Shown here piece after piece: positions 1 to 64,000 of a stretch of DNA of 64,000 nt; within the stretch, counting starts at the first letter, position 1; every line of letters starts with the position of its first letter. The DNA comes from Candidatus Poribacteria bacterium (GTDB lineage Bacteria; Poribacteria; WGA-4E; JAJDTR01), in NCBI GenBank assembly GCA_965222225.1, contig CBDCTK010000002.1:1-64000 (forward strand). The letters run 5' to 3'. Made by a program: the position numbers and the translations under genes. A model generated the notes under the pieces. That model made no database searches and was not told the DNA's origin. It saw only the letters and a list, made by a program, of their open reading frames with translations.

Positions 1-684
1 TGGCGCATGGTGGCGAAGATTGGACGTGGCTTGCCGGGATTGTCGGCCAGTGCTCTCTCCATGTGCTTCTTGTAGAGTTCGACTTCCGACATCGGACGGG
101 TTAGGGGCCCGGGGAGGATGTTGCACTGGTGCTTGACCGCGAAGTCGCAGGTGTCCGGTGAGCGCGCTGCGATCCAGATCCGAGGATGGGGTTTCTGTAA
201 CGGCTTCGGCACCGAGGTCGCGGCCGGAAAGGACCAGTACTCGCCCTTGTGCTCGTAGCCTCCTCGCCACAGAGCCTTCACCGCCGAAAGCATCTTGTGC
301 ACGTACCGGTGACCTTCTGTACGCTTCAGGCCGGGGTGCAACCGGTCAAACTCGCGCTGGTAGGCGCCGGAGCCGATGCCGAACTCAAGGCGCCCGCCGC
401 TGTAGAGATCCAGCAGCGCCGCCTCGCCTGCGCCTTGATGGGGTGCCAGTATGCCGCTACAACCACCGCCGAGCCGAATCCGGGACGTGTGGGCCGCCCA
501 CCAGGTCGGGATTTGGAATGGATTGGGCGCTATGGTCATCTCCAGCGGCGGGCGCCCACGCAATCGCGAACCCGCCGTCGTCGGCCATTTGCACCATCTC
601 GAGTGTATGGCGCTCGACATCAGTATCAGTCATGTCCAGATCCGGCGTCAGGCGCTCCATGGTGATGGCTAGCTGAAACTTCAT
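1..684 (-). pseudogene. Luciferase-like (LLM class) flavin-dependent monooxygenase, frameshifted; runs off the window start
   Basis: Joining minus frames gives MKFQLAITMERL...EMVQMADDGGFAIAWA / LEMTIAPNPFQIPTWWAAHTSRIRLG / AVVVAAYWHPIKA / GEAALLDLYSGGRLEFGIGSGAYQREF...PKPLQKPHPRIWIAA, which are LLM motifs, with several frame breaks. The segment is visibly more GC-rich than the rest of the window. Confidence 0.8.
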
Positions 685-840
685 GTTGCGACACCTCCCG
701 TCCGGTTGGTGATGGGTCAATCTTAGGTGGAATCACGGAGAGGGTTTTAGACGAATTAGCAGAGAAACACTCTAAATGACTGTACAAATCAAAATGACTG
801 TACAAACTAGGCTAGATAATTCGTCAAGTGCATAATCACA

Positions 841-878
841 AAAAAAAGGCATCAAGTCAACGAATTGGCTTGATGCCT
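841..878 (-). terminator. Intrinsic terminator of the rRNA operon
   Basis: Minus strand reads AGGCATCAAGCCAA-TTCG-TTGACTTGATGCC followed by TTTTTTT, just after 5S. Confidence 0.9.
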
Positions 879-888
879 AAATAATATC

Positions 889-1005
889 TCCCGGCAACGA
901 CCTACTTTCCCGAAAGGTCGCCCTCGAAGTATCATCGGCGCTGAAGAGCTTAACTTCCGTGTTCGGAATGGTTACGGGTGTTTCCTCTTCGCTATAATCA
1001 CCGGA
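889..1005 (-). rRNA. rrf: 5S rRNA
   Basis: Reverse-complement 5S motifs (CCGGCAACGACCTACTTTCCC, CTTAACTTCCGTGTTCGGAATGG); ends approximate. Confidence 0.95.
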
Positions 1006-1074
1006 AGAATAGAATAAGAACTAAATCTTTGACAATTGCATAGATTAGAGTATTTGCCATTATGAAATGCAAAA

Positions 1075-4096
<3,022 letters not shown>

Positions 4097-4176
4097 CAAG
4101 AAAAATAAAAATAAAAATCAAAAATAGCCGATACCCTCTATGCAATTGTCAAAGATCAACGCCCAAAAAGGGCGAG

Positions 4177-4249
4177 TGGAGATGAGCGGAATTGAACCGC
4201 TGGCCTCCTGCTTGCAAAGCAGGCGCTCTCCCAACTGAGCTACACCCCC
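4177..4249 (-). tRNA. tRNA-Ala(TGC), CCA not encoded
   Basis: GGGGGTGTAGCTCAGTTGGGAGAGCGCCTGCTTTGCAAGCAGG...TTCAATTCC...CATCTCCA; G3:U70 pair. Confidence 0.95.
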
Positions 4250-4258
4250 ACACGGTAG

Positions 4259-4335
4259 TGGTGGGCTTATCTGGAATCGAACCAGAGACCTCGCGCTTAT
4301 CAGGCGCGCGCTCTAACCGACTGAGCTATAAGCCC
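4259..4335 (-). tRNA. tRNA-Ile(GAT)
   Basis: GGGCTTATAGCTCAGTCGGTTAGAGCGCGCGCCTGATAAGCGCG...TTCGATTCC...AAGCCCACCA. Confidence 0.95.
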
Positions 4336-4436
4336 GCACAGAAGAATACTCAATGAAAACCAAATAGTGATTTGGACACATCCTAAGAATAACGAGCTGA
4401 ACATACCATCCCGATTAGGTCAAGTATGTTATTTAG

Positions 4437-5998
<1,562 letters not shown>

Positions 5999-6130
5999 AA
6001 AAATCGGTGCTAACCAATGGTTAGCGAAACCTTAATCTTTAAAGAGAATCTTCAAGATCAAAAGACATGTCACAAATCACTATTTAGTTTTCAAAGAGCA
6101 GCTTTTGTACTTCCTTATTGGAAGCATGGT

Positions 6131-6159
6131 ATTATACCACGCGGTCATGCAGGTGTCAA
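6131..6159 (-). promoter_or_regulatory. Sigma70 promoter of the rRNA operon, with a boxA-like GCTCTTTGAAAAC downstream (~6087-6100)
   Basis: TTGACA-N17-TATAAT on the minus strand. Confidence 0.9.
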
Positions 6160-6365
6160 GCAATAATTTCACTTTTTTCGAACCCAATTCGAGTTAGGTG
6201 AAAATTGGACGAAACATGTGCTTGCTCGGCAATCCTAACGGATTGCCTTGTCCCTTTGGGTGCATTGATCGGATTGATTCAGTTTGAAGAAGGACATCAC
6301 ATTTTGATACTGGCTTAAACAGGTTGAAAGCAATTTTCCTCAATCTTCCGCTCTTGCTGCCCGTG

Positions 6366-7171
6366 CTAAAACCCAAATGCTAGGTTGGAAAAGCTATCAT
6401 ACCAGTGAGCGAAATTCACTCCATCAATCACAATTTGTAGGTCGTTATCAACAACGACGTTCTCCTGTTTCCCTTGGTCATCAAGCGTTGTCTTCTCCGG
6501 GTGGCAGAAATGCCTCACTAACACAGTGCGGCCTGCCTCAGTTACGTAGCTTACGGTTTGGTGCACTGCGTGCGATTCGAGAGGAATTCCCAACTCAAAC
6601 ACGCGGAGACAGGTAAAGTGTCTCTCACCTATTGATACGGAAAAAACACCTGCTCCACTGGCTTCATTGTCGTCGAGACTATGTAGTCGCTTAAGCGAAC
6701 CATCCGTTTGGGTAACGAAATGCCCACAATCTTCTAACTTTCGTGGCATCTGTCCCCAGTCGAAATCAAAGTCTTTGTCGAGGAAGGTGTACAACAATTT
6801 GTTTTCCATAGTGAATTTGTGAGGTGGCTAGATACCCCGCTGTCTCCGCGGTCAGCCGACCATACATCTGCCACGGTGATGGACTCCATCCATCGTTCGT
6901 ATTCCACGTGTGGATTGCAATCTCAACACCCTCTACATCATGCACAGTAGCAGGGCCGGTCACCTCCATCTCATGGACCTCGGAGAGCTTCCAAGTAGCC
7001 GCGGTATAGTCCGCATACAGTGCACGTTCACCTTTCTTCGGCACGATGAACCACCATTGAAGTCCGGGGCAATCGATTGAGAATGGTTCCATATCCCTTT
7101 GACTAATGATAACTTTTTGGCCGACGAAGTGGGAACGGTTGTTTTCTGATTCTAGGTTTGTGTGTATGCAT
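6366..7171 (-). pseudogene. Stand-alone paralog of the ECF sigma C-terminal domain (unknown function), with two +1 frameshifts
   Basis: RBS AAAGGAGG then MHTHKPRIRKQPFPLRRPK / VIISQRDMEPFSIDCPGLQWWFIVP... / LLYTFLDKDFDFDWGQMPRKLED...HWYDSFSNLAFGF; co-linear with 7586-8400. Confidence 0.75.
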
Positions 7172-7255
7172 ACGACTTATCCTCCTTTCATAGATTTCAT
7201 AAACTACCTAGAGATTTGCGGTTGTAAGCCTGTGTGCTCACGGCCATTACTTAAA

Positions 7256-7283
7256 AAAGGCGAGGAAGGGAAGGAAAAGGTTC
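7256..7283 (-). promoter_or_regulatory. Candidate ECF promoter GAACC-N17-GCCTTT
   Basis: Same motif and spacing as 8981-9008. Confidence 0.55.
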
Positions 7284-7475
7284 TGAGAACGCGATTGTTT
7301 TACGAGGAAATATACGAATCAGATGAGTTCTCTGCATCGGGACTGATTCGGGATGGCGGGACACGATTTTAAAAGGAGGGCAGGCTTCAGCTGTGAATTA
7401 TAGCCGTTTAGATTCAGATTTACACAAATTAAGGAGGGGAGTTGGAGAGTTGAAGATTGTTACAACAAGCCTACT

Positions 7476-7546
7476 GTAGGAGCGATCCTCCGGTCGCGAG
7501 CAAAACTCGCTCCTACAAAAGACGCGCAATAAATTGTGCTACTACG
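7476..7546. repeat. REP-like GTAG/CTAC palindrome cluster
   Basis: GTAGGAGCGA...TCGCTCCTAC; related copies at ~9265-9320, ~59485-59510 and ~62470-62550. Confidence 0.65.
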
Positions 7547-7585
7547 AACCCCCGGTTCTTGTAACTTGTGGATTATGAATTGGTG

Positions 7586-8975
7586 TTAGAATCCGAATGC
7601 TAAGTTGGAGAGGCTATAATACCAGTGAACATACGTGACACCATTAATTGTATGCTGTAGGTTGTTATCAACCACGATGCTTTTTGCGTTTTCTGCTTTA
7701 TCAGACATCGCCATCTCCGGGCGACAGAAATGGCGCACGAGGCCTGTCCGCCCGCTTTCAGTCACTTAGCTTGCTGTGATTGGTGCGTCAAGCGCGGTGA
7801 CAGGCGCCTCCAACTGAAATACGTGGAGACAGGTAAAGTTCCTTCTTCCAACCGACACAGAGAAAACGCCGGCACCGCTGGCATCTATGTTCTCAAGGCT
7901 ATGTACCTTTTTGAGTGAGCCGTCTGCCTGAGTTGCGAAGAGTCCGTTATCTTCCAACTTTCGGGGGATCTGCCCCCAGTTGAAGTCAAAACCTTCGTCA
8001 AGGAAGATGTGCAATAATCTCTTGCCATCGTGAAGTTGTTAGACTGCTAAATACTCCGCTGTGGATTCAGTCAACCGGCCGCAAATCTCCCACGTTGATG
8101 GCGAGCAGCCGCTTTGTGGTTCCCATGTGTGAATCTCCAACTCAACCCCGTCCACATCATGCACGATAGCGGGTCTCACCGCCTTTATCTCATGCACCTC
8201 AGAAAGCTCCCAAGCCATAGGTGTATAGTTCGCAAACAGCGAACGCTCGCCAATTTCGGGTACGATGAACCACCATCGGAGTTCGGGGCAATTTACGGAG
8301 AACGGCTCGGCGTTTATTTCGGTGATAACCACTTCCGGCCGACGCAGGGGGAACGGCTGCATCTTGGTATCGGGTTTGTGAGTGTGCGCCGGGATCGTTG
8401 TCTCCTTCTGAGAAATACCAAGAAATACCAAAAGTTTCGCGGAGATAAGCCCGTGCTTGAAACAAGCGCTTCTTGACCGTACCTTCGGGGCAGCGGCGGC
8501 GTGCGGCAATCTCGGCAATCGAAAATCCTTCGAAGTAGAATAGTTGTGCTACTTCCCGCTGATCCTCTGGAGCATGCGCCAGTGCTTCGACGGCATCATC
8601 AAGAATCTGCCTCTGCCGAATCTGTTTGTGACCGAATCGATCTACAAATTGGGTTAATTCTTCTGTTTCAATCGGTAGGTCTCGTCGTTGGGCGGACTTG
8701 AGGAAGTCGTAGCACCGATTTTGAGCAATTCGAAGAAGCCATCTTCCGACAGCCTTTGGTTCAAGAAGACTGCGAATACCGAGCCACGCCTGCAGAAGCG
8801 TATCCTGCAATACATCTTCGGCGTGGTCGAAGTTTCCCAGTTGGTACCGAATCTGCGCCACTAACTGTCGTTCATGTCGGCGGACTAACTCGGCAAATGC
8901 ACGTTCATTTCGTTGTGTGCATAAACGAACTAATGTTTCAACCTCTAAATTTTCCACCGTGTCCAACTCCATCAT
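7586..8975 (-). pseudogene. ECF (sigma-70 group 4) sigma factor, originally fused to a ~270-aa C-terminal domain. The fusion is broken; the sigma part is open as 8199-8975.
   Basis: Sigma2 (AEDVLQDTLLQAW...WLLRIAQNRCYD) and sigma4 (GFSIAEIA...GTVKKRLFQAR) motifs. A 10-bp tandem duplication AGAAATACCA at 8411-8430 shifts the frame; in-frame TAA at 8039 and 7766. Confidence 0.85.
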
Positions 8976-8980
8976 CCGTT

Positions 8981-9008
8981 AAAGGCAAGATACAAAGCAA
9001 AAAGGTTC
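8981..9008 (-). promoter_or_regulatory. Candidate autoregulatory ECF promoter (leaderless transcript)
   Basis: GAACC-N17-GCCTTT, 5 nt before the ATG, no SD. Confidence 0.6.
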
Positions 9009-9335
9009 TCAAGGTAGGGCTTTTTTCAAAATCTGAATTAGACACGGCGATGGTATACGCTGTTTACAGATTCTGGAATGATTGGGAGATTGGAAGGCAG
9101 GAAGAGTGGAAGATTACCGGATTCCTTTCCAGCTTGTTTATAGTCGTTTACATTCACATTTACTCAGATTGCCTCTAAAGGCAAGTGAACGACCAGTCAG
9201 AAGCGAAATGAAAAGAATGGAAGTAGGCGATTTCATGATTGAAGGTTGTTACGACAAACTAATTATAGGAGCAAGCTTTGCTCGCGATAGGAAGTCGCGA
9301 TCAGGAGATCAATCCTACAGAAGACACACAATAAC

Positions 9336-9371
9336 GGGATTTCTATCGCCCTCACTATCCGTTCGGTTGAT
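9336..9371 (+). repeat. Dispersed ~36-bp degenerate repeat, copy 1 of at least 9 (others at 13994, 28603, 46887, 49649, 57145, 59243, 59408, 62668)
   Basis: GGGATTTCTATCGCCCTCACTATCCGTTCGGTTGAT; conserved GGAT..CTATCGC....TCGSTTGAT. Confidence 0.8.
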
Positions 9372-9574
9372 CGTTAATACGAACCGAACAACAAAATTCC
9401 GGTATGTATAATTTTTCGTTGTAATGACTATGGACTACTCTCAGAAGGCTTGAATCCTGTCGCTCCGCTTGGGCTCAAGAGCGAAGAGGCGAAGTGTCTG
9501 GCATCTATCTGATATCTGAATCAGTTTCGTGCACAAGAACTTCTTGACCTCAGATTATATCATGGAGGGGAACT

Positions 9575-9856
9575 TCAAGACAGTTGCGGAGAGGTGCCTC
9601 CACTGATAGCGGGCAAGAAATGAATTTCGCTGTCTTCCGAAACTTGATGACGCATGCCCTCGCGTGTCAGGGCACCATCAACATAGACAGCAATGTTGGG
9701 ACGAATCTGATCGTCCTCGCAGATGCGCGCCTTGAAGCCCGGATAGATTAACTCTAGGCTGTTAAGGACTTCGCGTATCGTATTGCCCTCTACCGTGGCT
9801 TTCTCCTTGCCATTGGTCAGCTCTTGCATAAGGGATGGGATTGCTACGGTTGCCAT
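9575..9856 (-). CDS. MoaD/ThiS ubiquitin-like sulfur carrier
   Basis: Beta-grasp pattern, ends EIHFLPAISGG plus a 6-aa tail. Confidence 0.85.
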   Translation of the reverse strand: MATVAIPSLMQELTNGKEKATVEGNTIREVLNSLELIYPGFKARICEDDQIRPNIAVYVDGALTREGMRHQVSEDSEIHFLPAISGGTSPQLS

Positions 9857-10051
9857 GAGAGAATCAACCTTTCATAGATGGTATTGAAACTTGTGCAGCC
9901 GGACACACAATTCATGACCCCAGATGAGTGGGACAAGTATAGAGAGTAGAGATTTAACCTCAAGAGTGCAGTTCAAATAGAAATGGGGTATTGGAGAAAA
10001 ACTACCCCAATACCCCATTGTCTTGACGATTCAATTCTCCCGACAGGGAGT

Positions 10052-12307
10052 CTAGATTTTCCCCATTGCTTTGAGAATACGACCGGGTGACATCGGTAGC
10101 TCCCTAAGCCGAACGCCAATTGCATTATAGATAGCGTTAGCGATAGCCGCGGGCGGTGCCGCGATTGGGGTCTCACCGACACCTCTGACGCCGAAGGGAT
10201 GACCAGGGTTAGGAACTTCAACGATCACCGCGTCAATCATCGGCAGATCGTAACTAGTCGGCATCCGATAATCGAGAAAACTCGCGTTGGTCATCTGACC
10301 GTCCTCGTTGTAGATGTATTCCTCGTTTAGCGCCCATCCGATGCCTTGCACCGCGCCGCCCTGGATTTGGCCTTCAACATAGCTCGGGTGGATGGCTTTA
10401 CCGGCGTCCTGCGTTGCCGTATAGCGCAAGATCTCAACTTTGCCAGTGTCGGCATCAACCTCAACGTCAACGATATGTGTACCAATTGATGAACCAGCCC
10501 CCGATGGCGCAACGCTCGCGCGTCCCATCAACGGCCCGCCGGTGTGACCGAGTTTTTCAGCCAAACCCTTGAAGTCAAGTTCTTCCTCTTTTCCGTTGAC
10601 GTATCGAAATACGCCATCTGCGAATTCGACTTCCTCTGCATCTACCTCCCACAATTTCGCGGCACGCTCGATCATCTGGCGCTTTACGTCTTGAGCGGCT
10701 TCGTAGGCGGCTAACCCGGTTGTGTAAGTAGTATGGCTTCCGCCGGTTACGTCAGTGTACCCCACCGAATTGGTATCAACCACTGTGGGATGCACGGATT
10801 CCGCAGAGATTCCCAAGACTTCCGCAGCCTGCATGGCGATAGAAGCACGGGAACCACCGATGTCAGTCGAGCCTTCGACGAGACTTATCGTCCCATCCGG
10901 ATTTACGTTGATAGACACGCTAGATTTGAAAGCGAAATTGGGCCAAAATCCGGTAGCAACACCACGACCTCTGTACTTGCCTTCCAGCGGTGCTGAATAG
11001 TGCGGGTGCTCCTTTGCCGCTTCAACCGTCTCAATGAAACCGATGCGTGGGAATACCGGACCATCGACACGAGAATCTCCCTCTTTTGCACTATTCAGGA
11101 GTCGGAATTCGATGGGATCCATCCCAATCTTTTCGCATATCTCGTCAATGACCGTCTCGGTTGCGAAGGCGACATTTGTCGACCCCGGCGCCCGATAGGC
11201 GTTGGTTTTTGGTTTATTGACCACAACATCATAGGCGTCAATAAATCCGTTGTCAATCTTGTATGGTGAGAATACGCACATGGCAGCAGCGCCAACCGGA
11301 GAACCGGGGTATGCTCCGGCTTCAAAGGCGATGTAAGCGTCCGCCGCGGTAATGCGACCGTCGTTGGTGGCTCCGATTTTCACGCGTACGTAGGAGGCTG
11401 GCGTGGGGCCGGTACTCTCAAACACATCCTCACGACTCATCAGTACCTTGACGGGGCGACCCGATTTCTTGGAGAGCAGCGCGGCGAGAGGTTCAAGGTA
11501 GACACTAATCTTTCCGCCAAAACCGCCACCAATCTCCATCGGCACAACTTTGACTTTGGAGACCGGGTGCTGTAGAATCTCCGCCACTTGGCCGCGCGCA
11601 TTGAACGCACCTTGGGTACTACACCAAATGGTGATTTCGCCATCGGCATTGTATACGGCACTAGCGTTTTGGGGTTCAATGTAACCTTGATGCACGGTGC
11701 CAGTTACGTAGTCGTGTTCGATGACTACATCAGCCTCGGCGAAACCCTTCTCAATGTCACCCTTCTTGTGTTGAAAATGGCTAGCGATGTTGCTTGACTT
11801 CTCAGACTTTTTCCCCATTTCGTCGGTCTTCATATCTTCGTGGACGAGGGGGGCATCGTTTTGCATGGCTGCCCGAACTTCTATCGCGGGCGGCAACACT
11901 TCGTACTCAACATCAATAAGTTCGAGCGCTTCTTCAGCGATATGACCGTTCAGTGCGGCAACGGCGGCAACCGCATGTCCTTTGTACAGCGCTTTTTCGC
12001 GTGCCAAGATGTTATCGCACATGAACTTCAGATTAACAGCGCCTTCGCCAAGGTCAACGATTTTATCTTGGGAGGCAGTCAAATCTGCTGCCGTTACAAC
12101 CGCCTTGACGCCGGGATAGGCTTCCGCACGGCTCGTATTGATTGATTTAATCCGAGCATGGGCATGAGGACTACGCAGCACGCGTCCGTGCAACAATCCC
12201 GCAGCTTGGTAATCTGCGCCGTAAAGTGCTCGACCTGTTACCTTATCCACCCCATCGTGTCGAATGGGACGGGTTCCGATTACCTTGTATTCTTTCTCCA
12301 CTGCCAT
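10052..12307 (-). CDS. Xanthine dehydrogenase/CoxL-family molybdopterin-binding subunit
   Basis: DKVTGRALY, RSPHAHARI, GGGFGGK, AYRAPG, RGVGE motifs. Confidence 0.93.
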   Translation of the reverse strand: MAVEKEYKVIGTRPIRHDGVDKVTGRALYGADYQAAGLLHGRVLRSPHAHARIKSINTSRAEAYPGVKAVVTAADLTASQDKIVDLGEGAVNLKFMCDNILAREKALYKGHAVAAVAALNGHIAEEALELIDVEYEVLPPAIEVRAAMQNDAPLVHEDMKTDEMGKKSEKSSNIASHFQHKKGDIEKGFAEADVVIEHDYVTGTVHQGYIEPQNASAVYNADGEITIWCSTQGAFNARGQVAEILQHPVSKVKVVPMEIGGGFGGKISVYLEPLAALLSKKSGRPVKVLMSREDVFESTGPTPASYVRVKIGATNDGRITAADAYIAFEAGAYPGSPVGAAAMCVFSPYKIDNGFIDAYDVVVNKPKTNAYRAPGSTNVAFATETVIDEICEKIGMDPIEFRLLNSAKEGDSRVDGPVFPRIGFIETVEAAKEHPHYSAPLEGKYRGRGVATGFWPNFAFKSSVSINVNPDGTISLVEGSTDIGGSRASIAMQAAEVLGISAESVHPTVVDTNSVGYTDVTGGSHTTYTTGLAAYEAAQDVKRQMIERAAKLWEVDAEEVEFADGVFRYVNGKEEELDFKGLAEKLGHTGGPLMGRASVAPSGAGSSIGTHIVDVEVDADTGKVEILRYTATQDAGKAIHPSYVEGQIQGGAVQGIGWALNEEYIYNEDGQMTNASFLDYRMPTSYDLPMIDAVIVEVPNPGHPFGVRGVGETPIAAPPAAIANAIYNAIGVRLRELPMSPGRILKAMGKI

Positions 12308-12795
12308 TACGCATTTACCTCCGTAGACATGGTTTCCGCCACATCAAGCACGGCACGGACAATCTTATCGTAGCCGGTACAGCGGCACAGATTGCCTGCC
12401 AGCCAGAAGCGGACATCGTGTTCGGTCGGATTAGGGTTCTCATTCAACAACGCTTTTGAAGCCATGATGAAGCCGGGTGTACAGACACCACACTGGAGTG
12501 CGGCGTTTTCCAGAAACGCATCCTGTATGGGATGAAGTTTATTGGGTTCCGCCAATCCTTCAACGGTTTCCACCTCTTTACCTTCAATCTCGGCGCCAAG
12601 CACCAAGCAAGAATTAACGAGGCGCCCATTCAGAATGACGCTGCACGCGCCACAGTTGCCATTGTTACAACCTTCTTTGGCACCGGTCAGCATCAAATTA
12701 TCTCGCAGGACTTCGAGCAAACTCTCGCGAGGTTCGCAAAGGAACTCCACCGCTTCACCGTTAATCACTGTTTTAACATGAGTTTTGTCGGGCAT
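12307..12795 (-). CDS. CoxS-like [2Fe-2S] subunit
   Basis: GCNNGNCGAC...C and QCGVC...NLCRCTGY. Confidence 0.95.
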   Translation of the reverse strand: MPDKTHVKTVINGEAVEFLCEPRESLLEVLRDNLMLTGAKEGCNNGNCGACSVILNGRLVNSCLVLGAEIEGKEVETVEGLAEPNKLHPIQDAFLENAALQCGVCTPGFIMASKALLNENPNPTEHDVRFWLAGNLCRCTGYDKIVRAVLDVAETMSTEVNA

Positions 12796-12800
12796 TTAGT

Positions 12801-13697
12801 CTATGACTCCTTCACTCTTTGAATCGCGCCGTTTAGCGCACGCTTGGTGAACACGCCGACAAGATGCACTCTCTGCTCGGCGCTGCCGCGCATGTCGCTT
12901 ATTGGACGAGCGATGGCTTTTGCCGCTTCGGCCGCCTCTTCAATAGCCGATTCATCAGAAACCGACCGTCCGGAAAGAAGCGCGCTGGCTTCCTCGGCGA
13001 ATAGCGGTGTGGGGGCAACTGCCGCGAGGGCAATGCGGGCTGAGACAAACGACTCTTTGGCGTCGTCAAGTACAACAGAGACACCGGCTCCGACAACCGC
13101 GATGTCCATTTCATTGCGTGGGATAAAACGGAGGTAAAAGGAACTCGAATTACTCTCTGGCGCAGGAATTTTCAGGGATTCCAGAAATTCTCCGTTCTGT
13201 AGTACGGTTCTGCCCGGGGCAGTACAAAATTGCTTGACCGGTACTTCGCGCGTTCCGTTCGTGCCAGCAATGATACAGGTAGCTCCCAACACAATTAACG
13301 CCGGTATTGTGTCCGCTGCCGGAGAAGCATTACACAGATTGCCGCCGACTGCGGCTCTGCCTTGTATCGCAGTGCCACCGATAATATGGGCCGAGTCCGC
13401 GAGTGCGGGGTAGGCGGCTGATATTGCCTTGTCTCCATATATCTTATAGCACGGGACAGCAGATCCAAGATGCAAACCTGCCTGCGGGGCATACGACAAA
13501 ACGTTGGTCTCAGGTATATCCTTGATATCTACAATCCGTTCTACGTGTCGTTTGCCTTCACGCACCTGAACGATAAGGTCCGTACCACCAGCCAAGACTC
13601 TCGCTAAGTCGCCTTTTTCCGCGAGCAAGCCAGCCGCTGCGCTGACGGTCTTAGGGGAAGTATACTCAAACGCTCGCAAGGTATAATCTCCTTTCAA
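12801..13697 (-). CDS. CoxM-like FAD-binding subunit (probable start TTG ~13679)
   Basis: LAGGTDL, GGNLCNASPAAD, PISDMRGS. Confidence 0.93.
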   Translation of the reverse strand: MKGDYTLRAFEYTSPKTVSAAAGLLAEKGDLARVLAGGTDLIVQVREGKRHVERIVDIKDIPETNVLSYAPQAGLHLGSAVPCYKIYGDKAISAAYPALADSAHIIGGTAIQGRAAVGGNLCNASPAADTIPALIVLGATCIIAGTNGTREVPVKQFCTAPGRTVLQNGEFLESLKIPAPESNSSSFYLRFIPRNEMDIAVVGAGVSVVLDDAKESFVSARIALAAVAPTPLFAEEASALLSGRSVSDESAIEEAAEAAKAIARPISDMRGSAEQRVHLVGVFTKRALNGAIQRVKES

Positions 13698-14065
13698 GAT
13701 GATGATTTATTCCGTTTGGGGGTAGTATTCATTTGATATATCTTATCTTAATGGAATGAAACCAGAATGTCAAGAGAAAAAACGAGGCAAAAACTAATGC
13801 GTAAGATGTCCAAATTTTCAGAACGCAATTGCTATGTAGCGCGCACTGTAGCGCGCACTGATTTTCGATTCTGTTATTGGATGGTCGTGAAACTTTTCAG
13901 AGAGAGATTTTTTATTGAAGTAGTGCTTTAACGATTGGAAGGGAGGAAGGAATTTGAAAATTTGGCGATTTGATGATCGCCGCGAATCTCTATGGAATCT
14001 CTATCGCACTCGCTAATCGCACGCTTGATCTATTCGTTCGGTTGATCGTTCGCCACTATTTTTTT

Positions 14066-17000
14066 CTACTTCAAAATGACCATGCGCCCCATTTGGCTAA
14101 AGGACGGTGTTGCCAATTGGTAGAAGTAGAGGCCGCTGGTAACCAACTCTCCGCTTTCGTTGCGACCATCCCAATAAACGGCCCTGCGGTGACTAGTGTA
14201 GTATCCCGCAGACTGATGACCCATCCCTAATCGGCGCACCAATGCGCCCTTAGCATCATAAATTGTCAACGTGACAATTGTCTCTTCTGCTAACTGATAA
14301 GGTATCCATGTTTCCGGGTTGAACGGGTTCGGGTAGTTCATCAACAATGCTGTCTCCGTTGGCATTTCGTAAGCAATCAATTCTGTCAACTCAATTCGGC
14401 TGTTCTTCACGTCGGTAGATGTCACGGTATGACGCAATGGCTCAACGCGAATCAACGGGTTAGGGGATTGCACGGAGATTTCGAGTATATCCCCCACTTG
14501 AGCCGCGCGCCCATTTGCAGCCTCAACTGCGGTCAGTTGATAGCTGAGCCTCTTGGATTGCAGAGCGTCTCCTTTGGTTGCGAGAGTTGTATGCGCTTTG
14601 CCGGTTATGAGGTTTTTCACGATTACACTCAATCCTGACCTCGCAAGAGATGTATTTCTTTTTCGACCTTCCGACTCGTAAACAATCGAACCGGCCAAGC
14701 ACAACACGGGGGAAGTATTTCGGACGTGAATACCAGTGAGTGCTAACGATGGCGCGGCTGCTGCTCCCGAAAAATCACCCCAGCCATCCCCGGAAACGGC
14801 AACCGTTGCCTCGAAATGCGCCGCCATGATAAACGACTGACCGCCGGTGACGGGAATGTCTCCATCATCATCGGCACGCGCAATAACCTTGAAGTTTCCG
14901 TTAACCGAAACCGTAATCGCGGGGACGTTGTCTCGAATTCCTTCAAGAGCCAACAGGTCACTTACGCGTGTGATTTGTGAATCTCGAAGCGGTACACCCA
15001 CATGGTTCGTTCCCGGCTGTAGCCTAATTGTACTAGTACCGTCTTCTCCGAGAGCGTCGCCAACCAGATTAAGTTCGACTGGCTCCTTCATGCTAGCGAT
15101 GATACCCTTATCATCGGTCAACAGTGGATCCGCCGTCGTGCCTCGGCTACTGTCTCCTAAGTAACTGTGCCATTGCCGAGTTCGAAAATCACGAGTTGTC
15201 AAGAGGTTGACCGTCTCCGCACCGCCGAGAGCATCGTAGAGGTCGCCGACGGATTCGATTATTGCTGCTACATCGTCAACCGCAGTCACCCTTAAGGGGA
15301 CGTGAATCAGACTGGTGCCTGATGGCACGGAGAGAATGAACTCTCGTCTTTTTACATCAACACTAAAGATTACCGTTGCGTCAACTCCTTCTGCAGAAGC
15401 CTCGACCGAGTGCGTTCCCGGACGCATTCCCAGCGTGAAGATACTTTCCGCTCTGCCGTTGGGCGCAGTTTCCGTGCTAGTAGCGCTGAGGGATCCATCT
15501 CCCGAGGTTACAACAAACGTGACAGGTACTCCTTCAAGTGGTAAACCGTTTTTATCCTGCACTTCAATTATGAACGGATGCGGGAGCCTCATGTTTGGTA
15601 TACCTTCTTGCGCATCATCTGAGATTTTCAAGATTGACTGCGGTGTTCGGACTCCTTCGGCACTGAAGATTTCTGACTGCTCAATGCCAGAAGCAGTCGC
15701 AGTTACCGTATTTGTTCCTGCGATTGGTCCCAACGTAAGTTCGCTCTTTGCCCGACCGTTTGAATCAGTCGTCGCGCTTGTGACAGTAAGTGTTCCTCCG
15801 CCGGCGATGACGGCAAAGGTTACCTGGACGTTTTGTAAAGGTTTATCGAACTGATCTTTGACTTCCACGACAAGCGGGCCTGAGAGTGTCTCACCCGGAA
15901 ATCCTTCTTGGTCATAGCCGGAGATTCTCGACAGTTCCCGAGGCACTCGAATGCCTTCTGCAGTAAAAATTTCCGGTTGTGCAATGGCTTCGGCAGTCAC
16001 GCGAACGGTGTTCGTCCCCGGATTTTCCCCCAACGCGAGTATGCTCTCCGCCCTGCCGTTGGAATCGGTGGTTGTACTGCGTTTAGCAAGCGTCCCTCCG
16101 CCAGCAGTTACGGCGAACGCCACCGGGACTCCTTCAAACACTGAACCGCTTTCATCCTTCACTTCAACGATAAACGGATCGGCTAGCGCTTTACCGGGCA
16201 AGCCTTCCTGGTCCTCACCCGAGATTGACTCGAGAGATTTTGGAGTGCGGTTATCGGCGTAAATTTCAACGCCTCTCTCCTGCAAGATTGGAATATGTAC
16301 GTGGATAGATGGGTAACTCAAGGGGTTTTTCCGAACATCAATCTCGGTTCCATCCCCCAACCCCTGATTCTTCACCAACGGCGACAGGTCTGAAACGCTG
16401 TTACCGGCAAGCCGCACCGCTTTCAGGTGCACCAATCCTGTTAGCGGAGAGATGTCCTTGATATTGTTGTCTTCAAGATAGACCAACTTCAAGTTGGCCA
16501 ATTCCGAAACGGGCGAGATGTTGGATATTGCGTTGTTCCCGAGCAAAAGCTGTTCCAGAGCGATTGATTCCGCTAATGGTGATATATCCGCGATTGAACT
16601 GTTGCCAAGGTCGAGCTGCGTCAGCATGGTAAGTTCCGCCAGGGCCGAAATGTCTGTCAGTGAATTGTCGTTTAGATCCAAGTGAGTAAAATTGATCGCG
16701 AACTCAAGTCCTGTCAAATCGCTGATTCCCAAACTCCATGACCCACGCTCGGTGTAGGTTAATGTCGCCATCTCAGCTTGAGATATCGGTTCTCCCGAGA
16801 CCTTGTGTAGAGTCTTCTCAATAACAGCGCGGAGGAGGGGGTCGGGGAGGTTGACGGGTGACCCCGCCACTGCATTGAAGGTTGCCGTATATCCCAATGC
16901 AGACACCTCAACTGTGTTTGTTCCTCGGTAGGGACCAAGCGTGAAAACTGTCCCTGCCCTACCAGAGTCATCCGTCAAAACCCCTGTTGCACTGAGGCGT

Positions 17001-18262
17001 CCACCACCTGCTATGACGGTAAATGAGACCCAGGCTCCGCCGAGGGGAGAACCGTCGTTTACATTTCTTAGTTCAACGACGAGAGGCATAGGCAAAGGTG
17101 CATTGGGCAATCCGGGAGGCTGGTTGTCGCCGGAAATCTTGGTCAGAGATTGAAGGGTCTCGGGAAATAGGTTGAAGGAGGTATCGCTCACATTCCCGTC
17201 CGTGTCGACCACTCGGGCACGGATCGGATGCACCGCATGGTTCGCAAGACTGGCAAATCCCCCGATGGTAAAAACGCCATCATAGTCGAATTCAACCACG
17301 GTGCGTTGTTCACCCGCGAATTCACGACACGCGCTTAGACTATCTTCGGAGGCTAACAGGAGCACTTGATGGAGCCCCTCTAAATCGCTAACTCTTAGCT
17401 GGATAGGGGCACTGGCGGAACCTATCGTATACTTACGCGGCGCGAGGAGTTCGATAGTCGGAAAATTCCACTCTCGGAGTTGGACATTGCGATTGAAATA
17501 GCGCTGAATCTCCAGCCATTTGGCTGCGCATCTGGACAACCTCGTGGTGCGTTCCCATTCCCATGGTCCGTATGACATAATGTGCTCATTGGAACGGAAA
17601 TCGTGATCCAATCCAAATGTGTGTCCGAGTTCGTGGGCAGCAAGAGGTTGGTTAAAATACGGGCCGGATGCAGGGATGGCTGCTATACCGCCCCAATTTC
17701 CAAACGGCCTTGCAATCCCCGCCGCGTCACCAATTTGCTCATTACCGACATCTACCACGGCGAGATAGATATTCTGTGAAGTATCAAATCGACTGTGGAT
17801 TTCGCGCCAGACTTTGAGAAAAGTTTCGTCGGCGTGATAATAAGTGTCGGAAAACTGGCCGTTAACGCGATGTACAACCGCCCTCCCATTGCGATCGGTT
17901 TCAATACTGAATGTTCTTCGTCCGTAGCCGTGGTTTTTCATCTGATCGGCGTAAAACTGACGGACATCTTTAATTAGCGCGTCCATTTTTTCTTCAATGC
18001 CTTGCCTTGGACTGCGGTTGAAGGGCAAAAAGTAAATTAACCGTACTGTACGGGGTGTCCCGACGTTCAGATGCGCCAAAAGTCTGGCATAGCGGCGGTT
18101 GTCCGCTTGTTGGTCACTAAACCCGCATTGATGGATTCCGTTATCCGTGGACGGCGGGAAAGAAGCAACCGCAGAGAAAACGTAGGTGAAATACACTGCC
18201 ATTGAGCACAGTGCTAGATAAGGAAATCGTGTTTTCATCGGTAAGTCTTGTCTTTTCCGCAT
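14066..18262 (-). CDS. Large secreted protein: zinc metalloprotease domain, Ig-like (Big/invasin) repeats, internalin-like LRRs and a T9SS-like C-terminal domain
   Basis: Signal-like N-terminus, HELGHTFGLDH..IMSY, LxLxxNxIxDISPL repeats, ISGxxQxG...TDSNGRA repeats, C-terminal NYPNPFNPETWIPYQL...SGLYFY. Confidence 0.9.
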   Translation of the reverse strand: MRKRQDLPMKTRFPYLALCSMAVYFTYVFSAVASFPPSTDNGIHQCGFSDQQADNRRYARLLAHLNVGTPRTVRLIYFLPFNRSPRQGIEEKMDALIKDVRQFYADQMKNHGYGRRTFSIETDRNGRAVVHRVNGQFSDTYYHADETFLKVWREIHSRFDTSQNIYLAVVDVGNEQIGDAAGIARPFGNWGGIAAIPASGPYFNQPLAAHELGHTFGLDHDFRSNEHIMSYGPWEWERTTRLSRCAAKWLEIQRYFNRNVQLREWNFPTIELLAPRKYTIGSASAPIQLRVSDLEGLHQVLLLASEDSLSACREFAGEQRTVVEFDYDGVFTIGGFASLANHAVHPIRARVVDTDGNVSDTSFNLFPETLQSLTKISGDNQPPGLPNAPLPMPLVVELRNVNDGSPLGGAWVSFTVIAGGGRLSATGVLTDDSGRAGTVFTLGPYRGTNTVEVSALGYTATFNAVAGSPVNLPDPLLRAVIEKTLHKVSGEPISQAEMATLTYTERGSWSLGISDLTGLEFAINFTHLDLNDNSLTDISALAELTMLTQLDLGNSSIADISPLAESIALEQLLLGNNAISNISPVSELANLKLVYLEDNNIKDISPLTGLVHLKAVRLAGNSVSDLSPLVKNQGLGDGTEIDVRKNPLSYPSIHVHIPILQERGVEIYADNRTPKSLESISGEDQEGLPGKALADPFIVEVKDESGSVFEGVPVAFAVTAGGGTLAKRSTTTDSNGRAESILALGENPGTNTVRVTAEAIAQPEIFTAEGIRVPRELSRISGYDQEGFPGETLSGPLVVEVKDQFDKPLQNVQVTFAVIAGGGTLTVTSATTDSNGRAKSELTLGPIAGTNTVTATASGIEQSEIFSAEGVRTPQSILKISDDAQEGIPNMRLPHPFIIEVQDKNGLPLEGVPVTFVVTSGDGSLSATSTETAPNGRAESIFTLGMRPGTHSVEASAEGVDATVIFSVDVKRREFILSVPSGTSLIHVPLRVTAVDDVAAIIESVGDLYDALGGAETVNLLTTRDFRTRQWHSYLGDSSRGTTADPLLTDDKGIIASMKEPVELNLVGDALGEDGTSTIRLQPGTNHVGVPLRDSQITRVSDLLALEGIRDNVPAITVSVNGNFKVIARADDDGDIPVTGGQSFIMAAHFEATVAVSGDGWGDFSGAAAAPSLALTGIHVRNTSPVLCLAGSIVYESEGRKRNTSLARSGLSVIVKNLITGKAHTTLATKGDALQSKRLSYQLTAVEAANGRAAQVGDILEISVQSPNPLIRVEPLRHTVTSTDVKNSRIELTELIAYEMPTETALLMNYPNPFNPETWIPYQLAEETIVTLTIYDAKGALVRRLGMGHQSAGYYTSHRRAVYWDGRNESGELVTSGLYFYQLATPSFSQMGRMVILK

Positions 18263-18310
18263 TTGGGACAGGACGGAGGCTGTGCCTTGATTGTGAGGCG
18301 CATTACCCTC

Positions 18311-19310
18311 TTATGTCGTCGGGAAGAAATGAACGTCGCGCTGAGGATACGCGACCACAATTCCGTGCTCTCGGAACTTTTTCCGAATCATAAAATGCAA
18401 ATCGCTTATTATCTCAAAGCGGTTCATCACGTCGGGTATCCACGCCAATAATTCAAAGTCGATTGATGAATCGCCAAACCGTATAAAACGTACAAAAGGC
18501 GCTTGGACTTCCAGCGTTTCAACATTTAGATTTTTGAGTAGTTCCGGGTGAGAATGGGCGACTTCTAGCGATACTTTTTTCACCAGATCTTCGTTGGATT
18601 GGTACGATGCGCCTACGGGCACTTTTATCCGTGTTCTCTTGTTACTATGTGTCATATTGGTGACTGCCTCGGATATGAACTTGGAATTGGGTTCGATGAT
18701 GTCAATATCTTCGGGCGTCGTAACTACCGTTGTGCGCAAATTGATTGCCGTAACTGTGCCAAATGTGTCGCCGACACTTACTCTATCCCCGATTTTAATG
18801 GGGCGTTCAAAAATGAGAATGACACCTGAAGCAAGATTCGACGCGATATTCTGCAAGCCAAAACCGATCTCAATTGAAAGTCCGCCGAGCGCAACTAAAA
18901 TTCCTGACACATCAATACGGTTTTCCCAAGCATCGCCGGGTTCGTGAAAATGCGGGTCGGGCCAACACCCGTTATGCGTTTGACTGGTATTTATTAGGGT
19001 GTTTTCCTTGGGAATTCCGGTGGCTTTGTTAATTGCATCCAAATAGAAGACCCATATACGGTTGATGAAAGATTAGGAAATCTGCCGTAACGATTGCGAG
19101 TTGTCGCCTTCCATCGGCTAGCACCAACGCCCGGACGTACAAGCCATCGTATGCTTCCTCGCCTTGTATGACGGGCGTTACGAGTACCTCGGCAGCACCA
19201 CCGGAAAGACCATTCCTTGCATTGGCTTCCGTGATGTGTCTCCTTCAAAGGGTAATGTTCGCAGTTTTAGGGATGCCTCCTCCAATTTCCTGCCGTTCCA
19301 CTCTAATCCA
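18311..19310 (-). pseudogene. Chimeric remnant: neutral-ceramidase-like hydrolase N-terminal fragment joined to the C-terminal part of an MscS mechanosensitive channel
   Basis: ...AYDGLYVRALVLADGRRQLAIVTAD / AINKATGIPKENTLINTSQTHNG, then IGFGLQNIASNLASGVILIFERPIKIGD...AYPQRDVH. Confidence 0.6.
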
Positions 19311-19442
19311 TAACTGAAACATTATCCTCTTCTTTTGCGTTAGTTCTAACTAGATGAGCCACAGAAAAATCTATTTAGAACGTCGATTCATTTTAGCACG
19401 GCATGACGCCTCCGATCAACGAAAAAGGCGGAAGAAATTCAC

Positions 19443-19471
19443 TTGGTTTTCATCAATTGATGTGTTATAAT
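19443..19471 (+). promoter_or_regulatory. sodA promoter with a palindromic candidate operator
   Basis: TTGGTT-N17-TATAAT (TG extended); CATCAATTGATG palindrome at 19451-19462. Confidence 0.6.
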
Positions 19472-19573
19472 GTAAACTCAAAGAATTAACTTCATTTCGG
19501 ATTTCTGTATCTCAATTGAATCTGTTGCACGTCCCAAAATTTAGATTTAGTTTTCTAAGGAGGCGAAATCGCT

Positions 19574-20188
19574 ATGGCACATCAATTGCCCGAGTTGCCT
19601 TATGCACATAACGCATTAGAACCTCATATTGACACTCAGACCATGCAAATTCACCACGGTAAACATCATCAAGCTTATATTGACAAACTCAATGCTGCAC
19701 TTGAAGGGCTCGACGACCTCGCCGCGCTATCCGTTGAGGATCTGCTTCGCAACATTGACGACGTTCCGGAAGCGCAACGACAAGCTGTTATCAACAACGG
19801 TGGAGGCCATGCCAATCATTGCTTGTTCTGGACTGTCATGAGTCCGGACGGAGGAGGCGACCCATCAAGCGAAGTTATGAGCGCAATCGAGTCTTCTTTT
19901 GGATCCGGAGACGCGGCGCGCGACAAATTTGTGGCTGCCGCTACAACCCGATTCGGATCCGGTTGGGCATGGGTTGTTGTTGATGAGACCGGGGGTTTGC
20001 AGATTTACTCTACAGCAAACCAAGATAGCCCGGTCATGCAAGGTCATACCCCCATACTCGGTCTTGATGTTTGGGAGCATGCCTACTATCTGAACTATCA
20101 AAACAGACGCCCGGATTATATTGAAGCTTGGGATAATGTTATAAATTGGGATGAAGTCGCGAGGCGCTATGCCGCCGCGATAGGCTAG
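19574..20188 (+). CDS. sodA: Superoxide dismutase (Mn-type)
   Basis: [38 protein letters not shown]. Confidence 0.95.
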
Positions 20189-20301
20189 CCTTAGCACCAA
20201 TTCCTGCAGATTCCAGTGTGTTCGCGTCATGAACTTGGAACCTGTTAGATTGTTGGTGGGCTTTAATCTAAAAATTAAAAACCTTAAAAACCTTATGAAA
20301 A

Positions 20302-20576
20302 GCAATGAAGGGGAGGAGTAAGTCCCCCAAGTCTTGACAGAGAGGGAGATTCAATGGCTGAGAAATCTCCTCAAATGGCTTTGACTGAATGTCGCCCCGG
20401 AGCTGCTTGCCTGAAAGTTAAACAAAGTAGGGTTAGCCGGTTGATGCTCGTTATTGCATCCCAATGAGTGCCCTTGCATAGTATTGAAAAGGGAATTGGA
20501 GTGGTACCGCGGTAAGGTCTTTGTCAAAAAGCCCTGCTCGTCTCCAAATTCGGAACGGGAAGGGCTTTTTTGTTTT
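20302..20576 (+). ncRNA. T-box riboswitch, probable Val (GUC) specifier
   Basis: GA motif, AGTA box, CAGAGAG, GGCTGAGA, specifier GAAT-GTC-G (20391-20393), T-box GAATTGGAGTGGTACCGCG, antiterminator CGTCTC, terminator AAGCCCT...AGGGCTTTTTT. Confidence 0.88.
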
Positions 20577-20653
20577 GTCGGTAGTTTGCCACAGCGCTTC
20601 GTCGCAGCGGGCGGTCTGGCAGAACACTGATTCTTGTGGAGGTGAGAAAGATT

Positions 20654-22333
20654 ATGGCGACAACGTCAGGTGCCAATATTCTTATTGAGAGCCTAAAACG
20701 CGCAGGCGTTGAGTATATTTTCGGGGTGAACGGCGGCGCAGCGATGCCGATCTTTGACGCACTCTATGATGCAGAAGGCATTGCGCTGATAACGATGCGC
20801 CATGAACAAGGCGCTGCTCATGCTGCTGACGGTTATGCGAGAGCAACAGGTAAAGTGGGAGTGACACTCGCCACATCAGGGCCTGGCGCAACAAACCTCG
20901 TCACCGGCATTGCGACAGCTTTCATGGATTCCATTCCAATGGTGGCTATTACCGGTCAGGTTTTCACCCATCTTATCGGCAACGACGCTTTCCAAGAATC
21001 GGATGTTATCGGTGTCACTCGGCCAGTTTGCAAACATAGCTATCTAATCAAGCGTAGCGACGAGGTGGCGGATGTTGTCGCGAGCGCCATGCACATCGCT
21101 AGCACCGGACGTCCGGGGCCCGTGGTTATCGACTTCGCCAAAGATGCACAGATTCACGAATCGCTCTTCCATTACCCTGAACAGATCAATATCCGTAGTT
21201 ACAAGCCTAAAATTGACGGGCATCCACGCCAAATCGCCAAGGCCGTGGAACTAATTCATAGTGCGGAACGACCGATGCTTTATGCAGGGGGCGGCGTTGT
21301 TCTCTCAAATGCTTCAGAGGAATTGCGCGAATTGGCGATAAAAACAGGCATTCCAGTCACCGTGACGCTCATGGGGCTCGGAGCCTTTCCGGAAACACAT
21401 CCTCTGTCGATGCAGATGCCCGGCATGCACGGTTCCTGCTGCGCGAACTATGCGTTTACAGATTCCGATCTGATAATCGCTGTCGGGGCGCGGTTTGATG
21501 ATCGGGTGACAGGAAATCTAGACAAATTCGCTCCGAACGCAAAAAAAATCCATATTGATATCGACGCCTCATGTATCAGCAAGAACGTGCCGGTCGATGT
21601 GCCAATTGTCGGTGATGCAAAGCGCGTACTGGCGGAGATGAACAAGCAACTTCATCACGTAGAGATTGAACCTTGGATGCGGCAGATTGACGAGTGGAAG
21701 GAAAAATACCCATTTGAATATCAACAAAAAGGCGACAAAGTCATGCCGCAGTATGTCATTGAGCAAATTTACGATATTTATCCAGATGCAACAATCGTTG
21801 CGGATGTCGGACAACATCAAATGTGGGCAGCACAGTATTTCAAGTACACCGAGCCACGCCAATTTATAAACTCAGGCGGATTAGGTACAATGGGGTTCAG
21901 TTTGCCTGCCGCAATCGGAGCGCAGTTCGGCTGCCCGGACAAGACGGTTGTCAACATCAACGGCGATGGTTCATACATCATGACGATTCAGGAGCTTATC
22001 CCCGCGATTACGTATAAATTGCCACTTAAAATTTTCATCATCAATAACATGTACCTCGGCATGGTGCGTCAGTGGCAGGAGTTGTTCCACAATAAACGCT
22101 ACGCCGCCGTTGATTATCACGACAACCCCGACTTTGCGCTCGTGGCTCAGGCGTTCGGCGCAACTGGTTTGCGAGTCGAACGCGTTGAGGATGTTCGTCC
22201 GGCATTGGAAAAGGCGAAAGGCGTAGATGATGGGCCGGTTGTCATTGACTTTATTGTTGATGAGGAAGAGAATGTGTTCCCGATGGTCCCCGCAGGCGAA
22301 GGGCTCGGTGACGTGATACGAGGGTTAGCGTAA
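20654..22333 (+). CDS. ilvB: Acetolactate synthase large subunit
   Basis: RHEQGAAHAADGYAR, TSGPGATN, GDGS..N TPP motif, MVRQWQ. Confidence 0.97.
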   Translation: MATTSGANILIESLKRAGVEYIFGVNGGAAMPIFDALYDAEGIALITMRHEQGAAHAADGYARATGKVGVTLATSGPGATNLVTGIATAFMDSIPMVAITGQVFTHLIGNDAFQESDVIGVTRPVCKHSYLIKRSDEVADVVASAMHIASTGRPGPVVIDFAKDAQIHESLFHYPEQINIRSYKPKIDGHPRQIAKAVELIHSAERPMLYAGGGVVLSNASEELRELAIKTGIPVTVTLMGLGAFPETHPLSMQMPGMHGSCCANYAFTDSDLIIAVGARFDDRVTGNLDKFAPNAKKIHIDIDASCISKNVPVDVPIVGDAKRVLAEMNKQLHHVEIEPWMRQIDEWKEKYPFEYQQKGDKVMPQYVIEQIYDIYPDATIVADVGQHQMWAAQYFKYTEPRQFINSGGLGTMGFSLPAAIGAQFGCPDKTVVNINGDGSYIMTIQELIPAITYKLPLKIFIINNMYLGMVRQWQELFHNKRYAAVDYHDNPDFALVAQAFGATGLRVERVEDVRPALEKAKGVDDGPVVIDFIVDEEENVFPMVPAGEGLGDVIRGLA

Positions 22334-22824
22334 TGGCTGAGGAGAGACATATCTTTTCCGTGTTTGTCGAAAATCGATTCGGCGTTCTTGCACGAGTGTC
22401 GGGCTTATTCAGCGGGCGCGGCTATAACATCGACAGTTTGAATGTCGGCGAAACGGATGATCCGCAGATTTCGCACATGACAATCGTCACTCATGGAGAT
22501 GCGCAGATAATTGAGCAGATCTACAAACACCTGAATAAACTCATTGACGTTATCAAGGTGACGGATCTCACGACCGAAAACCATGTCGAACGCGAATTGG
22601 TGTTAATCAAGGTGCATGCGGAGCCGCAAAAGCGCGGGGAGATTCTTCAGATTGTAGAAATCTTCCGCGGGCGCACCGTAGATGTTAGTCCGACAACGTT
22701 GACGATTGAAGTCACAGGGGATGATGGAAAACTCAAAGCCGCAATCGATATGCTCCGTCCCTACGGCATACGTGACTTGGTGCGCACCGGCAAAATTGCG
22801 ATGATGCGTGGGGGCGTAAGGTAA
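22333..22824 (+). CDS. ilvN: Acetolactate synthase small subunit
   Basis: ACT domain GVLARVSGLFSGRGYNIDSL. Confidence 0.95.
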   Translation: MAEERHIFSVFVENRFGVLARVSGLFSGRGYNIDSLNVGETDDPQISHMTIVTHGDAQIIEQIYKHLNKLIDVIKVTDLTTENHVERELVLIKVHAEPQKRGEILQIVEIFRGRTVDVSPTTLTIEVTGDDGKLKAAIDMLRPYGIRDLVRTGKIAMMRGGVR

Positions 22825-22863
22825 TAATTAAGGGCAACCTACGGGCGATTAAGGAGGAATTTA

Positions 22864-23856
22864 ATGGCAACTATTTACTACGATAGCGATGCAAATTTCG
22901 ATTTATTGAAAGAGCGAACTGTTGCGGTTATCGGTTACGGCGCGCAGGGACGCGCCCAAGCATTGAATCTCAACGATAGCGGGGCTACCGTCGTCGTTGG
23001 GCTACGTTCCAACAGCGCATCAAGACAAGAGGCGGAAGCCGCGGGATTGACCGTCAAAACTGTCGAAGAAGCGGCTGCTATGGCTGATGTTGTACAAATC
23101 CTCATCCCGGACGAACAACACGGCGCGGTCTATAGGAATCAGATTGAACCGAATCTAGAGACGGGCAACCTGGTGATGGTTTCACACGGTTTCAGCATTC
23201 ATTTTGGGCAGATTGTCGCGTCAAGTGATGTTGATGTGACGATGATTGCTCCCAAAGCACCGGGCGATCTTGTCAGAGATGTGTTCGTGGAAGGCGGTGG
23301 CACCCCGTGTCTAATCGCTATTCATCAAGACACAACCGGGCATGCAAGAGATCTCGCTTTGGCTTATGCAAAGGGCATTGGGGGCACTCGTGCCGGCGTC
23401 ATCGAAACCACGTTCCGCGAAGAAACGGAAACAGACCTATTTGGCGAACAGGCTGTCCTCTGTGGTGGAACATCAGCCCTCATCAAAGCCTCGTTCGACA
23501 CACTCGTTGAAGCCGGATATCAGCCTGAGATGGCGTATTTCGAGTGTATGCACGAGCTGAAGTTGATTGTCGATCTTATCTACACTGGCGGTCTTACCAA
23601 GATGCGCCGCGTTGTTAGCAACACAGCAGAATTCGGAGATCTCACGCGTGGTCCACGGATTGTTAATGACAGTGTCCGTGACCGAATGCGTGAAATCCTT
23701 AAAGAGGTGCAGAGCGGCGAATTCGCACGAGAATGGATACAGGAAAACCAAGCCAATCAACCTGTGCTGCAAGCACTTCGCCGCGGGGAAGAGGAGTTGG
23801 AAATCGAAAAAGTTGGCAAGGGATTGCGAAACATGATGAGTTGGCTGAACGAATAG
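22864..23856 (+). CDS. ilvC: Ketol-acid reductoisomerase
   Basis: [28 protein letters not shown]. Confidence 0.97.
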
Positions 23857-23878
23857 CCCGACAATCATAATTTGTCTG

Positions 23879-23927
23879 AAAGCCGCCACTGTGTGTCGAT
23901 GATTTTACCGGGGCGGCTTTTTGCTTT
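23879..23927 (+). terminator. Probable intrinsic terminator after ilvC
   Basis: AAAGCCGCC...GGCGGCTTTTT with a long loop. Confidence 0.6.
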
Positions 23928-24009
23928 TCAATCTGCGTTAACCAGATGTCTTCGAATCTTCCGACTGGATGAACAATTAGGATTGTAGCAGCCTATTGCC
24001 AAGGGATTT

Positions 24010-24966
24010 ATGGTAGCTGAAAAAGAGGTAGCAATCAATGCGGTCTTGAAGGCTGCGCAACTATGTCAGGAGGTACAATCTGACATGGCGCAGACAGATG
24101 TAATCGAGAAAGCCGATCGCAGCCCGGTAACTGTAGCCGACTTCGGTTCACAGGCTCTCATTTGTGGTGCACTCGGCGATGCTTATCCAAAAGACTGCAT
24201 TGTCGCCGAGGAGGATTCTGAGGCACTAAGGGAAAATTCGCGGCTGAGGTCAAGAGTTACCGATTACGTCAATCGGTTTGCGGAAGGCTCACCCGATCGG
24301 GTCTGTGAGTGGATTGATCGAGGGAAAGGTGAAGTCAACAGCCGCTTTTGGACGCTCGATCCCATTGATGGAACGAAAGGTTTCCTACGACGAAATCAAT
24401 ATGCCATTGCACTCGCATTGATTGTGCATGGCGAAGCGAAATTTGGTTTGATTGCCTGCCCAAGTCTTCCGCAGTCATGGGATGTCCCTGCTAGCGATCA
24501 AGGTTGCCTTTTGGTCGCTGCTCGAGGTGAGGGTGCGTACATGTATGCGTTGGATGGACGGCTGTTGAAGCAGATTCGAGTTGCCGAAACTCCGCTCCGT
24601 TTTGCCGAGAGTTTTGAGATCTCACACGGCGATCACGGCGCGCACGTCAGAATAACCCAAGAACTCGGTATTACCGCATCACCAATACAGATCGATAGCC
24701 AAGCGAAATACGGATTGGTTGCACGAGGGGAGGCGTCAGTCTACATGCGTCTTCCGAATCCACGGACGCCACACTACCGAGAGTGTATTTGGGATCATGC
24801 CGCCGGGATAATTGTGGTGGAGGAAGCGGGAGGAAGTGTAACAGACACGCACGGTCAATCCCTAAATCTCTTGCAAGGCAGACGGATGACGTCCAATCGC
24901 GGAATTGTGGCGACGAACGGAACACTCCACGACCATGTGCTAGAGATTATCCGTGCCGTCAAGTAA
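24010..24966 (+). CDS. 3'(2'),5'-bisphosphate nucleotidase, HAL2/SAL-type inositol monophosphatase family
   Basis: SPVTVADF, WTLDPIDGTKGF, IDSQAKY, WDHAAG. Confidence 0.9.
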   Translation: MVAEKEVAINAVLKAAQLCQEVQSDMAQTDVIEKADRSPVTVADFGSQALICGALGDAYPKDCIVAEEDSEALRENSRLRSRVTDYVNRFAEGSPDRVCEWIDRGKGEVNSRFWTLDPIDGTKGFLRRNQYAIALALIVHGEAKFGLIACPSLPQSWDVPASDQGCLLVAARGEGAYMYALDGRLLKQIRVAETPLRFAESFEISHGDHGAHVRITQELGITASPIQIDSQAKYGLVARGEASVYMRLPNPRTPHYRECIWDHAAGIIVVEEAGGSVTDTHGQSLNLLQGRRMTSNRGIVATNGTLHDHVLEIIRAVK

Positions 24967-25043
24967 TGATGCACTGCTGTCCTTAACCACACAATAGGAT
25001 TTTTATCTGTTTTAGGACTTGCGAAATCAGGAAATTTGAGGAC

Positions 25044-25127
25044 GCAGAGGAGTAATACGTATGTAGGGATTGCAGAGGAGTAATACGTATGTAGGGATTG
25101 CAGAGGAGTAATACGTATGTAGGGATT
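25044..25127 (+). repeat. Perfect 28-bp tandem repeat x3
   Basis: GCAGAGGAGTAATACGTATGTAGGGATT x3; the last copy opens a GTAGGGA...TCCCTAC hairpin. Confidence 0.95.
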
Positions 25128-25260
25128 AACGACTGTTGTTCCCTACAGGGGCCCTGCAACTGAGATTATCGTAGATAATCACCTTTTTTGATTTGAGTGT
25201 AAATCCTGTTTCTGTTTGCGGAACTATCCGAACATAAGAATATCCGGAGTTTCACAGTTC

Positions 25261-25830
25261 ATGAAAAACCTGATGATGATATTTTGTCTTATCGTCACGG
25301 CAGTTTTCATCTGGGTCTGGCATCATCAAACCCAGTTCAACGACAATTCGCGCAAAGCCCGATTTCACTTGAAAAACGGCGAACTAGAGTCAGCGGTTGA
25401 AGCCTACACAAAAGCCATCCGACACAAGAAGTACACCCTGTTTTTCACACATGCGCCATCAGTCTACAACAACCTTGGTCAAGTCTATTTGCAACAAGCG
25501 GAGTATGACAAGGCGATTGAAACGTTCGAAAAAGTAATCGAACTCAAGCCGGACGCGGTTCAGGCATACATTAACTTAGCGACAACTTATCTTAAACAAA
25601 ACCGACCCAATCAGGCCATCGAATCTTGTGAGAAAGCACTTCAAATTGCTCCGAACACGGCATTATCCCACTATAACCTCGCCTGTGCTTATGCCATCAA
25701 CGCTGAAAATCCGCAGGCAATTGACGCCCTCAGAAAGGCAGCCGAGCTTGACCCTAGAATCAAGGAATTGGCAGAGCAAGAACCCACATTCGATGCTTTG
25801 AGGGCGGACCCGCGGTATCCAGCAAACTAA
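25261..25830 (+). CDS. Membrane-anchored TPR protein
   Basis: N-terminal hydrophobic helix; TPR repeats (YNNLG..Y, YINLA, YNLACAYA). Confidence 0.88.
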   Translation: MKNLMMIFCLIVTAVFIWVWHHQTQFNDNSRKARFHLKNGELESAVEAYTKAIRHKKYTLFFTHAPSVYNNLGQVYLQQAEYDKAIETFEKVIELKPDAVQAYINLATTYLKQNRPNQAIESCEKALQIAPNTALSHYNLACAYAINAENPQAIDALRKAAELDPRIKELAEQEPTFDALRADPRYPAN

Positions 25831-26140
25831 GTTCTAAATTTGTAGCCGTACGTTGGCATTGCGTCATCGGGAAACTCTTTAGATTGGAGATGGAATCCGC
25901 TCAACGATTCAAGCCTTGTGCACGTCCTACCTTGTACATTTATGTTTGTTCGTAGAATCAAGCAAGTAGGGAACTTGGGTTCTGTTCCGAGGGGCTTGCC
26001 CACGGGACAGAGGGAGCTTGTGTTTTCCGTTAATATATCGCCGTGCCATAACTCCGAAAGCTTTATCTGCGGCAATTCCGGCGATCCGAGATAGCGATTC
26101 CGGTGTAAGTGAATCGCATAAACGTCGCACGCAAATGCGC

Positions 26141-26169
26141 TTGACGGCAAAAATGGGGCGATGTATAAT
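26141..26169 (+). promoter_or_regulatory. Sigma70 promoter
   Basis: TTGACG-N17-TATAAT. Confidence 0.75.
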
Positions 26170-26260
26170 ATCCATGTTCCAAATGCGGTAAGGGATATAG
26201 ACATTCTAACGACCTAGGAAATTGGATTAGCATTAGGTAAATCAGGAGATACTAGAAATC

Positions 26261-28171
26261 ATGACCAATTACAAATCGTCCGCTGGAAGAGTCATTTCGT
26301 ATGTAATAATAGCATCGCTGATTGCGACCTTGAGCGCGACTGCGTCGGCAAATACATGGACCTCCATCCGTGAGTCAAAATGGAAAGAGGCATTCTATGA
26401 CATATACTTTGTCGATGCCCGATTTGGCTGGATAGTCGGCTCCGGGTCTACGATTCTGCACACGACTGATGGTGGAAAGACTTGGGCCAATCAACCCAGT
26501 CATCCCTTGCCTTTCAAGAACGATCTCAAGAAGATTCGATTCATTAATCCCCAAGTGGGATGGGTCGTTGGCGAAGAAGGAACTATTCTGAAAACCGTGG
26601 ACGGCGGGGCAACATGGATGAAGCTAAATAGCGGAACGCGGGCGGCGTTGTCAAGTGTCTCTTTTGTAGACTCACAGTTTGGCTGGGCAGGCGGAGATGG
26701 TGGCGTTATCATACATACTTCCGATGGCGGAAAGACTTGGACGCGACAGAACTCCGATCGAAGAACCGAAACCAACAACGTCATTGAGGGAGTTCATTTC
26801 CTTAATCAGCAAGCGGGTTGGGTCGCCGGAGGTGCGGGTACTCTCGTCCATACGTCCGACGGAGGACAAACTTGGGTACACCAAAAGAGCGGCACCGCGT
26901 CACCCCTTGATTCTCTTTTCATGCTTAATGACCAAGAAGGCTGGGCATGCGGCGGAAACGGCGCGTTGGTCTACACCGCGGATGGCGGAAACACATGGAA
27001 AGCTCAGGCGAGCAATGTTCCTAATTCAAACGGTATGCCCGAGCCTATCTGGGACATCCACTTCATTAATTCGGTTCAAGGGCTTGCGGCTGCGGAATTT
27101 GGAGTGATTCTTCGAACAACGGATAGCGGCACCACTTGGGCATCGATCGAACCACGGCCTGTTTTCCAAAGGCTGAATGGCGTCCATCAAATCAGTCCCA
27201 CCGAGGCGTGGATTGTCGGAGACGCCGCGACGATATTGCATAGCACCAACGGTGGAGAGTCTTGGGAGATCGTGTCCAATAGCAGCGATTTGAATGCAGT
27301 TCATTTTCTCAACGATACGCATGGCTGGGCAGTGGGTGGTTCAGGCGTGGTCCTGCATACCAGCGATGGAGGCAATACTTGGGCTGTTCACGAATCGGGG
27401 GTGCCATTCAATTTGGAGGCAGTCCAGTTCTTGGATGTAAGGAAGGGGTACGCTGTCGGCGACAACGGTGTGCTTATTGAGAGTTTGGATGGAGGCACCA
27501 CTTGGAAGAACCTTTATAGCGCGAGACAAGAAGGGGGCGAAACCGAACGCCTCAGAGCAGGAACTATCTTCGATTGGAAGTTAGCAGGTGGCCATTACGA
27601 TGTGCACTTCCCAACAGTAAACGACGGGTGGGCGGTCGGGTTAAATAGCAAAGTTGTTCAAACCAATGATGGAGGGGCAACTTGGCACGGACAAAGCCTC
27701 GGGATGGAACACGATTTCGATATGCGAATTCTGAAAAGCGTCCATTTTGTTGATAATCAAATAGGGTGGATTGTCGGGCAAGGGGGCAAAGTGCTGAAAA
27801 CTACCGACGGAGGACTCACTTGGATTGCACAGGATGGCGGGTCAAGTCAACTAACCGATGTGTACTTCATCAATTCGATGCACGGCTGGATTTGTGGAGA
27901 TGAGGGGACAGTGCTGGTCACGCAGAATGGAGGTGACATTTGGACAGAGCAAACCACATCCACGACAATAGCTTTCAACAGCATACTGTTTATCAGTGGG
28001 ACGGAAGGCTGGGTCGTTGGCGAAAAGGGCACAATTCTTCACACGAAGGATGGCGGAGTAACATGGCTGCCCCAGCAGAGTTCAAGTGAAATCAGTCTGT
28101 TTCATATTACTCAGTCGCCAAATGGGACAATTTGGGCGGTTGGAGAATCAAGCGTTATTGTAAAATATTGA
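26261..28171 (+). CDS. Secreted YCF48/BNR (Asp-box) repeat beta-propeller protein
   Basis: Signal peptide; many GW.VG..G.IL.T.DGG.TW repeats. Confidence 0.92.
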   Translation: MTNYKSSAGRVISYVIIASLIATLSATASANTWTSIRESKWKEAFYDIYFVDARFGWIVGSGSTILHTTDGGKTWANQPSHPLPFKNDLKKIRFINPQVGWVVGEEGTILKTVDGGATWMKLNSGTRAALSSVSFVDSQFGWAGGDGGVIIHTSDGGKTWTRQNSDRRTETNNVIEGVHFLNQQAGWVAGGAGTLVHTSDGGQTWVHQKSGTASPLDSLFMLNDQEGWACGGNGALVYTADGGNTWKAQASNVPNSNGMPEPIWDIHFINSVQGLAAAEFGVILRTTDSGTTWASIEPRPVFQRLNGVHQISPTEAWIVGDAATILHSTNGGESWEIVSNSSDLNAVHFLNDTHGWAVGGSGVVLHTSDGGNTWAVHESGVPFNLEAVQFLDVRKGYAVGDNGVLIESLDGGTTWKNLYSARQEGGETERLRAGTIFDWKLAGGHYDVHFPTVNDGWAVGLNSKVVQTNDGGATWHGQSLGMEHDFDMRILKSVHFVDNQIGWIVGQGGKVLKTTDGGLTWIAQDGGSSQLTDVYFINSMHGWICGDEGTVLVTQNGGDIWTEQTTSTTIAFNSILFISGTEGWVVGEKGTILHTKDGGVTWLPQQSSSEISLFHITQSPNGTIWAVGESSVIVKY

Positions 28172-28908
28172 AAATAAAGCCCATTCCCATGCAATAGCAA
28201 AATTATTCCCGCATTGGAGGCGGACATACTTTTCAACCCCAGCCACAATTTGTTCGTACAGATTGTAGTAGCGCGGTGAGTTGCGATTGCCGAGTCACCA
28301 GCCGCCTAACGGTTTATCTAAGTTGGTCCTTTCATCGGGCGTTGTGGATGTCCTTCTCCGACAATGGATTGTGGAATGATGCGGCTTTCAATCTTGCCCC
28401 GCGTGGCATCGGCACTTAGAGCAATTAAATGGAGTAAAATTAACAACGTCCGGCAACTTAGTGGTTTATTCGCTAAAAGTATAAGGCATAAAACTATGTA
28501 TTTTGTAGTTTTGAAATCAGGACAATCTAAAGCAGTGGCTAGTGGTCAGTGGTTAGAATGATCCGTCCTACTTGAAGGGGCGGGTTGGCAGAGATCTCTA
28601 TCGGGATCTTCTATCGCCCTCCTTGTTCGGTCGGTTGATCTTTCCGCTCGGTTTATCCCGCCCTACCGGGGTTGTGGTACGAGTTTCTTGTGCCAGTCTC
28701 GTAAGCCTTAAGTACTTAGAAAATAAACCACTTAGGGTCTACTCATAATAGCTTTAATCGTCGGTATCATTCTAGGCGTACTTTCCTAGCGTTGTTTTGA
28801 TGCTGGTGCTAGTGTGGTGAAATTGTTGTGTGTAATCTTGAATACCCGTTTCTTAACGGGTTTAATCCTGTTGTTACACCGCAATACAAGTGAGAGGTGA
28901 ACGTCACG

Positions 28909-29192
28909 ATGGAAGAATGGATAAAGGTGATCGCACCGCTGCTAGTATTGCTAGTTTGTGGTGGAAACTCACAATCTCAATGGCTGCCAAATCCGAATTG
29001 AACACCGTGAAAACCGATCTTGAGACAAATATAGCTGAGGTGAAGGCAGACCTCAAAGCTGATGTAGCTGAGATAAAATCAGATATTACAGGCATGAGGG
29101 CAGATCTGAAGGGTGAAATTGGTGAGTTGAGGGCCGACATCAGTGAGATTCGGCAACTGCTATACAATACTGCTATACAAGAATGTTACTGA
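28909..29192 (+). pseudogene. Small membrane-anchored coiled-coil protein (CCDC90/DUF1640-like), frameshifted near the 5' end
   Basis: SD GAGG then MEEWIKVIAPLL / IASLWWKL...KTDLETNIAEVKADLKADVAEIKSDITGMRADLKGEI hendecad coiled coil. Confidence 0.5.
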
Positions 29193-29232
29193 GTCCGAGA
29201 GGTAGGAATGAAAAGCAACCTAAGAAATCGAG

Positions 29233-29300
29233 AGGTTGAAAAGTGCTGTTGAGTTCGCAATCATCAAGGTTGAAAAGTGCTGTTGAGTTCGCAATCATCA
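29233..29300 (+). repeat. Perfect 34-bp tandem duplication
   Basis: AGGTTGAAAAGTGCTGTTGAGTTCGCAATCATCA x2. Confidence 0.95.
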
Positions 29301-29369
29301 AGAAGGAGCATTCCGCGGTTTCAACGAAACCTTGTAATTTGAGCTCGTGTTTAAAGTAGGAGTTGTAAT

Positions 29370-30788
29370 ATGGACTCTGTTCCCGCTGCATCGGCTAATC
29401 CATCGACTTCATTTGATACACTTTCAAACGGAGCGTTGTCCTTGCACCGAATTGCGACCCTGCGTAAGAATTTCGAGAGCAACTCCGTTAATCGGATGGC
29501 ACAGAACGCCGTCTGCAAGGTTACCGTGGACGATATCGCGCTGAATCGTCAGGTGGTTAGCAACAGCGATTTCACATTTAGTCATGTGCTGGACGATTGG
29601 AGTGTCACCAATCAGAAGAGAAGCGGTAGATGTTGGATGTTCGCAGGGTTGAATCTTCTTCGGGTGGGTGCGATGAAGAAGATGAACCTCAAAGAGTTTG
29701 AATTCAGCCAAAACTACACGTTCTTTTGGGACAAACTTGAGCGTGCAAACTATTTCCTACAACGGATTATTGAAAGGGTAGAGTGTACCGTAGACGATCG
29801 TTCTGTAGCATGGCTACTTGAGCGACCGCTTGACGATGGGGGACAATGGACCATGTTTGTGAACCTCATCAAGAAACACGGTCTTGTGCCGCAAGCTTTC
29901 ATGCCCGAGACGGAAAGTTCCTCAAACTCGGCGAAGATGAATGGCATCCTCACACACAAGTTGCGCGAGGGAGCCAAGGCACTTCGTGACATGGCAGCCA
30001 AACATGCAAGCCTTGACGAGCTGCTGGATATAAAGGACGAGATAGTGGGTACCGTGTACCGCATTTTGTCGATTCATCTGGGCACTCCTCCTACTCATTT
30101 CGATTGGCAGTGGAACGACGCGGACAAGGCGTTCCATAGCGATGGCGTCATGACACCCCAACAGTTCGCTAAAAAGTATATCACCGTACCGATTGATGAC
30201 TACGTCTGCCTCGTCCACGACCCTCGTCCAACAAGCCCGGTCGGGAAGACTTTTACCGTCGAATGTCTTGGTAACGTTGAGGGCGGAGCTATCGTCAAAT
30301 ATCTAAACGTAGACATCGACTTGATGAAGAAGGTTGCAATGAAAACCATCATAGATGGTGAACCGGTCTGGATGGGGTGTGATGTCGGAAAAATGATGCG
30401 CTCCGATCTCGGACTTTGGGACGCAGAGTTATATGATTACGAAGCAATTTACGACACACCCCTAACTCTTGAGAAATCAGACCGACTCCAATACCATCAA
30501 ACCTTTATGACGCACGCTATGTTATTCACCGGAGTGGATGTCGTAGAAGAAGATGACCAACAGATTCCACGTCGCTGGCGCGTCGAAAACAGTTGGGGCG
30601 AGGACAACGGCAGGAAGGGATTCTACCGTATGAACGACAACTGGTTTGACGAGTACATGTTTGAGATTGCCGCGCGCAAAGACTATCTACCCGCTGAGCT
30701 ACATGCCGCACTTGATGAGGAGCCGATCGTACTACCGGCATGGGATCCGATGGGATCGCTCGCCCATGAAGCCGGGCATGTTAGATAG
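29370..30788 (+). CDS. pepC: Aminopeptidase C / bleomycin hydrolase (peptidase C1B)
   Basis: NQKRSGRCWMFA, MTHAM, VENSWG, WDPMGSLA. Confidence 0.95.
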   Translation: MDSVPAASANPSTSFDTLSNGALSLHRIATLRKNFESNSVNRMAQNAVCKVTVDDIALNRQVVSNSDFTFSHVLDDWSVTNQKRSGRCWMFAGLNLLRVGAMKKMNLKEFEFSQNYTFFWDKLERANYFLQRIIERVECTVDDRSVAWLLERPLDDGGQWTMFVNLIKKHGLVPQAFMPETESSSNSAKMNGILTHKLREGAKALRDMAAKHASLDELLDIKDEIVGTVYRILSIHLGTPPTHFDWQWNDADKAFHSDGVMTPQQFAKKYITVPIDDYVCLVHDPRPTSPVGKTFTVECLGNVEGGAIVKYLNVDIDLMKKVAMKTIIDGEPVWMGCDVGKMMRSDLGLWDAELYDYEAIYDTPLTLEKSDRLQYHQTFMTHAMLFTGVDVVEEDDQQIPRRWRVENSWGEDNGRKGFYRMNDNWFDEYMFEIAARKDYLPAELHAALDEEPIVLPAWDPMGSLAHEAGHVR

Positions 30789-30943
30789 TTTCTCATAAGA
30801 GCGAAACCGAGGCGTCTTGAGGGGCAAGAAATAATCTTGCCCCACTTTTTCGATGGCCTCTAGGAAGATTCTGTGTGTAGTTTATGAATGTTGCCTCAAA
30901 TTTAGCCTGACAAATTTCTCACTATATATTGGGAGACGTAACA

Positions 30944-32548
30944 TTGAAGAAGTCGATTGTCGCAATCATTGTAGTTATTATAGTAGGCATTGTTATCTTA
31001 AGGGTTGTTACCAAACAACGGTCTAGCACGACTGAAGTCGCTGCTTCAGTGGTATCAAAACCTGTAGAGGTGGTTCAAGCGAGACGAGCAACCATCGAGT
31101 CTGTGTTGGAATTATCTGGCACAATTGTTCCAAATTCGAGGGTAACAGTCTTTCCCGAAGTTCCCGGCAGGATTGTTGAAATGCGCGTAAACGAAGGTAG
31201 TCGTGTAAAGAGTGGTGACATAATGGTTGTTATCGATCATGACGAACTTGAACTTCAACTAGCTCAAGCGGAGGCAGCCTTCCAAGCTACTCAGACGAAC
31301 TACGAACAAGTAAAACAACTCGCGGAAGGGCGCGTCAAGTTCAAAATTGACGTTGCAGAAGCCGATGTGTCCTCCGCAAAGGCCGCTCTTCAACAGGTCA
31401 AGGATTTGGCGGAGACTCGCACCGTTTCGCAGATTGAGGGAGCGGAAGCCGGATTGACATCACTCCAGGCAAACTTAGAAAAGATAAAACGTGGAGCTAG
31501 AGAAGAAGATCGTAAACAAGCCCAAGCTTCACTCGATCAGGCTGACGCCAACTTCGCAAATGCCCAGAGCAACTATGACCGAATGCAATCACTCTTCGCA
31601 GACGGAGCAATCAGCGCGCAGTCACTCGAAGCATCACAGACACAGTTAGACGTGGCTAAAGCACAATACAATATTGCTTCCGAGCAGATTCGGCTAATCG
31701 AAAATGGCGCGCGCGCAGAGGACATTCGATCTCTCGAAGCACAAGTGCGGCAAGCGGAAGCCGCTCTTATGGTTGCACGCACTCAAATGATGACGCGCAC
31801 TTGGGAAAAAGACATCACGCTGGCTGAAGCGCAAGTCAAGAAGGCAGAAGCCAATCTATCGACAGCCAAGGATTTGAAGACCGCCAGAAGTTGGGAAGCG
31901 GAAATTCTCACGGCAGAAGCCGCCATGAAGCAAGCAAAAGCCGTATCGCGTCTCGCGCAAGAAAGATTAACCGACGCAACAATCACTGCCCCAATTTCGG
32001 GTATTGTGGCAAAACGACATCTGGATCTGGGTGGAATGGCGTCACTAACAACGCCACTTTTTGAAATTGTCGAGATGAAGACAGTTAAGGCAGTTTTCAG
32101 CGTTATCGAATCAGATCTCGGCAAATTGAAACTACAGGCACGAGCATCTATTCGGGTCGATGCTTTGGAGAATCCCGTGATGGGCGAGATTTCGCTGATC
32201 AGTCCTACGCTCGATCCATCAAGTCGTACAGTAAAGATTGAGATCCGGGTCGAAAATCCAAGTATGAATTTGAAGCCGGGTATGTTCGCTAGAGCGACGA
32301 TTCCTGTCGAGGTTCATGAAGATGCGGTTCTGATTCCGCGTTCCTCGGTGCTTGAAGATGCAAATCGCGACCTGCGGAGCGTTTTCGTCGTTGCCGAGGG
32401 CCTGAGCAAACGGCGGACAATTGAGATTGGGCTATCAAAAGGCAGTGATGTTGAGGTAACCCAAGGGCTTGTTGAAGGAGATACAGTGGTTATTGCCGGC
32501 CAGCATGCTTTGACAGATGGTGAAAGCGTCACAGTGGTCGCCCCTTAG
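30944..32548 (+). CDS. Efflux RND/HlyD-family periplasmic adaptor with an extended coiled coil
   Basis: N-terminal TM, lipoyl halves (V..G.I....V.EG..VK.G; ITAPISGIV), LKPGMFA. Confidence 0.9.
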   Translation: MKKSIVAIIVVIIVGIVILRVVTKQRSSTTEVAASVVSKPVEVVQARRATIESVLELSGTIVPNSRVTVFPEVPGRIVEMRVNEGSRVKSGDIMVVIDHDELELQLAQAEAAFQATQTNYEQVKQLAEGRVKFKIDVAEADVSSAKAALQQVKDLAETRTVSQIEGAEAGLTSLQANLEKIKRGAREEDRKQAQASLDQADANFANAQSNYDRMQSLFADGAISAQSLEASQTQLDVAKAQYNIASEQIRLIENGARAEDIRSLEAQVRQAEAALMVARTQMMTRTWEKDITLAEAQVKKAEANLSTAKDLKTARSWEAEILTAEAAMKQAKAVSRLAQERLTDATITAPISGIVAKRHLDLGGMASLTTPLFEIVEMKTVKAVFSVIESDLGKLKLQARASIRVDALENPVMGEISLISPTLDPSSRTVKIEIRVENPSMNLKPGMFARATIPVEVHEDAVLIPRSSVLEDANRDLRSVFVVAEGLSKRRTIEIGLSKGSDVEVTQGLVEGDTVVIAGQHALTDGESVTVVAP

Positions 32549-32646
32549 CGGCGGTGAAGGGCGAGACTTGAAGAGACAAATCCGCGCCAACTCTCTCGCG
32601 ACGAGTATGACGTTTGCTTAGAGGAGTGCAAGAGGTGTGAATCGTC

Positions 32647-34128
32647 ATGAGTACGGAGGACCTCCTAAAAGGCGGCCAGCCCATAAAAATAGAGCACATT
32701 TCCGGCCCCGAAATCAAACCCCATGAGATTCTCGAATTTGAGTCAATGCTACGGTTTCAAGACGAGCAACTGTTTGGCGAATCCGGCTTTGAAAAGAGCG
32801 GAAAAGTTGTCATTACGAGAGCACCCGCGCGGTTGGATGTCATGGGCGGGATTGCCGACTACTGTGGAGCAAATGTCGCCGCATTGACGCTTGAACACGG
32901 AGCAGTTGTTGGCTGTCAAGTACGGGAAGACAGACAGCTCAGAGCGCTAAGCCTCGGAGTTGATAGTCACTCATTGCTGGGATTGCAGATTTCTGTAGAA
33001 GAATTCTATGACCGAGGACATCTCAAGTCGTATAATCAGATCCGTCAACTCTTCGCACGAAATCCCAAAACAGCGTGGACAGCATATGTGCTCGGAGGTT
33101 TTTACGTTCTGCTGAAGGAGGGCAAGATCAAGCGGCTGCCGCACGGGGCCACGATCGCAATTAAGAGCAGCATCCCGATGCGAGCAGGAATCGCGTCATC
33201 CGCCGCGATTGAAGTGGCGATGCTAACAGCTACCAACGCCGTTTATGAATTGCGAATGGACGCGAAAGAAATCGCTCGAGTTGGACAGATTGTCGAAAAC
33301 CGCGTTGTTGGTATGCCCTGTGGACCGATGGACCAAATAACTTCCGCTTCCGGAGAGCGGGGGGCAATTCTCGCCATCTGCTGTCAATCCGACCCTGTTC
33401 TTGAAGCCATGTCCCTCCCCTTTAGGACGAGGGTGATAGGTATACACAGCAAGGTTAAGCGCCCATCAAATGCCGCTTATATTGATGTTCGCACCGCCGC
33501 GTTCATGGGGTTGACAATCCTTCAAAAAGAATTGAATATTGAGAAACTACGGAATAATTATTTGTGCAACCTCTCCGTGCAGGAGTTTCGGCGGAGATAT
33601 CGAAGTTACTTGCCTGCCCGGATGAAGGGCCAACATTTTCTCAATCGGTACGGTGGAACGGTGGATTCGGCGACAGAAGTCAATCCCCAAAAAACTTACT
33701 ATGTGCGAAGCCGCGTTGAACACCCAATTTATGAACACGCTCGCGTTGGGAAGTTTTTCCGATGTATTAAAGATGCCGCTGCCGACGCCGAAAATGTGAA
33801 GACTCACTTAAAAGACGCGGGAAAACTTATGTACGCTTCGCACTGGAGTTATCGGTATCGCGTAGGACTCGGATCGCCCCAAATTGAGCAGATTGTCAAT
33901 TCAGTCCGCAAAATCGGGATCGAAGGAGGGTTCTATGGTGCTAGAATTACGTCCGGCGGCAGCGGCGGGACAGTTGCAGTGCTCTGTCATGGAAACATCT
34001 CTAGCGGGTTGATCCAAATCCTTGCCGCTTACAAGTTGGCTTGGGGACTTGAAGCGGAGGTCTTCTATGGTACGGCGCTCGGCGCATGCCAAACCGAGCA
34101 CACTGTGTTGCACCTTTCCAAGGCGTGA
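32647..34128 (+). CDS. GHMP sugar kinase (galactokinase/L-arabinokinase-like)
   Basis: RAPARLDVMGGIADY, IPMRAGIASSAA, PCGPMDQ, GARITSGGSGGTV. Confidence 0.88.
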   Translation: MSTEDLLKGGQPIKIEHISGPEIKPHEILEFESMLRFQDEQLFGESGFEKSGKVVITRAPARLDVMGGIADYCGANVAALTLEHGAVVGCQVREDRQLRALSLGVDSHSLLGLQISVEEFYDRGHLKSYNQIRQLFARNPKTAWTAYVLGGFYVLLKEGKIKRLPHGATIAIKSSIPMRAGIASSAAIEVAMLTATNAVYELRMDAKEIARVGQIVENRVVGMPCGPMDQITSASGERGAILAICCQSDPVLEAMSLPFRTRVIGIHSKVKRPSNAAYIDVRTAAFMGLTILQKELNIEKLRNNYLCNLSVQEFRRRYRSYLPARMKGQHFLNRYGGTVDSATEVNPQKTYYVRSRVEHPIYEHARVGKFFRCIKDAAADAENVKTHLKDAGKLMYASHWSYRYRVGLGSPQIEQIVNSVRKIGIEGGFYGARITSGGSGGTVAVLCHGNISSGLIQILAAYKLAWGLEAEVFYGTALGACQTEHTVLHLSKA

Positions 34129-34279
34129 CACGAGTCAAGCTATAGGTATTACTTCTCCAAGTGATTAATTTCTCCTCCAAGAGGGAAAACGCTTGTAGCG
34201 CAAGGATGTTGAAGTATTCTCCCGCCTCTGACAACAAATGTCCCGTTGTTGAAGCAATCAAGCCAAATGGTGCATACTC

Positions 34280-35347
34280 ATGAAATACAATAAATGCGTG
34301 TTTACGCTAGTAAGCTTGCTAGTCTTGACTCTTGCTATCATTCCAAAATTCGCCCTCGCCGAGGATGGTAGTCATGCCGCGGAATTTCTCAGCCACGGTG
34401 TTGGAGCGAGAGCCTTGGGAATGGGAAGCGCCTTCGTGTCAATCGCCGATGACGCGACCGCAGCCTACTGGAATCCGGCGGGGCTTGCGAAGGTTGAAAA
34501 GCACGCATTCTCTATTATGTATTCGGACTCCTTCGGAGCAGGGGAGGGAGGCCTTCTCAAGAAGGGCATTGTAGAATATAATTTCGTCAACTACGTGCAT
34601 AAATTCAGCGGGTTCGGGAGCATCGGGATTAGTTGGATCCGGCTAGGCGTTGATGATATTCCACTTACGACATTCACGGATACCAACGGCAATGGCCTCG
34701 ACGATGATTATCTGGAGTTGGATGGGATATCCGGTAAGAGCGAGAACGATGGTCAATACTTTGAGCCGCCAACCGTGACGGGCTATTTCAGCAACACAGA
34801 TAATGCCCTACTTATTTCCTATGCGCGGAAGGTTGGCCCAAAACTCTCCATTGGCGCGAACTATAAACTCCTCAAACAGTCAATCTTTGAAAACGCGGGA
34901 TCCGGAAACGGTCTTGATGTCGGTTTTATAGCAGGTCCCTTCGTTGGCTTTCACATCGGTGGGATGCTAGAAGATGCAACCGGCACTCAAGTTCGTTGGG
35001 ATACCAGTACCGAACCGACCTTTACACGTAGTCCTAGATTTAGGTTCGGCGCTTCGTATCAACGCATGCTGCCCGTAATCGGAGATGTAACAGTTGGTGC
35101 AGACGTGCAGATGAATCAAGAAGACCTTGATCAGGAGAATGAATCGAGCGGCACACTCTTCCGCTTGGGGGCGGAATACTGGCTACTAAACGTCGTTGCT
35201 TTTCGTGTAGGCATTGAGGCCGAACAATTGGCGTTAGGCGCCGGATTGCGTCTCAAAATGGGAGAGGCGACGATGTTTGCAGATTATGCTTTCAACGCCC
35301 ACGACATCGGTAATTCGCAACGGATTTCGATTTCGGGCATCTTTTAA
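34280..35347 (+). CDS. PorV/PorQ-family outer-membrane beta-barrel
   Basis: Signal peptide, FLSHGVGARALGMGSAFVSIADDATAAYWNPAGL, C-terminal Phe. Confidence 0.82.
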   Translation: MKYNKCVFTLVSLLVLTLAIIPKFALAEDGSHAAEFLSHGVGARALGMGSAFVSIADDATAAYWNPAGLAKVEKHAFSIMYSDSFGAGEGGLLKKGIVEYNFVNYVHKFSGFGSIGISWIRLGVDDIPLTTFTDTNGNGLDDDYLELDGISGKSENDGQYFEPPTVTGYFSNTDNALLISYARKVGPKLSIGANYKLLKQSIFENAGSGNGLDVGFIAGPFVGFHIGGMLEDATGTQVRWDTSTEPTFTRSPRFRFGASYQRMLPVIGDVTVGADVQMNQEDLDQENESSGTLFRLGAEYWLLNVVAFRVGIEAEQLALGAGLRLKMGEATMFADYAFNAHDIGNSQRISISGIF

Positions 35348-35976
35348 TTCTCAGGTTTTTACCTCCCTTCTCGTACTATACTCATAACTCATATATCAAA
35401 ATGTGGCGTGAAAACAGCAAATCCCCAAAGGGACTCTAACCCGTGTTCCGATTCACCCTGATGCACAGAAAACTTCCTAAGTGTATACATTTACGAAACT
35501 CCCTGCCTTTTCTGTTTGAACGTTTCAAGCCGATCCCAGTCCCTCCGCCGAACAACGCAGACAACGTGAAAGCGCCAACGTTTCCCATGTATCGCCAGAT
35601 CATCACTCAAACGCGATTCATCCTCATCCTATCCTGCCAGTCATTCTATCAAGCCAAGTGGCAGCAAATCTCCCTAACGTAATCAGTGGTTAGATTTATT
35701 CCAAGTCCGTCAAGATTACCGTTCATACCGCCTCGTCAGACATTTTGCCAACATCGTTTGAAGGTCAAGAAACGGGGTTGAAAGAAATCAAGGAGGTATT
35801 ATTAACCGACGATGTTCATATATATTGTGTTAACATCATAAATAAGATACTATATACTGACACTATGATATATACCGTTAGCTATGGTTTCGTCTGTCTA
35901 ACACGCTCACAGTCCAGATATAGTATGTCAATGAAAATCATACGCCAAATAACTCGCACCAAAAGTAATTATTTTC

Positions 35977-36005
35977 TTGACAAAATCCACATGTCTGCTT
36001 ATAAT
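35977..36005 (+). promoter_or_regulatory. Consensus sigma70 promoter upstream of the TonB-receptor locus
   Basis: TTGACA-N17-TATAAT. Confidence 0.85.
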
Positions 36006-36198
36006 GTTTCTAGGATTTAACAAAGTAGCGCTTTAATCGACCATCCCCCATGATCTACGGTCAGTAGAAATGTTCCGACTCGAATCGAAGTCGGCTAAAA
36101 TGTCAATTCATTTTCGCTAACGCAATTAATGAGTCCACAGTCCAAATTCTCAAGGTTTGAAGAGGCACTGACATTGAAAACAACGAAAGGAATTGAAC

Positions 36199-36673
36199 AT
36201 GAAAGAGTGGTATTGTCCTAAACTTACGATTCTGGTGGTTAATATTCTCGCTATTATTCTCCTTACGTCTATTGCTGTGGGATAGGAGACCACCGAAAAG
36301 ATGAGTGCGGAATCCGATGAGGGAGAGACCGAAGAGGTGATTGACATTGAAGGTCTCGCAATTATCGGCTCTCGTCTGCAAGCGCGATCAGTGGAAGATT
36401 CCGCACTACCTATTGATATTCTTGGATCGGATGAGTTCATCAAGCAAGGAGGGACTGATTTGCGGTACCTCATGCGAAACGTCGTCCCGTCGTATTATGT
36501 CAATAACGATTGGCGTTCAAAATGTCCTGAATGTCAAACCGGACAATGTCACTTCTTCAGAACCTGATATTGAGAACTTTACCTCTCAAATCGTCGGAAG
36601 GCCTTTTGGCGAATACAGTCCATACGGGTTTGGAGGTGCGTTCTGGTACGCCAAGTATAACTACAACTTCTAA
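36199..36673 (+). pseudogene. TonB-dependent receptor remnant (nonsense codon plus large internal deletion)
   Basis: Signal peptide, TAG at 36283, plug start (IIGSRLQARSVEDSALPIDIL...VVPSYYVN) joined to the barrel C-terminus (TIGVQNVLN...YSPYGFGGAFWYAKYNYNF); paralog of the next gene. Confidence 0.85.
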
Positions 36674-37012
36674 GATCTCTTTTCATGGGGTTCAGGCAGT
36701 ATTGTCCATCTTGCCGATGTGGCAGTAGATTATCGTGTGAGCAAAGCGGCGGGAAGCACCGCTGTCTGACTGCTTCGCATGGTTGCTTTGAATCATTAAC
36801 TCTAAGGTTACCTCATGAATTCGATTGGTTTGACACAACTTGAGATGAGGGCCGAGTATGCGATATCCGTTTTGGTGCTTTTCTCGCTTTGGTTCCACTC
36901 TCATTTGGCTCTTCGGCGTTTCAACAGAGCCTAGCCACAAAAACACAGGTACATAAGTTCCAATCTTCTAAAGTTAACGTCATATAGTCACATACAGCGA
37001 AAGGAATTGAAA

Positions 37013-39593
37013 ATGAAATTGAAGTTATATCCGCAACTTGCAACTCTCGCGCTTAGCATTGTTGCAATGCTTTTTTGTGTTGTCTATCGCCATAGCGCAG
37101 GAAGCCCCGGAAGAAGCGGCTGAAATGGAATCCGAGGAGTCCATGGAAGGCGAAATCGTGGAACTTGAAGGCGTGGTAACCATCGGTACTCGCGCAAAAC
37201 GACGCTCCGCGATTGATTCAGCCGTGCCGATTGACGTGATCAGTGGCGATGAGCTCATCAAGCAGGGCGCCACAGATTTGCAAGACCTGTTGAGAAACAT
37301 TGTGCCATCATACAATGTAAACACACAACCCATCAGCGACGCGGGAACGGTCGTTCGACCCGCGAATCTACGCGGTCTCGCTCCCGACCACACGCTAGTG
37401 CTTGTCAACAACAAACGGCGCCATCGTGCCGCTGTTATCCATTGGCTGGGTAATGGCTTGGCTGACGGGGCGCAGGGGCCGGATCTCTCGGCGATTCCGG
37501 CAATTGCGTTAAAGCAGGTGGAAGTCCTCCGAGACGGCGCATCTGCCCAATACGGTTCGGATGCAATTGCAGGTGTGATGAATTTCCAGTTGAAAGACAA
37601 CTATGAGGGTGGCTCTTTTGAATTCAAGCCCGGTATCTTTCAATACGGGGATGGGCAGACATTTGCCGTGGCGGGTAATATCGGTTTGGGTAACGCGGAG
37701 ACGTGGACCAACCTGAGTCTGGAATATGGCGGCGCAGATCCTACCATTCGCTCGGTACAACGTGAAGATGCCCTTGCCCTAGTTTCCGCTGGAAATCGTA
37801 GTGTAAGAGACCCGGCGCAAATTTGGGGATCACCCATTGTCGAAGGCGATGTCAAGTTATTCGCCAATTACGGGAGTAAACTCACGGATTCCGCCAATTT
37901 CTATGGGCACGCAAACTATGCCAGTAAGCGGGTTGAAGGCGGGTTCTATTACCGGAATCCCAATACTCGCAGCGGTGTGTTTAGTACCGATAGCGGAGAA
38001 ACACTGCTGGTTGGCGATCTGACGGGTGGAGAATACCCGAACATCCCCATCACGAACCATGTTCCGGATCCCGATGAGTTGGCAAAGGTTATCAGGGATC
38101 CCAATCTTTTTACCTTCCAAGAGATGTTTCCGGGCGGTTTCACGCCGAGATTTGGGGCGGAGACGATTGATAGTTCCGTGCTCGTGGGGATTAAGGGCGA
38201 CGCTTTGGGAGACACACTCGGATCGCCACTGGACTGGGATTTGAGCGCCTATTTTGGGCGTCATTACGCCGATTTCTTCATCTTCAACACCGTAAATGCA
38301 TCTCTGGGACCGGATACCCCTACAGACTTCGATCCGGGTGACTACATTCAGACCGATTACAACCTTAACTTTGATGTGACGCACTCGCTCAGCGACATGG
38401 TATTCCTCGCCGCCGGACTGGAACGTCGGAATGAAGAATTTGAGGTTGTAGAGGGCCAGCGAGAATCCTATCAAATCGGACCTTTGGCCGGTCAAGGCTT
38501 CAGCGCGGCCTCTAACGGTTTCTCGGGCTTCAGTCAGATTACCGCGGGCAAGTGGAACCGTGCCAACCTTGCAGCCTATTTGGAAAGCGAGCTCAGACCG
38601 CTTGAACACCTGCTAGTTAGTCTCGCGGTGCGAGGGGAGGACTTCGATGATTTCGGGAGGACTGTCAACTACAAGGTGGCTACTAACATCGGCATTAAAG
38701 ATTTGCTTGCCGACGCAGGTATGATCTCCAACGATGAGATGGACCTGAAATTCCGCGGCAGTTACAGTACCGGATTTAGGGCGCCGACTCCCGGTCAACA
38801 AAATACGTTCAACGTTACCACCGAGTTCAATTTTGAAAAAGATGATTTGGTGAATAACGGCACCATCCCGTCAACCAACCGAGCGGCAACGCTGGTGGGC
38901 GGAAAGGCTCTTGAGCCCGAAGCATCAAAGAACTTCACCGGCGGTCTCGCTTTCACTATGCGGAACATCCTCCTCACGGTAGACCTCTTTGGTATCCGAA
39001 TGAAGGACCGGTTGGCACTTTCTCAAGACTTCGAGCTCTCTGCGGAGCAGAAGGATGAGTTGATTAAAGCGGGGGTAACCAGCGCTGCTAACCTGCAAGA
39101 GTTCCGATTCTTTACCAACGACTTCGATACCACAACCCAAGGTGTGGATGTGGTGCTTACGGTGCCAATACCCAATGGCACTCTCACCGGTATTTATAAC
39201 CAAACAGTGACCACCGTTACCGACTTCAATCCGGTAACGCTGGATCTCTTGAGGATAAAAGAATTGGAGGAAAACCTTCCGAAACAACGAGGAGGTCTCA
39301 CAGCAACGCAGGCTATAACCGACCGGTGGAGTGCGTTAGGACGTGTCAGTTTCTTCGGTGACTGGTTCGATTCCGAAGATGATGAGACATACACTGGAAA
39401 GGCGTTGTTCGACCTTGAAACGTCTTACATATCGTCCGGTGGATTAACCCTAACCATTGGCGGCCAGAACATCCTCAATACCTATCCTGACGAGAATCCG
39501 AAGGCTCTCAATATTGGCAATCAGTACGGTCAGTTCAGCCCGTTTGGATTTAACGGTGGGTACTGGTATGCCAAATTCGGTTACAGTTTCTAA
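37013..39593 (+). CDS. TonB-dependent outer-membrane receptor (apparent +1 frameshift in a T6 run within the signal-peptide region)
   Basis: Plug LRGLAPDHTLVLVNNKRRH, VEVLRDGASAQYGSDAIAGVMNF, STGFRAP, C-terminal YSF. SD plus ATG at 37013 is in frame only if 37071-37076 is T5. Confidence 0.88.
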
Positions 39594-39616
39594 ACTGGCA
39601 ACCGGGTTATGTAACT

Positions 39617-39665
39617 TCTAGAGCAACTCCTGCCGGTTTCGCAAACTAGCAGGAGTTGCTCTAGA
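39617..39665. terminator. Long hairpin between convergent genes
   Basis: TCTAGAGCAACTCCTGC...GCAGGAGTTGCTCTAGA. Confidence 0.75.
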
Positions 39666-39790
39666 GAGTTTGTCAATGCCTTTACTGTGTGCTCGGCATG
39701 GCTTTGATATCCATTCCGAGCACCAATATTCATTGTCGGTTCAATGGCGCCGACGAATCGTTTCAAGACTATTTATTTGCCCACCATCCC

Positions 39791-42700
39791 TCATCTAACG
39801 ACGGCGATTTTTCCAATCTTTCTCAGGTTCCCGAACTCCATCACATAGATGTAAATTCCACTTGTCACGTCTGATGTGCCGTTACTCAGAAGCAGCCATT
39901 CCTTTCGACCTCGGTCAGTGGATGTCACGGTCAACCTCTCTACGAGTGAGCCACTTGGGTCATAAATATTGATGGCGGTATCGGTAGGGAGCCCATCAAA
40001 TGTAACAACGCCCTTATGGAATTCGCTTGGTCGGACAGGATTTGGAAAAACGGTCAGTTGGGTGAAATCCTTTAATTCCACAAGATTAGCTGCGGGTGGA
40101 ATTTTTACCAGCATGGCTGATGCGCGGGGGTCGATTGGATTTCGATCGCTATCCTGAACTTCTGAAACAGCAATCTCATAGATGCTACCGGGAATTAAAT
40201 CGTCCTGTCGAAAGCCGAGAATTGCGCGTTTTCCCATCCGGTCACGAAAGGCTGACTGTGGAATCACACCGGAAATGTGTTCCGGTTTTCGCAGGAGGAA
40301 CCGTTTTTCGTTCCCTATTTCTCGTCCCATCGGTCTATCAAACGTAACAGCGATTCGATTTTCTCCAAGGTGTTCCGCGTCTATCATCCTTGGCGGGGTT
40401 CGCGGAGTAGCCCACACCGGAGCCGTCCAATCCGTCTCAATCCCATTTTCACTCACCGCTGAAACGGCGTACCAATAGGTCGTATTCTTCTTCAGCGCCC
40501 GATCAAAGTATCTTGGTACGTCGAGGTTCTCTTCAATTTTCTCAAATTCCACCATTCGGGGCGAGATTGATACCTCTTTTTCTTGGTTGGAGGTCGTTGC
40601 TCGGTATACGTTAAAAAGACTCACATCGCTCGGGGTTTGCCAGGTTAACTGAACAAGGCTTTCCGTTAATGGAGCTGCGACTAGATCCCACGGTTGGATA
40701 TTTGCGACGACTTTCGTCTTGTCCGCGCGCGTATTCTCAAAAGTGAGAAGATTATCCCGACTGTTGAGAAATATCTCCTGAAAACCATCTTCATCTGAAT
40801 CCGCAAGAAGAAGACTCGGGGTGTTCCACACTTCGTGATGCCAGACTGGCGTAAAAGAAGTTCGACCCTGTTGGAAAACATGAACGCTTGGGTTTGTAAG
40901 AATTATGAGTTCATTCCGTTCATCACCGTCAAGGTCTCCAACAGCGAGGCTATTACCCCTTAGTCGATATGGGGCAATCTCTTGCGACCATACCGAGACA
41001 TAACGATTGTCTCCCGTGGTGGTAAACAGGGTGAATTTCCAGCGAGCCGGCAGTGAAGGGAGGTCTTTCTCAATCGTTCGGCTCCCAACGACAAAATCTG
41101 AAATCCCATCGCCGTTCAGGTCTCCGATAGCGTATTGATGGGCATCCAGCCCGTCAATACGCAACTGCCACGTCTGCGTTAACTGATTGTCTCCAATTGC
41201 TTCGTAGAGATGTAGTTCTCCTTCACTATCTCCCGTCAATAATTCTGTTCTGCCATCTCCGTCAAAGTCGTCGATAGCGAACTGCTCGCCATAAACGTTG
41301 GCTCCATCCGTCTCACTTTTGAGACGGATGATTTCCTCGTAAATATCATTTCCTTGATTTTCGTAAATAAGGATTGCACCGTTATTGTTATCGGCTCCGA
41401 CTATTTCTTTGCGCCCGTCTCCGTCAAGATCGGCAATCTGTCCAGCCGAGAGAAATGGCGATTCCCAAATCTGCCGTTTCGGGTAATCGGTGCGCGTCAG
41501 ACTCTCAATAAGAAAGATTCTATCTTCGGTGCTTCCCAAGATTTCCAAAAGTCCATCTTCGTCGGTGTCATCAACCGCCCATGGCTTAAAGGCGAAGGCG
41601 CTTGTATGCTTGAGTTCATAGCTGCCGGAAGGGGTACGCTCATGGATTTCTATGCCTGAAGAAAGATCGCCAATCAAGGGAAGCCCCACAATTTCGAGTA
41701 AACCATCTCGGTCAAAGTCTGCGGTAACACTTCCGATGTGCATCGGTGGAATTCCAGTGGATTCTCCAATTAACCCGTGCGGAGAAATCCGGCTGCCCAT
41801 GACATCCAGTTGATAATATCTACCTCGATTGTCTCCAATCGTTTCAAGTCCTGCCGCATTTCGCGCACGGACAAAGTAGTCATACCGGCCAGGGCTCAAG
41901 GACAATGAAAATGAGTGTTCTCTGCCGACTGCTGATTCATCAATAGTAGAAAATGGTGCAAGTATTTTTTGGGCGCGATAATTTAGTGAGTCAACTGTCA
42001 AATCATCCGTCGACCACGAAAAGGATACGACAAACTGACCTTTTGACAGTTGTTCTCGCGCCTTGATACCGCGCACTATAGGCGGCGTTCGATCTACAGA
42101 CAGAACGACTTCATCGCGGGCAATCGCGCCTGTCTTCGCCACGGTTTCCAAACGAACCGTGTACGTCCCTTCAGGCACCTCCGCGATCTCCCAGATTAGC
42201 AGTCTTTCCTTTGTCTTTTGCCGGAAAGACGGGAGATTGATTGCGGTCCACATTGTGGGCGTTGTTGACTCACCGTACATCAACTGCCACGTATTAAACT
42301 TGAATCCACCCGCGGTTCCAATCAATTCGATTTTGCTTGAACCGCCGCCACCGGTTTCAGGCGCAAGAATCCGTGCCTGCATTGAACCACTTGTTATCAG
42401 GGCTTTCGCCGCGTTAAGATTACCGGCCCCGACAAGTTCCGGGCTTTCAAGGGTTGAATCTGCAGTATTTATAATTATTTGTCGAGTTTCTTCATGTGTC
42501 AGGTTAGGGCGTTTTGACAAAATTAAGGCTGCGACTCCTGACACGTGCGGCGTTGCCATGGATGTTCCCGTCAACCGACGGTAGCGGTTGCCAATCTGAG
42601 TGCTCAGAATGACGTTTCCAGGTGCACCAATATCAATTGACGCACCAAAGTTGGATTGATAGAATCTCTGTTTATTCTGATCAGTAGCGGCAACGGCGAT

Positions 42701-43867
42701 TACTTTGCGATAACCCGCTGGGTAGATTGTGTTCTGTGCTCGTTCATTTCCGGCAGCAGCAACCAAGAGAGCTCCGCGCGCGTAAGCGTAATCTATCGCG
42801 TCACGAATTACGAACGAATTCCGAGAGCTGCCCCAACTCATGTTGATGATTCTTGCGCCATTATCCACGGCATAGACAATCGCGGCTGAAGAATCGTCGT
42901 CCTGCAGATGGGTGCCAGCCCCGTTTGACGCCCCTGCCCGAAGTGGCATCAAGGTGCAATTCCACGCCACCCCCGCAACTCCAAGTCCGTTATCCACATC
43001 TGCCGCAGCAATGCCCGCCACATGAGTTCCATGTCCCGACCCATCGATTGGATCGTTGTCGCCGACCACCGAGTCGCCTATGACTGCGACATTGGGGGCG
43101 TCTGTAAAGTCCCAGCCTCGAATGTCATCAATATATCCGTTTTGATCGTCATCAATGTCGTTGTCTGGAATTTCATCGGTGTTGCGCCAAATCTTCGCGG
43201 CGAGATCTTGATGAGTATAATCGATGCCGCCATCTACGATTGCGATAGTCACCTCAGAACTACCTTTTTCAATTGCCCAAGCTTGAGGCATTTCAATTAG
43301 GGGGAGATTCCACTGCTCTTCGAATCGGGGATCGTTGGGGACGATTTCGGACGCGAGCGTTTGACGTAGATAGTTAAACTCAACCGCCTCAATCAAGGGG
43401 TGTGACGAATAGGCGGCTTTTAGGGAATCGAGATTGGAAGAAGTCGAAAAGCGCAAGAGATAGATACGTTCAAGGTTCGGATTCGCTGCCGGGTTGGCGA
43501 CATGAGGGAAAACGCGGGAAAGCGACTGAACCCCCATTTGGGAATGGAATACGCGAATCGCGGAACTTTCGTGCACGCGTTTAGCCTCCGCTTCGCCTTC
43601 AGACGTCACTCGGATTAGGAGTTCGCCCAGTGTAACTTCCGACAGTTGCTCCGAGGTCGGAAAATTGCTCCCGCCCGCCAAGGCAGATAGTGGCAATAAT
43701 ACTAGCATCGCCATTGCCACAGAAACTCGCCTAGTTTCGGACGATAGGTTTAAGCAGTATACAGGATGCAGGGCTTGGTTCACGGTGTTTTCCGGTTTGG
43801 TTGGCGAGGTAAGAAAATGGATCCAACTGCGGTTCAACTTCGGATGGGGCTTTCTTAATCGCAGCAC
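39791..43867 (-). CDS. S8 subtilisin-like protease with FG-GAP/VCBS repeats, FN3 and a T9SS-like C-terminal domain (true start probably downstream, ~43720)
   Basis: IAIVDGGID, HGTHVAG, GTSMATPHVSG; D.DGDG..E repeats; VFPNPVRP...SGIYIY. Confidence 0.92.
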   Translation of the reverse strand: MLRLRKPHPKLNRSWIHFLTSPTKPENTVNQALHPVYCLNLSSETRRVSVAMAMLVLLPLSALAGGSNFPTSEQLSEVTLGELLIRVTSEGEAEAKRVHESSAIRVFHSQMGVQSLSRVFPHVANPAANPNLERIYLLRFSTSSNLDSLKAAYSSHPLIEAVEFNYLRQTLASEIVPNDPRFEEQWNLPLIEMPQAWAIEKGSSEVTIAIVDGGIDYTHQDLAAKIWRNTDEIPDNDIDDDQNGYIDDIRGWDFTDAPNVAVIGDSVVGDNDPIDGSGHGTHVAGIAAADVDNGLGVAGVAWNCTLMPLRAGASNGAGTHLQDDDSSAAIVYAVDNGARIINMSWGSSRNSFVIRDAIDYAYARGALLVAAAGNERAQNTIYPAGYRKVIAVAATDQNKQRFYQSNFGASIDIGAPGNVILSTQIGNRYRRLTGTSMATPHVSGVAALILSKRPNLTHEETRQIIINTADSTLESPELVGAGNLNAAKALITSGSMQARILAPETGGGGSSKIELIGTAGGFKFNTWQLMYGESTTPTMWTAINLPSFRQKTKERLLIWEIAEVPEGTYTVRLETVAKTGAIARDEVVLSVDRTPPIVRGIKAREQLSKGQFVVSFSWSTDDLTVDSLNYRAQKILAPFSTIDESAVGREHSFSLSLSPGRYDYFVRARNAAGLETIGDNRGRYYQLDVMGSRISPHGLIGESTGIPPMHIGSVTADFDRDGLLEIVGLPLIGDLSSGIEIHERTPSGSYELKHTSAFAFKPWAVDDTDEDGLLEILGSTEDRIFLIESLTRTDYPKRQIWESPFLSAGQIADLDGDGRKEIVGADNNNGAILIYENQGNDIYEEIIRLKSETDGANVYGEQFAIDDFDGDGRTELLTGDSEGELHLYEAIGDNQLTQTWQLRIDGLDAHQYAIGDLNGDGISDFVVGSRTIEKDLPSLPARWKFTLFTTTGDNRYVSVWSQEIAPYRLRGNSLAVGDLDGDERNELIILTNPSVHVFQQGRTSFTPVWHHEVWNTPSLLLADSDEDGFQEIFLNSRDNLLTFENTRADKTKVVANIQPWDLVAAPLTESLVQLTWQTPSDVSLFNVYRATTSNQEKEVSISPRMVEFEKIEENLDVPRYFDRALKKNTTYWYAVSAVSENGIETDWTAPVWATPRTPPRMIDAEHLGENRIAVTFDRPMGREIGNEKRFLLRKPEHISGVIPQSAFRDRMGKRAILGFRQDDLIPGSIYEIAVSEVQDSDRNPIDPRASAMLVKIPPAANLVELKDFTQLTVFPNPVRPSEFHKGVVTFDGLPTDTAINIYDPSGSLVERLTVTSTDRGRKEWLLLSNGTSDVTSGIYIYVMEFGNLRKIGKIAVVR

Positions 43868-43903
43868 TTTGCAGAATTCGATTATTTCGTATATGACAAA
43901 TTA

Positions 43904-45076
43904 TCATAGCAACTGCACAATGACAACGGTAAAATCGTCCTGAAGCGGATTGCCAGAGCAGAAATCGGTTAACTCCGCATCCAGAGCAGTTATCATTGTG
44001 TGCGGAGAATGGAGCGCATACTCGTTGAGAAAGCGCTCCAGTGCACCAGTGCCATATCCTTCTTCACCAGCGCCTCGCGCCTCTGTCAGACCATCGGAAT
44101 AAAGAAAAAGGCGATCTCCGGACTGCCAGCTAATCTGTTTCGGTTCGGGTTGAAATTTTAGGCGTGTTCCAAGCGGGGGTGAGCCGTTGGTCTTTAGCAC
44201 ACTCCACCTCTGTTCTTTTGCGCGATATAGATAGGGGTGAGGGTGTCCCGCATTGGCGAACGTGAGCGTGCAATCGGAATGGTTGAGTATGAGATATGAA
44301 AAGGTCATCAGCATACGCGTGTGGCGATAGTTGCGCACAATCTTATTGAGAGCAGTAAGCACAGAGGATGGCGATGGATCGATTCCCATTTGGAAATCAA
44401 ACCCGCTGCTCACGAGAGCAACTAACAAACCGGAGTAGAAACCGTGTCCCGCAACGTCACCAATTGCCACACTCACGCGGCCATCGGGCAAATGGAAATA
44501 ATCGTAGTAGTCGCCGCCAACTTGGGCTGCCGGCTGGCTTTTTCCTGTCAGATGCATCCACTCCAACGAAAAATCGCCAGTCGGAAGCATGGTTGTTTGA
44601 ATCTCATGGGCACGTTTAAGATCGTACTCGTGTTGTTCCTGCTGGCGTACAGCGGCAATTCGGTATACCGTATCTTGTTTAATCTTCTGTCCCAATATCC
44701 GCAATAAGCCACTGACGACTTGCGGCGAGGTTGACAACACCTGATGAAAGTCGCCACGGTGAAGTTTTAAGAGCATAACGTCAGTTTTCGCACGTACTGT
44801 GGCGCTGTGGGGTGAATGATCAAGCAAAGCCAATTCGCCTACATATTCGCCCTCAATTCTCTCTTGTATTTCAACTGCGCCGGACCAAATTGCGACTTTC
44901 CCTTTCACAACAAGGTAAAGCCCGTCTGCCAGTTCACCTTCATTGAAGAGAGTGTCTCCTTCCGAGAGCCGGAGCATTTGCATTTTGTTACCGACTGCAT
45001 TCAATACATCTTCCGGTGCACCTGCGAAGAGTGGTGTTCTGCTGAGGATTGTCGATAGTTCCGCCGAGGATAACAT
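43904..45076 (-). CDS. cNMP-binding domain plus PP2C/SpoIIE (RsbU-like) phosphatase
   Basis: GELALL...SATVRA; VGGDYYD, GDVAGHG, NAGHP, YSDGLTE, DDFT. Confidence 0.92.
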   Translation of the reverse strand: MLSSAELSTILSRTPLFAGAPEDVLNAVGNKMQMLRLSEGDTLFNEGELADGLYLVVKGKVAIWSGAVEIQERIEGEYVGELALLDHSPHSATVRAKTDVMLLKLHRGDFHQVLSTSPQVVSGLLRILGQKIKQDTVYRIAAVRQQEQHEYDLKRAHEIQTTMLPTGDFSLEWMHLTGKSQPAAQVGGDYYDYFHLPDGRVSVAIGDVAGHGFYSGLLVALVSSGFDFQMGIDPSPSSVLTALNKIVRNYRHTRMLMTFSYLILNHSDCTLTFANAGHPHPYLYRAKEQRWSVLKTNGSPPLGTRLKFQPEPKQISWQSGDRLFLYSDGLTEARGAGEEGYGTGALERFLNEYALHSPHTMITALDAELTDFCSGNPLQDDFTVVIVQLL

Positions 45077-45200
45077 TCGCCTAATACTCCCTGAATCTCG
45101 GTTTCGTAAAACCCTTACTGTTGTAAGACTGGATTATGCAGTCAACTTCTGGTAGAATATCCGACGCAGTTCAATGTTATAGATTGCTTGAGGTGTAACC

Positions 45201-46094
45201 ATGAACAAGATTATACTTGATACTGATATTGGTGACGATATTGACGACGCCCTTGCCTTGGCGTTTGCCGTCTTGAACCCAGAAATTGAGTTGGTTGGCG
45301 TGACAACCGTGTTTAAGAATACGGAAAAACGTGCCGAGCTAGCGTGCTCTGTGCTGGAAGCGTTGGATGAAACAAGCATTCCAGTTCATGTCGGAATTGG
45401 CAAAACCGTTCCGCAATCCATTCCAGATTGGGAGCGAATTGCGGCAGAGCATCAGCCAAGACAGATGGAGATTCTGACCCGGCGGCAATCATCGATTAAG
45501 CCGCGTCCGACACGAGCAGTTGACTTCATCATTGATACCATCATGTCGGGACATGGCGACATTACCCTTGTTCCGATCGGCCCGCTCACAAATATCGCGG
45601 CAGCGCTCCTCGTAGAACCTCGGCTCATTCAGAAGACGAGGATATGCTTGATGGGTGGCGCAATCGGCCGGATTACGCCAGAGTGGAATGTGCTCTGCGA
45701 TCCGGAAGCAGCGCGGATTGTGTTCGGCTCCGGTGCGAACATCACAATGGTGGGGCTTGATGTGACGACCAAATGCAAGATGACGTACGATCAGGTGAAA
45801 GCTATTGGCGCGGTGCAGCGTCCAATCAACGAAATCTGCTTTGAGCTAATCCATCTCTGGGGTGGTGATAACCCCGAGCCGCGTCCGACGCTTCACGATC
45901 CATTAGCTGTCGCGTTTGTTGTTGATTCGACTTTATGTGAAATGAAGGAGTTACGAATCGCCGTTGAAACCCGTGCTGATTATGTGCAGGGACTAACAGT
46001 CCCAATAGACGGGCAACCGAACACTTCGGTATGCGTAGATGTCGATGCGCAGCGGTTCATGGACTATTTCCTTGGTACTTTAACGCGTTCCTGA
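45201..46094 (+). CDS. Inosine/uridine-preferring nucleoside hydrolase family
   Basis: LDTDIGDDIDDA, GPLTNIA, EWNVLCDPEAA, LHDPLA. Confidence 0.93.
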   Translation: MNKIILDTDIGDDIDDALALAFAVLNPEIELVGVTTVFKNTEKRAELACSVLEALDETSIPVHVGIGKTVPQSIPDWERIAAEHQPRQMEILTRRQSSIKPRPTRAVDFIIDTIMSGHGDITLVPIGPLTNIAAALLVEPRLIQKTRICLMGGAIGRITPEWNVLCDPEAARIVFGSGANITMVGLDVTTKCKMTYDQVKAIGAVQRPINEICFELIHLWGGDNPEPRPTLHDPLAVAFVVDSTLCEMKELRIAVETRADYVQGLTVPIDGQPNTSVCVDVDAQRFMDYFLGTLTRS

Positions 46095-46114
46095 AACAAG
46101 GGATGATAGATTCT

Positions 46115-46465
46115 TCATCTCCGCTGTCGATGCAACAGTTCCAGTATTTTTTGAAGGTCTGGATCATTCGGGTTAAGACGATTCACTTCTTCAGCTTCAT
46201 GGATTGCGGCATCCAACATACCTATATTGTAATATGCCCAACCCAGAGCGGCATGAATGATTGCCGACTCCGGTTCCAAATGCAACGCTTGTTGGTATTG
46301 CTCTATCGCCTGGTCATACTCCTTCTTTTCAATATGGTCGTTGCCACGCTCAAAATACGGATTACGGTGACCGTCTACCGACAGGCGCGCGCTTTTGTTG
46401 GATTGGTGCATCTGTCCACAACCGGCATGAAGTAAAACGCAGCACAGGAATGCGGACACCTTCAT
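46115..46465 (-). CDS. Small TPR lipoprotein
   Basis: SD AGGAGG, MKVSAFLCCVLLHAGC lipobox-like, TPR repeats. Confidence 0.8.
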   Translation of the reverse strand: MKVSAFLCCVLLHAGCGQMHQSNKSARLSVDGHRNPYFERGNDHIEKKEYDQAIEQYQQALHLEPESAIIHAALGWAYYNIGMLDAAIHEAEEVNRLNPNDPDLQKILELLHRQRR

Positions 46466-47025
46466 CAATTCCACTATTACCTCCTCTTGACCACATAAGA
46501 TAGCACCATCCAGAAAAAGTGTCAATTTGAATTTCCAATGGGGTTGGACCTATCTGCAGTGGATACGGCGGAATAGTGTCGAGTTTCTTCGTGTTCAATC
46601 GCGTTTGCTTGTGTCAAGTACACCCAATGGCAGGCACACCATCGGATTAGGTTAGGGTGCGGCGCTGTCTGTTGACCACTTTCTCGACCGCATCCTGTGC
46701 CGCTTCGTCAGTTGACTGCCTCTTAGCTCGACTTTGTACATTTAAGTGGGATAACGGACGGTGTCAATCAAGCGTTGAAGAGGAGCGGGGACATTTTAAT
46801 TATTTGGCTTATTTGATTGACCGTTGAAAAAGTCCGTCCCTAGCGATTTCCTATCCCCATACAACCTGTAAGGATCGCTATCGCACGGGATTTACTATCG
46901 CGCTCTTTAATCAGTCGCTTGATGGCCTCTGGCGCTTTCAAATGCTGGTGCGCAGTGTGCACCCTACAAATGTACAAAGTCGAACTTAGAAAACAAACCC
47001 TTATAGTAATCCGTGGAAATTTCTC

Positions 47026-47054
47026 TTGACAAAATGGAGGTGTTGCTATATACT
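47026..47054 (+). promoter_or_regulatory. Sigma70 promoter of the tRNA pair
   Basis: TTGACA-N17-TATACT. Confidence 0.85.
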
Positions 47055-47080
47055 TTACGAGCTTATTAAGTTGTGGGTCC

Positions 47081-47157
47081 GGGCGGGTAGCTCAGTTGGC
47101 CAGAGCGACGGCCTTACAAGCCGTAGGTCACAGGTTCAAGCCCTGTCCCGCCTACCA
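47081..47157 (+). tRNA. tRNA-Val(TAC)
   Basis: GGGCGGG..GCTCAG..ACGGC CT TAC AA GCCGT..TTCAAGC..CCCGCCTACCA. Confidence 0.95.
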
Positions 47158-47182
47158 ATAAATATTCAAACGTCATCCTATC

Positions 47183-47261
47183 GGATCCGTGGTGTAGCTT
47201 GGTTTAACACATCTGCCTGTCACGCAGAAGATCGCGGGTTCAAATCCCGTCGGGTCCGCCA
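47183..47261 (+). tRNA. tRNA-Asp(GTC)
   Basis: GGATCCG..TCTGC CT GTC AC GCAGA..TTCAAAT..CGGGTCCGCCA. Confidence 0.95.
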
Positions 47262-47276
47262 GTTTATATCTCACCT

Positions 47277-47320
47277 AAACCACAGGTTGTTTGGTCGTCA
47301 AACAGTCTGTGGTTTTTTGT
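47277..47320 (+). terminator. Intrinsic terminator after the tRNAs
   Basis: AAACCACAGGTTGTTTG...CAAACAGTCTGTGGTTTTTT. Confidence 0.85.
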
Positions 47321-47374
47321 TATCTATACCTTTCTTGCTCGCATGACGATAGTCCTAGTACGGAGGTTGCCCTC

Positions 47375-48685
47375 GTGTTAGACCTAAAATTCATTCGCCG
47401 GAACCCTGATGCCATACGAACTATGCTCGACCAACGGAGGATGACTGCGCCTTTAAATCAGCTCCTTGAGATGGATAGTCAATGGCGCGAGACTGTCACC
47501 GGCGTAGAAAATGCCAGGAATCATCAGAATACCATCTCAAAAGGCATTGCGCAACTCAAGATGAACAAGCAGGATGCCTCCGAGCAAATTGCGGAGATGA
47601 AAGGACTCTCTCAGGAACTCAAGAGGTTGAGCAAGCAATCAAATGTCCTTAAGCAACAGATTAATGAGATGCTATTGACGATTCCGAACCTGCCGGATTC
47701 AAGTACTCCTGTTGGAGGCAGCGAGGAAGATAACATAGAAATCAAGCGATGGGGTAATCCGAGAACCTTCGATTTTGAATCAAGACCGCACTGGGAACTT
47801 GCGGAAGAATTGGATATTGTAGATTTTGGGCGGGGCACAAAAATCGCCGGAAGTAATTTTATACTGTTCAAAGGTCTTGGTGCGAGGTTAGAGCGAGGGT
47901 TGATTAACTTCATGATTGATTTGCACGTTTCCAAACACGGTTATACAGAGATTTCTCCGCCGTTTCTCGCCAATCGTAGAACAATGACCGGGACCGGACA
48001 ATTGCCGAAATTTGAAGAAGACATGTATCGCTGCGACCGGGACGAAGAGAATGAAGACAGCGATCTCTTTCTTATTCCAACTGCCGAGGTGCCTGTCACC
48101 AATATCTTCGCAGGGGAGATTTTGGACGCCGACGATCTTCCGATTTATTACGTCGCATACACGCCTTGTTTCCGGCGAGAAGCCGGCTCGTATGGACGGG
48201 AGACACGCGGGTTACAGCGCCTTCACCAGTTCGACAAAGTCGAAATGGTGAAGTTTACACTTCCCGAAAAATCTTACGATGAACATGAAGCCTTGTTGCG
48301 CGATGCCGAGGATATACTACAAGCCCTTGGTCTCCCCTACCGGGTCATTCAACACTGTTCGGTTGAATTGTCGTTCGCGGCTGCAAAATGTTACGACCTC
48401 GAACTTTGGTCGCCCGTAGATCAGAAGTTCAATCTAGAGATTTCTTCCTGCAGTAACTATGAATCGTTCCAAGCCCGACGCGCGAATATCCGGTTTCGTC
48501 GTCAACCGCATGCAAAAACCGAGTTTGTTCATACACTCAATGCGTCGGGCACTGCGTTGCCTCGATTGGTCATCGCGATTCTTGAGAATTATCAACAGGA
48601 GGATGGGACGATTCAGATACCGGAATTACTAAAGCCGTACATGGGCGGTATCGATCTAATCACGTCGGATAGTATATCAGAATAA
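47375..48685 (+). CDS. serS: Seryl-tRNA synthetase
   Basis: GTG start after GGAGG; GTGQLPKF, LIPTAEVP, CFRREAG, HQFDKVE, EISSCSN, HTLNASG. Confidence 0.97.
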   Translation: MLDLKFIRRNPDAIRTMLDQRRMTAPLNQLLEMDSQWRETVTGVENARNHQNTISKGIAQLKMNKQDASEQIAEMKGLSQELKRLSKQSNVLKQQINEMLLTIPNLPDSSTPVGGSEEDNIEIKRWGNPRTFDFESRPHWELAEELDIVDFGRGTKIAGSNFILFKGLGARLERGLINFMIDLHVSKHGYTEISPPFLANRRTMTGTGQLPKFEEDMYRCDRDEENEDSDLFLIPTAEVPVTNIFAGEILDADDLPIYYVAYTPCFRREAGSYGRETRGLQRLHQFDKVEMVKFTLPEKSYDEHEALLRDAEDILQALGLPYRVIQHCSVELSFAAAKCYDLELWSPVDQKFNLEISSCSNYESFQARRANIRFRRQPHAKTEFVHTLNASGTALPRLVIAILENYQQEDGTIQIPELLKPYMGGIDLITSDSISE

Positions 48686-48731
48686 AGAATTCCCCGATTT
48701 ACCAAGATTTTAATGTGATCTGGAGGAATGA

Positions 48732-49568
48732 ATGGACGAGGGCAAAGGTTACGCGAACCCCCAACTGCTAATCTCTCCCGAAACGCTAATCGACAGGCTA
48801 GGTGACGAATCGATTTGCGTTGCGGACACACGACCGACGCATGAGTACGCCGCTGGGCACATTCCCGGCGCGATCCACTTGGATCTGTATTCGCTTAGCT
48901 TGAATGACACGAGCGAGAGACCGTTCAAGTCGTTCATGTGGACGATTGCTTATCTCCTGCGTCAGCGCGGAGTTGATCCGACCAAGACGATCATTTGGTA
49001 TGAGGATATCTCGGGCATCTGTTCCGCAAGGGGATTTTGGTTCTGCGAATACCTTGGGCACGAAGATGTTCACGTGTTGGACGGCGGGTTCAATGCCTAC
49101 GTCGCGGCAGGTGGGCGCGTTAGCATCGAAGCAGACGGGCCCCCGGAAGTTCCGGCGTTTCCAGAGGCCCCGCAATCTCATACACATCTAGACGCGGATA
49201 CAATCCACGGATTGCTTGGAGACGCTGACTTCGTTGTCCTTGATACGCGCACCGACGACGAGCACTATGGGCGAGTTGCCCGCTCCGCTCGCGGCGGCGC
49301 GATTCCGGGGTCAATCCACATTGAGTGGCGCAACAATCTGGATGAAACGGGCGCGTTCAAGTCAGCTCCCGAGCTCCGCGAACTGTATCAATCCGCAGGG
49401 ATAACGCCCGAAAAACGTGTCATGTGTTACTGACAGGGCGGCTACCGCTCTTCCAACGCCTATCTGGCGTTGCGACTCCTAGGGTATCCGAGAGTCAGCA
49501 ATTATTTAGGGTCGTGGAAAGAGTGGGGAGATCGGCTGGATTTGCCGATCGAGATTCCAACCGCGTAA
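48732..49568 (+). CDS. Tandem-domain rhodanese/3-mercaptopyruvate sulfurtransferase, probable selenoprotein (UGA 49431-49433)
   Basis: GHIPGA, GGAIPGS; the frame continues past the TGA as Y-U-QGGYRSS...[10 protein letters not shown] to TAA 49568, with UGA at the catalytic Cys position. Confidence 0.9.
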
Positions 49569-49803
49569 TAGATAACAGAGATGAGGGCGTTGTATCTCGC
49601 TCACGGGTAGGGCTGGCAGGGAGTTCTATGGGGATTAGCTATCGCAGTAAGATTTCTATCGCATTCATTATTCGCTGGCGTGATCCCGATCTACGGGAAG
49701 GGGACACATACCGGGTTACGTAACGCAGTGGATTTGGCAATCCACTGCGAGCGATGATTGAGTCGCTTTAACTCACATTCTCCAGGTTGTTTGTCTCGCA
49801 AGA

Positions 49804-52773
49804 CTACTGCAAGATATCTTCGATCGCCAACGGATTGTCCGACATTTCTTGGTTTGCCGCTTCCAGTTTTTCTCTGCTTGATACCACGCATACCGCACCT
49901 TGATTCAGATTGGACTCAAGCAGTCCCAAAAGCGCACGTTTGACCGATTGAGGGGTACCGGACTTCAGACGCGCGTAGCGTTCCTCCCGTTTTTCAGGCG
50001 TTTGTCCAGTGAGATGACGGTGAAGCGCATCACTCGTTGCCTCGTTCGGTCGAATCGGCTGCTCATAGTTCTTCGCCGTGGCAATAATTGCACGGTCGAT
50101 GTCCGTTTGTGTCCACTGAGTTCCGTGAACAAAGTCGGTCACGCCGTTAAACACTTGGAGAGTTCGACTGATATGTGGGTCACTGTATGAACCGAGATAC
50201 AGCGTTCGACCAAGCGGGCTATACGTGAACCAGGCGCCGTAGGCGTTGCCCTTAAAACGTATCTCGTTCATAATGTAGTCGAGACGGACCATGTGGGCTC
50301 CAAGTGATAACAGTGTTTGATCCGGGTGTGAAGCGTGCTGCGCGGGGATAACTTGGGCACAGTGTGCGACTTGGATAGGCCCCGCCAATCCCTCGCGCGG
50401 CGGAGCTTCAAAGGGAGTGAATCCAACCGGTATCTCAGCTATTGTTTCGTCTCGCATTTTTCCCACCCAGTCCGACAACGTCCCAGAAACTGTTTTGAAA
50501 GCGGAATCGGAGCCAGTGAAACTAGCAGTTACCCGCCCGCGTACTAGCAGAAAATCTCGAATTTCATCAATCTTGCCCATCAGATCGCCACTTTGCTCAT
50601 CAAAATGAGCGTTCAACTCCTCGCTTAGCGAAAGTTGAGGCAAGCCGGAAACCTGCTCGTTCAAATAGCTCTCAGGATTTAGACCGCGCGCGGCGTGATA
50701 CATTGCAGTGCTGGAGCCGTTGTGCACCATATCCGTGCGGTATCTAGCCCGGCTCTGGACAAGCACATCGCGAAGTCGCTCCGAATCCCTAGGATCTAGG
50801 CTGAACAGTAAATCGTGAAACACACTTAACGCCGGAGCAATCTGATCGTCAAGCGTCTTAAGTTGAAAGCGCATATGTCGCAGAGACTGATTCCCGTTAG
50901 AGGCATGTGTCCCAAATCCGGGCGCGCATCCAATCCCGCCTGTAGAAGCGGCCACACGCCGCGCCATCTGCTCGTAGTTCACCCCCGCTGCACCCAACTT
51001 GCGGATAGCTTCAGCATAGCGCGGCAGATATTTCCAGAGATGTTCCGGCAGCCCCTGTAGGTTGAAATTCAGAATAAGATAGTTGATACCGTTTGCGAAG
51101 ACATCATTGTGCAGCAGTTCAACACCGTGGACACTTTCAATAGTCGTCGGGATATGAGTTAAGCGGTTGGGAAGGTCCGTGACTTTGAGTTGCGGGAGCT
51201 TTGCCAGTGCTTCGGGAGCGTTCGGCTCACTGTTGAGCCGGTCCAATTCCTCAGCATCCGCTGCAATCTGTTTCATCTCCGCGTCCGTGAGTTGCGATCG
51301 AACTTTTGCCATGCGATCGGCAAACTCGGTATCAATACGTCCCTGCATTTTCCGATCTGGCTTCACGACAGCGGTTAATCTATGTGGATTTTCCAGCAGT
51401 CTTTCCCGGATGAGCCGATTGAAAAGAGACGGCTCAGCCTCATATTTGCGTTTACAGGTTGACAGATGCTCTGCCATCGGCAGAAATGTCAGCGGATCCG
51501 TGCCGTAAATCCATGTTGAGATTACTCGATCCAGCATTTCCAAAGGAAACATCGATCCGATTTCGAGAAAATGATAAGCCGCCTGTTGGAATGCGGCTTC
51601 CACCAATTCTGGCTCAATCTCAATGTTAGCGACTTCGGAGAGCGTGTCGATCGCCAAGTTTGCGAAGGTATCAACACGGTCCGGTTCGCTGCCTTTCAAC
51701 CCAACGCGAAAGTTTCCTTCTAGCCCGACTGCTCCCGCTCCTGAATAGATTAGGTCCGCTCCGAGCTTCGATCCGATGACCGCCTTTTTCAACGGTGCTC
51801 CCTCATTACCCAGCAAAATCAGGCTCAGAATGTGCATCAACACGGCGTCTTCGGGATCGGTTGCGTCACCTGCTAGCCATTGAAGCATGAGGTACGTCTT
51901 TTCTGTGAGTGGTTCATCGGACGCTACGGGATAGGTGTCGGTCAGCGATCGAGGTTCTTCCCAGCGAGGCTGTCGAGTGATATTTACCCCCGGGGTTTGT
52001 CGAGCAAATCCTTTGAGTCTATCGGTAAGGAACGCCAAGTATTCAAGCGTCGGAATATTTCCATAGAAGAAGAAATAACCATTGCTGGGGTGATAATAAT
52101 CCTTGTGGAACTGCTTAAGAGCGGTGTACGTCAAATCGGGAATTGCGACCGGATCCCCACCGGATTCATTGCTATAAATCGTGTCCGGCAACAGTCCGCG
52201 CGTGACAGAACGGTACATGAGCGATTCGGGATCGGAGAATGCCCCTTTCATCTCATTGTAGACAATCCCGCTGACTGTCAGGTCGCCGGTGGGATTTGCA
52301 GGATCTGCTGGAGCGAGATGGTGACCTTCGCGTTTGAATGTCTGTTCCGTCAGCAACGGATGAAAGACAGCATCAAAATATACTTCGGCGAGATTGAAAA
52401 GATCTTGCTTCACATTGCTCGCCACCGGGTAGTAGGTGCAATCCCAACCGGTCATAGCGTTGATAAACGTCGCCATGCTCATCTTAATCATCTCGAAGAA
52501 CGGCTCTTTAACCGGATATCGGCGCGAGCCGGCAAGCACGCCGTGTTCAAGGATATGAGGCACCCCCGTGTCATCTGACGGCGGTGTGGGGAAGCTGATA
52601 GAGAATAGGTTCTCGGCATCGTCGGCGTGAAGATGCATCAGTCTTGCACCACTTGGCTCGTGTTCAATTTGATATGCTACGGCACGCAACTCTTCAAGTG
52701 GCGTGATTGCTTTTACCTCAAAATCGTCAATATGTTGTCCCACTTGCAACGTTACTTCTGGAGTTTCGGGCAT
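49804..52773 (-). CDS. Presequence protease-like metallopeptidase (M16C, PreP/Cym1)
   Basis: GVPHILEH inverted zincin, FINAMT, VYNEMKG, IRFKGNAYG. Confidence 0.93.
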   Translation of the reverse strand: MPETPEVTLQVGQHIDDFEVKAITPLEELRAVAYQIEHEPSGARLMHLHADDAENLFSISFPTPPSDDTGVPHILEHGVLAGSRRYPVKEPFFEMIKMSMATFINAMTGWDCTYYPVASNVKQDLFNLAEVYFDAVFHPLLTEQTFKREGHHLAPADPANPTGDLTVSGIVYNEMKGAFSDPESLMYRSVTRGLLPDTIYSNESGGDPVAIPDLTYTALKQFHKDYYHPSNGYFFFYGNIPTLEYLAFLTDRLKGFARQTPGVNITRQPRWEEPRSLTDTYPVASDEPLTEKTYLMLQWLAGDATDPEDAVLMHILSLILLGNEGAPLKKAVIGSKLGADLIYSGAGAVGLEGNFRVGLKGSEPDRVDTFANLAIDTLSEVANIEIEPELVEAAFQQAAYHFLEIGSMFPLEMLDRVISTWIYGTDPLTFLPMAEHLSTCKRKYEAEPSLFNRLIRERLLENPHRLTAVVKPDRKMQGRIDTEFADRMAKVRSQLTDAEMKQIAADAEELDRLNSEPNAPEALAKLPQLKVTDLPNRLTHIPTTIESVHGVELLHNDVFANGINYLILNFNLQGLPEHLWKYLPRYAEAIRKLGAAGVNYEQMARRVAASTGGIGCAPGFGTHASNGNQSLRHMRFQLKTLDDQIAPALSVFHDLLFSLDPRDSERLRDVLVQSRARYRTDMVHNGSSTAMYHAARGLNPESYLNEQVSGLPQLSLSEELNAHFDEQSGDLMGKIDEIRDFLLVRGRVTASFTGSDSAFKTVSGTLSDWVGKMRDETIAEIPVGFTPFEAPPREGLAGPIQVAHCAQVIPAQHASHPDQTLLSLGAHMVRLDYIMNEIRFKGNAYGAWFTYSPLGRTLYLGSYSDPHISRTLQVFNGVTDFVHGTQWTQTDIDRAIIATAKNYEQPIRPNEATSDALHRHLTGQTPEKREERYARLKSGTPQSVKRALLGLLESNLNQGAVCVVSSREKLEAANQEMSDNPLAIEDILQ

Positions 52774-52829
52774 TCAAGTCTCCTTCTCTGATTGAATCGG
52801 ATTTTTTCTTTAGTTATCGGATACGGCGA

Positions 52830-54081
52830 TTAGATGATTTCGCGTGCGCAAGAACAGAGTTCCTTCGGATATTGCCGGGGTTGCCATACAGATGTTTCCC
52901 ATAGCATTCGTGGCGAGAACTTTGAATTCTGGTCCCGCCTGAATGACTTAGATGCCACCAACTTCGCTCGTAAAGTAGATTTCGCCGTTAGCGGCGACCG
53001 GTGATGCCGTAAAGCCGGTAGCACCACGACCTAGACGTTTTTCATAAATGCGTTCACCCGTATCTGCTTGGTAGCATGACAGAACACCGTTGTCCCGGCA
53101 GCTATAAAGATAATCGCCGTAATCTATGGGAGTTTGCATATATGCTCCACCTGGGTCATCACTCCAAACGATATAGTTGCCGACATCAGGTTTTTTTCCG
53201 GGCGAAATATCTCCGCCTCCGCTAAGTTTCCACAGCCCTTGGCAGGGATCAAAATCATAGCCCCCGATATGTTTGTAGCCATTTACGACAACTTGGGTTT
53301 TGTCTTCTCGGCTTTGAATCGCCGGAGTGCACCACGTTGGCACTTCGTCGCGCGGTGTTTTCCACATGTATTCCCCATCTTCTATTCTGAATGAAGTTAT
53401 GATTGAACCTATTTGAACCTCGCACTGGACGATTATCACGTTTTCATGAATCGCGGGTGAACTTGCAAAACCCCATTGCGTCTCGGGTAAGTAAAAGAAT
53501 CCAGAGTCAAGGATACCCAAGTGACGCTTCCAAAGCACCGTCCCATCCATGTTATAACAATACAGCCCTTCGGAACCAAAAAAGGCAACCACGTATTTAC
53601 CATTTGTAGCCGATGTGCAGTTGGCGTGAGTCGTTTTCGGATATCGCTTTATCTTAGGTACAGCTTGGTGCACGGTTCGCTTCCATAGAATTTCCCCTGT
53701 GTTTTTATCGAGGCAATAAACAAGCCATTCATGTACGCTCTCGTCATCTACCGGCTCAACATCGCCATACAGCCCAACTTTCAGCGGTGTATCCATTTTT
53801 CCGCTGATTGCGGTGGTTATGTAGATGCGTTGATCTCAAATCACCGGACTGGAATGCCCTAGACCAGCAATTGGCGACTTCCACTTGATGTTCTCAGAAT
53901 TCTCTATGTGCGAGGAGGTTGGAGTTGGGAAATTCTCAGCCACACCGCTGGCGCCCGGTCCACGAAAGGTCGGCCAATGTACGCCCTGCGGCTCAGTAGC
54001 TGCCGCTGCCACACAGATGAAGATTATTTGAATGGCGGCAATAGGTACGACCATAGTTGCCGCCTTGAGTGGGGGTTTCAT
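52830..54081 (-). pseudogene. PQQ-like beta-propeller (BamB-like) protein, disrupted
   Basis: WPTFRGP...GLGHSSPVI* (TGA 53836), then WGFASSP, WCTPAI, FTASPVAANG; a further stop/frameshift near 52948. Confidence 0.8.
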
Positions 54082-54252
54082 AATCCTAAACCAGTCCTAT
54101 GTTGTATTAGTCAACGAAACGGTTTACATGTCATTCTGTTCCCACGGATGGACGACCTCACCGGTCAAGGCTTGGATTTGGCACTCCAAGCCGAGCGGGA
54201 AAAAGCTATGAGCATCTAACATTTACGTGACCAATACAAAACCAGTCCCATG

Positions 54253-57012
54253 TTAAAGCGGTACAATCTGGACGGGGCAAACCTTGAGTTCAGCAGTTTG
54301 TGTAATCGGATCGTAGCCAGAGCCCGTGAGGATATTGACCGGTACATCACTGAAACTGAAACTGGCGAAAACCGTACCGCGGGGCGAACGGTTTGTGCTT
54401 TTTACCCTAATCTTCACCGAGCCGCGCCGACTGGACATCTTGCACCAATCGCCATCCGTGAGCCCCCACTCTATTGCATCGGCGGGATGCACTTCAAGAA
54501 CTTCCTCTGATAATAAATAATCAATCCCCTGCGCGCGCCCCGTCTGTGTGCGTGTATGGTAGGACGCAAGCCTACGACCCGTCGTGAGCCACACCGGAAA
54601 TTCGTCGCTGATTATTTCTGCAGGATCGCGATAGTTTACAATCGAAAAAATTCCGCGTCCGTTGACGAACTCGCCTTCATGCAATCGCGGGGTGCCGGGG
54701 TGGTCGTCATGGGGCACGGGCCATTGATATTCGCCGGCATCAATTCGCTCCCAATCAAGACCTGCGTAGATAGGCGAAACACGGCATAGTTCGTTGAAAA
54801 TATCCTTGGGGGATTCAAAGTCGAATCCGTTGAACCCGAGTCGTTTGGCAATCTGACAGATAGCCCACCAATCGGGTTTTGCCTGTCCCTGCGCCGGTAC
54901 CGCCGCACGCATCCGCTGAACGCGCCGTTCGGTGTTAGTTTGCACGCCATCGGTTTCCGCCCAAGCAGTCGCCGGCAGGACAACATCGGCGAGTTGTGCT
55001 GTGTCGGTCAGGAAGATATCGATTACTACAAGGTGGTCAAGACTGCGTAACGCATGCTCGCAATGCTCTCGATTCGGGTCGGAGAGAAGGGTGTTCTCCC
55101 CGTCAATTAGCATTGCCCGAATCCGATCGCCGCAAAGATCGAGTGCCGTTACTTTGGTAATACCATTTTCAAGATCGATTGTCCTGCCGTAAAGCTCCCT
55201 GAACTTCTCTTGATTTGCGGCATCGGTAACCGGCTGGAATCCGGGGTAATTGTTGGGAATAGCGCCGCTGTCACCAGCCCCCTGAATGTTGTTCTGGCCG
55301 CGCATCGGGTTTATGCCGGTGCCTTCTCGTCCAACATTGCCGGTCATCAATGCGAGATTACAGAGACTTTGCACATTCTCGACGCCGCAGATGTGTTCAG
55401 TGATGCCAAGCGTGTAGTAGATTGCTCCTTTGTCTGTCCTGCCGTACCAAATTGCCGCGGTTTCGATATCCTTTGCCGGCACATTCGTAATCTCCTCCGC
55501 CCACTCGGGCGTGAACTGCGTGATGTGCTCGAAAAAGTCATCAAACTCGACCGTCCGATTGCGGATAAATTCATCATCCATCAATCCCTCGCGTGCGATC
55601 ACGTGCGCCATGGCGAGTAGCAATGCGGTGTCTGAACCCACTCGCAGGGGGAGATAGAGATCTGCCATTTCGGCGAGCTTAATTCTCCGCGGATCCGCCA
55701 CGATGAGTTTTGCTCCGCGTGCCACAGCCTTCTTGATGCCCGTCGCAGCAACCGGGTGACATTCGGTCATATTGGTTCCAATGCAAAAAATCACGTCCGG
55801 TTTCTGCATGTCAACGAGCGGATTTGACATCGCGCCGCGTCCAATTGTGGCTGCCAGACCGGCAACCGTTGGCGCGTGTCAGGCACGGCTACAGTTATCA
55901 ATATAATTCGTCCCGAAGCCTGCGCGAATGAATTTCTGCATTATGTAAGCCGCTTCGCTCGGCGCGCGGCCAGAAGCAACGCCGTAAACGCTGTCTCGCC
56001 CATATTTCGTTTGGGCTTTTCGAAAACCTTCGGCGGTACGATCAAGCGCTTCATCCCACTCCGCCTCGTGCAACTTTCCGTCTCGTCCGCGGACAAGGGG
56101 TGTGGTCAGTCGATCCGAATGCTGAACGAAATCAAAAGCGAATTGTCCTTTGACACAAAGCGCGCCTTTGTTCGCCGGTCCGTCCATGGCTGGCTGGATG
56201 CCAACGATTTTCTCGTTCTTGGTCAGAACATCAACCGAGCACCCTACGCCGCAGTAGGGACAAATGGTGCGAGTTTTTTCAATTTCACCGGGCAGATCGA
56301 CCGCACGCATCGCCTTTTTGTCGCCAAGCGCCCCGGTTGGGCACGTCTGTACACACTGTCCACAGAAGGTGCACGCAGACTCCTTCAGAAGCCCGTTAAA
56401 CTCCGTGGTAATTTTCGTGTGAAACCCTCGGTTCATGACGCTAATCGCGTAGTCTCCCTCCTGTTCGGCACATACACGAACGCAACGGTAGCAGGAGATA
56501 CAGAGGTCGTAATCGCGCAAGATAAACGGGTTGGTGTCATCTACATTGCTCTTGCCAGATTGTTTGCCCCTGAAACGCCCATTCCGCGTCTGATAGCGAT
56601 CGGCAAGGGTGGAAAGTTCTTGAGAAGCGTAGCCTCGCAGCGGATCGACAGCCGTCTCGGGATTTTCTGACGCAACCATTTCAAGTAGCGTTTTTCGATA
56701 TTTCTCGATTTTCTCCGTCGCCGTTTGGACGACCATGCCAGATGTCACCTTCGTTGTACATGATGCGACAGGATTTCGCGACCCTTCAAGTTCAACGACA
56801 CAGAGTCGACATCCTCCGAAGGCATCAAGGCGAGAATCGTAGCATAACGTAGGGATGTTTTTACGATTGCGGGTTGCAACTTCGTAAATTGTTTCGCCAT
56901 CCGCGAAACTCACTATCTCCCCGTCAAGAGAGATTGTATTTAGCCTTTTTTCTTCGACGGAAGATTCTCGTGTTTGTCGCTGTTTAGTCATTTGATTTCT
57001 CATGGTTTTCAT
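54253..57012 (-). CDS. fdhF: Formate dehydrogenase alpha subunit, selenoprotein (UGA 55879-55881)
   Basis: [2Fe-2S]/[4Fe-4S] N-terminus, CPYCGVGC..C; DNCSRA-U-HAPTVAGL in frame with ORF 54253-55830; PMRGQNNIQG; SECIS GGTTGCC-GGTCT-GGCAGCC. Confidence 0.93.
55849..55867 (-). promoter_or_regulatory. SECIS element of fdh
   Basis: Hairpin with a GG-led loop 18 nt after UGA, resembling the E. coli fdhF SECIS. Confidence 0.8.
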
Positions 57013-57244
57013 CCGGCGAGATTTACTAATTAGTTCACATTTTCTAGGTCTGCGACGTTTTCTATTATATGATAACTTGGGTGAGATATGAATCCTGATT
57101 TACGGATTCAGGCGTATTGTACCAGTTCGTGGGTCGGGCTGGAAGGGATCTCTATCGCGCTTCTTATTCAGTCGCTTGATCCCGACCTACCAGAATAGGT
57201 AGCACATGGGTGACAAAGGTCCCTTGGTAGACTTGAGACGCGAA

Positions 57245-58921
57245 TCACAGTTTACCCTCAACGTGCCGCTCGACATTCTTCGGGAAGTACCGTATCATGC
57301 TGTCGACAATAAGTGGAGCGGCCATGCCGAGACCGCAGGCGCTCGTCGCTTTCATTGCCTCGCTAATGTCATTTACTTCTCTGAGCCATTCTCCCATATC
57401 CATCGGACCGGCATCTCCCCCTAAACGTTCAGTGAGGCGTTGTGTTCCAATCCGACAGGGAAAACATTTTCCACACGATTCTTCGGCAAAGAATTCCATT
57501 GCGTTGCGCGCTATGCTCACAATGTCTCGGCTGTCGTCGAAAACGATAATTCCGGCAGCGCCTAGCATTGAACGCTTTGCTTTTACACTTGGTTCATCAA
57601 GTGTTACTTCCAGGTCGTTTCCGGAGAGGAAACCGCCCGACAATCCTGCCATAGTGACCGCCTGAATGGAACGATCTCTTTGTGCGCCACCCGCCCAGTC
57701 GTAAAGCAGTGTTTTCAGCGGCAGTCCAAACGGCACCTCGTAGTTGCCCGGTTTCTGAATATCGCCCGAGAGACTGATGACCTTCGTACCGGCGTGACCA
57801 TTTAATCCAAGCCCGCGATACCATTCCGCTCCGCGGTGAAGAATCTGCGGTACAGAAACGAGTGTCTCAACATTATTGACTGCGGTTGGAAGATTCTCAA
57901 ATCCGTGAGTCACCGGATAGGGCGGGCGATTCCTTGGAAACGGGTGTTTGCCTTCAAGACTGTTCAGGAGCGAACCTTCTTCGCCACAGATATATGCCCC
58001 TGCGCCGCGTCGAATGTGGATTTGAAAGTTGAAGTCGGTTCCGAGAATTCCGTCGCCAACAAATCCTGCTTCTTCCGCTTCGGCGATTGTGCGTTCAAGG
58101 ATATCGAAAGTTTCCGGATATTCGTATCGAAGATAAATGAACCCGCGCTCCGCGCCAGTCGCATATGCGGCTAACGTCATACCCTCAATAACCGCGTGCG
58201 GGTCGTAATCTAAAATCGCGCGGTCTTTGAAACATCCGGGTTCCCCTTCATCCGCGTTACAAACAATTGTCTTTGGTTCTCCGGGCGCTTCTGCCACTGA
58301 CTTCCATTTTAGACCGGTGGGGAAACCGGCACCCCCGCGCCCTGCCAACTTACTATCAACAATGAGTTCAATGACGTTGGTTGGGGCCATCTCGTTTATC
58401 GCGTTGGTTAGTCCTTGGTACCCCCCAGTTCGCCGGTATCCTTCTATAGTAGATCTGCCGGGTTCTCGAATGGATGCAAAAACACATTCCTCAATTCCGC
58501 CGGGATTTGGTGGTGGCAGTGGAGAGGGTTTTGGTGCTATCGCCTCCGGGCTTGTGCCGGTCAATACCGAGTGTCCTTGAAGAACTGGCACAAAATCATC
58601 GCACCGACCAGCACACGGCATCGGCGTGGCACCTTTGTCCTTGAGCGCTTCAAGGATTTCTCGTCCGCCGGCTAGGCAGCATACAGGCCCCGTACATACC
58701 CTAGGAGCACTCTGCCCCGGAGAGTTACGGGAGAAGTGATGGTAGAAGGTGACAGTTCCAAACAGGTCTGCCAGAGGAATCCTAAGCCCGATAGCCACAT
58801 CCCGAAGTGCGTCTTCCGAGATAAAACCATCTCGATCGTGGAACGCGTGCAGCAGAGGGAGTAGTGGCGCTGGTTCTTCCCGCCATCTGTCGATTAGCTC
58901 ATGGTTAGTAGGGGTTGCCAT
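57245..58921 (-). CDS. NAD-dependent FDH diaphorase subunit (short NuoE-like domain fused to NuoF-like domain)
   Basis: LAGRGGAGFPTG, NADEGEPG, GAGAYICGEE, ESCGKCFPCRIG...CGLG. Confidence 0.92.
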   Translation of the reverse strand: MATPTNHELIDRWREEPAPLLPLLHAFHDRDGFISEDALRDVAIGLRIPLADLFGTVTFYHHFSRNSPGQSAPRVCTGPVCCLAGGREILEALKDKGATPMPCAGRCDDFVPVLQGHSVLTGTSPEAIAPKPSPLPPPNPGGIEECVFASIREPGRSTIEGYRRTGGYQGLTNAINEMAPTNVIELIVDSKLAGRGGAGFPTGLKWKSVAEAPGEPKTIVCNADEGEPGCFKDRAILDYDPHAVIEGMTLAAYATGAERGFIYLRYEYPETFDILERTIAEAEEAGFVGDGILGTDFNFQIHIRRGAGAYICGEEGSLLNSLEGKHPFPRNRPPYPVTHGFENLPTAVNNVETLVSVPQILHRGAEWYRGLGLNGHAGTKVISLSGDIQKPGNYEVPFGLPLKTLLYDWAGGAQRDRSIQAVTMAGLSGGFLSGNDLEVTLDEPSVKAKRSMLGAAGIIVFDDSRDIVSIARNAMEFFAEESCGKCFPCRIGTQRLTERLGGDAGPMDMGEWLREVNDISEAMKATSACGLGMAAPLIVDSMIRYFPKNVERHVEGKL

Positions 58922-59582
58922 TGTGTAGTCCCTGATCAATTGTGAGGCAGCAAATCTCGGCGTTACGCATTAGCCAATTCGGTTGCCAAAGCCAACCGAC
59001 GTCCCTAAATGGTAGCAATTTTTTCACGGTGGGTCAACACGAATTTTGTGCTCATTTGCCCCCAGCTTTTCAAGGGGCGTGAATTGGCGGTGTTTTTAGA
59101 CTCCGCATCAGTGAGAAATGCTGACAATAGAGATCTCAAAGACGCGAGCTCCCCCACGCCTGAAAGATAACCTGTTTGTAAGTGATTAGTGGCTAGTGAA
59201 AACCCTGAAACCGTATGCGGGATAATGAATGGGATCTCTATCAGGATTTGCTATCGCCTTCGTTATCCACTCGTTTGATCGGTCATTATTCATTCCCTTG
59301 ATCGCCCAATATCCATTCGCTTGATACTATTCGGTCAGTTAATCGCTCCGTAATCAATCGGGGCAAGATGCCCCTCCCACCCGACGGAAATATGGAATGG
59401 TGGGCAGGGGAGTCCTATCGCACTCACTATCCATTCGCTTGATTCCACCCGACATATAGCTGATTGATAACTCGTTTGAGGATTGTCGCGATTCGGAGAT
59501 CGCTCCTACAGAGTTGCGTTATGCGGTCGTTTGATTGAAATTCGTAATATCAGATTATGCATTACGCATTGCGCAATCGTTT

Positions 59583-61382
59583 TTACAGTCTCACGACGGA
59601 GTTGCGGTTGAATCGACGAGCTGCAGATAGATCGACGCGTTGTTGCGCGGTGGTCGTGATGCGAGAGCGGCAAGCGCCTTGCACGGCGTCGGGGGCGTCG
59701 TTATGGTCGGCGGAGGGGAATTGCCTGAACTGTGTCCAGAACTCGCCGGGCAAGTCCTGCTCGTTGAACGCGAGCCATCCATTGGCTATGGCTGGCTCAA
59801 GCGTACCGATGCGGTCTTCTTTGTTTTGGTGCTGCTTGTGATACATGATTCTGCGTTCAAAGCGGTGGCGCTCTTTCATCGCGCGGAACGCATGGTCGGT
59901 AGACAGCAGGATGGTGCCGTCTTTGTCGGGGCGCTGTTCGCAAACGAAGTGGGATTTGGGATACGCGGGCGCCAACATCGCCTCGGCGCGCTGTGCGAGG
60001 AGGATGGCGTGCTCCATCTGGTCGGTGAGTGCGACACGGTCAAGCCATGCCAGCAGGATGTATCCGTTCACGCCGGAGAGGGAGTCGGGGTTCATGGAAC
60101 CGCCGCCGGGGAGAGGTTCCCAAACGATGACAACGGCGCAGGCGTAACTATTGGCAAGCGCATCGCGTCCGCCCATGGTGTCGAGATAGGTGGTGAAGCC
60201 GCCGATGTCGTGCCATGGCACGACACGCCCATCGCTGCGGCGAAAGCCTTCGTCTGCCACGGAGAAGGTGACCGCTTGATCCATCTTGAACAACGCCATC
60301 CCGGGGTAGCGGGCATCGTTCTGGAGTTCGCGCATCACGCTGTGGTAGCCGCGCTCGACGATTTCTTTGCGGACGCGGACGTAGGGAAGTTTTTCTTCCC
60401 AGAGCATCTCTACGTTTGCGTTCATTTCGGATTTTCGGGCTTGGAAAAAGGCGTCGGCGCGCGCTTCGCGTTCATCGTCGTTGAGGGTTGTATCGCTGTA
60501 GACACGTTCCCACTCTTTCCAGAGGCGCTCGGCGGTGGGGTGGTAGATGTCTTTGGGATAACGGACGGCTTGGTAGCGCAGTGTCTGCCAGCCGGGCACG
60601 GTGCGGAGATGTTCGGAGAGGGATTCGGGGTGTTTGACGGTATCGACTATGATGGTGTTGGAGTGCCCGCTTCCGAGATCTCCGGCGTACATGAAGTCGG
60701 TCATGAACCACTCTCTGTCTTCACCCCGCAGATCGGGATTGAGGCAGCGTTTGGGGTCTTCGATGTCGTCGCAGAGCTTGAGTGTGGGGCGGACATCGCC
60801 GAGGAGCGCGCCGCGGGGAGACGAACCGCGTCCGAGAGGTCTCAATCCGATGCCGTTTCGGGTGTCGGTTTCGGTTTTTGTCCACGGGGCGCCGACGAGG
60901 TCGCCGAAATCGCGTCGGATGAGGGGATTGTGTTCGAGGACGTATCGGATTTCTGTTATGCGTTGGCGCGCCATGCGTTCGTTGCGACCAACGATGAGGA
61001 TGAATTCCTCGGGTTGCCTATCCATAACGAGATCGAAGTCCTTGTAGCAGATTCGCCACAGCGGGATTAGGCGATTGACAAGGGTGGTCTTGCCGGTGCC
61101 GCGGGGGGCTTGGACGTTTATCTGCTTTCCGTATTCGCCGGGCTTGACGGCGTTGAGGATATGGATATGAAAATCTTTAAGCGTGAGGACACGATAGCTG
61201 AACTTTCTGATGTACAACCAGACGAATAACTCGGGCCACCGGTACCCGGCGTGCGCCCTAATCATGCCGGCTTCGTCTTGTTGATTGTTCTTCATCTTCT
61301 CGTGTACAGTGTTCAAGACTCTCCAGCGCTCGCAGTGCTGCATTTTTTGAATCATGTCCTTGCTCGGTATTATCTTCGTCAT
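59583..61382 (-). CDS. Phage-type terminase large subunit (true start may be 61295 or 61265)
   Basis: Walker A QAPRGTGKTT, RG...RPTLKLCDDIED Walker B, RELQND linker, RNase H-like YLD..., C-terminal FPSADHNDAPDA. Confidence 0.85.
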   Translation of the reverse strand: MTKIIPSKDMIQKMQHCERWRVLNTVHEKMKNNQQDEAGMIRAHAGYRWPELFVWLYIRKFSYRVLTLKDFHIHILNAVKPGEYGKQINVQAPRGTGKTTLVNRLIPLWRICYKDFDLVMDRQPEEFILIVGRNERMARQRITEIRYVLEHNPLIRRDFGDLVGAPWTKTETDTRNGIGLRPLGRGSSPRGALLGDVRPTLKLCDDIEDPKRCLNPDLRGEDREWFMTDFMYAGDLGSGHSNTIIVDTVKHPESLSEHLRTVPGWQTLRYQAVRYPKDIYHPTAERLWKEWERVYSDTTLNDDEREARADAFFQARKSEMNANVEMLWEEKLPYVRVRKEIVERGYHSVMRELQNDARYPGMALFKMDQAVTFSVADEGFRRSDGRVVPWHDIGGFTTYLDTMGGRDALANSYACAVVIVWEPLPGGGSMNPDSLSGVNGYILLAWLDRVALTDQMEHAILLAQRAEAMLAPAYPKSHFVCEQRPDKDGTILLSTDHAFRAMKERHRFERRIMYHKQHQNKEDRIGTLEPAIANGWLAFNEQDLPGEFWTQFRQFPSADHNDAPDAVQGACRSRITTTAQQRVDLSAARRFNRNSVVRL

Positions 61383-61806
61383 TCGAGTTGTGGTCGATGC
61401 TCAACAATAGGGTTTTTCGGATCGGGGTAATACTACGCGCAATTGACAGCACATCATTCGGGCTTTGTAATTCGATGTGATTGAGACCTTCAAGCACTTT
61501 TTCTATTAGCTTAGATATTGCCATGGAAGCGTGTAATGACGTGCCTTGGGTGTGTCTTTCGCACTCTGCTTGAAAGTGCTTGAGAGTGCTTTCATAGATT
61601 GGCTTCCATTTTTTTGCGAATTTACCGTGGAACGGATTGCAGGTTCGTGTGGCGTCTTGGATTATCCGCCGAGGCACATCTTTCCATTCGGGATGCGCCT
61701 TGATAAGAGCGTCGACAATAGCGGTTGTGGTGGCATTCTGCCAGACCCGTTGATAGATGGTATCGGCGCGCTCTTCGTCTGTGAGTTTGACTTGAACGTG
61801 TTTCAT
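61258..61806 (-). CDS. Probable terminase small subunit / helical DNA-binding protein
   Basis: SD GAAGGAG; 182 aa helical; directly upstream of and overlapping terL; positional inference only. Confidence 0.55.
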   Translation of the reverse strand: MKHVQVKLTDEERADTIYQRVWQNATTTAIVDALIKAHPEWKDVPRRIIQDATRTCNPFHGKFAKKWKPIYESTLKHFQAECERHTQGTSLHASMAISKLIEKVLEGLNHIELQSPNDVLSIARSITPIRKTLLLSIDHNSNDEDNTEQGHDSKNAALRALESLEHCTREDEEQSTRRSRHD

Positions 61807-61979
61807 AATGAGAACTCCTTCGATCAGCGGTTAATGGACAGTGACAAGCAATAACGGAAGAGTCCTGACCGGCAAATTAAAACTGGATCGCTTTTGGACT
61901 CCAGTCGGCTTTACACGCGGTTGCTTGACCCACCACTGATTACGTTACACAATTCAGTTGTTCAGCGAAAAGATGGAAT

Positions 61980-62038
61980 AAAAAAAGCCCACTGGCGGCT
62001 ATCTGTTGATTGACATCAAAGAAAGCCACCAATGGGCT
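61980..62038 (-). terminator. Strong intrinsic terminator upstream of the terminase genes
   Basis: AGCCCATTGGTGGCTTTCTTTGAT-GTCA-ATCAACAGATAGCCGCCAGTGGGCT followed by a T run. Confidence 0.8.
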
Positions 62039-62156
62039 GATTATAGATATGAAATTTAATTCAGCGCGGTTCGCCGCAGTTTGTGTACGGTGGAACGCGC
62101 GCGTATGACTATCAAATCGTAGAAGCGGATCAATACCGCGGGGTACAAGTATGGGG

Positions 62157-62185
62157 ATTGTACCATGTTGGGGCGGATTTTTCAA
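62157..62185 (-). promoter_or_regulatory. Sigma70 promoter facing the terminase genes
   Basis: TTGAAA-N17-TACAAT with TG extension. Confidence 0.65.
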
Positions 62186-62257
62186 TCGTTGAAAATACGT
62201 CTGAACATTGGGGAAGGGGAAAAACAGTGGTCAGTGACCAGTGGCTAGTGGTCAGTA

Positions 62258-62390
62258 GGAAGGGAGGAAGGGGAGAAAACGCGAAGACGGGAAGATTGGA
62301 AGGGAGGAAGAAGGGAGGGAGGATGGAAGAGTGGAAGGAGTGGGAGGGGAGGGGACAGGAAGGGGGTGTATGGGGTGGTTGGGTGAGAGG
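62258..62390 (+). repeat. Purine/G-rich low-complexity tract with GGAAG-based ~8-bp periodicity
   Basis: GGAAGGGAGGAAG...GGAAGATTGGAAGGGAGGAAGAAGGGAGG...; similar tracts at 9075-9115 and 13934-13952. Confidence 0.75.
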
Positions 62391-62789
62391 ATTGTCTGGA
62401 TCGCTGTCTGAATCGCAGATTACACGGATTAAAGGATTTCGCGGATTGGGAGGGAGGGCGTACGGTAAGAGAGAAATCGGCGATCCCTCCCTACAACTGC
62501 TGAATCGCGACCGGGAGGTTGATCCTACAGAGGTCGGTTGTCCGACTACGATGAAGCAATCGAGGAACGGCAAGCTCTATCGGGATTGGATACCGCACCC
62601 AATTTCTCACATGGCACTCCTCTGGAGTGCGGAGATGGGACACATCTCTTATCTACAGATATACCACAGGATTTACTATCGCGCTCCGTCCGGTCGCTTG
62701 ATTCCCGCCTACGGGTTTGGTGCCGCACGACTTTCCCAACTGTTGTACGTATGTACAAGTTCGAGCTAGGTAAAGGCAATAAGATTGGC

Positions 62790-62817
62790 TTGACAAGACG
62801 ATGTCTTATGCTATACT
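62790..62817 (+). promoter_or_regulatory. Sigma70 promoter of the methyltransferase, with a palindromic spacer
   Basis: TTGACA-N16-TATACT (TG extended); AAGAC-GAT-GTCTT inverted repeat. Confidence 0.75.
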
Positions 62818-62998
62818 TATGAGACTTGGATAAACGTGCGAAAACTAGTGGAAGTGGTGGCCAAGACGCTCAGGCGTACCTTGCCACAGGATATGAAATT
62901 CCGTATCTTGATGTAGCGACTAGGAGGACATACCACATATTGGGTAAGCCTTATTGTGGAACACTAGTTGCTTCGATAGGTATCAATCTCTCTCGACT

Positions 62999-64000
62999 AT
63001 GAAACAGCGAGACGGCTTCACAATCCTTGCGGATACAATGGACAAAAAAGCCGCAGTAGAAGGAAAACCTATTGGTAGCGGCGACTGCACGTCAGCATCC
63101 TCGGACGATGCGCTGACCGCCGGCTGCTTATTCAGTGGCATGGGAGGGTTCGCTACAGGACTAGTTCGAGCGGGGTTTACCATTCGTTGGGCATCTGACC
63201 ACGATCAGTTTGCATGCGCCACGTTTCGACACCGATTGCCGAACGTGTCAGTTATCGAAAAAGATGTACAAGAACTTTCAGTGGCCACGGACAGTCTGAC
63301 TACCGTTGATGTAGTAGTCGCAGGTTTCCCTTGTCAGAGCTTCTCAATGGCAGGAAACCGCCTGGGCTTCAAAGATCCGCGGGGTCGCTTGTTTTTCGAA
63401 ATCCCGCGACTGTTGACAGAATTCGAGCTAAACGATCACCCTCGATTGGTGATTTTAGAAAATGTACCGCATTTGCTGCACGGGGCGGAAAAGTCTTGGT
63501 TTGATGAGGTTCGACGCGCATTGCGAAGAGCGGGTTACTGGTTCAGAGAGGAATCGTGCTGGACGGTGAATGTCAAAGATGCAACCGAGCTGCCACAGGA
63601 CCGCGAGCGATTGTTCATGGTCGCGGCCTCGCGCCAGCATTTTCGATACAATCCATTTAAGCCGCCAAATGTCTCAAGCAGTAAGGCAGCGACACGGCGC
63701 CACATCGACGACTCTATCGACCGGCAACGGCCGGGCGCTGATGAGGCATATTTGCCTAAAGACAACCGCTATTATAAGATGATTGACAATGCGATGGCGA
63801 CTGGCGAATCGGATAAGAATATCTATCAATTGCGACGTTCATATGTACGGGAAAAGAAGGAGGGATTGTGTCCTACGTTGACCGCGAACATGGGTATCGG
63901 CGGCCATAATGTACCGTTTATTCGGGATGGTTGGGGTATACGTCGCTTGAGCGTAAAGGAAGTTGCGACGTTCCAGGGGTTCAACGGGGAGGAGCCACTA
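62999..64000 (+). CDS. DNA (cytosine-5) methyltransferase, runs off the window end (absent from the ORF track)
   Basis: LFSGMGG (motif I), AGFPCQSFS (IV), LENV (VI), QDRER (VIII), PTLTANMG, RRLSVKE (IX). Confidence 0.93.
   Translation, partial: MKQRDGFTILADTMDKKAAVEGKPIGSGDCTSASSDDALTAGCLFSGMGGFATGLVRAGFTIRWASDHDQFACATFRHRLPNVSVIEKDVQELSVATDSLTTVDVVVAGFPCQSFSMAGNRLGFKDPRGRLFFEIPRLLTEFELNDHPRLVILENVPHLLHGAEKSWFDEVRRALRRAGYWFREESCWTVNVKDATELPQDRERLFMVAASRQHFRYNPFKPPNVSSSKAATRRHIDDSIDRQRPGADEAYLPKDNRYYKMIDNAMATGESDKNIYQLRRSYVREKKEGLCPTLTANMGIGGHNVPFIRDGWGIRRLSVKEVATFQGFNGEEPL

What the first reader, a model, noticed from the sequence alone, without database searches (positions are those of the whole stretch)
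59583..61806. Orphan terminase small+large pair with no other phage genes in view
Seen: an intact TerL (ATPase and nuclease motifs) coupled to an upstream 182-aa gene. It is flanked by REP-rich spacers, the fdh operon and a DNA methylase, with no portal, capsid, tail or integrase. Known: TerS/TerL normally sit next to a portal gene. Inference: this is a domesticated DNA-packaging motor. It could be part of a split gene-transfer-agent-like system or a packaging-hijack/anti-phage module rather than simple prophage debris, since both ORFs are intact while many neighbours are decayed.
Basis: partly seen in the sequence, partly recalled or inferred. Interest (0 to 1): 0.75.

Follow-up and report, generated by a model that had tools for sequence, protein, structure and literature searches.

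The report
Dispersed stand-alone terminase gene pairs
A sponge-symbiont-type bacterium keeps four intact, separately placed copies of a phage DNA-packaging enzyme pair, each behind the same private promoter and a built-in transcription stop, with no phage head genes beside them, which points to a host-kept phage-derived system of a kind not yet described.

Summary
ORF 59583-61382(-) is a true large terminase: PHROG phrog_38 E 5e-50, TerL fold, invariant ATPase and nuclease residues. An overlapping 182-aa ORF lies upstream, between an fdh operon and a C5 methylase, with no head genes.

It is not an orphan. The genome holds 4 intact copies (78-83% identical) at unrelated loci. 18 of 41 related genomes hold 1-8 matches each. 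Across 44 loci only the small upstream ORF travels with TerL.

Each module also has a family-specific promoter, a ~170-nt leader and a long intrinsic terminator before the small ORF. TerL dN/dS is 0.05-0.14. The small ORF is a swappable cassette, about 28% identical between paralogues.

No portal was found in this genome. In 8 of 9 sister genomes one intact portal-like gene exists, and in 7 it lies 6-18 kb from one copy.

Prophage debris and mis-assembly are rejected. Best reading (about 0.4): a selectively kept, co-regulated terminase module gated by terminator read-through, working on capsids encoded elsewhere, either an infecting phage's or the portal locus of relatives. The function is inferred and no expression data could be obtained. 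Verdict: new variant of a known kind, interest about 0.68.

The parts
59583..61382 (-). TerL-like large terminase ORF. It is 599 aa as the longest ORF. The likely true start is the ATG at 61265 (codon 40), which gives about 560 aa.
   Evidence: PHROG phrog_38, E 5e-50. TerL fold. Invariant ATPase and nuclease motifs. DNA and protein conservation among paralogues begins near codon 40-57.
61258..61806 (-). Small upstream ORF (182 aa). It is TerS-like by position and architecture, and it is the hypervariable cassette of the module.
   Evidence: An ORF in this position was found in 35 of 44 loci. It has no Pfam or PHROG hit itself. In 3 of 19 family members scanned, the ORF at the same position matches PHROG TerS phrog_4102, E 9e-24. 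The model shows an N-terminal 3-helix domain plus long helices. Atlas feature neighbours include Mu gp27 and Terminase_5 clusters. It is 28-30% identical between paralogues whose TerL are 78-83% identical.
61807..61979 (-). Spacer between the terminator and the small ORF. It has no sigma-70-like promoter of its own.
   Evidence: The promoter scan lists no minus-strand site between 61980 and 61806. Spacer length varies from about 60 to 400 nt among copies.
61980..62038 (-). Intrinsic terminator: a long hairpin (61987-62038) followed by a T7 tract (61980-61986).
   Evidence: RNAalifold on 11 copies predicts 19 pairs, 8 of them with compensatory double changes. Folding energy is -34.9 kcal/mol for the 70 nt before the T tract. 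In many copies the apical loop carries an insert of about 100 nt.
62039..62156 (-). 5' part of the leader transcript (about 118 nt), with conserved blocks such as CGCGGCAYTGGTCCGC and AACCGCGCTGAACTAAAT.
   Evidence: Alignment of copies. No Rfam family matches at E<=1. No consensus fold was found for this part.
62157..62185 (-). Family-specific promoter TTGAAAAATCCGCCCCAACATGGTACAAT: -35, a conserved 17-nt spacer, and an extended -10.
   Evidence: Scan score 10 of 12 with TG. The motif occurs at 21 of 24 genus loci (<=4 mismatches) and at 0 of 20 loci from other genera. This genome has only 4 matches, all at the four modules. Five sister genomes have 18 matches and 0 for the reversed control. 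By coordinates, 15 are at TerL copies, 2 are second sites in portal-linked loci, and 1 is an orphan.
62200..62400 (.). Polypyrimidine tract on the module's strand (G-rich on the + strand) just upstream of the promoter. Whether it belongs to the module is uncertain.
   Evidence: GC skew is 0.46 in 62000-62499. Sequence read. Shorter equivalents exist in copies B and C and in the G007 remnant.
59261..59535 (.). REP-like array between the TerL stop and the fdh operon. It is a boundary zone, not part of the conserved unit.
   Evidence: 5 copies of a 19-nt unit. Paralogue similarity ends at the TerL stop or up to about 48 nt after it, and in one pair about 12 nt before it.

Best explanation
The locus is one member of a lineage-specific family of compact modules of about 2.6-3 kb. 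The order is: private promoter, leader of about 170 nt ending in a strong intrinsic terminator, small DNA-recognition (TerS-like) gene, then a translationally coupled TerL gene. The family derives from the packaging genes of a phrog_38-type (Mu-like/Halcyonevirus-like) phage. It now sits at fixed chromosomal sites in several copies per genome and is kept by purifying selection.

SHOWN:
- TerL identity, with intact ATPase and nuclease sites.
- Four intact dispersed copies.
- Only the small ORF co-travels with TerL.
- The promoter is exclusive to the family.
- The terminator is supported by covariation.
- The small ORF is replaced as a cassette at constant sites.
- No portal was found in this genome by five portal models, of which three rang in control genomes. 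A single portal-like gene lies 6-18 kb from one copy in 7 sister genomes.

INFERRED mechanism:
1. The two genes have no promoter of their own. They are made only when transcription reads through the leader terminator, as in a lambda-like late-operon checkpoint. The trigger would be a factor acting on the conserved promoter/leader, most likely supplied during infection by a related phage or by the portal-linked locus.
2. The small protein then binds its own cognate DNA site, and TerL cuts there.
3. TerL docks on procapsids encoded elsewhere and loads the DNA it is bound to.
4. This competes with phage genome packaging and may yield particles carrying host DNA.
5. Several modules with different small subunits give several DNA specificities.
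For: TerL identity: PHROG E 5e-50; fold; invariant catalytic residues across 16 members down to 32% identity. The nearest phage and viral-contig relatives (25-35% identical) sit in normal TerS-TerL-portal order.

Multicopy and stand-alone:
- 4 intact copies in G000.
- 18 of 41 related genomes are positive, with 1-8 matches each.
- In 44 loci, TerL plus an upstream ORF is the only recurrent pair.

Selection: TerL dN/dS is 0.045-0.141 and the small ORF 0.18-0.52 in 12 pairs.

Regulatory unit:
- Promoter motif exclusive to the modules.
- Terminator with 8 of 19 pairs compensated.
- A strict promoter-then-terminator pair lies upstream of 15 of 24 genus loci and 7 of 20 loci of other genera, against 7 of 1500 random windows.
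- No other promoter before the small ORF.
- The same promoter also precedes the c67-c24-c25 operon in a portal-linked locus.

Cassette behaviour:
- At shared sites the host flanks are 84-92% identical and TerL 77-84%, while the small-ORF region is often unalignable.
- The tree is discordant with position.
- A tract of 97-100% identity covers the upstream region, leader, small ORF and the first ~400 nt of TerL between two species whose flanks are 83-95% identical.

Capsid link: an intact portal-like ORF (phrog_156) is present in 8 of 9 sister genomes. In 7 it lies 6-18 kb upstream of one copy, and in the eighth about 88 kb away. It lies 2-4 kb downstream in 3 of 7 genomes of another genus.

TerS lead: Atlas feature neighbours are Mu gp27 and Terminase_5 clusters. 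3 of 19 ORFs at the same position match PHROG TerS.
Against: - No expression data exist.
- No antiterminator or regulator was identified or searched for.
- The promoter motif has 0 matches in 2.9 million viral contigs, so no phage sharing this control region is known.
- This genome, and all 4 genomes of a second genus with 5-8 matches each, show no portal by phrog_156, PF04860 or PF16510. No HK97 capsid gene is linked to any module. A capsid partner is therefore hypothetical here.
- The small protein matches no TerS family by HMM or by fold search.
- Several copies per genome are not needed for a simple packaging function.
Confidence: 0.4

Rival explanations
1. Anti-phage nuclease without packaging. 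The small subunit recognises pac-like sites of incoming phages and TerL cuts them. The module would act like a phage-derived restriction system, and cassette turnover would track phage diversity.
For: There is a hypervariable recognition subunit beside a conserved enzyme. Genomes with several copies have no detectable portal. The multicopy pattern suits a set of different specificities.
Against: No PADLOC family matches either protein. The translocase motifs are as conserved as the nuclease residues. A portal-like gene is retained near one copy in 7 of 9 sister genomes. Small-ORF dN/dS is 0.18-0.52, so there is no sign of positive selection.
Confidence: 0.2
2. Selfish mobile element. The module spreads by itself, with TerL's RNase H-like nuclease and the small DNA-binding protein acting as a homing or transposition machinery, or it is carried by the Cre-like recombinase elements seen nearby.
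For: The module is multicopy and dispersed. Within-genome sister copies exist. The repeat unit has sharp ends. The tree is discordant with position. A Cre-like recombinase has 5 close copies, 2 of them 3-7 kb upstream of modules B and D, and it also lies near 3 modules in relatives.
Against: The closest within-genome pairs are only 87-94% identical in DNA. No terminal inverted repeats flank the window copy. The same sites are occupied across species, with flanks showing vertical descent. TerL is under strong purifying selection over long times. Recombinase position and orientation vary.
Confidence: 0.15
3. Component of a dispersed gene-transfer-agent-like system. The portal-linked locus of the genus supplies heads, and all modules feed DNA to them. 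This genome has lost the head locus recently.
For: The portal-like ORF is intact in 8 of 9 sister genomes, beside conserved unknown genes (c23, c24, c25, c26, c67) that share the module's promoter. G000 keeps only a 70-aa remnant of c26.
Against: No capsid, tail sheath or other structural family was detected. The neighbours have no known family. A second genus with 5-8 matches per genome has no portal match. One terminase would be enough for a GTA.
Confidence: 0.15
4. Ordinary prophage debris or an assembly artefact at a prophage edge.
For: TerL is a phage gene. Some decay does occur: fragmented copies in G003 and G005, a promoter/leader/5'-small-ORF remnant at this very site in G007, and a small-ORF remnant at G000 C2:2388079-2388763.
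Against: The same two genes plus leader are retained intact at 4 loci here and at many loci elsewhere. dN/dS is 0.05-0.14. No other phage gene is shared between loci. The locus is 59 kb inside a 5.6-Mb contig, and the same site is occupied by the same architecture in a single-contig sister genome.
Confidence: 0.05

Closest known systems
Phage terminase holoenzyme (TerS + TerL) of phrog_38-type phages, for example Paenibacillus phage Tripp, Mu-like phages such as BalMu-1, and IMG/VR contigs L084/L085
   Same: TerL fold, Walker A/B motifs, nuclease acidic residues and size. A small gene lies immediately upstream with overlapping stop and start.
   Different: In the phages, TerL is followed by portal, minor capsid, scaffold and major capsid genes. 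Here it is followed by host genes, it is present in 4 copies, and it carries its own promoter, leader and terminator. Identity to the phage proteins is only 25-35%.
Gene transfer agents (for example RcGTA; recalled, and PMC5026251 and PMC5721377 seen only as search listings)
   Same: Phage-derived packaging genes kept in the host chromosome under purifying selection. The loci are dispersed and possibly co-regulated.
   Different: GTAs have one terminase and a full head-tail cluster. Here there are several terminase pairs, no structural genes were detected in this genome, and sister genomes hold only a portal-like gene.
Phage satellites that redirect packaging (SaPI/PICI TerS; cf-PICIs with their own TerS, TerL and capsid; recalled, and PMC10085698 and others seen only as listings)
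   Same: A host-resident element encodes its own terminase subunit or subunits. Presumably it is expressed in response to a helper and acts on capsids it may not encode.
   Different: No integrase, att sites, replication or repressor module was recognised as part of the unit. The copies sit at fixed sites, are inherited vertically, and end at about the TerL stop. TerL is encoded as well as TerS, without capsid genes.
Lambda-type late-operon control (pR'-6S RNA-tR' with Q antitermination; recalled)
   Same: A strong promoter is followed by a short terminated transcript placed ahead of the terminase genes. The promoter spacer is conserved, as expected for a factor-binding site.
   Different: No Q-like gene, qut element or pause signal was identified. 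Nothing on read-through was tested.
Specificity-subunit shuffling in Type I restriction-modification systems (hsdS; recalled analogy only)
   Same: A conserved enzyme gene sits beside a recognition-subunit gene that is exchanged as a cassette between paralogous loci.
   Different: The proteins are unrelated. No inverted repeats or invertase were shown to drive the exchange.

Membership tests
Large terminase subunit (TerL) | N-terminal ASCE ATPase with Walker A, Walker B and a coupling (C) motif | tested here: met
   APRGxxKxT 92-100, DD 205/206 and DTV 247-249 are invariant in 16 sequences. The fold matches TerL ATPase domains.
Large terminase subunit (TerL) | C-terminal RNase H-like nuclease with conserved acidic residues | tested here: met
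   D401, E482/D486 and D562/D565 are invariant. Foldseek matches terminase nuclease domains (6m5t, 5m1f, 4iox) at TMt about 0.5. The assignment of these residues to catalysis is by analogy.
Large terminase subunit (TerL) | Match to a curated family model | tested here: inconclusive
   PHROG phrog_38 matches at E 5e-50. Pfam gives no hit at E<=1. NCBIfam T7 and psiM2 terminase hits are below their cut-offs.
Large terminase subunit (TerL) | Encoded next to portal and head genes of a virus or provirus | tested here: not met
   Window flanks are fdh genes and a methylase. No shared structural gene cluster appears in 44 loci. The genome has no match to five portal models. Two of these, PF12236 and PF06074, rang in no control genome.
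Large terminase subunit (TerL) | ATP-driven DNA packaging into procapsids | not testable with these tools
   Needs biochemistry.
Small terminase subunit (TerS) | Sequence or fold match to a TerS family | tested here: not met
   P0002 has no Pfam or PHROG hit. 0 of 10 further members hit a TerS family. Foldseek BFVD gives 0 hits at E<=0.001. hhalign shows no link to the PHROG-TerS-type ORFs of L055-57. There are leads only: Atlas neighbours are Mu gp27 and Terminase_5 clusters.
Small terminase subunit (TerS) | Gene directly upstream of TerL and coupled to it; about 150-200 aa; N-terminal helical DNA-binding domain, central long helices, flexible C-terminal tail | tested here: met
   Position and overlap. 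The model has helices 10-56 at pLDDT>90, long helices 65-107 and 116-141, and a low-confidence acidic tail. In 3 of 19 family members scanned, the ORF at the same position is a PHROG TerS.
Small terminase subunit (TerS) | Ring oligomer that binds a pac/cos site and TerL | not testable with these tools
   Needs experiments.
Gene transfer agent | Head (and tail) structural genes in the same genome | tested here: not met
   G000 has no portal, sheath or second TerL match. It has one lone PF05065 capsid-like ORF about 500 kb away, which is unique to G000 among 41 genomes.
Gene transfer agent | Vertical inheritance with purifying selection | tested here: met
   Shared sites across species. dN/dS is 0.05-0.14.
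Phage satellite (PICI-like) | Integrase, att sites, and replication and regulation modules within the element | tested here: not met
   The conserved unit is only promoter, leader and two genes, ending at about the TerL stop. Cre-like recombinase copies occur near some modules, but at varying distance and strand.
Known anti-phage defence systems (PADLOC-DB 2.0) | Match of either protein to a defence-system model | tested here: not met
   0 families for both proteins at E<=0.1.
Known RNA families (Rfam 15) | Match of the leader to a curated RNA family | tested here: not met
   0 matches at E<=1 in 58900-63000, both strands.

The most novel reading that the evidence does not exclude
An 'outsourced' gene-transfer and defence system. 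Several chromosomally dispersed terS-terL operons each have their own DNA specificity, and all sit under one private promoter and a leader terminator. A factor from an infecting phage unlocks them. They then seize that phage's procapsids and fill them with host chromosome starting at each module. This blocks the phage and at the same time spreads host DNA. Cassette exchange of the small subunit re-targets the system.
Probability: 0.15. Interest if true: 0.9.

Novelty: new variant of a known kind. Interest (0 to 1): 0.68.

Why it matters
Terminases are treated as hallmark genes of viruses and proviruses, and a lone terminase is normally written off as debris. Here a terminase pair behaves like a host gene family. 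It occurs in several copies, sits at fixed sites, has its own promoter and a leader terminator, is under strong purifying selection, and has an exchangeable recognition subunit.

If the modules act on capsids made elsewhere, they would be a minimal form of packaging hijack or gene transfer, in uncultivated symbionts where horizontal exchange and phage defence are hard to study. If they act alone, they would be a new phage-derived nuclease system.

There is also a practical point. Such modules can make virus-detection tools call host DNA viral.

Tried and rejected
- Expression: the look-up of sequencing runs listed 3 RNA runs holding only 0.06-0.09 of the sampled words. Nothing was laid, so these runs say nothing.
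- Complex prediction on TerL 1-360 with the small protein returned 'no answer'. It is not evidence either way.
- Rfam found no family for the leader.
- RNAalifold found no consensus fold for the 5' leader part.
- A sequence search of PDB with TerL gave only chance P-loop hits to thymidylate kinases, E>=0.06.
- Foldseek BFVD for the small protein gave nothing at E<=0.001.
- Atlas for the 527-aa gene downstream of portal-linked copies gave no usable lead.
- PHROG and Pfam on the portal-linked neighbours recognised only the portal.
- Portal, minor capsid, scaffold and capsid proteins of phage Tripp find nothing in G000 by tblastn at E<=1.
- The promoter pattern has 0 matches in viral contigs. It matches 5 metagenome stretches, none encoding TerL, the small ORF, the portal or the linked genes. 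These are treated as chance.
- Terminal inverted repeats around the module: none. The flanking direct repeats are members of abundant REP-like families.
- Literature: 'Poribacteria' + 'terminase' gave 6 papers, none with both terms in the title or abstract. Orphan/stand-alone/terminase-like terms gave 34 papers, and none of the 25 listed is about such modules. One broad search was uninformative. Only listings were seen. No paper was read.
Full report
OBSERVATION.

On the minus strand, ORF 59583..61382 (599 aa, P0001) and ORF 61258..61806 (182 aa, P0002) are both open.

P0001 is a large terminase.
- It matches PHROG phrog_38 'terminase large subunit' at E 5.2e-50.
- Its AlphaFold model has mean pLDDT 85.4. 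The best PDB matches are large terminases of PhiV-1, T4, T7, HK97, D6E and Sf6.
- In an alignment of 16 family members down to 32% identity, several motifs are invariant: Walker A (A92 P93 R94 G95 K98 T100), Walker B (D205 D206), a DTV motif (247-249), and acidic residues of the nuclease half (D401, E482, D486, D562, D565).
- Pfam finds nothing, and NCBIfam gives only sub-threshold T7/psiM2 terminase hits. It is therefore a divergent TerL.

P0002 matches no Pfam, PHROG, NCBIfam or PADLOC family.

A REP-like array lies at 59261-59535.

The 125-nt overlap of the two ORFs is probably a longest-ORF artefact. An ATG at TerL codon 40 overlaps the small ORF's stop (ATGATTAG). Conservation among copies starts about there.

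NOT AN ORPHAN: A MULTICOPY MODULE.

The window is bases 1-64000 of a 5.64-Mb contig. The genome (94.9% complete, 2 contigs) holds four full-length copies without stops. They lie at C2:59586-61382(-), 3331020-3332810(-), 3775029-3776801(+) and 4168492-4170282(+), and are 78-83% identical in protein.

Each copy has its own upstream ORF of 176-182 aa. The flanking genes are unrelated between copies.

Among 41 genomes of the order (this one included), 18 have matches. That is 8 of the 9 other genomes of the genus, 4 of 4 in a second genus, 3 of 7 in a third, and single genomes in two further genera. There are 1-8 matches per genome, mostly full-length and without stops, plus a few fragments.

I fetched +/-8 kb around 40 of these copies and clustered all 730 ORFs of the 44 loci.
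- TerL is in 44 of 44 loci.
- An upstream same-strand ORF abutting TerL was found in 35 of 44. These ORFs fall into several clusters, the largest present in 22 loci.
- No other cluster accompanies TerL consistently.
- The next most frequent clusters (c2 in 12 loci, c3 and c4 in 9 each) sit at varying distance and strand. They were not annotated.

A wide word-based protein search found 147 relatives. The only source name seen was 'hypothetical protein [Candidatus Poribacteria bacterium]'.

A profile search of 1.84 billion representatives found about 20 close family members (E<1e-114). After those comes a continuum of thousands of weaker matches: 7095 at E<=0.001.

A SHARED CONTROL REGION.

Upstream of the small ORF, all four copies carry the same features in the same order.
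1. A near-consensus promoter with a conserved spacer, TTGA(A/C)AAA(T/C)CCGCCCnAACATGnTAnAAT. In the window it lies at 62185..62157(-) and scores 10 of 12 with an extended -10.
2. A leader with conserved blocks.
3. A long hairpin followed by T7-T9. In the window the hairpin is at 62038-61987 and the T tract at 61986-61980.
4. A variable spacer of 60-400 nt.

The promoter motif is confined to the family.
- In this genome it occurs only at the four modules (4 matches at <=3 mismatches).
- It occurs at 21 of 24 loci of the genus (<=4 mismatches) and at 0 of 20 loci from other genera. It also has three second sites.
- In five sister genomes it occurs 18 times, against 0 for the reversed pattern. 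By coordinates, 15 of these lie just upstream of TerL copies, 2 lie inside portal-linked loci, and 1 is elsewhere.

The hairpin is a real RNA structure. On 11 copies RNAalifold predicts 19 pairs, of which 8 keep pairing through changes on both sides. Its energy is about -35 kcal/mol. In many copies the apical loop carries an insert of about 100 nt without disturbing the stem.

Copies from other genera have different sequences but the same layout of strong promoter, short RNA, terminator and genes.

With strict criteria, a promoter-then-terminator pair lies upstream of 15 of 24 genus loci and 7 of 20 other loci. The same criteria find a pair in 7 of 1500 random 1.5-kb windows of this genome.

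No other promoter-like site lies between the terminator and the small ORF. Rfam has no match.

I infer that the two genes are expressed only by read-through of this terminator. This was not tested.

SELECTION, SITES AND CASSETTES.

TerL dN/dS is 0.045-0.141 in 12 orthologous or paralogous pairs. For the small ORF it is 0.18-0.52.

Several chromosomal sites are shared between species:
- window copy and L034 of G005;
- copy B with L026, L038 and L043;
- copy C with L035;
- copy D with L030, L036 and L040.

The TerL tree does not follow the sites, and copies within one genome are often sisters.

At shared sites the host flanks are 84-92% identical and TerL is 77-84% identical. The small-ORF region is often unalignable. 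Small proteins of paralogues are 28-30% identical while their TerL are 78-83% identical.

Between the window copy and its positional counterpart in G005, identity is 97-100% from about 450 nt upstream of the promoter to about 400 nt into TerL. It is 83-95% in the rest of TerL and in the fdh genes. That is a recent recombination tract.

Similarity between paralogues runs from a few hundred nt upstream of the promoter to roughly the TerL stop codon. The end point ranges from about 12 nt before the stop to about 48 nt after it.

No terminal inverted repeats flank the window copy. The closest within-genome pairs are 87-94% identical in DNA.

So the sites are old, and the unit is maintained as a whole. 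Its 5' half, holding the control region and recognition subunit, is exchanged between copies and lineages by recombination.

Decay also happens.
- G007 keeps only the promoter, leader and 5' small ORF at the window's site.
- G000 has a small-ORF remnant at C2:2388079-2388763.
- G003 and G005 have fragmented copies.

HEAD GENES.

In this genome I found no match to the following:
- portal models PF04860, PF05133 and phrog_156, whose controls rang;
- PF12236 and PF06074, whose controls were silent, so these two say nothing;
- a second TerL type (PF03354);
- a tail sheath (PF04984).

One capsid-like ORF (PF05065, E 7e-15, 230 aa) lies at C2:561243-561935, among ORFs without family matches and ordinary host genes. 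It is found in this genome only, 1 of 41.

The nearest cultured-phage TerL (25% identity, Paenibacillus phage Tripp) is followed by portal, minor capsid, scaffold and capsid genes. Of these, only TerL finds anything in this genome.

The two closest viral contigs (34-35% identity) show TerS (or a Mom-like gene), TerL, a large ORF and a phrog_156 portal.

Searching phrog_156 in the relatives changed the picture.
- An intact portal-like ORF (538-577 aa open frames) occurs once per genome in 8 of the 9 other genomes of the genus.
- In 7 of those 8 it lies 5.7-18 kb upstream of one particular TerL clade. In the eighth it lies 88 kb away.
- In 3 of 7 genomes of another genus it lies 2-4 kb downstream of their single copy.

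That locus also holds conserved genes of unknown family. One operon there (c67-c24-c25) sits behind the same promoter motif.

G000 lacks the portal and these genes. It keeps only a 70-aa remnant of one of them.

The second genus has 5-8 TerL matches per genome and has no match to phrog_156, PF04860 or PF16510.

IS THE SMALL PROTEIN A TerS?

For:
- its position and coupling to TerL;
- its size;
- a confident N-terminal three-helix domain followed by long helices and an acidic tail;
- PHROG TerS matches (phrog_4102, E 9e-24) for 3 of the 19 same-position ORFs scanned;
- language-model neighbours that include Mu gp27 (28% of one cluster) and Terminase_5 clusters.

Against:
- no HMM or fold match for P0002 or for 10 further members;
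- no profile link to the PHROG-type ORFs. It does link to a second subfamily of these ORFs (probability 89%, E 2e-6).

I call it TerS-like by inference.

INTERPRETATION.

Prophage debris and mis-assembly are excluded by the copy number, the intactness, dN/dS, the shared sites and the private control region.

What is shown is a host-maintained, co-regulated family of terminase modules with an exchangeable recognition subunit.

What I infer:
- The leader terminator keeps the genes off until a factor acting on the conserved promoter/leader allows read-through.
- The enzyme then cuts and translocates DNA chosen by its small subunit into procapsids encoded elsewhere. These could come from an infecting phage of the same packaging type, or from the portal-linked locus in relatives.
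- The result is interference with phage packaging and possibly transfer of host DNA.

I put this at about 0.4. The rivals are:
- a packaging-independent defence nuclease (0.2);
- a selfish mobile unit (0.15);
- a part of a dispersed GTA-like system whose head locus this genome lost (0.15);
- debris (0.05).

COMPARISON AND NOVELTY.

It works like a terminase and is a TerL by fold and motifs, but it fails the contextual criterion of a viral packaging gene.
- It resembles GTAs in being kept by the host. Unlike them it lacks structural genes here and is multicopy.
- It resembles PICI-type satellites in encoding packaging specificity apart from capsids. Unlike them it has no integrase, att or replication module and sits at fixed sites.
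- Its control region is laid out like a lambda late promoter with its terminated 6S RNA (recalled). No Q-like factor is known.

My three literature searches on this question found no description of such modules. Only listings were seen.

I rate it a new variant of a known kind (domesticated or satellite-like phage packaging genes), interest 0.68.

LIMITS.
- There is no expression evidence.
- Counts across related genomes are not independent.

Noticed in passing
window 54253-57012 (-): The formate-dehydrogenase alpha gene looks split (377 aa + 525 aa). In fact it is one frame with a single TGA at codon 378, in the context CSRA*HAPTV. This is most likely selenocysteine, not decay. No SECIS element or sel genes were looked for.
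   Followed up: partly
G000:C2:561243-561935 (-), locus L065 7244-7936: A lone 230-aa HK97-type capsid-like ORF (PF05065, E 7e-15). It lies among ORFs without family matches and host genes. It was found in this genome only, out of the 41 searched.
   Followed up: partly
L025 998-2617 and the equivalent ORFs in 7 other genomes of the genus; L061-L063: An intact portal-like gene (phrog_156, E about 1e-12; weak match to P22_portal). It is linked to one TerL clade together with conserved genes of unknown family. One of their operons carries the module's promoter motif. This could be the head part of a GTA-like or cryptic element. It is not found in the window's genome.
   Followed up: partly
G000:C2:3335622-3336530 and four further close copies (4161171-4162079, 1313887-1314795, 3989323-3990231, 460255-461199): A Cre-like tyrosine recombinase (303 aa; E 1e-13 to Cre in PDB) is present in 5 close copies (82-100% identical). 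Two lie 3-7 kb upstream of modules D and B. Copies also lie upstream of modules L036, L038 and L043 in relatives, at varying distance and strand. There may be a link to module or cassette mobility.
   Followed up: partly
terminator loops of many copies, for example L004 around 4141-4439 (copy D), L027, L035: An insert of about 100 nt (…GGTCAGTGGTTAGTGGTCAGTAAC…CCAAGAGAATATCTTGG…) sits in the apical loop of the leader terminator in many copies. It looks like a miniature inverted-repeat element. A similar piece occurs elsewhere in the genome at C2:2938246-2938400.
   Followed up: no
window 62200-62400: A strongly G-rich (+ strand) polypurine/polypyrimidine tract lies just upstream of the promoter (GC skew 0.46). 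Shorter versions occur at other copies. It also creates a spurious 228-aa ORF (62083-62769) that has no family match.
   Followed up: no
window 59600-62650 versus L034 (G005): A tract of about 1.65 kb is 97-100% identical between two species whose flanking genes are 83-95% identical. It covers the control region, the small ORF and the first ~400 nt of TerL. This indicates recent inter-lineage recombination.
   Followed up: yes
G000:C2:2388079-2388763 and C2:2001977-2002186: A degraded small-ORF remnant with no TerL beside it (about 76% DNA identity to L025's small ORF). Separately, a 70-aa remnant of the 527-aa gene that follows TerL in the portal-linked loci of relatives.
   Followed up: partly
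G001:C1:2385635-2385663: A perfect copy of the module promoter motif with no TerL match nearby. It may be another decayed module or another gene under the same control.
   Followed up: no
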